Positions 1 through 31,600 of a stretch of 31,600 bases of DNA are shown piece after piece. The stretch is taken from assembly GCA_964388035.1 (NCBI GenBank), contig CAYLZE010000057.1, positions 1 through 31,600 on the forward strand, given 5' to 3'. Every line of letters starts with the position of its first letter. Position 1 is the stretch's first letter. The position numbers and the translations under genes were made by a program. Source of the stretch: an uncultured archaeon (GTDB taxonomy: Archaea > Asgardarchaeota > Lokiarchaeia > Sigyniarchaeales > SOKP01). The notes below the pieces were generated by a model, which was given only the letters and a program-made list of their open reading frames with translations, ran no database searches and was not told the DNA's origin.

Positions 1-220
1 AATCCTTTTTTTACAAAAACTTTGTAAATTAACTAATAAAAAAAAGAAATTAAAAAAAGGAAGTAAAAATAGAATAATTTAATAGGAAAAAAATTATAAA
101 TATGTACAATAATAAATTTCGACACTCCAAATATTTAAATTGAGGAATAAATGTTATTTAATTAGGGTCCAAAACCTTTTAAGACTCAAAAAACCAAATC
201 TGTATAATAAGTAATGAATT

Positions 221-1426
221 TTGACTAAATATTACCCGGAAAAAAATTTTGAAAAAAGGATGCTTTTTAGGGATGACCAAGGCAAAGAGCTATTCATCGT
301 AAGACTCATTAATGATCAATCCCAAATCTTTATAGCCGGTCGCAAGTTCATGACCTGCCGCTTCGTGCCCCTTGCCATTCCCCTTGAAAAGCTACCTAAT
401 CTCAAGCACATTGATTCCATCAACGACCTCATTGACAATCTGGATCATTCTCTTGAGAAGAGACCGCCTAAGTGGATCCACGGCGAGAAGGTGGGAGAGC
501 TGGATTTTTTCGTGAATTGCTCCAACTTGCAGGTATGGGTGGAGCACGACTTCGACACTCGTCTTCTGGATTATCGCCTTTCCTTTCCCTTGCTCAGAGC
601 CTTGGCAGAAAGAAATGCTCGGGCGTGCATGCGATATCACGAGGAGCTGATCGAACGATGCAAGACCGCTCGTACCCTCAATCTTTCGGGGTACTTGAAA
701 GAACGCATTGATCACGATTTCTCATGGGAGGAGAAGCTTGACCTCTTGCAGCCTAGTGAGCGGACAATAGTGGTGGAGCTGGTGGAAAAATATGATTGCC
801 ATAAAAAGAATTTCAAATTTGATTTCAAGACGGGCACCATCTCAAAATTGAATTTATCTTATAACTCTCAAATTCAGACCAATGGATTGCCTTCTTATTT
901 GAAAGAATTAAAAGGAATAAAAGAGTTAGATTTGAGTTCTGATGGTCTTTCCTCTCTTCCCGAATGGCTAAGGAAATTAACTACTTTAAAGGACTTTGGC
1001 ATTGTTAATAACTCACTCCGTTGCCTTCCCGATTGGTTTTCGGAATTGGTCACCATAGAAGATTTACACCTTACATATACTGACTTGGAAACATTGCCCG
1101 ATAACTTTGGAGATTTGAGCAATTTGAAGTATCTGTCTCTTAATTATAACAAGCTTCAAGGGTTGCCCGGATCCTTTCGAAGACTGCAAAAGTTAAAGGT
1201 CTTAAAATTGATTGGTTGCGGACTGGAGAAGTTTCCCGAACAGGTGCTTTCCCTTTCCTCCCTAGAAGAGCTACATCTTGAACAAAATAACCTTTCGGCA
1301 CTACCAGATCTCTCTGCATTTCTCTCTAATTTAAAAAAAATTACATTGACAAAAAACAAGTTCTTAGAGTATCCCGAACACTTGTCGCACCATCCCTCCC
1401 TCAAGGATATCTACATAGAAAAATAA
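221..1426 (+). CDS. Leucine-rich repeat protein with Lokiarchaeia-type N-terminal domain
   Basis: C-terminal ~23-aa LRRs (e.g. LKYLSLNYNKLQGLPGSFRRL, LEELHLEQNNLSALP). The N-terminal motif FFVNCSNLQVWVEHDFDTRLLDYRLSFPLL resembles an expanded Loki LRR family. TTG start is uncertain. Confidence 0.9.
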   Translation: MTKYYPEKNFEKRMLFRDDQGKELFIVRLINDQSQIFIAGRKFMTCRFVPLAIPLEKLPNLKHIDSINDLIDNLDHSLEKRPPKWIHGEKVGELDFFVNCSNLQVWVEHDFDTRLLDYRLSFPLLRALAERNARACMRYHEELIERCKTARTLNLSGYLKERIDHDFSWEEKLDLLQPSERTIVVELVEKYDCHKKNFKFDFKTGTISKLNLSYNSQIQTNGLPSYLKELKGIKELDLSSDGLSSLPEWLRKLTTLKDFGIVNNSLRCLPDWFSELVTIEDLHLTYTDLETLPDNFGDLSNLKYLSLNYNKLQGLPGSFRRLQKLKVLKLIGCGLEKFPEQVLSLSSLEELHLEQNNLSALPDLSAFLSNLKKITLTKNKFLEYPEHLSHHPSLKDIYIEK

Positions 1427-1428
1427 TT

Positions 1429-1713
1429 TTGATAATCTTTTATTTCGGACTGGATTCTTCCATGGTCGCCTCTAAGAAAGTAAAAAAGCGCTTGATAAAG
1501 GTTGCAGAAAAGAATAACATTCCCTATCAATTTAAAGTGCCATCCAGAGGGGGCACGGATGCAGGCGTCATGCATTTAACCCGAGCAGGCATCCCTTGTG
1601 GAGTAGTTAGCGTCCCCGGAAGATACATCCATTCTCCAAATACAATAATAGATAAAAATGATCTAATCAATGCAATCAATTTAGTAACGGGATTTCTTCT
1701 TGATAAAAAGTAA
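1429..1713 (+). pseudogene. C-terminal remnant of an M42 family (TET/FrvX-like) metallo-aminopeptidase
   Basis: Contains NNIPYQ...GGTDAG...GIPCGVVSVPGRYIHSP, the last ~90 aa of a ~350-aa M42 peptidase. The N-terminal metal ligands are absent and the LRR gene ends 2 nt upstream. Confidence 0.8.
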
Positions 1714-1982
1714 ACATGTTCCATGAATTAAACCATTTTTTTTATTCTCATGAATTACATGATGTCGGTAAAAACTCTCAAAAATTCTCTCAAGAGTATA
1801 ATTCAAGAAAAGTTTAAATAACCAACTAAATTAGTGGAAGAGATAAAGTGAAAAACTGCTCTTTGATTAAAAATTAAATGATCATCTTATTTCTTTCTAA
1901 TTTTATATAACACATTTAAATACATCATAATTTTATTGTATTGATAATAAGTCTAATTAACAATTTTAAAAGATGATTTTTT

Positions 1983-3197
1983 TTGAATGAAGAGGAAATT
2001 CAAATCTATGGTTATCGCTGGATTGTACTTTTATTATTCATGTTTACGAATATAACTGTACAGATTCTTTGGATAAGCTTTGCTTCAGTAACTTCTTATG
2101 CGACAGCATTTTATGGAGTACAAGAAATTGCAATCTTTCTTTTATCAGCAATTTTTATGATTGTTTATATTCCAGTAACTTTTTTGGCATCGTGGCTAAT
2201 CGATAAGTACGATTTTAAAAAGGGAACGGGGATTGGAGCCGTTTTGGTGGCAATATTCGGGTTTTTACGCTTTTTAGCTGGCTCTAATTATTCATTAGTT
2301 TTAGTTTTTCAAATTGGAATAGCTATTGGCCAACCATTTATCATGAATAGCGTTACCAAAATGTCTAATAATTGGTTTCCTAAATCAGAGAGAACCACCG
2401 CAACGGGACTAGGGATGATTTCGATGTTTCTTGGAATTGGCTTAGGACTAATACTAACTTCCTTCATTGTTGATGCAATAAATTTTTCAGCAATGATTTT
2501 AATTTATGGAATAATGGCACTTTGCTCTGGAACACTATTCATTATCTTTGTCAGGAATAGACCCCCTACCCCACCTTCTACGGATAGAACTATTGAAAAG
2601 GTTTTCGTATTTGAGGGAGTGAAGCAATTATTTAAAAACAAATATTTTATAATCTTGGTCATTACTTTTGTTCTTGGCTTAGGAATTTTTAACATGATTA
2701 CAACCTACATTGAGGTCATTGTGATTCCTAGAGGGTTTAATTCCATTTTTGCAGGTATTTTAGGTGGATTAATGTTACTTGGAGGAATAATTGGTTGCAT
2801 TATCATTTCGCAATTATCGGACAAGTATCAAGAAAAGAGAATATTGTTAATAATAATATGTATTCTGATCGCAACGGTTTCCTTATATGGCATGACCTTT
2901 TCTCGAGATGGCACCTTATTATTGCTTTTTGGATTTTTCTTCGGGTTTGGGTTGCTATCTTCATCGCCCGTCGCGTTAGAGTATGCTGTTGATATAACGA
3001 GCCCAGTACCAGAAGCGAGTAGTAACGGAATACTCATGATGGTGGGACAAGCTTCAGGTATCATTTTTATATTTGGTTTTGCCAATTTTACAAATGCAGC
3101 TGGGGATTACTTGCCGGCATTACTCACACAGTCGATTCTGCTCACTGCTTTATTCGTTTTAACTTTTTTCTTGAAGGAAAGAAAGAAAAAATCTTGA
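1983..3197 (+). CDS. MFS transporter (FLVCR/SLC49-like)
   Basis: 404 aa with ~12 hydrophobic segments, YGYRWIVL N-terminus, WLIDKYD and LSDKYQ motif-A-like loops, and WFPKSERTTATG. TTG start. Confidence 0.9.
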   Translation: MNEEEIQIYGYRWIVLLLFMFTNITVQILWISFASVTSYATAFYGVQEIAIFLLSAIFMIVYIPVTFLASWLIDKYDFKKGTGIGAVLVAIFGFLRFLAGSNYSLVLVFQIGIAIGQPFIMNSVTKMSNNWFPKSERTTATGLGMISMFLGIGLGLILTSFIVDAINFSAMILIYGIMALCSGTLFIIFVRNRPPTPPSTDRTIEKVFVFEGVKQLFKNKYFIILVITFVLGLGIFNMITTYIEVIVIPRGFNSIFAGILGGLMLLGGIIGCIIISQLSDKYQEKRILLIIICILIATVSLYGMTFSRDGTLLLLFGFFFGFGLLSSSPVALEYAVDITSPVPEASSNGILMMVGQASGIIFIFGFANFTNAAGDYLPALLTQSILLTALFVLTFFLKERKKKS

Positions 3198-3357
3198 TGG
3201 AGATTAATTAAAAGTTCTAAATCATTGGTAATATATTATTCTTTTTTATTTTTCTAAAATTTATGTACTTTTTTTTTAATATTACAATGTATTATTTTAA
3301 ATTTATAGGCATTCCTTAATTATATAAGAAAATGCAATTAAATTCATCAATTTTAAC

Positions 3358-3798
3358 ATGAATAACATGGAAAAAGCGGTTTCTTTATTTAAAAACGGTT
3401 TTAGATGCTCTCAGGCCATTTTGTCTACCTATGGACCAGAATTTGGTTTAAATGCAGATCTTGCGTTAAAAATGGCATCTCCTTTTGGGGCGGGCATGGG
3501 GAGCATGGGTAAAACTTGTGGTGCTGTGACGGGTGCTTTCATGGTGTTAGGATTAAAGCATGGAAATTCAAAGACTGATGAGATCGAGAAAAAAGAAAAG
3601 GTCTATGAAGTGATAAATGAATTTGTAAAGAAATTTAAATTAATTCACGGCACGATAAGGTGTAAAGATTTATTACATTGTGATATCAGCACGAGCGAGG
3701 GGAGAACCAAAGCGATCGAGAATCAGCTTTTCAAGGAACTTTGTCCTCAATTTGTTCGTGATTCCGCTAAAATCCTTGAAGATTTACTTCAAGAGTAA
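3358..3798 (+). CDS. C-GCAxxG-C-C family putative redox protein
   Basis: Motifs FRCSQA, TCGAVTGA, GTIRCKDL and C-terminal CPQFV. Confidence 0.9.
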   Translation: MNNMEKAVSLFKNGFRCSQAILSTYGPEFGLNADLALKMASPFGAGMGSMGKTCGAVTGAFMVLGLKHGNSKTDEIEKKEKVYEVINEFVKKFKLIHGTIRCKDLLHCDISTSEGRTKAIENQLFKELCPQFVRDSAKILEDLLQE

Positions 3799-3967
3799 TA
3801 CATTTTGTTTAATTTTTATCGTATAAAGCTCTGAAGATCACTCAAATTCCTTTTAGAGCAATTCTTCTTTTAATTACTTAAGTTCTTGTTTATTTTTTTT
3901 TAAGTTGGAGTTTAAATATTTTGAGTTAAATTTTAGGGTAAGCATATCAAATTTCAAGAGGATATTA

Positions 3968-4342
3968 ATGAGCTCTTTTAATAGTGTTCAAGAAAAGGAA
4001 TCTATAACTGATAATAAGGAAGAAAATGTGGACAATTTCCCGTTCTTTAATAAACAAAATTTGAAAAAAGCAATAGCTTATTTGAAAGATTTGAATTTTA
4101 ATGAAGTGGAAATAGACGAGATCTACGAAAAAGCTAAGAATCTCATCAAAAATAAACAATTAGAGCAATTATCTGAAAAATTGACAGAAGAAAACGCGAA
4201 AGGAGAAGATTTAGAAGGTCTATTAAATGAGGCAACCGACACTTTAGAAACTAAAGATTTGATGAATTTAATGAAATCCATCGCAAAGGAAGAGGATTTT
4301 CTAAACTTCATGCAAGATTTACTTTTGGAAAAACTCCTGTAA
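3968..4342 (+). CDS. Hypothetical acidic helical protein
   Basis: The ORF track starts at TTG 3905, but ATG 3968 is preceded by SD-like GAGGA and is the more plausible start. No family recognised. Confidence 0.6.
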   Translation: MSSFNSVQEKESITDNKEENVDNFPFFNKQNLKKAIAYLKDLNFNEVEIDEIYEKAKNLIKNKQLEQLSEKLTEENAKGEDLEGLLNEATDTLETKDLMNLMKSIAKEEDFLNFMQDLLLEKLL

Positions 4343-4737
4343 GGATTGTTCTGGATTGTTTCAGGAAAATTATTTTTAATATTAAAGAGAGAAAATTTCT
4401 ATTTTATCATTTTTTTTAATATCTCATTCATGGTGTTGTCTCATTTAATCTCCAAAAATGAATGAGAAAATTGACATCTAATTAAAAAAGATCTCCAATT
4501 GGAGAATTTCAGAGATTTCAAGCAGCATGTTTACATTTCTAATTAATTTTTAAATATAAATAATAAAATATAAAAAAATTAGTACTAAGATTTATTTAAT
4601 TAGAATTTTTAATATTTTGATTAGCTAACCAATATATATGTATTCAATGTATTTATTTGAGCAAGTTCTAATTAAGACTTTGAATTTGAGCATGGAAGGT
4701 GCTCTTAATTTAACTTAATGGACGGAAGATTAAAAGA

Positions 4738-5646
4738 ATGGAAGTTAAATCTAAAACTTATAATGATAAGCATCTTGCTATTGTTCTTGGGGCTGGAGGT
4801 CAATTAGGGGCAGCATGGGAATCTGGTTTAATTGCTGGTTTAGTTGAGTCAAATAATATAATAAACAGTGCAAATCAAATCATGGGAACATCTGCTGGTG
4901 CTATAATTGGCTCTCAACTCGCACTTGGAAGGGACCCCAAGAAAATATTCCAAGGACAAATCGAAATGGCAGAATATTATAAAAAACTGCGTCCTGTTCA
5001 ATTAGAAAATGAAAAGCAAAAAGTTGAAGAACCAAGATTTATCCAGGATTTACGTGAAGCGGGAATGCAAGGTATTATCCAATCAGATTTATTAATTAAG
5101 GTTGGGAAATTAGCACTTGGCGTTCCAGCCATGCCAGAAGACCAATTTTTAGCAAATTTTTCACCTTTAGTTAGACCGAAGGAAGAATGGCCTTATCAAT
5201 TTGTATGCCTGGCTATCGATGTAAATGATGGCACGCTTGCTGTTTGGAATAAAAGTTCACATGTTGACCTTGTTCACGCCATAGCTGCAAGTGCGGCATC
5301 TCCTTTTGCTACAAACCCCATTCAAATTAATGGGCATTATTACATGGATGGGGGAATTCGCTCTACCACAAATGCAGATGTAGCAACAGACTTCGATCTC
5401 GTTCTAATTCTAGCTCCTTCTGCTGCTTTGATGCCAAAAGTGGTAGAAGCACAGACAACCCAAGAAAGAGGTATTATTGAAAAAGCTGGCGGAAAAGTAA
5501 TGCTTATAACTCCTGATGCTTCTTCTATTGATAAAATCGGATTAAATCTCATGGATCTGGCTCGAGGAGGAGAGGTGGCAAACGCTGGTTTTCAACAATC
5601 TAAAATGGAATCATCCCGATTAAACCAATTTTTAACAGCAATATAG
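4738..5646 (+). CDS. Patatin-like phospholipase
   Basis: Gly-rich LGAGGQLG, nucleophile GTSAG and catalytic YMDGG. Confidence 0.92.
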   Translation: MEVKSKTYNDKHLAIVLGAGGQLGAAWESGLIAGLVESNNIINSANQIMGTSAGAIIGSQLALGRDPKKIFQGQIEMAEYYKKLRPVQLENEKQKVEEPRFIQDLREAGMQGIIQSDLLIKVGKLALGVPAMPEDQFLANFSPLVRPKEEWPYQFVCLAIDVNDGTLAVWNKSSHVDLVHAIAASAASPFATNPIQINGHYYMDGGIRSTTNADVATDFDLVLILAPSAALMPKVVEAQTTQERGIIEKAGGKVMLITPDASSIDKIGLNLMDLARGGEVANAGFQQSKMESSRLNQFLTAI

Positions 5647-5747
5647 ATCATCTTGAAAAATGAAATGCGTAATTTGATCAGAAGTTAGATTAAATTAAGT
5701 AAGCCAAGTTAAAAAAAAAATATTTTAAAAAAAAATACTTTTTCATT

Positions 5748-7454
5748 CTATATATATCCGTGATTAGCAAGGTACATGAAGCGTTCCATGTAGTAGAGAA
5801 AGACTAGATTAAAATAAGAGGGAAAATAGAGATCATTAGCATGACCGCATAATGGAAAATAAATGATTGCGCATTTCTGATTCTCTACTGCGGTATATGT
5901 ATCTTTCCATCTTTGGGAAACGGTATAATGAACCAAGGCGTCTTGATATCCTTGAAACACCAAACTTGGAGGGCTATTCTGGGTCACCATTAATTCTGGT
6001 CTCACTAATTCGGGAGTACCCCAGTTAAAAGGTAATACATTACCGGGATAAAAGGGTATTAACCCTATTACCTTTATCTTTGGACTGAAATAACGCGTGT
6101 ATCTACCGCTATCAATCGCTAAAGCCGCAGCACATGTTAATTGTCCTCCTGCTGAACCTCCTGAAATAAACACAGAATTTAAATTTGCATTGTATTTTTC
6201 TGCATTGGCTGCCAAGTATTTTGTAAACTCTCCAATATGGCGTATCATATCATCAATATCGAAATTACCCATTACATTTATTGGAGTTAATAAATCTGCC
6301 TTTCGATCTGGTCGATTAAGTCCATATTGGATGTCAAAAACAATGTATCCTTGAGAGGCGAAATATTTATTCATCTGCATCATGTTAGTTAAACCCTTAT
6401 CATAATATTTCCAAGAGCCGCCATGGATCCGTATTATTACGGAACCCGCACCAGGTAAGTTACCATCATTTACTTTTGGCATGTAAGCATCAAAAAAGAG
6501 AGTGATGTTTTCATCGACTTTGTAAGCGCTTTTACTTCCGTCAAAATATAGCACGTCTTTTTCTACAATATAGTTATTCGATCTCACGCCTAGAAAGTAT
6601 TGTAGAGTAGAAAAAGGAGTTTTTAAGAAGTAGGTATTTTCTACCTCTGCTGGAATGTTATCACGCCAATCTTCTCCAAAGGCTTGAGTGAAATTTTTCT
6701 CAGCATTATTAATTGCTACTGGGGTTAGAGCATACGGCATGAAAAGAATGATCGAAACAAACAGAGCGAGAATCGTGAATACGTGGAAGATCTTACGATT
6801 TTTTTGCCCGATATCCTTAAAAACGATTGCAGCGCCCCCAAAAAACATCATGCTAATTCCAAGGGCAAGTTCCGGGATGACCATTCCTAAAAAGGCGCTG
6901 GAACCGAATAAGATAATGCTGTCTAGATAGAACCCAAAACCAAGCATTACACAAATGATGATAATATCAAGCACTTTCCTTGGAAGAGATTTTCTATAGG
7001 TTTTTTGCGTGAAATCCCAAATATCTGTCTTGTCAACATTTTTAAGGACAAAAAATGATAAGAAAAATCCATAAAGTAAGGAACCGAAAAATCCACCATA
7101 TATAACCAGATATAGATTTATGGTATCACTTAAGGCAGGAGAATAGGTTGAGGAGAGGAAAAAATTCCCGAACATCATCATGGGCATCGCAATACTTTGA
7201 AGGAGAAGATATAGATACAAAAGTACATTTATTCCTTTTGCCGTTCTATTGGATTTGTTAAGATTGGTACTCATGTAATAGAAGTAGAAAAAATTATAGA
7301 ATAGCACAAAAATATATAATGCTCCGCCAATATCCCATAGGATATTATATCGGGAAGTGGAAAGATAAATAATTCCCAGCAATACTGTAGCTCCGCTTGA
7401 AATCAATAATAAGAGATTTGCATTTTTAATTGTAACATATTTTCTAATATTCAT
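5748..7454 (-). CDS. Membrane-anchored alpha/beta hydrolase (HSL/BD-FAE-like esterase/lipase)
   Basis: About 7 N-terminal TM segments followed by IHGGSW, GGSAGG nucleophile elbow, QGYQDALV (Asp) and CGHAND (His). Confidence 0.85.
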   Translation of the reverse strand: MNIRKYVTIKNANLLLLISSGATVLLGIIYLSTSRYNILWDIGGALYIFVLFYNFFYFYYMSTNLNKSNRTAKGINVLLYLYLLLQSIAMPMMMFGNFFLSSTYSPALSDTINLYLVIYGGFFGSLLYGFFLSFFVLKNVDKTDIWDFTQKTYRKSLPRKVLDIIIICVMLGFGFYLDSIILFGSSAFLGMVIPELALGISMMFFGGAAIVFKDIGQKNRKIFHVFTILALFVSIILFMPYALTPVAINNAEKNFTQAFGEDWRDNIPAEVENTYFLKTPFSTLQYFLGVRSNNYIVEKDVLYFDGSKSAYKVDENITLFFDAYMPKVNDGNLPGAGSVIIRIHGGSWKYYDKGLTNMMQMNKYFASQGYIVFDIQYGLNRPDRKADLLTPINVMGNFDIDDMIRHIGEFTKYLAANAEKYNANLNSVFISGGSAGGQLTCAAALAIDSGRYTRYFSPKIKVIGLIPFYPGNVLPFNWGTPELVRPELMVTQNSPPSLVFQGYQDALVHYTVSQRWKDTYTAVENQKCAIIYFPLCGHANDLYFPSYFNLVFLYYMERFMYLANHGYI

Positions 7455-7653
7455 GGAAATTAACTCCTAATTGATTTTTTTTTTAATTTTTTTGTAAAAT
7501 TTTCTATAATATTGAATTTACCTTATATGATTATAAATCTTGATCTTTTTCTGAATACTTTAGAATAATTTCAAAAAAAGTTTTTAATAAGTTCGTTTAA
7601 TTTTATCTTTAAGTCTTTTCATAATTAAAATAAAATTTTAACTTATCCTCAAC

Positions 7654-8040
7654 TTGAGCGAAAAAAAAGCGTATATAATTCCTGGGAAGAAAATAACTTC
7701 CTTAGAAAGTTTTTATGAGGTAATCGGAGAAGTAATAAATGGGCCGGGAGGTTATTTTGGCAATAACCTTGATGCTTTCTCGGACTACTTGAGAGGTGGT
7801 TTTGGAACACCTTCTAAATTTAAATTGATTTGGATTGATTCTGAAATATCACGGAAAGCTTTAGGTTACGAAGAAACAATAAGACAATTAAAAAAGCGCC
7901 TTAAAGAATGCCATCCTTCAAATAGAGAATCTGTGCAACTTGAATTAAATCTTGCTAAAAAAGGACAAGGTCCTACGGTATTTGATTGGCTTATTGAAAT
8001 TATTGAATCATCCGAAAATGTCGAACTTGAATTAAAATAA
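7654..8040 (+). CDS. Barstar family protein
   Basis: Motif ITSLESFY...YFGNNLDAFSDYLRGGFG...LIW. TTG start. Confidence 0.8.
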   Translation: MSEKKAYIIPGKKITSLESFYEVIGEVINGPGGYFGNNLDAFSDYLRGGFGTPSKFKLIWIDSEISRKALGYEETIRQLKKRLKECHPSNRESVQLELNLAKKGQGPTVFDWLIEIIESSENVELELK

Positions 8041-8078
8041 GGATAATTAAGGAGGATAAAGTTGCAAATATCGAACTT

Positions 8079-10850
8079 CTATTCGATTATGATAACTTCT
8101 GTTTTATTTTTGATTTGTTCCTCGCTCTTAGCTTTTTCTAGAAAATACGGATCGATAATTTTTTCAATCTCTTTTAAATCGTAATGTCTGGGCTCGATTG
8201 CTTTTAACCTACATGTAGCAGCACATCGGCCGCATCCTTTGCATAATGCCGGATTAATAAATGCTTTTTTCGTAGGAATGCTGACCTCTTCATATTCTTG
8301 AGGAGTATCAAGAAGAGAAATAGCTTTGAATTGACAAATTTCTTGGCATCTTCCACATCCATTACATTTTTCCGTATTTACCTGCATTTCTTTCAAGGAA
8401 CATTCAATAGAAAGCAAGAAGGAGAGCATTTCTAACTTGGTCGTGGAAATCTCTTCCATCGTTAAAAATCTACTTGCTCTGCCTGCTGCTGCCTTAGCTT
8501 CTACAATGGAATCCTGAACGTTCTTTGGCCATTGTGCACAACCACAAATGAAGATACCTTCTGTAGAAAAATCTAACGGTCTCATTTTCTTATGAGCTCC
8601 AATAAAAAATCCATTTATATCCAATGGGATCTTTAGCATGAAAGCCAAATCTTGGAGGTCATCAGGAGGGATTAGTGGCGTAGATAATATGACAAGATCC
8701 GTTTTAACATGTATATCTTTACTGGAATCCTGGAGATCTCGTAACGTAATTTCATATTGCTCGGGATTTTCCTTTATTTTTGTAACTTGGGGGATATTTT
8801 CCAAATTGTACTTTAAATAAGTTGCTACTTTTTTTCTTTCAGATGCAAATGCTTCAAACTCTTTTTTCGCCATGTGAAGGTCCCTAAAAAGAACCAGGGT
8901 CTCAAGTTCTGGTTTTATCTTTTTTAAGATATTTATATTTTTAAGGGTATTACTACAACATATATTAGAACAATAAGAGAAACCTCCTTTTTGTCTTGCA
9001 TTTACACACATGATGGTAGTGACATGGTCAATATTATCAAGCCAAGAGTTTGATTCATTTTTTAATAGATTTTCTAACTCTAATTGGGTAATAACTCGCT
9101 TATTCCTTTCATCATACTGAAATAATCCATGAGGTATATATTCTTGGCTTCCGGTGGCTATTATAATGACTCCTGCTTTTAATACATTGACATTTTCATT
9201 GGAATCTATCATGGAGATATTATAATTACCAATGGTGCCAGATATCTCTTTAATCTTAGAATTTGTGAAAATTTGAATATATTTATTGTTATTAACTTTA
9301 TCCACAATTTCATGTAAAAGAACTGAGGCTTTGTGCTGGATGGGATATAAAACATTGATATAATTTAAGATACCGCCCAATTGATTTTCTTTTTCAACAA
9401 TATACGTATTAAAACCTTGATCACTAATGGATAATGCTGCGGTCATTCCGGAAATTCCGCCCCCAATTATTAACGCGGTAGGATTAATGCGTATTATTTC
9501 TTTTTCTGGTAAAATATCCACTTCTTTATCTCTTGTCAAGGAATATCTTGCAGACTTTAAAGCGGTTGCTACTTGAGAAGCCACTCCACTGGCATCAGCC
9601 ACTGTTTCCGTAATATTCATTGGCCCATGACAAAATCCACATAAAAAAATACCTTCCCGGGCGGAGGCGGATTTATTGAAGTACGATTGCTCCTTGAAAA
9701 AACCAAAATCATCTAAATCTATATCCAAAACATTGGAAAGTTCTTTAGTTCCCTTGGAAGGCACCAAAGGCGCTGCTAAAACTGCGAGACTAGTCCTAAA
9801 AATATTATTAATTTCTTTTGTTTTTAGATCGTCATAATAAATAAGAATATCCTTTGTTTTCGGATCCTCTTCAATTTTATTAATTTTCGAATGATAATAC
9901 TGAATTCCATGCATCTCGCTAGCTTCTTTAGTATATTCATAGAAATTTCTGCCAAACACTCTAATATGATGTCGAAAAACAGCAACTTGAACACTGGGCA
10001 GGTATTCATGAGCTAAAATACCATTTTTGGTGGTGTACATACAACATACTCGTGAGCAATAAGCTGTATCGTTTTCTAAATACCCCGAGCTTGCGCAATG
10101 AATAAACGCAATTTTTTCTGGTTCTTTCTCGTCGCTTGGACGCAGTATTTTCATTCCAAAAGGTCCCGTAGGACATAGCATTCGCTCAAATTCTAAAGCA
10201 TTCACAACGTTTTTATATTCATATCCCCATTTCGGTGCTAATTCTGTACTTAGCATGTCAAATCCCGTGGCTATTATTATAGCTCCTACTTTAATCTTAG
10301 TCTCTTGTGGTTTTTGTTCAAAATTAATAGCTTGTGCTTTGCATATTTTCTGACAGACGCCGCACACGCCTCTATTTAAATAAAGACATAAATTAGCATC
10401 AATCAAATATACGGGAGGAGTTGCTTGGGGAAAGGGAATATAAATTGATTTTCTTTTGCCTAAATTCATGTCAAAGATGTTAGGAGCTTCAACCTTAGGA
10501 CATTTCCTCGCACAATCTCCACATCCACGGCATTTTGTCTCATCTACATATCGAGGATTCTTTTTGATGGTAATAGAAAAATTTCCTAATTCTCCATTAA
10601 CTTTTGTGATTTCTGATAAAGTTAATAATTCTATATTGGGATTTTTATAAACTCCAATCATTTTGGGAGCAAGCGAGCATAAAGAACAATTCATATCAGG
10701 AAATAATTTGTCAAATTGAGCCATCCTCCCTCCTATTGAGGGTTCTCTTTCCACTAAATACACTTTATATCCTAATTCCGTTAAATCTAACGACGCTTGA
10801 ATGCCTCCAATTCCACCACCTATAACTAAAACAGACCCTTCCATAACCAT
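8079..10850 (-). CDS. hdrA: HdrA-like flavoprotein with two FAD modules (923 aa), lacking the internal HdrA N-terminal-type Fe-S domain
   Basis: Two GGGIxG dinucleotide-binding motifs, CRGCGDCARKCP and C-terminal 2x CxxCxxCxxxC. Close paralog of 11844..14933. Confidence 0.88.
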   Translation of the reverse strand: MVMEGSVLVIGGGIGGIQASLDLTELGYKVYLVEREPSIGGRMAQFDKLFPDMNCSLCSLAPKMIGVYKNPNIELLTLSEITKVNGELGNFSITIKKNPRYVDETKCRGCGDCARKCPKVEAPNIFDMNLGKRKSIYIPFPQATPPVYLIDANLCLYLNRGVCGVCQKICKAQAINFEQKPQETKIKVGAIIIATGFDMLSTELAPKWGYEYKNVVNALEFERMLCPTGPFGMKILRPSDEKEPEKIAFIHCASSGYLENDTAYCSRVCCMYTTKNGILAHEYLPSVQVAVFRHHIRVFGRNFYEYTKEASEMHGIQYYHSKINKIEEDPKTKDILIYYDDLKTKEINNIFRTSLAVLAAPLVPSKGTKELSNVLDIDLDDFGFFKEQSYFNKSASAREGIFLCGFCHGPMNITETVADASGVASQVATALKSARYSLTRDKEVDILPEKEIIRINPTALIIGGGISGMTAALSISDQGFNTYIVEKENQLGGILNYINVLYPIQHKASVLLHEIVDKVNNNKYIQIFTNSKIKEISGTIGNYNISMIDSNENVNVLKAGVIIIATGSQEYIPHGLFQYDERNKRVITQLELENLLKNESNSWLDNIDHVTTIMCVNARQKGGFSYCSNICCSNTLKNINILKKIKPELETLVLFRDLHMAKKEFEAFASERKKVATYLKYNLENIPQVTKIKENPEQYEITLRDLQDSSKDIHVKTDLVILSTPLIPPDDLQDLAFMLKIPLDINGFFIGAHKKMRPLDFSTEGIFICGCAQWPKNVQDSIVEAKAAAGRASRFLTMEEISTTKLEMLSFLLSIECSLKEMQVNTEKCNGCGRCQEICQFKAISLLDTPQEYEEVSIPTKKAFINPALCKGCGRCAATCRLKAIEPRHYDLKEIEKIIDPYFLEKAKSEEQIKNKTEVIIIE

Positions 10851-11378
10851 TTCCTCTTTTTATTAAAAATTGATTTTTAATTTGAAGTAGAATGAAAATA
10901 ACAGATTTATTATTGCTATAAATAGTATCCGTTGATCATAAAATGAGTATAAAAAAGTATATAAATTTATTGATTAAAAATGTTGGGAATCGATAAAAAG
11001 ATCAAGGGGTTGTTTTCCTTTTCGATCACCAGAAAGTATTCTCCTTTTCCTTGTGGATCATTCATCACTTTTCCAATAGCCCATAATGATCATTTCTGTT
11101 AGATTTGTTAATGAAGGATGGGACACTTATCACTATCGGAAATCTTTCATTAAAGGATTAGTGAATTTAATAAAATTTAATCAAAAAAATATCCGTTTCA
11201 TTAAAATTAACTTTTTTAAATTAAATTGGAATCAATAAATAAGAGTATATATTAAAATTAAATTAAAGGTAGAATCCGAATTATTTATTGAAATAATGAT
11301 CTACGAAAAACGCTTGCAATAAATTCTTTTCTTAAAAATGAAACGAAGCTATTTTTTATCGAAAATCGAAAAAGGAAT

Positions 11379-11819
11379 TTAGGTTAATTTTTTTAATGGA
11401 CCTAATTCTTTAATTTGGTTGGTAAATTCGGTTATTAAATCTGCAAACTTCTTACCTTCCGAGGCACTCACCCATTCTAATCTCACACGCCTTCCATCTA
11501 TTCCTAATTGTTTAACAATAATCTCATGTAACTTTTTAAATCTATCACGGGTATATTCATTTCCCGTGATGTAATGGCAATCGCCAATATGACATCCCGT
11601 GATGAGGACACCATCTGCTCCATCTTTCAGTGCCTTCATAATAAAGGAAGGATCAACTCTTCCCGAGCACATGACGCGAACAATTCTCATGTTAGGTGGA
11701 TATTGAAAACGAGAAACTCCTGCTAAATCTGCACCAGCATAAGAACACCAATTACAACAAAAGGTTAATATTTCTGGATTAAATTCCGTTTTTGCTTCTT
11801 TTTTTTTTGATTTTGACAT
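11379..11819 (-). CDS. mvhD: MvhD/FlpD [2Fe-2S] subunit, cysteine form
   Basis: FCCNWCSYAGADLAG, RVMCSGRVD, GCHIGDCHY and WVSASEG. SD AGGTGAG upstream. Confidence 0.95.
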   Translation of the reverse strand: MSKSKKKEAKTEFNPEILTFCCNWCSYAGADLAGVSRFQYPPNMRIVRVMCSGRVDPSFIMKALKDGADGVLITGCHIGDCHYITGNEYTRDRFKKLHEIIVKQLGIDGRRVRLEWVSASEGKKFADLITEFTNQIKELGPLKKLT

Positions 11820-11843
11820 TTCTTTCTCACCTGTTTAATAAAT

Positions 11844-14800
11844 TCATTCCTCCAATAGATATGCTTCAATCATCTCGTAAATTTGATCGAAATCATAATG
11901 CTTAACGGAGATTGCTCCATTCGGGCATGTCGCGGCACACGTTCCACAACCTTTGCATAAGGCGCTATTGATAAAAGATTTTTTTAGAACAAGATTCACA
12001 TCCTCAAATTCCATTAACGCCTCTTTAATTTCAATGGCATTGTATGGGCAAACAGACTTGCATTTTCCACAACCTATACATCTTGAAGGTATTACTTCCG
12101 CTATTAATCCAGAAGTTTTAATCGTTTTGGCACTCAAAAATCTACTTGCCCGTCCAGCGGCGCCGTTCGCTTGCGAAATCGAATCTTGTATGTTTTTTGG
12201 CCATTGAGCACACCCCGCAAGAAAGATTCCATCCGTAGCAAAATCAAGAGGTCTCAATTTAACATGAGCTTCTAAAAAGAACCCGTTTTTATCAAGAGGT
12301 ACTTTTAACATTTTCGCTAATTCCGTGAGGTTATCCGCGGGGATCATGGGAGTAGATAAAATGATTGCATCCGTATCAAATTCGATTTGATCTTGTAAAT
12401 TTGTATCGAATACCTCAATTCTAAATCCACTCGTCTTATCCTTCTTTTTAGTAATTTTTGGTAGGTTATCCAAATCATATCTTAAAAACATGGCATCTCT
12501 TCTTCGATCTCGATAATATCTTTCAAATTCTTTTTTTGCCATTTGAATATCCCGATATAAAAGAATAATCTCTAAATCAGGCTTTAATTCTTTAAGGATG
12601 CCAATATTTTTTATGCTCACACCACAACACACGTTAGAACAATAGGTAATTCCTTCTGGTTGACGAGCATTCACACATAAAATCATGGTAATCCGTTTTA
12701 TCTCATCTAACCAAGAGAGATCTTTATTTTTTAATCTCTGTTCGAGCTCTAACTGTGTTAAGACATTTTTACTCTCGGGTTTATATTGAAATAATCCTTC
12801 AGGCTTAAACTCTTGGGCACCTGTAGCCACGATAATTGTACCTACTGCTTTTTCGTGAGGATTTTGTTTTGAATCGAGTATTGTTACTTTGTAGTTTCCT
12901 ATATATCCTTTAATATCTTGGAGTTTGGAAGTTAAAAATAACTCAATGTTATTGTTTTTTTCGACTTTATTTTTTATATCGTTTAAAATAATAGATGCAT
13001 CTTGTTGGATGGGATATAAAATATTAAGATTTTTCAAGTTTCCTCCTAATTCATTTTCTTTTTCAACCAGAAACACTTTAAATCCTTGATTAGCAATGTT
13101 TAACGCTGCAGTCATCCCGGAGATACCACCCCCTATTATTAACGTGGTAGGAATGATATCTAATTTTTCTTCCTTAAGTGGTTTTAACAATCGGGATTTT
13201 GCAACTGCCATCCTAATTAAGTCTTTAGCTTTATCCGTTGCAGCTTTATTATCTCCCATGTGAACCCAAGAGCATTGATCTCGAATATTTACCATTTCAA
13301 ATAAATATTTATTCAGGCCTGCCTCTTCACAAGTTTCTTGAAACAAGGATTCATGAGTTCTTGGCGTACAAGAGGCAACAATAAATCTATTCATTTTATA
13401 TTCCTCTATCATTTGCTTTATCCTTGCTTGTGAATCACTGGAACAACTATAAAGATTAGCTTCGCAATGAACTACAAACGGTAGCTTATTCACATATTCA
13501 ACCACGGTCGAAACATCCACGTATTTTCCGATATTAATTCCACAATGACACACAAGCACTCCAATCCTTGGTTGATCAGAGATTTTTACCTCAATCTCTG
13601 GGACCGTGAATATTTTTTCTTTAACTTGAGTATACTTAACAGAATTTAATAAATTAGCCACTTGAGAGGCTACCCCACTAGCATCTGCCACCGTTTCCGG
13701 TATGTCCATTGGTCCTTGGCAAAACCCGCATAGAAATATACCTTCCTTCGTTGCTACTGACTTATTAAAATAATCTTTTTCTTGGAAAAAATCATATCCA
13801 TCTAATTTTACATCTAAGATTCTTGCCAATTCCTTAACACCTTCAGAAGGTACCAACGGTGTGGCGAGTACGACCAAATTTGCTTCAAAATCATTAAATT
13901 CCCCCGTTTTAAGATCTTCATAATGGATGATTAAATCCTTAGTCTCGGGATTTTCTTCTATAGTACTTATTTTGGTTTGAAAATATTTAACGCCATACTC
14001 TTCCTGAGCTCTTGTAGTAAATTCATAAAAATTTTTCCCATACGCTCTTATATCATGTCGAAATACAAAACATTTCGACTTTTCAGAGTGTTCTTTTGTT
14101 ATTATGGCTTCTTTTGCTGTATACATGCAACACACGCTGGAACAATACGGCACCCCTTCGTGTAAATCCCTTGAACCTGCACATTGAACGAAGGCAATTT
14201 TTTTAGGTTCTTCCTGATCGCTCGGACGGAGCACATGTCCTCCAAAAGGACCCGAAGCACATAAGATTCTTTCATATTCCAAGGCACTCACCACGTTCTC
14301 GTGGCGATATCCCCACCTTGAAGATAATTTCTCCGCTGGCATGTCAAATCCAGTGGCAACCACTATGGCTCCTACTTTAATTTCAATATCCTTGGCTTTT
14401 TGTTCATAGTTTATGGCTTCTGCCTTGCATACTTTTTGACAAACACCGCATACTCCTTTTGTTAATTTCAAGCAAAGTTCAGGATCAATTAAGTAAATGG
14501 GCGGTACAGCTTGAGGAAAAGGAATATAAATTGATTTTCGTTTTCCCAAATTCATATCAAAAAGATTAGGTACTTCAATCTTAGGACACTTCGCTGCACA
14601 ATCACCACAACCCTTGCACTTTGTTTCGTCTATATAACGAGGCTTTTTTGTTACTATAACAGTAAAATTCCCAGGTCCTCCCGATACATTTTTCACTTCA
14701 TGATACGTCATTAGTTCTATATTCGGATTTCTAAAGACCTCAACCATCTTAGGTGCTAAAATACAGAGACTACAATCATTCGTAGGAAAAGTTTTATCCA

Positions 14801-14933
14801 GCTGGGACATTCGACCTCCAATGGAGGGGGTTTTTTCTACTAAATAGACTTTAAATCCAAGCTCTGTTAGATCTAATGAAGTTTGAATTCCAGCGATTCC
14901 CCCACCAATAACTAAGACCGAACCCTCCATCAT
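11844..14933 (-). CDS. hdrA: Large HdrA-like flavoprotein with two FAD modules (1029 aa), cysteine form
   Basis: GGGIAG, DKTFPTNDCSLC, inserted ferredoxin, QCAGSRD...YCSSVCC, internal VCHCGINI...SCTPRTHE...NIRDQCSW domain, second GGGISG and C-terminal 2x[4Fe-4S]. The start overlaps the upstream stop (TAATG). Confidence 0.93.
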   Translation of the reverse strand: MMEGSVLVIGGGIAGIQTSLDLTELGFKVYLVEKTPSIGGRMSQLDKTFPTNDCSLCILAPKMVEVFRNPNIELMTYHEVKNVSGGPGNFTVIVTKKPRYIDETKCKGCGDCAAKCPKIEVPNLFDMNLGKRKSIYIPFPQAVPPIYLIDPELCLKLTKGVCGVCQKVCKAEAINYEQKAKDIEIKVGAIVVATGFDMPAEKLSSRWGYRHENVVSALEYERILCASGPFGGHVLRPSDQEEPKKIAFVQCAGSRDLHEGVPYCSSVCCMYTAKEAIITKEHSEKSKCFVFRHDIRAYGKNFYEFTTRAQEEYGVKYFQTKISTIEENPETKDLIIHYEDLKTGEFNDFEANLVVLATPLVPSEGVKELARILDVKLDGYDFFQEKDYFNKSVATKEGIFLCGFCQGPMDIPETVADASGVASQVANLLNSVKYTQVKEKIFTVPEIEVKISDQPRIGVLVCHCGINIGKYVDVSTVVEYVNKLPFVVHCEANLYSCSSDSQARIKQMIEEYKMNRFIVASCTPRTHESLFQETCEEAGLNKYLFEMVNIRDQCSWVHMGDNKAATDKAKDLIRMAVAKSRLLKPLKEEKLDIIPTTLIIGGGISGMTAALNIANQGFKVFLVEKENELGGNLKNLNILYPIQQDASIILNDIKNKVEKNNNIELFLTSKLQDIKGYIGNYKVTILDSKQNPHEKAVGTIIVATGAQEFKPEGLFQYKPESKNVLTQLELEQRLKNKDLSWLDEIKRITMILCVNARQPEGITYCSNVCCGVSIKNIGILKELKPDLEIILLYRDIQMAKKEFERYYRDRRRDAMFLRYDLDNLPKITKKKDKTSGFRIEVFDTNLQDQIEFDTDAIILSTPMIPADNLTELAKMLKVPLDKNGFFLEAHVKLRPLDFATDGIFLAGCAQWPKNIQDSISQANGAAGRASRFLSAKTIKTSGLIAEVIPSRCIGCGKCKSVCPYNAIEIKEALMEFEDVNLVLKKSFINSALCKGCGTCAATCPNGAISVKHYDFDQIYEMIEAYLLEE

Positions 14934-16114
14934 TACTTTACCTCCTCATTTTTTTTTGATTGAATTACTTCCACATGATCTACCAGAAATTCAGAAAAAT
15001 CTTTAATCTCTATCGATTGTAAATTCTCAAAATCAGCTTTTAAACAATTAAAATGAATTTTACATTTAGGACAAGAGGTAATGAGAAGATCTCCGACATT
15101 TTTAACTTCTAACATGCGTTTATATCGAAGGGCTTTTGATTTTTCATTACAATTTGTCCAACAACTAACACCACAACAGAGTGAATTTTCCTTATTATGA
15201 ACCATCTCTTGAAATTCATAGCCCAATTTCTTAAATTCATTGAAAATTTCGCGTGCTTGCTCGGTGATATCATTATTGGGTAAAAATCTACTCAATCTAC
15301 ATGGATCATGATAAGTAAAAGGAATCAGATTATCCTTTTCATTTGGATTTTTAAATTTAATTTTATTTGCTTTCCAATTTTCATAAATATATTCAATAAG
15401 ATGCTTAACTTGAAATTTCTGATTATAAGAATCATCCAATTTAGGATAATCAATCTTTAATGTTCGATAACATTCCGCACATGCTGTAACTATGGTTGAT
15501 ATTCCCGCTTTTTCAAACATGTCGATATTTTTTCTTGCTAATTTGATGAATGTCTTTAATTTCCCTTGCCCCCAATAAATATCATGCCCACAACAAATTT
15601 CTTCCTTAAATACTACTATAGGCGTGTTCTCAATTTGACAGAGCATTTTTAATGTACTGGTAGCAATAGAATCGGATTTATCAAATTCATAGTTAAAAAA
15701 AGGAAGACATCCCACAAAATATAATAATTCTCCTTGTTCTGCTATCTGACAATCTTTAGGAACCCATTCAAGAGATCTATCTGGTTGAATATAAGGACGG
15801 GCCATCATTTCTGTAATAGTTGTATACATGCCCTTATGTGCAATGATTTCTTCCGGTTTTTGATTCAGCTCATGACGCATTTTATATCTTGCCATTCTTA
15901 CAATATCGGCAAAATTTATATTTTCAGGACAATCTTTTAAGCACTGATTACAGGTGAGGCAATCCCATAACACGCCGCTTTGAAGCACTTTATCTTCGAA
16001 TCCTTCTAAAATCATTTCTATTATCCGACTGGGGGTATACTTCTGAACCTTGCTCAGTTGACACACTCCCGAACAGCGTGCACATTGGTAACATTTTTTT
16101 AAAAGAGACCTCAA
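14933..16114 (-). CDS. HdrD-like (HdrC-HdrB fusion type) Fe-S oxidoreductase with two CCG domains
   Basis: CYQCARCSGVC and CLTCNQCLKDCP, then YFVGC...CCG...TACAEC and YHDPC...CCG...SCPKC. The true start may be upstream (ATT at 16201). Confidence 0.9.
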   Translation of the reverse strand: MRSLLKKCYQCARCSGVCQLSKVQKYTPSRIIEMILEGFEDKVLQSGVLWDCLTCNQCLKDCPENINFADIVRMARYKMRHELNQKPEEIIAHKGMYTTITEMMARPYIQPDRSLEWVPKDCQIAEQGELLYFVGCLPFFNYEFDKSDSIATSTLKMLCQIENTPIVVFKEEICCGHDIYWGQGKLKTFIKLARKNIDMFEKAGISTIVTACAECYRTLKIDYPKLDDSYNQKFQVKHLIEYIYENWKANKIKFKNPNEKDNLIPFTYHDPCRLSRFLPNNDITEQAREIFNEFKKLGYEFQEMVHNKENSLCCGVSCWTNCNEKSKALRYKRMLEVKNVGDLLITSCPKCKIHFNCLKADFENLQSIEIKDFSEFLVDHVEVIQSKKNEEVK

Positions 16115-16223
16115 ATCGGGCTCATATATTTTATCTAAATCTTTATATGCATCAGAAAATAGCTTCTTACGTTCTTGCTCTCTTTTCGATTCGGTAATAA
16201 TCTTTTCCTCTCTGAACCTAATT

Positions 16224-17333
16224 TTAACTCAAATTTTTCATGAACTTTTCTTTACGTTCTATTTTTGATTGGGAAAAATGAGAGATCAATTCCATCATTT
16301 TTTCCTTTTTAGCTTGACTCAATTCCATGCAAGTAATAATACCCGCATCCAATGCTCGTGAGAATAATTCCTTTCCTTTTTCAGTCCTAATAATAACGGT
16401 GGTATATTTATCTTGGGACCCCAACCCTCCAAAAGAAAGATCGGAATAAATATTGGTGAAATCATTACACGCATTGCATGCAGGACGCATGTATTTACTT
16501 AAGTGATTAAAAGGGATGTGAACAACTTTTTCTCGGGAATCTTTATCCCTTAATTTAAATATCACATCCTCCTTGATATTAATTTTAATGATATCTTTAA
16601 ACTTGATGTTGAAATCGTTTTCAAATTTTTCAATTTGTGATTTTTCGAATAAAAAATTTTCATAACAGAATAACCCTAGACAAATTTCTATGTTCTCAGA
16701 TGGGGTGACACCTAACTCTTGCATGCAACGAATTGTATAAACTTGACAGGGTGTTCCCACTACGGCTAATTTTTTAAATTTATAATGATTTAATTCGGGG
16801 ATGGAATGAGTATAAGTGCAAAATTTTTGAATTTCATCTAATTGGTGAGTTATATCCAACCTTGCCCCAGAGGCCTGCAATAAATCTTCTTTATTAGATG
16901 CAAATGTAGCTTCTCTCGAAAATGGTGCATCTGTTTTAGATACAATTGCTCCATCCACGATTTTTTCTTGTATTAAAAAGTTAATTAATGAGTTTACCAC
17001 GCCTCCATCAGTACCATTATCTAAAAATTCTTTATCAGTTGCTTGACAAGATTGAATTTCTTTCATGTTTCCTATAGGCATGACGGTAAAATTAGAGAAT
17101 TGATAACTTTTATTAAGATCATCATCTAATACGTGAGTTTGAGGGCATATTATGTAACATATTCCACATTCCAAGCAAGCATCTTTATTTATATATTCTG
17201 GAGGATGGAATAAATCTTTCAATCCAATTACACCATATTCTGCTGAAGAGCAGAAGCTCACGCAGCCTCCACATTCTTGGCAGATGCCTTTATCGTGTAC
17301 TTCCTCTATTAGATTTTGAAATGTTTTTGTCAC
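16224..17333 (-). CDS. FrhB/FdhB family F420-binding subunit with N-terminal ferredoxin
   Basis: CQECGGCVSFC, CLECGICYIICP, DGGVV, VVGTPCQ, LGLFCYENF and ACNACNDF. GTG start with SD GGAGG. Confidence 0.9.
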   Translation of the reverse strand: MTKTFQNLIEEVHDKGICQECGGCVSFCSSAEYGVIGLKDLFHPPEYINKDACLECGICYIICPQTHVLDDDLNKSYQFSNFTVMPIGNMKEIQSCQATDKEFLDNGTDGGVVNSLINFLIQEKIVDGAIVSKTDAPFSREATFASNKEDLLQASGARLDITHQLDEIQKFCTYTHSIPELNHYKFKKLAVVGTPCQVYTIRCMQELGVTPSENIEICLGLFCYENFLFEKSQIEKFENDFNIKFKDIIKINIKEDVIFKLRDKDSREKVVHIPFNHLSKYMRPACNACNDFTNIYSDLSFGGLGSQDKYTTVIIRTEKGKELFSRALDAGIITCMELSQAKKEKMMELISHFSQSKIERKEKFMKNLS

Positions 17334-17351
17334 GGTTAAATTGAACCTCCT

Positions 17352-18860
17352 TTATTTTTCTTCCTTTGGGGCATTTAATTGAACAGGTTTACATTTACTT
17401 CTTTTACTCCCACCAATTCTTTCAACCAAAAATAGCCCTGGTTTCACGTCTTTTAATTTTTTAGACTCCAATAAGCCCGCTTTTTCAGCATTTTTAAAGA
17501 TTTCCAAGCACTCTTCGGAACGAATCACCACGGATGACCATCCAGCTTGAGACCCGATGGAGCCAACTGAAAAATCGCTGAAATCAGAAGTCAAGTCTTC
17601 ACAGAAATGACAAGTATTGCGGGCATAAGATTGAACTTCTTTCAAAGGAACATCTAATTCTTCTCCATTTTTCAAATTTATGATGAATTTTCCCGAATCA
17701 ATATTCATTTTGGTTAGGTCATTGATATCTTTTTTGAATTTCTCACTTATCAATTTTTTAGTATCGTCATAGGAAAATGACTCCATGCAAAATAAACCAA
17801 TCCTATATTTAATATTCTTGAAAAAAGGAAGCCCGCTTGGAAATAACGTGGCTTTATACAGAGCCTTCATCATGCAAGGAACACCTACAACAGCGATCCT
17901 ATCATACTTTTTGGCTTGATCGATAATGCCCAAAGTGGGGGCATTTGCATATTTAGTTCCTGCCGTTTTATATAAATCCTTCACGCTTTCAACGATCACG
18001 GGTTCAGGTTTCCAAAGATCTTTAGAATGCTGAACGGCAATAATCGCATCAACCAAGTCATTTTCCAAGAGATATTGTAGGAGTGTAGTAACCACCCCTC
18101 CATCCTGGCGAACCTTCTTAATATCATCAATTTTTGTGCTTGCCGTAAAAGTTTCTACGTAAGCACCAATTTTATCGGAAAATTTTAAATTTTTATCAAT
18201 TTTCTTAATAGCCGCATAAGCCCTATCAATAGAAAAGGAGCGTGGGCACACCGAAAAACAGAGACCACATTTTATGCAGACTTCTTTATCAATTTCGAGG
18301 GTATCTGCTGAAACTGTAATGGCATCCAACGGACAAACCGAAGAGCACCATCCACAATTACAACATACCCCAGAATCAAACACGATGGTTACTGGTTCAA
18401 AAAAATGTTCCTTGAAATTTGGGGATAACACTTTTGCTTGGTATCGATAAAAATACTCCTTGACCTCAACTTCTTTTTCTTCATCCTTTATTTTTTTTAT
18501 TTCCGTGTGAGTTTTAATTTCGACTTGTTCTTCAACATATCCTTGTTCTTTTAAATAAAAGATATCCCGAACCACGTTTTCTGGAGGTATGTCTTGAATT
18601 AACTTCACTACATCCTCTATAAACATTGGTTCTTTATTTGTCAACCGTTCAAGAACTAATGCGCGTTCGGTTTCCGCATCTATCATGGAATCTAAAATAT
18701 CATAAAATTCTTGCTCGGAAAATTTTCCATGTTCTATAATCTCTTCTTTTGCTTCAAAAAATGCCCTCACTTGAAAATTTTCGATTGCCTTGTAAGTAGC
18801 TTCCATCAACTCCTTTGGAGCGCTATTATTTAAATCAACTTTTTTTATTGTTTGAACCAT
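17352..18860 (-). CDS. FrhB/FdhB family F420-binding subunit with ~155-aa N-terminal extension
   Basis: CCNCGWCSSVCP, CIKCGLCFSVCP, QDGGVVT, AGTKY, VGVPC, IGLFCMESF, CHFCED and SVGSIGS. Confidence 0.92.
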   Translation of the reverse strand: MVQTIKKVDLNNSAPKELMEATYKAIENFQVRAFFEAKEEIIEHGKFSEQEFYDILDSMIDAETERALVLERLTNKEPMFIEDVVKLIQDIPPENVVRDIFYLKEQGYVEEQVEIKTHTEIKKIKDEEKEVEVKEYFYRYQAKVLSPNFKEHFFEPVTIVFDSGVCCNCGWCSSVCPLDAITVSADTLEIDKEVCIKCGLCFSVCPRSFSIDRAYAAIKKIDKNLKFSDKIGAYVETFTASTKIDDIKKVRQDGGVVTTLLQYLLENDLVDAIIAVQHSKDLWKPEPVIVESVKDLYKTAGTKYANAPTLGIIDQAKKYDRIAVVGVPCMMKALYKATLFPSGLPFFKNIKYRIGLFCMESFSYDDTKKLISEKFKKDINDLTKMNIDSGKFIINLKNGEELDVPLKEVQSYARNTCHFCEDLTSDFSDFSVGSIGSQAGWSSVVIRSEECLEIFKNAEKAGLLESKKLKDVKPGLFLVERIGGSKRSKCKPVQLNAPKEEK

Positions 18861-18919
18861 TCCGTTAAAACAACCTTTTCATTTTACTTTTTTTTATATT
18901 TAAATAAAAATGGTGATTT

Positions 18920-18993
18920 CTAACCCCAACCCTTGCTTGAGTTAGTTTTCTCGTAACTAAGATTTTTTTACAAGAATCATTCCACGGGGTTAG
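18920..18993 (-). promoter_or_regulatory. Candidate SECIS element (3' stem-loop immediately after the Sec-mvhD stop)
   Basis: mRNA CUAACCCC-GUGGAAUGAUUCUUGUAAAAAAAUCUUAGUUACGAGAAAACUAACUCAAGCAAGGGUU-GGGGUUAG. It has a perfect 8-bp closing helix, further internal helices, AUGA/GAA and an unpaired A-run. Its position fits a SECIS, but a canonical tandem G.A core is not cleanly formed. Confidence 0.6.
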
Positions 18994-19437
18994 TTAAACT
19001 TTGGCTTTTTTCTTTGTCGTGTTTTTTCCAGAAGATCTAAGAGGATTTATTCCTATCCGCTTGATTTTTTCGTAGGTATCTTCCACGCTCTTCACAAATT
19101 TCTCTCCTTCTGCACTGCTTAACCAATACATGTTAATTCTCTGATCTCCAAATCCTCTTCTGCTCAAGATACGATTGGCAAAATCGACGTGCTTTTGAGC
19201 GGTAAAATTGCCGTTCTTAAATTGGCATTCGTTGGGTCGTCATCCAACCACCATTACTCCATCAGCACCGGATTTTATTGCATAGATAATATGCTTTACA
19301 TCCACTCTACCCGTACACCTGACCTTTATAATGCGTACTGAAGGAGTATATTTTAACCGAGAGACGCCTGCTAAATCTGCAGCACCGTAACCTCATTTTA
19401 AACAGCAAAAAGCAATGATTTTAAAGTTGTTTTCCAT
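18994..19437 (-). CDS. mvhD: Selenoprotein MvhD/VhuD (147 aa, two Sec), absent from the ORF track
   Basis: Manual translation gives MENNFKIIAFCCLK-U-GYGAADLAGVSR...VRCTGRVD...GADGVMVVG-U-RPNECQFKNGN...YWLSSAEGEKF...KAKV*. TGA at 19393-19395 (codon 15) and 19240-19242 (codon 66) align to Cys of the paralog at 11379..11819. SD GGAGG, TAA stop. Confidence 0.93.
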
Positions 19438-19441
19438 TTGT

Positions 19442-21424
19442 TTAACCTCCTTCTATTAATCCGTCTAATTCGGCAAATAATTGATGATCCCGATAATATC
19501 GGATGTCAATTGCTTGCGTGGGACAGCATGTGGAACATATACCGCATCCAGTGCAATTCACTTCATCTACAGATGCTATCTCATTCTCATTTACTCGAAT
19601 CGCCCCTTGGGGACATTCTCGTTGACATCGCCGACAACCAATGCATAAATCAGGATCCACTTCTGCAATAATCATCTCTAAATCCACCTTGCCAGGGGCG
19701 GTTAATTCCGCTACTTTACTGGCAGCCGCACGAGCTTGAGAGACAGAATATGCTATATCCTTGGGACCTTGTGCAAATCCTGCTATGAAAATACCCTTCG
19801 TTTTAGTTTCTTGTGGCATGAGACCGAAATGGGATTCCGTTAAAAATCCATATTGATCCTTATCAAGATTTAATACTTTGGCGATTTGTTCCGTTCCCTT
19901 CGAAGGTAATGCAGCAGAGGATAATACCACGAGATCCGCATCAATATTGATTATTTCATCGGTTAAAGACGAATATACTCGAACCTTGATGTTTTTTGTT
20001 TTAGGATCTTCTTTCAATTCTCCCACTTTGCCCCGTATCATGCGAATATCGGAATCCTTGGCTCTTTGATAATATTCTTCAAAACCTTTTTCACTCGTTC
20101 GAATATCGATGTAGCAAATAGTGATTTTAGCATTAGGAAATTCCTCTTTCAAAAGTTTTGCATTTTTCAACGCAAGCATGCAGCACACGCCACTACAATA
20201 GGTTCTTTCAGTTTCCCTGGATCCCACGCATTGAATGAATACAATTTCTTCCGGTTTCTTATTATCGGATATGCGGTGGATATGGCCTTCCAACGGCCCA
20301 TTAGGAGCAAGGATCCGCTCTAATTGGGATTGTGTAATAACATTTTCAAACTCACCATATCCATACTCACCGTAGGGTTCATAAATGTCCCAACCCGTTG
20401 CAACTATGATGGATCCAACTTTAAATGTAACTTCCTCCGGTTTTTGGCTGAAATCTATGGCATGTAACTCGCAAGCATCCACGCATGAAAAGCATTCCAC
20501 GCACGAAGTTCTTTGGATATCATATAAGAAGGGGACGGCTTGACCAAAGGCAATGTCTATAGCTTTTCGAGCACCTAAATTTTCATCGAAGAAATTGGAG
20601 GTATACACGGGACACACTTCTGAGCAAGCACCACATCCATTACATAGATCAGTATTGATGTATCTTGGTTTCTTTTCCACGGTGACTTCATAATTGCCCA
20701 CGTATCCTTCCACTTTTTTCACTTCACTATAGCTAAACAGTTGAATATTCTCATTCCGATTGACGTCTAACATTTTGGGCCCACAGATTCAAATTGCACA
20801 ATCATCCGTGGGAAAGGTCCGATCTAATTGCGCCATTCTGCCTCCGATGGTAGTTCTGCTTTCCACCAAGTAAACTTTAATTCCTTCATTCGCAAGATCC
20901 AAGGCAGCATTCATCCCGGCAATGCCTCCACCGACGACTAAAGTTGCTTTTTCCACGGGAAAGGTCTTGACGGGTACCACGTCCAATAATCGCGCTCTTT
21001 CTATTCCCCCTTTTAATAGAATTTTAGCTTTTTCGGTAGCTTCTTCTTTTTCTTGGGTGACCCAACTGCAGTGCTCTCGCACATTTATCATCTGAAAATA
21101 GTAGGGATTTAATCCTGCTTTTGCAATCGAGCCGCGATAGATGGGTTCGTGGGTTCTTGGGGTTCAAGCAGACGCAATAATGCGATCTAAATTTTTCTCC
21201 TTGATATTTTGCATGATCTCATTCTGCCCCGATTCAGTACAAAGGAACGAATGTGTTTTAGCAACGACAATATCATCAAAAGTTTTCGCATATTCAACGA
21301 GTTTATCACAGTCGACTTTAGATTTAATGTTAATTCCTCACTGACAAGCAAAAAAGCCCATTCGCAGTTTTTCTTCGCTTCTTTTTCCTTGACTGGGTTT
21401 ATCTTCCATCTTTTTTTTCTCCAT
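19442..21424 (-). CDS. hdrA: Selenoprotein heterodisulfide reductase subunit A (660 aa, three Sec)
   Basis: One continuous frame from ATG 21424 (or 21409) to TAA 19442 with TGA at 21338-21340 (FACQ-U-GINI), 21164-21166 (IASA-U-TPRTHE) and 20789-20791 (FPTDDCAI-U-ICGPKM). It joins ORF-track pieces 20789..21091 and 19442..20773 into a canonical-length HdrA. Confidence 0.93.
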
Positions 21425-21840
21425 TCACCTCTAATTTACTAATATAACCTAATATAATTTTTTAATAAGTTTTTCAGATCTTTTAACTATAATCTGATTC
21501 TAGTTTAAATCAAATTTCGAAAAGTTTTATTCTTTTTCATTTAGAATGATAATTATTATATAAATTTTAATGATAATTCTATTTATACTTAACTAACTAT
21601 CTTAATAAGTCAAATCCGAAAATACAATTAACAATTTTAGTAATTTTATTACATCTCGATAATTTTAGATAAAAAAGTGGGCGAAAGAAATTAAAATTAG
21701 TATTCCACTATCAATAAAATAGATTTTTTATGAGATTTATATTCTAATTCACCGTAAAATGATGGTTTTTAATATTTTCAGAGAAATTTTTTTATTTAAA
21801 ATCGAGGTTTCCAACCTTAATTTTATCTTTAAAAAGAATA

Positions 21841-22563
21841 TCATTTGGTCCAATTGTCTTCATGGAAAACGATTATAGATAATGGGATAATCCAAATCAA
21901 AATTGAAAAGAGCAACATCCATTCAAAATATGGTGCCAAGAAGGAGCCCATTTGGTTGATAATTAAAAATAAGATCAGCGCGCTACTGGGACCAAATACG
22001 CCATATACGCCTAATGGCTTCGGGATTCCAGTATCGTAGAAGAGAATGAGGAATCCCATTAACATGGCAGCGAGTGTAAACCCTCCAAAAGCTAAAGCGG
22101 AAGTATAGGAGTGCAGGTTGAAATAATTCCTATCTTCAGAGAAGATCCCCACCCCGATGTACCCCACATTTCCAATTAAACTAGACAGTAAAGTATAGGT
22201 ACTAAGAGCTAACCTTAGTTTGGATATTTTTTTCGCCCTTACTTTTGTTTTGGGTAATGGTGCTAAATATTGTTCCATGTAGAAGGAAAAAGGCACGGTT
22301 AACATGCCTGCAAAAATGCAAGCAATATCATATAAATATGGTACAGGAGTAAAAGCAGATCCTCCCAAATCACTTATCCAGTTAAGAGTTAGAGAATATC
22401 CTTGAGGACCAAAGATAGCGGCGATAATAACGCTTAGAATTAATAAAGGAATGTAAATTGATATGCCTAAAATCATGCAGGTTCTCGCGACCTTAAATTT
22501 AGGTATCTGATTTAATATGCTTTTAACACTATTAAATTTCTTCTTTGAGTCTTTAATCATCAT
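21841..22563 (-). CDS. DUF998 family membrane protein
   Basis: GYSLTLNWISDLG motif, VGIFSED, conserved His (LHSY) and ~6 TM segments. Confidence 0.75.
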   Translation of the reverse strand: MMIKDSKKKFNSVKSILNQIPKFKVARTCMILGISIYIPLLILSVIIAAIFGPQGYSLTLNWISDLGGSAFTPVPYLYDIACIFAGMLTVPFSFYMEQYLAPLPKTKVRAKKISKLRLALSTYTLLSSLIGNVGYIGVGIFSEDRNYFNLHSYTSALAFGGFTLAAMLMGFLILFYDTGIPKPLGVYGVFGPSSALILFLIINQMGSFLAPYFEWMLLFSILIWIIPLSIIVFHEDNWTK

Positions 22564-22628
22564 AGTCCAAATTATATTCTAAATTATATTAAGAAAAATA
22601 AAAGAATAAAAAGTAAAAAAATTATATT

Positions 22629-24041
22629 TTAAGAACTAGTGGTTTCAATTTCTGGTGAGACGGAATCAGTGGCCATCAATAACTTTTGTTTCTTATTGAT
22701 GCTATTTCTTAAAATCAAACCTATGATTAAGGGAACCAAGATGCTCACTGAAATTGATATTATGAGGCTTTGAGGTGTTACTTTTGTCACTCCGTATAGA
22801 AAGAGCCATAAGAAAATGGAGGCTCCTATGAACAAACCAGACCTCATTAGTCGACCGAGAGGAACAACACTTTTCCAATCCACATCGATTAAATGTCCTT
22901 GTACTAGTATAGCTGCTAATTGTCTGACCGTTTTTTTGGTTAATTTTTGTTTATCTACCTTGAGTTTCTTCCTTGCTTTCTTTAATTTCATTTTCTTTAC
23001 CAAAATTAAATCTGCCAACTTAACTAGAAAAGGCCACATTCGTTCTACCCAAACATCTTGTGCTTCTGCCAAGCTTATAGCGCAATTAGATCTAGGGCAT
23101 ACTTCTTTTTTCTTATTCCATTTAGCACCACATTTTGGACATTTTTTCTGATCCCACAAGTCTCTTAATAGTCCTTTCAGGAAAGCTTCTTTCTCAGAGA
23201 CTTCTTTTGAACTGAGTGTTATAGTTTCCATGTCTCCTTTTTTCTCTCCACCATCCAATGCGGTCGTCGGGGGTTTAATATTGCTCATGAAACTTGATAA
23301 CAACCCACTTGGTCGCACCTTTGCCCTGAGCGGAATGCCTTTTTTCACTGCTTTGGCGACTTCTTTAGTAGTTTTGATTCCCTTCCAGAGATTTTTTAGA
23401 TCATCAAAAAATTTTCCGGAAAGGTAAGAAAAACTAGATATAACAGTAGAAGCCGTTCCTACAGTTGCAACTGCTGCACCTGCAGATAAAGCCATTGTAC
23501 CCGCCCCTGAGGCAGTGGTGATTGTATCAACGAATCCCTCGCTCGGGATGACAATGTTAGTTTCTTCCACGAATTGTTTTGGAGTTGATTGTCCATCGAG
23601 CGTATAACTTAAATCTACTTCTAATTCGTGTGTTCCCCTAATTTGATTAATAATAGTTTTAATTTCATCGGGTAGTACATAAGAATCATGAATATTAACA
23701 GACATGCCTGCGGGAAAATGAACACCACTTAATTCATTAATTCGGACAGGTTGATGAATATCAAAGCCAGCTTCTTTAATTACAAACTCCAAATAATTGA
23801 TAGTTAATCCTTTTAATGCGTGAACATCCCCCTCAAAATCTATTGTATAATCATTACCAATTGGAAAAGCACCTTGCCCGCTTACCGCATCATCTAAAGA
23901 GACGCCATTAACTGTCATGTCTAAAATAATATCATCATTGATATTATATGCTCTTCCTTTCGCAATACTACTGAAGAAAAATAAGGTTAGAAGTCCAATG
24001 AAGGCAATGAGAAAGAGTCTTTTACTCGATAATCTCTTCAT
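22629..24041 (-). CDS. Hypothetical membrane protein: signal peptide, extracellular domain, TM, Zn-ribbon, two C-terminal TMs
   Basis: N-terminal MKRLSSKR plus hydrophobic stretch, Ala/Thr-rich hydrophobic segment, CPKC-x9-CPRSNC and a hydrophobic C-terminal hairpin. Confidence 0.75.
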   Translation of the reverse strand: MKRLSSKRLFLIAFIGLLTLFFFSSIAKGRAYNINDDIILDMTVNGVSLDDAVSGQGAFPIGNDYTIDFEGDVHALKGLTINYLEFVIKEAGFDIHQPVRINELSGVHFPAGMSVNIHDSYVLPDEIKTIINQIRGTHELEVDLSYTLDGQSTPKQFVEETNIVIPSEGFVDTITTASGAGTMALSAGAAVATVGTASTVISSFSYLSGKFFDDLKNLWKGIKTTKEVAKAVKKGIPLRAKVRPSGLLSSFMSNIKPPTTALDGGEKKGDMETITLSSKEVSEKEAFLKGLLRDLWDQKKCPKCGAKWNKKKEVCPRSNCAISLAEAQDVWVERMWPFLVKLADLILVKKMKLKKARKKLKVDKQKLTKKTVRQLAAILVQGHLIDVDWKSVVPLGRLMRSGLFIGASIFLWLFLYGVTKVTPQSLIISISVSILVPLIIGLILRNSINKKQKLLMATDSVSPEIETTSS

Positions 24042-24421
24042 TGTTTTTTTCGTTTTAATATTTTTATATAAATTTTGTTTAATGTAGATCTAATATATTA
24101 AGATAATAAAGTTTTTTACATTTTTTGAAATTAAACAAATAAAAAAGGAATAAGAGTATACACTATAACGTTAAATTATAGAAATTTACGTCTTAATTTA
24201 ATTTACAGAACTGTGAATTATTGCCTCATTTATTACCTTAGCGATTTAATGGTAAGTAAAAGCTACTTTTAGAATTCAATACTTAATAAATAATTTAAAG
24301 GAATTGATAATAAGGAAGCCATTTTTTTTTTTAATTGTAAACCTTTTTATAATTCATAGATTAATTTGATAATAATTAATTGAAGATAAAGTATAGTTTG
24401 GAAAAATTCTAGGAAGGGATA

Positions 24422-26035
24422 ATGGTGCAACAAAAAATCAGTTCCGAAGAGATTTATGAAAAAAGAGAAGAGATAGGAATAGAAAATTCCATGAATTTAC
24501 TCATGGAGATCATAAATGAAGAAATTGAAATCGAGAATCGTAAAAAAGCAATCCGCTATTTAGGATTAACATGCCATGCTACGTCTATCTTGAAGAAAGA
24601 GTGTTTTGAAGTTCTTGAAAACTTATTAATCTCTGAAGATAATATTGAAATCAAAAGCGAAGCTGCGATTGCTTTAGGAAAAACAGGATATGAGGAAGCT
24701 TTAAATCCATTGAAATGGGTTTTAGATAATGATAATGAGGCGATGGACAATGAGGTTATTTTATCTTCTCTTAGAGGTATAGCAGATATTCGTTTTGAAG
24801 GAGAAGAAATAGATATATTTGTTGATTTTTTGAACCATGAGTACAAACCAATAAAGGATTATGTATGGAATGAACTTGTTACCCTTTCACCTGTGGATTT
24901 AATTGATCATTTAATAAACTCGTTGCAAAATAGCAATTTCTCTGAAAGCTTAAAAACTGAGATCATTAATCTTATAGGGTATGAATTATCCAGCATTAAT
25001 GTCTCTTTTGAAGATGTCAGCTATTTAAAAATAAAATATCCCGAAATCATAAATAAATTAAAGAAAAATAAAAGCTTCCTTTTAGAAACCATTGTACCCA
25101 ATATAAAAGGAAATTCCACGAAACTTATGAATAATGCAATTACTATCTTGAAACTTTTAGGTGCGGAGATAACAGGCGATTTAATAGATTTTTTGTCATA
25201 TGATGATTTCATAATTAAGAAGAATGCCATCCAATTAATTGGAGAATTAGAAATCAAGGAAGGTGTTGAACCTTTATTGAATCATTTGGATGACATGTAT
25301 GACGAAGTGAGTTTAGCGACAATCGAAGCTTTAGGAAACATCGGAGAAACAGCTGCCGTTCCCAAGCTATTAAAAGTACTGGATATAGAAGATGTTAATT
25401 ATGAATATATTGATTTGGATTTCAAATTTTTTATTTTAGATGCCATCAAAAAGATATATCTTAAAAATGAAAATCCTAGCTACGATGTATTATATTCCAT
25501 TTTGGAACGAGACAATGACATATTAAAAGAAAGCGGGGCTTATTTATTAGGAGAGATCGGGCGAGATGAATTCGTGACTCCTCTCTTAACCCTGTTAAAT
25601 GAGAGGCATTTTGACGTGAAAAAAAATGTAATCATTGCTTTAGGAAAGATTTCTAATAAGGTTGCTCTTGACCCGTTATTTTCAATTTTAAATGATAAAT
25701 TTTCTTATTGGCTCCTTAAAAAAGTCACGGTAGATGCGATTTTCAACATTTTTCTCAAACATTTTTATGCTAGTGATATAAAAGATGATTCTACTCAAAG
25801 AGAATTTGTCATGTGGACCGAAAGAATGATCGATGCTCTTAAATTCGAGGATGATGAAAATTTTAAAGTAAAATTAGCCATTATAAAATTCTTAGAAGTT
25901 TTTGGGGGGAAAAGTGCATTAAATGCCTTATTAAAGCAAATTGATAATTTTTATCGCGTTGTAGGGATTGCGTCTACGCGAGCAATTAAAAAAATTGAAA
26001 AAAGGCTCGAATTAGAAGAAGAAAGTCCTCAATAA
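24422..26035 (+). CDS. HEAT-repeat (PBS lyase HEAT-like) protein
   Basis: Repeated motifs such as AAIALGKTG, AIQLIGEL, TIEALGNIG, GAYLLGEIG and VIIALGKIS. Confidence 0.88.
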   Translation: MVQQKISSEEIYEKREEIGIENSMNLLMEIINEEIEIENRKKAIRYLGLTCHATSILKKECFEVLENLLISEDNIEIKSEAAIALGKTGYEEALNPLKWVLDNDNEAMDNEVILSSLRGIADIRFEGEEIDIFVDFLNHEYKPIKDYVWNELVTLSPVDLIDHLINSLQNSNFSESLKTEIINLIGYELSSINVSFEDVSYLKIKYPEIINKLKKNKSFLLETIVPNIKGNSTKLMNNAITILKLLGAEITGDLIDFLSYDDFIIKKNAIQLIGELEIKEGVEPLLNHLDDMYDEVSLATIEALGNIGETAAVPKLLKVLDIEDVNYEYIDLDFKFFILDAIKKIYLKNENPSYDVLYSILERDNDILKESGAYLLGEIGRDEFVTPLLTLLNERHFDVKKNVIIALGKISNKVALDPLFSILNDKFSYWLLKKVTVDAIFNIFLKHFYASDIKDDSTQREFVMWTERMIDALKFEDDENFKVKLAIIKFLEVFGGKSALNALLKQIDNFYRVVGIASTRAIKKIEKRLELEEESPQ

Positions 26036-26178
26036 TTCAATATTTTTTAGTATTTCTTAAATTTCTCTTCATTTTGCCTAAATAAAACGAATAGTTAATG
26101 GAATACTATGTTTGTTAACTCTTTTATAATGTGTCTTAACAATCAAGAAATTTAAATTAAAAAAAAATTGTTAGAGAA

Positions 26179-26901
26179 TTACTTTCCAGATACCTTATAA
26201 TTTATTAAAATTAGCAAGAAAAAAACTCCTGCTGGCGGTAAGAATAAAAGGGTAAAAATTCCCGTAATAATTTGTATTTGATAAAATAATTCAAGCATTA
26301 TTACTCCGACATTCACGATAAAAGCACCCGTAAGAGACATGATATAACTTGGTTTCTCAAATAACTTCCATGTGGTGAATGCATATATTAAAAATCCTCC
26401 AGCAATGATGATCCAAGCCCATATCGGCACTTGAGCAGAAGTAAAAAAACCGGGAATTCTAATAGCCGCTTCTATCATGAGTACAAAAAAAGATGCCGAA
26501 ACTACCATCAGAGCATAATTCATTGCCTTTTTGGTTTCTAACTCATCATTCCCGTAGTAATACGCAATAATCATCAACGCAAAGAATGTACATGAAGGCC
26601 AAATAATATAATTACTTATCCATTCCCCCCACACCGGAAATTTGAAAGCAAAATATGCTAAAATAAAATATTCTCCAACGATAATAACGATTGTTCCAAT
26701 AAACTCAAGATAATGCCCCGAAACCAGAAATAATCCCAATAAATAAACAACCAATCCCGCCGCAAAAAGATATAATCCATATATCCAAGCGTTTTCTTTC
26801 GTAACAGGAAAAACAACAACAATATTTATCAAAATTATAACAAAAATGACTATATTGATTATTCCCGAGATGATCAATACTTTTTTCTTATCTATATCCA
26901 T
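26179..26901 (-). CDS. Hypothetical polytopic membrane protein
   Basis: 240 aa, almost entirely hydrophobic (~8 TM). No family recognised. Confidence 0.7.
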   Translation of the reverse strand: MDIDKKKVLIISGIINIVIFVIILINIVVVFPVTKENAWIYGLYLFAAGLVVYLLGLFLVSGHYLEFIGTIVIIVGEYFILAYFAFKFPVWGEWISNYIIWPSCTFFALMIIAYYYGNDELETKKAMNYALMVVSASFFVLMIEAAIRIPGFFTSAQVPIWAWIIIAGGFLIYAFTTWKLFEKPSYIMSLTGAFIVNVGVIMLELFYQIQIITGIFTLLFLPPAGVFFLLILINYKVSGK

Positions 26902-27257
26902 CTTATATTACCCGTTTTTAACATTTTTTGAATTTTATCTACATTTATATTTTTTTGAATTGCTATATTATATTATTAGGTTATTGAATTTATATTAGCT
27001 GTATTGAAATTTTTAAGTCAACATTTCTTATCCGGAATTAAATTTCATCCTGTAATTGTAGAACTATAAGGTGTTGTTCTAATATTTTTTATCAAAAATT
27101 TAGTCATTCTGAATAATTTTACTAAAAACTTATAAATCATGAATTTTGATATGAATTACTTTTCTTAAATATTTAATAACCTTTTTTTTTCTTCCTTGAT
27201 TATTTTAAATAGACTTTCTAAACTATAAATCAAGTATTATCCACTTTAAGTGAAAAC

Positions 27258-28739
27258 ATGACCGAAGGTAAAGTTGATAGCGAGCAAGCTGATTCAAAAT
27301 ATAAGTATTCTTTCGAGTTTATACAAAAGAAACTAGAAGGGAAAAAGGATAGCTTCGGCAAATTGATGAAAGAAATAATTCGAACGGGAATTTGCACGGA
27401 ATGTGGCACGTGTGCCGCAGTTTGCCCCGTCCTTGAATGGGACCCCATTACTGCTCAGCCTAAATTAGTGGGAAAATGTACGGGATGTGGAATCTGTTAT
27501 AATCAATGTCCCCGAACCATAACGGACCCAATCCAATTGATAGGGGAATTTAAGTCTGGTTTTGTGGCAAATACGAATATTCCCGAGGTAATTGGAGGAC
27601 AAGATGGAGGAACGGTTACCAGCTTATTAAGTTATTTATTTGACGAACATCTAATCGATGCGGCCATAGTAACGATGAAAGACCCTAAAAAGCCTTGGTA
27701 TCCCGTAGCTCAGATCATTACAACGAAGGAAGATGCCATAAAAGCTTCGGGCTCCATTTACACCCATAGCCAAACCGTAGATGCCTTAATGGAGGCCGTG
27801 CGAAGGGATTATCGGTCCATCGCATTTGTTGGAACGCCTTGTAACATAGATGCCGTGGATAAAATGATGAATTCTCCCTCCGGAATGCTACGATTTTTCA
27901 TGAGGGCGCATGTATTAAAGATTGGTCTATTCTGCATGGACTCTTTCAGTCCCGAAACCCTTTATCCGATGTTTGAAAAAGACGGCATTGATTTGTCCAA
28001 AATTGTAAAAATGGATATAAATAAGGGAAAACTTCATCTTTATGAGAGCATAGAAGGTGAACCCGTGAAATCCTATGCCATTAATTCCCTGCACAAATAT
28101 AAAAGCTCGTCGTGTAATTTCTGTACCGATTTGACAGCAGAACACGCGGATATCTCGGTAGGTTCTGTCGGTAGCGGGAATAAAAGGAATACGGTATTTG
28201 CAAGAACGGGAATAGGGGTAGAAATCATGGAAGATGCTGCCCAAAAAGGATATCTCACCATTGAACCTTACACTGCTATTAATCTGAATTCCGTGTTATT
28301 TTTAGGTAAGCTTAAAAAAGTATCTCAATACAACGTCCAAAAAAGGAAGGTATTTATCGTCAGAGATGTGGAAGAGGATGGCAATTTAAAAGTAGTATCA
28401 AAACCCGTTTCCGATCAAGCTCAATCGGTAATTGGCACCCGACGCGCTTTGTCCGTAAAAAAAGAGGTTAATAAAAATTCCAAGACCTTGGATTTTGTCA
28501 TTACCAATACTGCCGGGTTCACGTTAGAGAAAGTACAATTGAGAATTGCCATGGTAGAAGATGTGTTTGAAACTAATCCTTGGATAACTACCATTAAAGA
28601 GATGTTTCCTTATGAAGAAGTTGAAATCAGTTATCCCATCGAAGCTTTAGAGGGTAATGTATTAGTTGAAGCTGTCTCGGACGATTATGGAAAGATTTTT
28701 TCCAAAACCCTTAATTTTGCTCCCGCTAAGAAAGAATAA
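27258..28739 (+). CDS. FrhB/FdhB family F420-binding subunit with C-terminal extension
   Basis: CTECGTCAAVCP, CTGCGICYNQCP, QDGGTVT, VGTPC, IGLFCMDSF, CNFCTD and SVGSVGS, followed by ~130 extra C-terminal residues. Confidence 0.9.
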   Translation: MTEGKVDSEQADSKYKYSFEFIQKKLEGKKDSFGKLMKEIIRTGICTECGTCAAVCPVLEWDPITAQPKLVGKCTGCGICYNQCPRTITDPIQLIGEFKSGFVANTNIPEVIGGQDGGTVTSLLSYLFDEHLIDAAIVTMKDPKKPWYPVAQIITTKEDAIKASGSIYTHSQTVDALMEAVRRDYRSIAFVGTPCNIDAVDKMMNSPSGMLRFFMRAHVLKIGLFCMDSFSPETLYPMFEKDGIDLSKIVKMDINKGKLHLYESIEGEPVKSYAINSLHKYKSSSCNFCTDLTAEHADISVGSVGSGNKRNTVFARTGIGVEIMEDAAQKGYLTIEPYTAINLNSVLFLGKLKKVSQYNVQKRKVFIVRDVEEDGNLKVVSKPVSDQAQSVIGTRRALSVKKEVNKNSKTLDFVITNTAGFTLEKVQLRIAMVEDVFETNPWITTIKEMFPYEEVEISYPIEALEGNVLVEAVSDDYGKIFSKTLNFAPAKKE

Positions 28740-28784
28740 TTTATTTCTTTTTAATTCCTTTTCTATATTTTAAATCTGTACGTG

Positions 28785-29942
28785 TCAATAACTTCTAAAT
28801 TCAATTATTGAATCATAAAGAGCTACGATATTTTGGGGCGGAACTTCTGCCGTGATATTATGGATATTTGCCGCAACATATCCCCCGTTGGGTTTGAAGC
28901 AATCCATGTTATATTTCACTTCCTTTCTGACCTGCTCTGGAGTACCAAACGGTAAGATCTTTTGAGTATCGCACGCGCCCCCCCAAAAAGAAATAATATT
29001 ACCATATTTTCTTTTCAATACGCAAGGGTCCATGTTCCGCGCAGAAACTTGCACGGGATTAAACGCATCATATCCATTTTCAGCAAAATAAGGCAAGAAT
29101 TGGGAACTGGCCCCACAAGAATGATAATTGATTTTCACACTTGCTAATTCGTGAATTTTCTGTGCGAGCCTTTTTTCATAAGGTTGGATGAGCTTTTCAT
29201 ACAATTGCACGTTAAGTATCGGTCCATTTTGCTCAGCAAGATCTCCATTAACGCATACCACGTCTAAAAATTCACCCACTTCCCCCAGAAATGTCTCATT
29301 ATAATCAATCCAATAGATAAGAAGTTCTTTCATGGTAGCTTCAATTAATTCGGGTTTTTTTAACGTGTATCGAATAGCTTTTGTAAATCCGAATAAGAAC
29401 GTGCAATTTTCAAAAATACACCCTATAGGAGGCGATACCAAGGCATGGTCCGTGTTTTCATGAAAGTTTTTAGCTCGTTCTCGCAAGCCATTAAATGGGG
29501 TCTTATCCTTCCCGTTTGGCCAGTCATAATTTCTAATTTCCGACACGGTTGTAAAGAATTCAAAAGGATGGATGACGGGGTCATAATAAAGGATTTCTTC
29601 AAGATCTTTATCGGCTGAATTACCATAAAAAACCCCAAATTTGTCATAAATCCCTACATACTTGCCTTCATATTCAGGAGTAAAATTTTCTTTCAGCATG
29701 CTACTGAACGGACGAATATAGCGAGTATCTGATTGAAATCTTTGCAGAAGTTTCTCACAAGGGACAACGTTCTGCTCTACAAAATCTGCAAACCTAATAT
29801 CTTCATCCTTTATCCCAAGATAATCAAGTAAATTTTTATAAGCTTTGACATGAATGCTGGATTGATCTCCACCAAGATCAATCGGAACTTTATCTGGCTC
29901 CTGATGATTTAAAGCGGTATTTAACCTTTCACGTGGATTCAT
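28785..29942 (-). CDS. Uroporphyrinogen decarboxylase-fold protein (MtaA/CmuA-like methyltransferase family)
   Basis: MNPRER...HQEPDKVPIDLGG, GDL, YHSCG, NPVQ, FWGG..DTQKILPFGTPEQV and HNI. Confidence 0.85.
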   Translation of the reverse strand: MNPRERLNTALNHQEPDKVPIDLGGDQSSIHVKAYKNLLDYLGIKDEDIRFADFVEQNVVPCEKLLQRFQSDTRYIRPFSSMLKENFTPEYEGKYVGIYDKFGVFYGNSADKDLEEILYYDPVIHPFEFFTTVSEIRNYDWPNGKDKTPFNGLRERAKNFHENTDHALVSPPIGCIFENCTFLFGFTKAIRYTLKKPELIEATMKELLIYWIDYNETFLGEVGEFLDVVCVNGDLAEQNGPILNVQLYEKLIQPYEKRLAQKIHELASVKINYHSCGASSQFLPYFAENGYDAFNPVQVSARNMDPCVLKRKYGNIISFWGGACDTQKILPFGTPEQVRKEVKYNMDCFKPNGGYVAANIHNITAEVPPQNIVALYDSIIEFRSY

Positions 29943-30599
29943 TTTAATTAATTAATTTAAAGAAGAGTAAATAAAAAGGATAATTAAATAATATCTAGAT
30001 TTAGGAAGGTGTGTTTTTAAAGCTTTAGCTAAATGAAATCTGAGACCTAATATGGTTAAAGAAGTTTGAGTGGGAGAACTTGGTTCAAATCCCGTAATGT
30101 GGGTTGTTTAATTTGAAAGAAATGATTTTATACCCAACTTATTAATTGAACTTGGAAAGTTATGTTTATTAAACAAAATTTAATGTTATCACTTCTTTCT
30201 TATAAATTTTAAGATAAAATTCCATCGGAATAAAAAAGTTGAAAATAATTTGCTTATAATTTAAAGAAGTTTCAAAATATTGTTTAAAGTAGTTCAGTTC
30301 AAAGGATTTCTAGAGATCGATTTCCTTTGAACCTGTTTTATTTAGAAAGTTCAATTTGGGCTTAATAATATTTATTAATTTGGGGTAATAATAAGAAAAC
30401 AAAACTAGTACTAACATTAAAATAATTCCGACAAAGAAAAATTGAGCATCTACTCACATTACTACGTAAATACTTTTTGAATTAATTCAGGGAAGTCACT
30501 TGCTATAAAAAAAAAGCTAAAAAGTTAAATATTATTAAAATCTCATAAATTAAAAAATTGTATTCTATAATTGGATTAATTTAAAGGAAGTGAGAATAA

Positions 30600-31600
30600 A
30601 CGAGGCAAATTCAAATAACTATTCCAAAGGAACCCGAGGAGAACATGGAAAAAGTATTACAAGTTTTAAAAAGTGACCTTCATATTAAGCACATGATAAT
30701 GCTCAAGAGTGATTTCAACGTCCTTATCATCATCAGGCATAGAAATACCTTCGTTCCCTTTATAATTGAGAAATTAAATGAGATTGGCATTGGGACGTCG
30801 TTTGGAATCATAGATATTTTAGACTTGGAGACAACCATTCCTCGATTAGACATGACCGAGAAAGTTGAAGAAAAAAATAATAAAGCAAAAATAACGGAGC
30901 GAATTTCAGTAGAAGAAATTGAAAATGATATCGTGGAAGGATCAAAACCCACTTTTGATTATCTTATATTCATCGTTTTATCTGCGATAATAGCCGGGGT
31001 TGGCCTTCTTACTAATTCATCTGTCATTTTGATTGCTTCCATGATATTATCGCCGTTAATGGGACCCATTCTTGGCCTATCATTTGGGTCGATTACTAAA
31101 AATCGCGAGATGATAAAAGATAGCATTACTTCTCAAGGCATTGGATTATCACTTTCTGTAAGTATCGGTCTAATGTTAGGAATTTTCAGTAGATTTATCA
31201 TTCAAAATCAACAAATAACCTCAGAAATGGCAATAAGGACATTCCCTAGCTATTTTGATATAATAATTGCCGTTTGTGCGGGTATAGCAGTTGGCTTTTG
31301 TGTCGCGGGAAGTTTAAAATCGTCATTAGTAGGACTTGCTATAGCATTATCTCTCATGCCCCCTGCCGTAAATGTTGGACTCGCATTAATTTTCATGGAT
31401 ATGATGCTATCTCTGGGAAGCTTGCTCCTTTTAATCGCAAATATTGTAATAATTAATGTATGTACCATAATCATCTTTAAACTAAAACGAATCAACATGC
31501 TACCGTCAATCGTACCTTTTTGGAAGGGCCCAAAAGAAAAGATCATAAAAGCGCCAGAAATAATAGAAGAAGAAACAATACCTTTCACACAAAAGTTCAA
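30600..31600 (+). CDS. TIGR00341/DUF389 family membrane protein (runs off the window, so missing from the ORF track)
   Basis: Open frame reading (T/M)RQIQITIPKEPEENMEKV...SAIIAGVGLLTNSSVILIASMILSPLMGPI...LVGLAIALSLMPPAVNVG. The first ATG is at 30645, and ACG at 30600 is a possible start. Confidence 0.88.

Follow-up and report, generated by a model that had tools for sequence, protein, structure and literature searches.

The 74-nt RNA element that follows vhuD on the minus strand of this DNA is, with a probability that we put at about 0.88, the SECIS of a Lokiarchaeial (Promethearchaeota) hdrA-vhuD operon, of the kind described as lokiSECIS or as Asgard type I eSECIS-like, its function being assigned by analogy. 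The reading is carried by three things that we observe, namely the anatomy of the element, its conservation and covariation among relatives, and its exclusive tie to UGA-containing genes. The initial annotation had suggested a SECIS in the 3' UTR of vhuD (there called mvhD) as the sole one available to both cistrons and their five UGA codons, and this part of it held up well, the element being the only match in the window, by which we mean the whole 31.6-kb stretch of DNA that was analysed. The genes concerned are laid out as follows.

21424 to 19442, minus strand: hdrA, Sec-type, 660 codons, with UGA at codons 29 (21340-21338), 87 (21166-21164) and 212 (20791-20789)
19446 to 19450, minus strand: GGAGG, Shine-Dalgarno sequence for vhuD, within the final hdrA codons
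19441 to 19438, minus strand: ACAA, the 4-nt gap between hdrA and vhuD, after the hdrA stop
19437 to 18994, minus strand: vhuD/mvhD (FlpD family), 147 codons, with UGA at codons 15 (19395-19393) and 66 (19242-19240)

The product of the Sec-type hdrA has Fer4 and FAD-oxidoreductase domains, and that of vhuD/mvhD matches Pfam FlpD (4e-46). Both genes end in UAA, that of vhuD being at 18996-18994 on the minus strand, and they are indeed 4 nt apart as first annotated. Because the gap is so short and the GGAGG lies inside the last hdrA codons, we infer that hdrA and vhuD are on one mRNA. Across 30 orthologous loci the gap ranges from -11 to 22 nt, and in most of them a GGAGG- or GAGG-like purine run can be seen by eye just 5' of the vhuD start.

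All five UGAs are upstream of the AUGA that begins at 18980, at distances of 2360, 2186, 1811, 415 and 262 nt. The first UGA (21340) is 2347 nt from the start of the element at 18993, and the coordinates thus confirm the earlier description of a structured element right after the mvhD stop and about 2.35 kb from the first UGA. The three hdrA UGAs align with Cys codons in a Cys-type HdrA-like paralogue in the same window, and both vhuD UGAs align with Cys codons of a Cys-type vhuD at 11379-11819. No other gene of the 31.6-kb window has an internal UGA, the remaining odd TGAs being terminal stops. We considered the 1032-codon ORF at 11835-14933 as a further selenoprotein gene and rejected it, as its single TGA, at codon 1030, is a normal stop.

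The Cys-type genes just mentioned make up a second copy of the hdrA-vhuD module, without a SECIS, about 4 kb downstream (11379-14933, minus strand), in which a gene for a 1029-codon double HdrA-like protein (11844-14933) is followed by the Cys-type vhuD (11379-11819). Two FrhB-like genes and an HdrB/C-like CCG-domain gene are situated between the Sec and Cys modules. As the Cys-type module adjoins on the same strand, Sec and Cys isoforms are present in one cluster.

With regard to the element itself, the parts that we distinguish are these.

18920 to 18993, minus strand: whole SECIS module, modelled as a three-way junction (covariance model 70.9 bits, E 5e-18; minimum-energy fold -20.9 kcal/mol)
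18986 to 18993, minus strand: 5' strand of the lower helix P1, CUAACCCC, paired to 18927-18920
18977 to 18984, minus strand: 5' side of the predicted k-turn, with C-stem UGG, bulge AAU, then G and A, the AUGA being 18980-18977
18948 to 18976, minus strand: SECIS hairpin (fold B), a 9-bp stem UUCUUGUAA/UUACGAGAA with an 11-nt loop AAAAAUCUUAG
18943 to 18947, minus strand: 3' side of the predicted k-turn, AA (2n, 1n; the AUGA_AA variant), then CUA, the 3' strand of the C-stem
18928 to 18942, minus strand: third arm, a small hairpin (A)CUC-AAGCAA-GGG(U) that abuts the 3' strand of P1
18920 to 18927, minus strand: 3' strand of P1, GGGGUUAG, placed by the minimum-energy fold and by covariation
18906 to 18910, minus strand: U5 tract, 9 nt past the element, a possible transcript end

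The first base of the element, 18993, adjoins the UAA of vhuD and its last is 18920, and in RNA order it reads CUAACCCC-G-UGG-AAU-GA-[UUCUUGUAA]-AAAAAUCUUAG-[UUACGAGAA]-AA-CUA-(A)CUC-AAGCAA-GGG(U)-U-GGGGUUAG. The SECIS stem has nine pairs, one of them G·U, with no mismatches, and its loop has the form AAAAA....AG. In our model the k-turn arm, the lower helix of 6-8 bp and the small hairpin meet in a tight three-way junction. The minimum-energy fold includes the small hairpin both here and in most relatives, and RNAalifold predicts it too; its third pair co-varies (UA 14, CG 5, AU 3). The consensus for this arm is CCY-YGCRA-RGG, where the present element has CUC-AAGCAA-GGG, and among the paralogous elements of the genome the stem varies (AUGG/CCAU, CGGU/ACCG, UAGGA/UCCUA). 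A GNRA tetraloop was considered for its loop and rejected, as that register fits only some of the sequences, and a 3-bp stem with a 5-nt loop is by eye the better description.

The element is present in all 30 of the orthologous loci from same-class relatives and in 45/45 Promethearchaeota records, two sets that may overlap. In the covariance-model alignment of 36 sequences the three-helix structure is paired in 91.9% of cells, a figure favoured by the leaning of such an alignment toward the modelled structure, and 16 of the 18 pairs change on both sides. This is reached in 0/500 shuffles, a control that overstates significance as the orthologues are related sequences, and when the partners are slid by 1-3 columns only 42-55% of cells are paired. 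Taken by helix, over the same 36 sequences, all nine pairs of the SECIS stem have compensatory changes with 94% of cells paired, and in P1 all six modelled pairs vary on both sides with 88% of cells paired. RNAalifold run on a structure-blind MAFFT alignment independently returned the SECIS stem and the side hairpin, and over 37 elements the SECIS stem has a median probability of 0.94. The single-sequence fold is only modestly unusual (z -1.9). Conservation and covariation in relatives were named in the initial annotation as a test of the idea that this is a SECIS, and both were found, in its favour.

In 22 of the 30 orthologues the UGA within the AUGA is in frame and is the first stop of vhuD, and 20 of those 22 have an in-frame UAA three codons on, at the top of the stem. 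The vhuD gene of the window differs from those orthologues in having its UAA 16 nt before the AUGA, and the SECIS match begins 13 nt after the stop. The overlap of the vhuD stop with the AUGA is mentioned by Huang 2024 (PMC11227280), citing Mariotti.

The closing helix CUAACCCC/GGGGUUAG was originally drawn as enclosing two mutually exclusive folds, called A and B, and all of these pairings can be drawn as described. The further proposal of a switchable SECIS did not stand. Such a switch would have the element pass between folds A and B, say in response to the supply of selenium or to passing ribosomes, and so toggle Sec insertion, and we regard it as very improbable. It is true that fold A, at -18.8 kcal/mol, is only 2.1 kcal/mol above the minimum, which is fold B at -20.9, and that a similar alternative is found at +2.3 kcal/mol in L002, a relative in the same genus. 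Nevertheless the mean pair probability here is 0.02 for fold A as against 0.92 for fold B, and the energy model omits the non-canonical pairs of the k-turn, which favour fold B. In the relatives the fold A pairs are formed in 65.2% of cells of the 36-sequence model alignment, a level reached by 124/500 shuffles, and in 61.3% of cells of the structure-blind MAFFT alignment of 30 relatives, where 68/500 shuffles reach it; neither alignment has any excess covariation for these pairs. Pairing of any fold-A-like kind has a median probability of 0.015 over 37 elements. By suboptimal enumeration, 50 of 61 elements have competing folds other than the SECIS that come within 4 kcal/mol, and these folds are heterogeneous, differing from one another as expected by chance for weak AU-rich stems, with the fold-A pattern seen only in this genome and its congener L002. 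As its pairing equals that of column shuffles, with no excess covariation, and the alternatives are heterogeneous, fold A is not a conserved switch: it is an incidental suboptimal product of a weak AU-rich stem and has no role.

Fold B, with the AUGA before it, has the pattern of a k-turn, and we compared 61 distinct elements in this respect. The pair closing the C-helix (formed by the base 5' of the bulge and the one that follows the RA dinucleotide) is G-C in 59/61, G·U in one and A-U in one, and the bulge is AAU in 57/61. The G·A pair is invariant, and the pair after it is A·G in 51 elements and A·A in the other 10, so that the stem is followed by GA in 51/61 elements and by AA in 10/61, with C at position -1n in 59/61. 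The next pair outward (-2b/-2n) is formed in 77%, which is reached in 3/2000 shuffles. On this sequence pattern (G-C, AAU, G·A/A·A) the core of the SECIS is predicted to be a k-turn of the canonical type, its bulge being 3 nt long. The Lilley laboratory has reportedly described natural k-turns in which 2b·2n is A·A, and the k-turn with a 3-nt bulge is the form bound by L7Ae-type proteins. The eukaryote-like traits ascribed to the element at the outset, the AUGA and the unpaired As, are present, but the archaeal-like GAA bulge is not, the GAA being the closing G of the helix and the first two bases of the putative k-turn bulge.

The element is best compared with lokiSECIS as defined by Mariotti 2016 (PMC4989117), in which AUGA precedes a stem of exactly 9 bp with an 11-nt apical loop, the loop having five leading As and an "ultraconserved" terminal G, usually preceded by A, and the stem being followed by GA or AA. 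Here too the AUGA (18980-18977) is directly 5' of the stem, the stem is 9 bp and the loop 11 nt, the first five loop bases are A-rich, the loop ends in AG, and AA is 3' of the stem. The same paper describes a single lokiSECIS behind VhuD, shared with HdrA, which serves as many as six UGAs within about 2 kb, and the present element is likewise just past a gene with Cys-aligned UGAs, with one element per hdrA-vhuD pair. It is thus not atypical, as had been thought from the sequence at first, since all of the published lokiSECIS features are found in it and it is typical of its lineage. There are differences, in that it has AA rather than GA, and AA was seen in Mariotti 2016 (PMC4989117) only in VhuU; in that the UAA stop comes 16 nt before the AUGA; and in that it has a lower helix and a 3' side hairpin, which do not appear in the main text of that paper.

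In the later survey of Huang, Xiao and Zhang 2024 (PMC11227280), hdrA is in every case adjacent to frhD and shares one element with it, and an AUGA_AA core is reported for hdrA/frhD of Lokiarchaeia, so that AA is a known variant of GA. The Asgard type I eSECIS-like model of that survey has a core GA_[G/A]A, an upper stem of 7-15 bp with no more than 2 mismatches, a loop of 8-20 nt and no ministem, and the present element has all of its defining features (GA_AA, 9 bp, 0 mismatches, 11 nt). The model covers only core, upper stem and loop, and the predicted three-way junction falls outside it; the main texts of PMC4989117 and PMC11227280 do not describe the third arm. The SECIS shared by hdrA and vhuD is thus already known, having been published in 2016 and surveyed again in 2024, and only the detail of the k-turn and three-way junction is new here.

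The element resembles the eukaryotic SECIS in its 3'-UTR site, the kilobase range over which it would act, the AUGA/GA core and the unpaired As of the apical loop. It differs in its shorter 9-bp stem, in the predicted canonical k-turn with a 3-nt bulge and G-C closure in place of a large internal loop, and in the side hairpin in the junction, which sets it apart from the eukaryotic form (Rfam SECIS_1, with its SBP2-bound k-turn-like core), and no match to that family was found at E 10. These archaea are not known to have an SBP2 (Mariotti 2016, PMC4989117). With the SECIS of Methanococcales and Methanopyrus it shares a 3'-UTR site behind the same gene families, and the methanogen VhuD elements also have AUGA and GAC/AAC (Mariotti 2016, PMC4989117). 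However, the euryarchaeal SECIS (eaSECIS) is defined by two stems, a 5'-GAA/3'-A bulge and an upper stem of 3-6 bp, a description that the present element does not fit. In contrast to the methanogen form, the G of GAA is here paired (G-C in 59/61), AA and U would form the k-turn bulge, the 9-bp stem is AU-rich, and there are no GC-rich stems split by a GAA/A bulge.

It remains to ask whether the element serves hdrA as well as vhuD. A covariance model was built from the 30 orthologues and the window scanned with filters off; the best match is the element (70.9 bits, E 5e-18) and the next best scores 12 bits in the 31.6 kb. As the sole match of the model in the window is at this site, there is no second element of this kind for hdrA. 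At gathering thresholds no Rfam family matched anywhere in the window, and for the Rfam SECIS families nothing was found in 18800-21700 even at E up to 10, where there were only chance snoRNA and sRNA matches; the Rfam SECIS models likewise fail on lokiSECIS (Mariotti 2016, PMC4989117). The possibility that the real SECIS is elsewhere had been raised in the initial annotation, and no other SECIS was found nearby. It could still be argued that the element serves vhuD alone and that the three hdrA UGAs use another signal, a structure in the CDS or in the 5' UTR, as 1.8-2.4 kb with a cistron boundary in between is an unusual distance and a covariance model trained on vhuD-type elements could miss one of a different kind. 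We consider this very improbable, given that the window has no second match above 12 bits and no Rfam SECIS family in 18800-21700, that the 1.5 kb before vhuD has no further element on the forward strand in any of the 30 loci, that two independent published surveys (PMC4989117, PMC11227280) found none, and that the close coupling of hdrA and vhuD is kept across the 30 loci.

The association with Sec genes can be followed through the 5.47-Mb genome. A strict motif scan found 9 copies, as against 0-2 in ten shuffled genomes, which is more than chance would give. At least seven of the nine have their AUGA no more than 18 nt past the end of an ORF with in-frame UGA, this ORF being a vhuD gene in four cases and a small one in three. 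Two more candidates, on C114 and at C9:10884, came from the covariance model. There are four Sec-type hdrA-vhuD pairs in the genome, with UGAs 3+2, 2+2, 2+2 and 2+1, and every one of them has a single canonical element 4-18 nt past the vhuD stop. The canonical element follows none of the 10 Cys-type vhuD genes of the genome, nine having no match and one a weak non-canonical match. Within one genome the element follows gene pairs of the Sec type but not those of the Cys type, and the finding of similar elements behind other selenoprotein genes, which had also been put forward as a test, is borne out by all four Sec-type pairs.

The small UGA-cluster ORFs followed by a canonical lokiSECIS are at C9:106082(+), C81:2544(+) and C6:94709(-), and their products are of 156, 175 and 116 aa, with the clusters SSSUGUU, HADUU and RSUSGTSC, respectively. 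Further matches to the model, at 29-44 bits, are at C114:15950-16030(-), C9:10884-10964(-), C9:15423-15503(-) and C90:1734-1813(+), the last of them behind an HdrB-like gene and running into a masked N stretch. Outside this lineage, no match to the Loki model (E 0.001) was found behind VhuD homologues of 44-57% identity, namely L090, L091 and L094 (Jordarchaeia), L092 (a Thermoproteota MAG) and L095-L096 (deltaproteobacteria; Syntrophobacteraceae, Desulforhabdus).

As for the Sec machinery, the genome has SepSecS (3.5e-115). Against the SECIS reading, the Rfam tRNA-Sec family RF01852 had no match in this 97%-complete assembly. Aragorn gave just 7 tRNA genes in 5.47 Mb, an output that we do not trust, and the shortfall in tRNAs would come either from genes that are interrupted or missing from the assembly, or from a failure of the tools to detect them in this lineage.

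The U5 tract 9 nt past the lower helix, with the following gene beginning at 18860, brings in the possibility that the element is no recoding signal at all and is only a transcription terminator of the operon or a processing hairpin. A run of T5 or more within 48 nt after the element is found for 48% of elements as against 27% of AT-rich control windows. This enrichment is weak, however, and a terminator would have no need of an invariant AUGA, an AAU bulge, a stem fixed at 9 bp and an 11-nt AAAAA..AG loop; nor would one expect restriction to UGA genes, where all 4 Sec-type pairs have the canonical copy and the Cys-type vhuD genes have it in 0/10 cases. We regard a terminator or processing signal alone as extremely improbable. 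A dual role, first as SECIS and then as terminator, is possible and is compatible with our preferred reading of the element as a SECIS.

Under that SECIS reading, hdrA and vhuD would be translated from one mRNA, co-transcription being likely from the layout, with the ribosome-binding site of vhuD inside the end of hdrA. The single element in the 3' UTR would fold such that a k-turn bears the 9-bp stem and the A-rich 11-nt loop, all within a three-way junction, and would recruit the Sec-specific elongation factor with Sec-tRNA, either directly or through a k-turn-binding protein, by analogy with the eukaryotic SECIS. Acting at a distance, it would cause each of the five UGAs, the nearest 262 nt and the farthest 2360 nt before the AUGA, to be read by ribosomes as selenocysteine, and the transcript may end at the U5 tract 9 nt past the element. 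Both the binding of the factor and the insertion of Sec are thus proposed by analogy.

More tentatively, the functional unit may be the whole three-way junction, that is the putative k-turn with the co-varying lower helix and the conserved side hairpin with its YGCRA loop, and not the published hairpin alone. The extra arm would then allow action over 2.4 kb and across cistrons, for example by docking an archaeal SECIS-binding factor. We offer this as a possible extension that is on balance doubtful.

That one 3'-UTR signal would recode up to six stops in two cistrons is a striking trait of Asgard selenoprotein genes, and the RNA concerned resembles the eukaryotic element. The locus described here is a further instance of this and not its discovery. 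What our analysis adds is a clear negative on the idea of a switch, a demonstration within one genome that the element goes with Sec-type but not with Cys-type pairs, and a sharper structure, with a predicted canonical k-turn in a three-way junction, that could guide searches for binding partners and the design of reporters.
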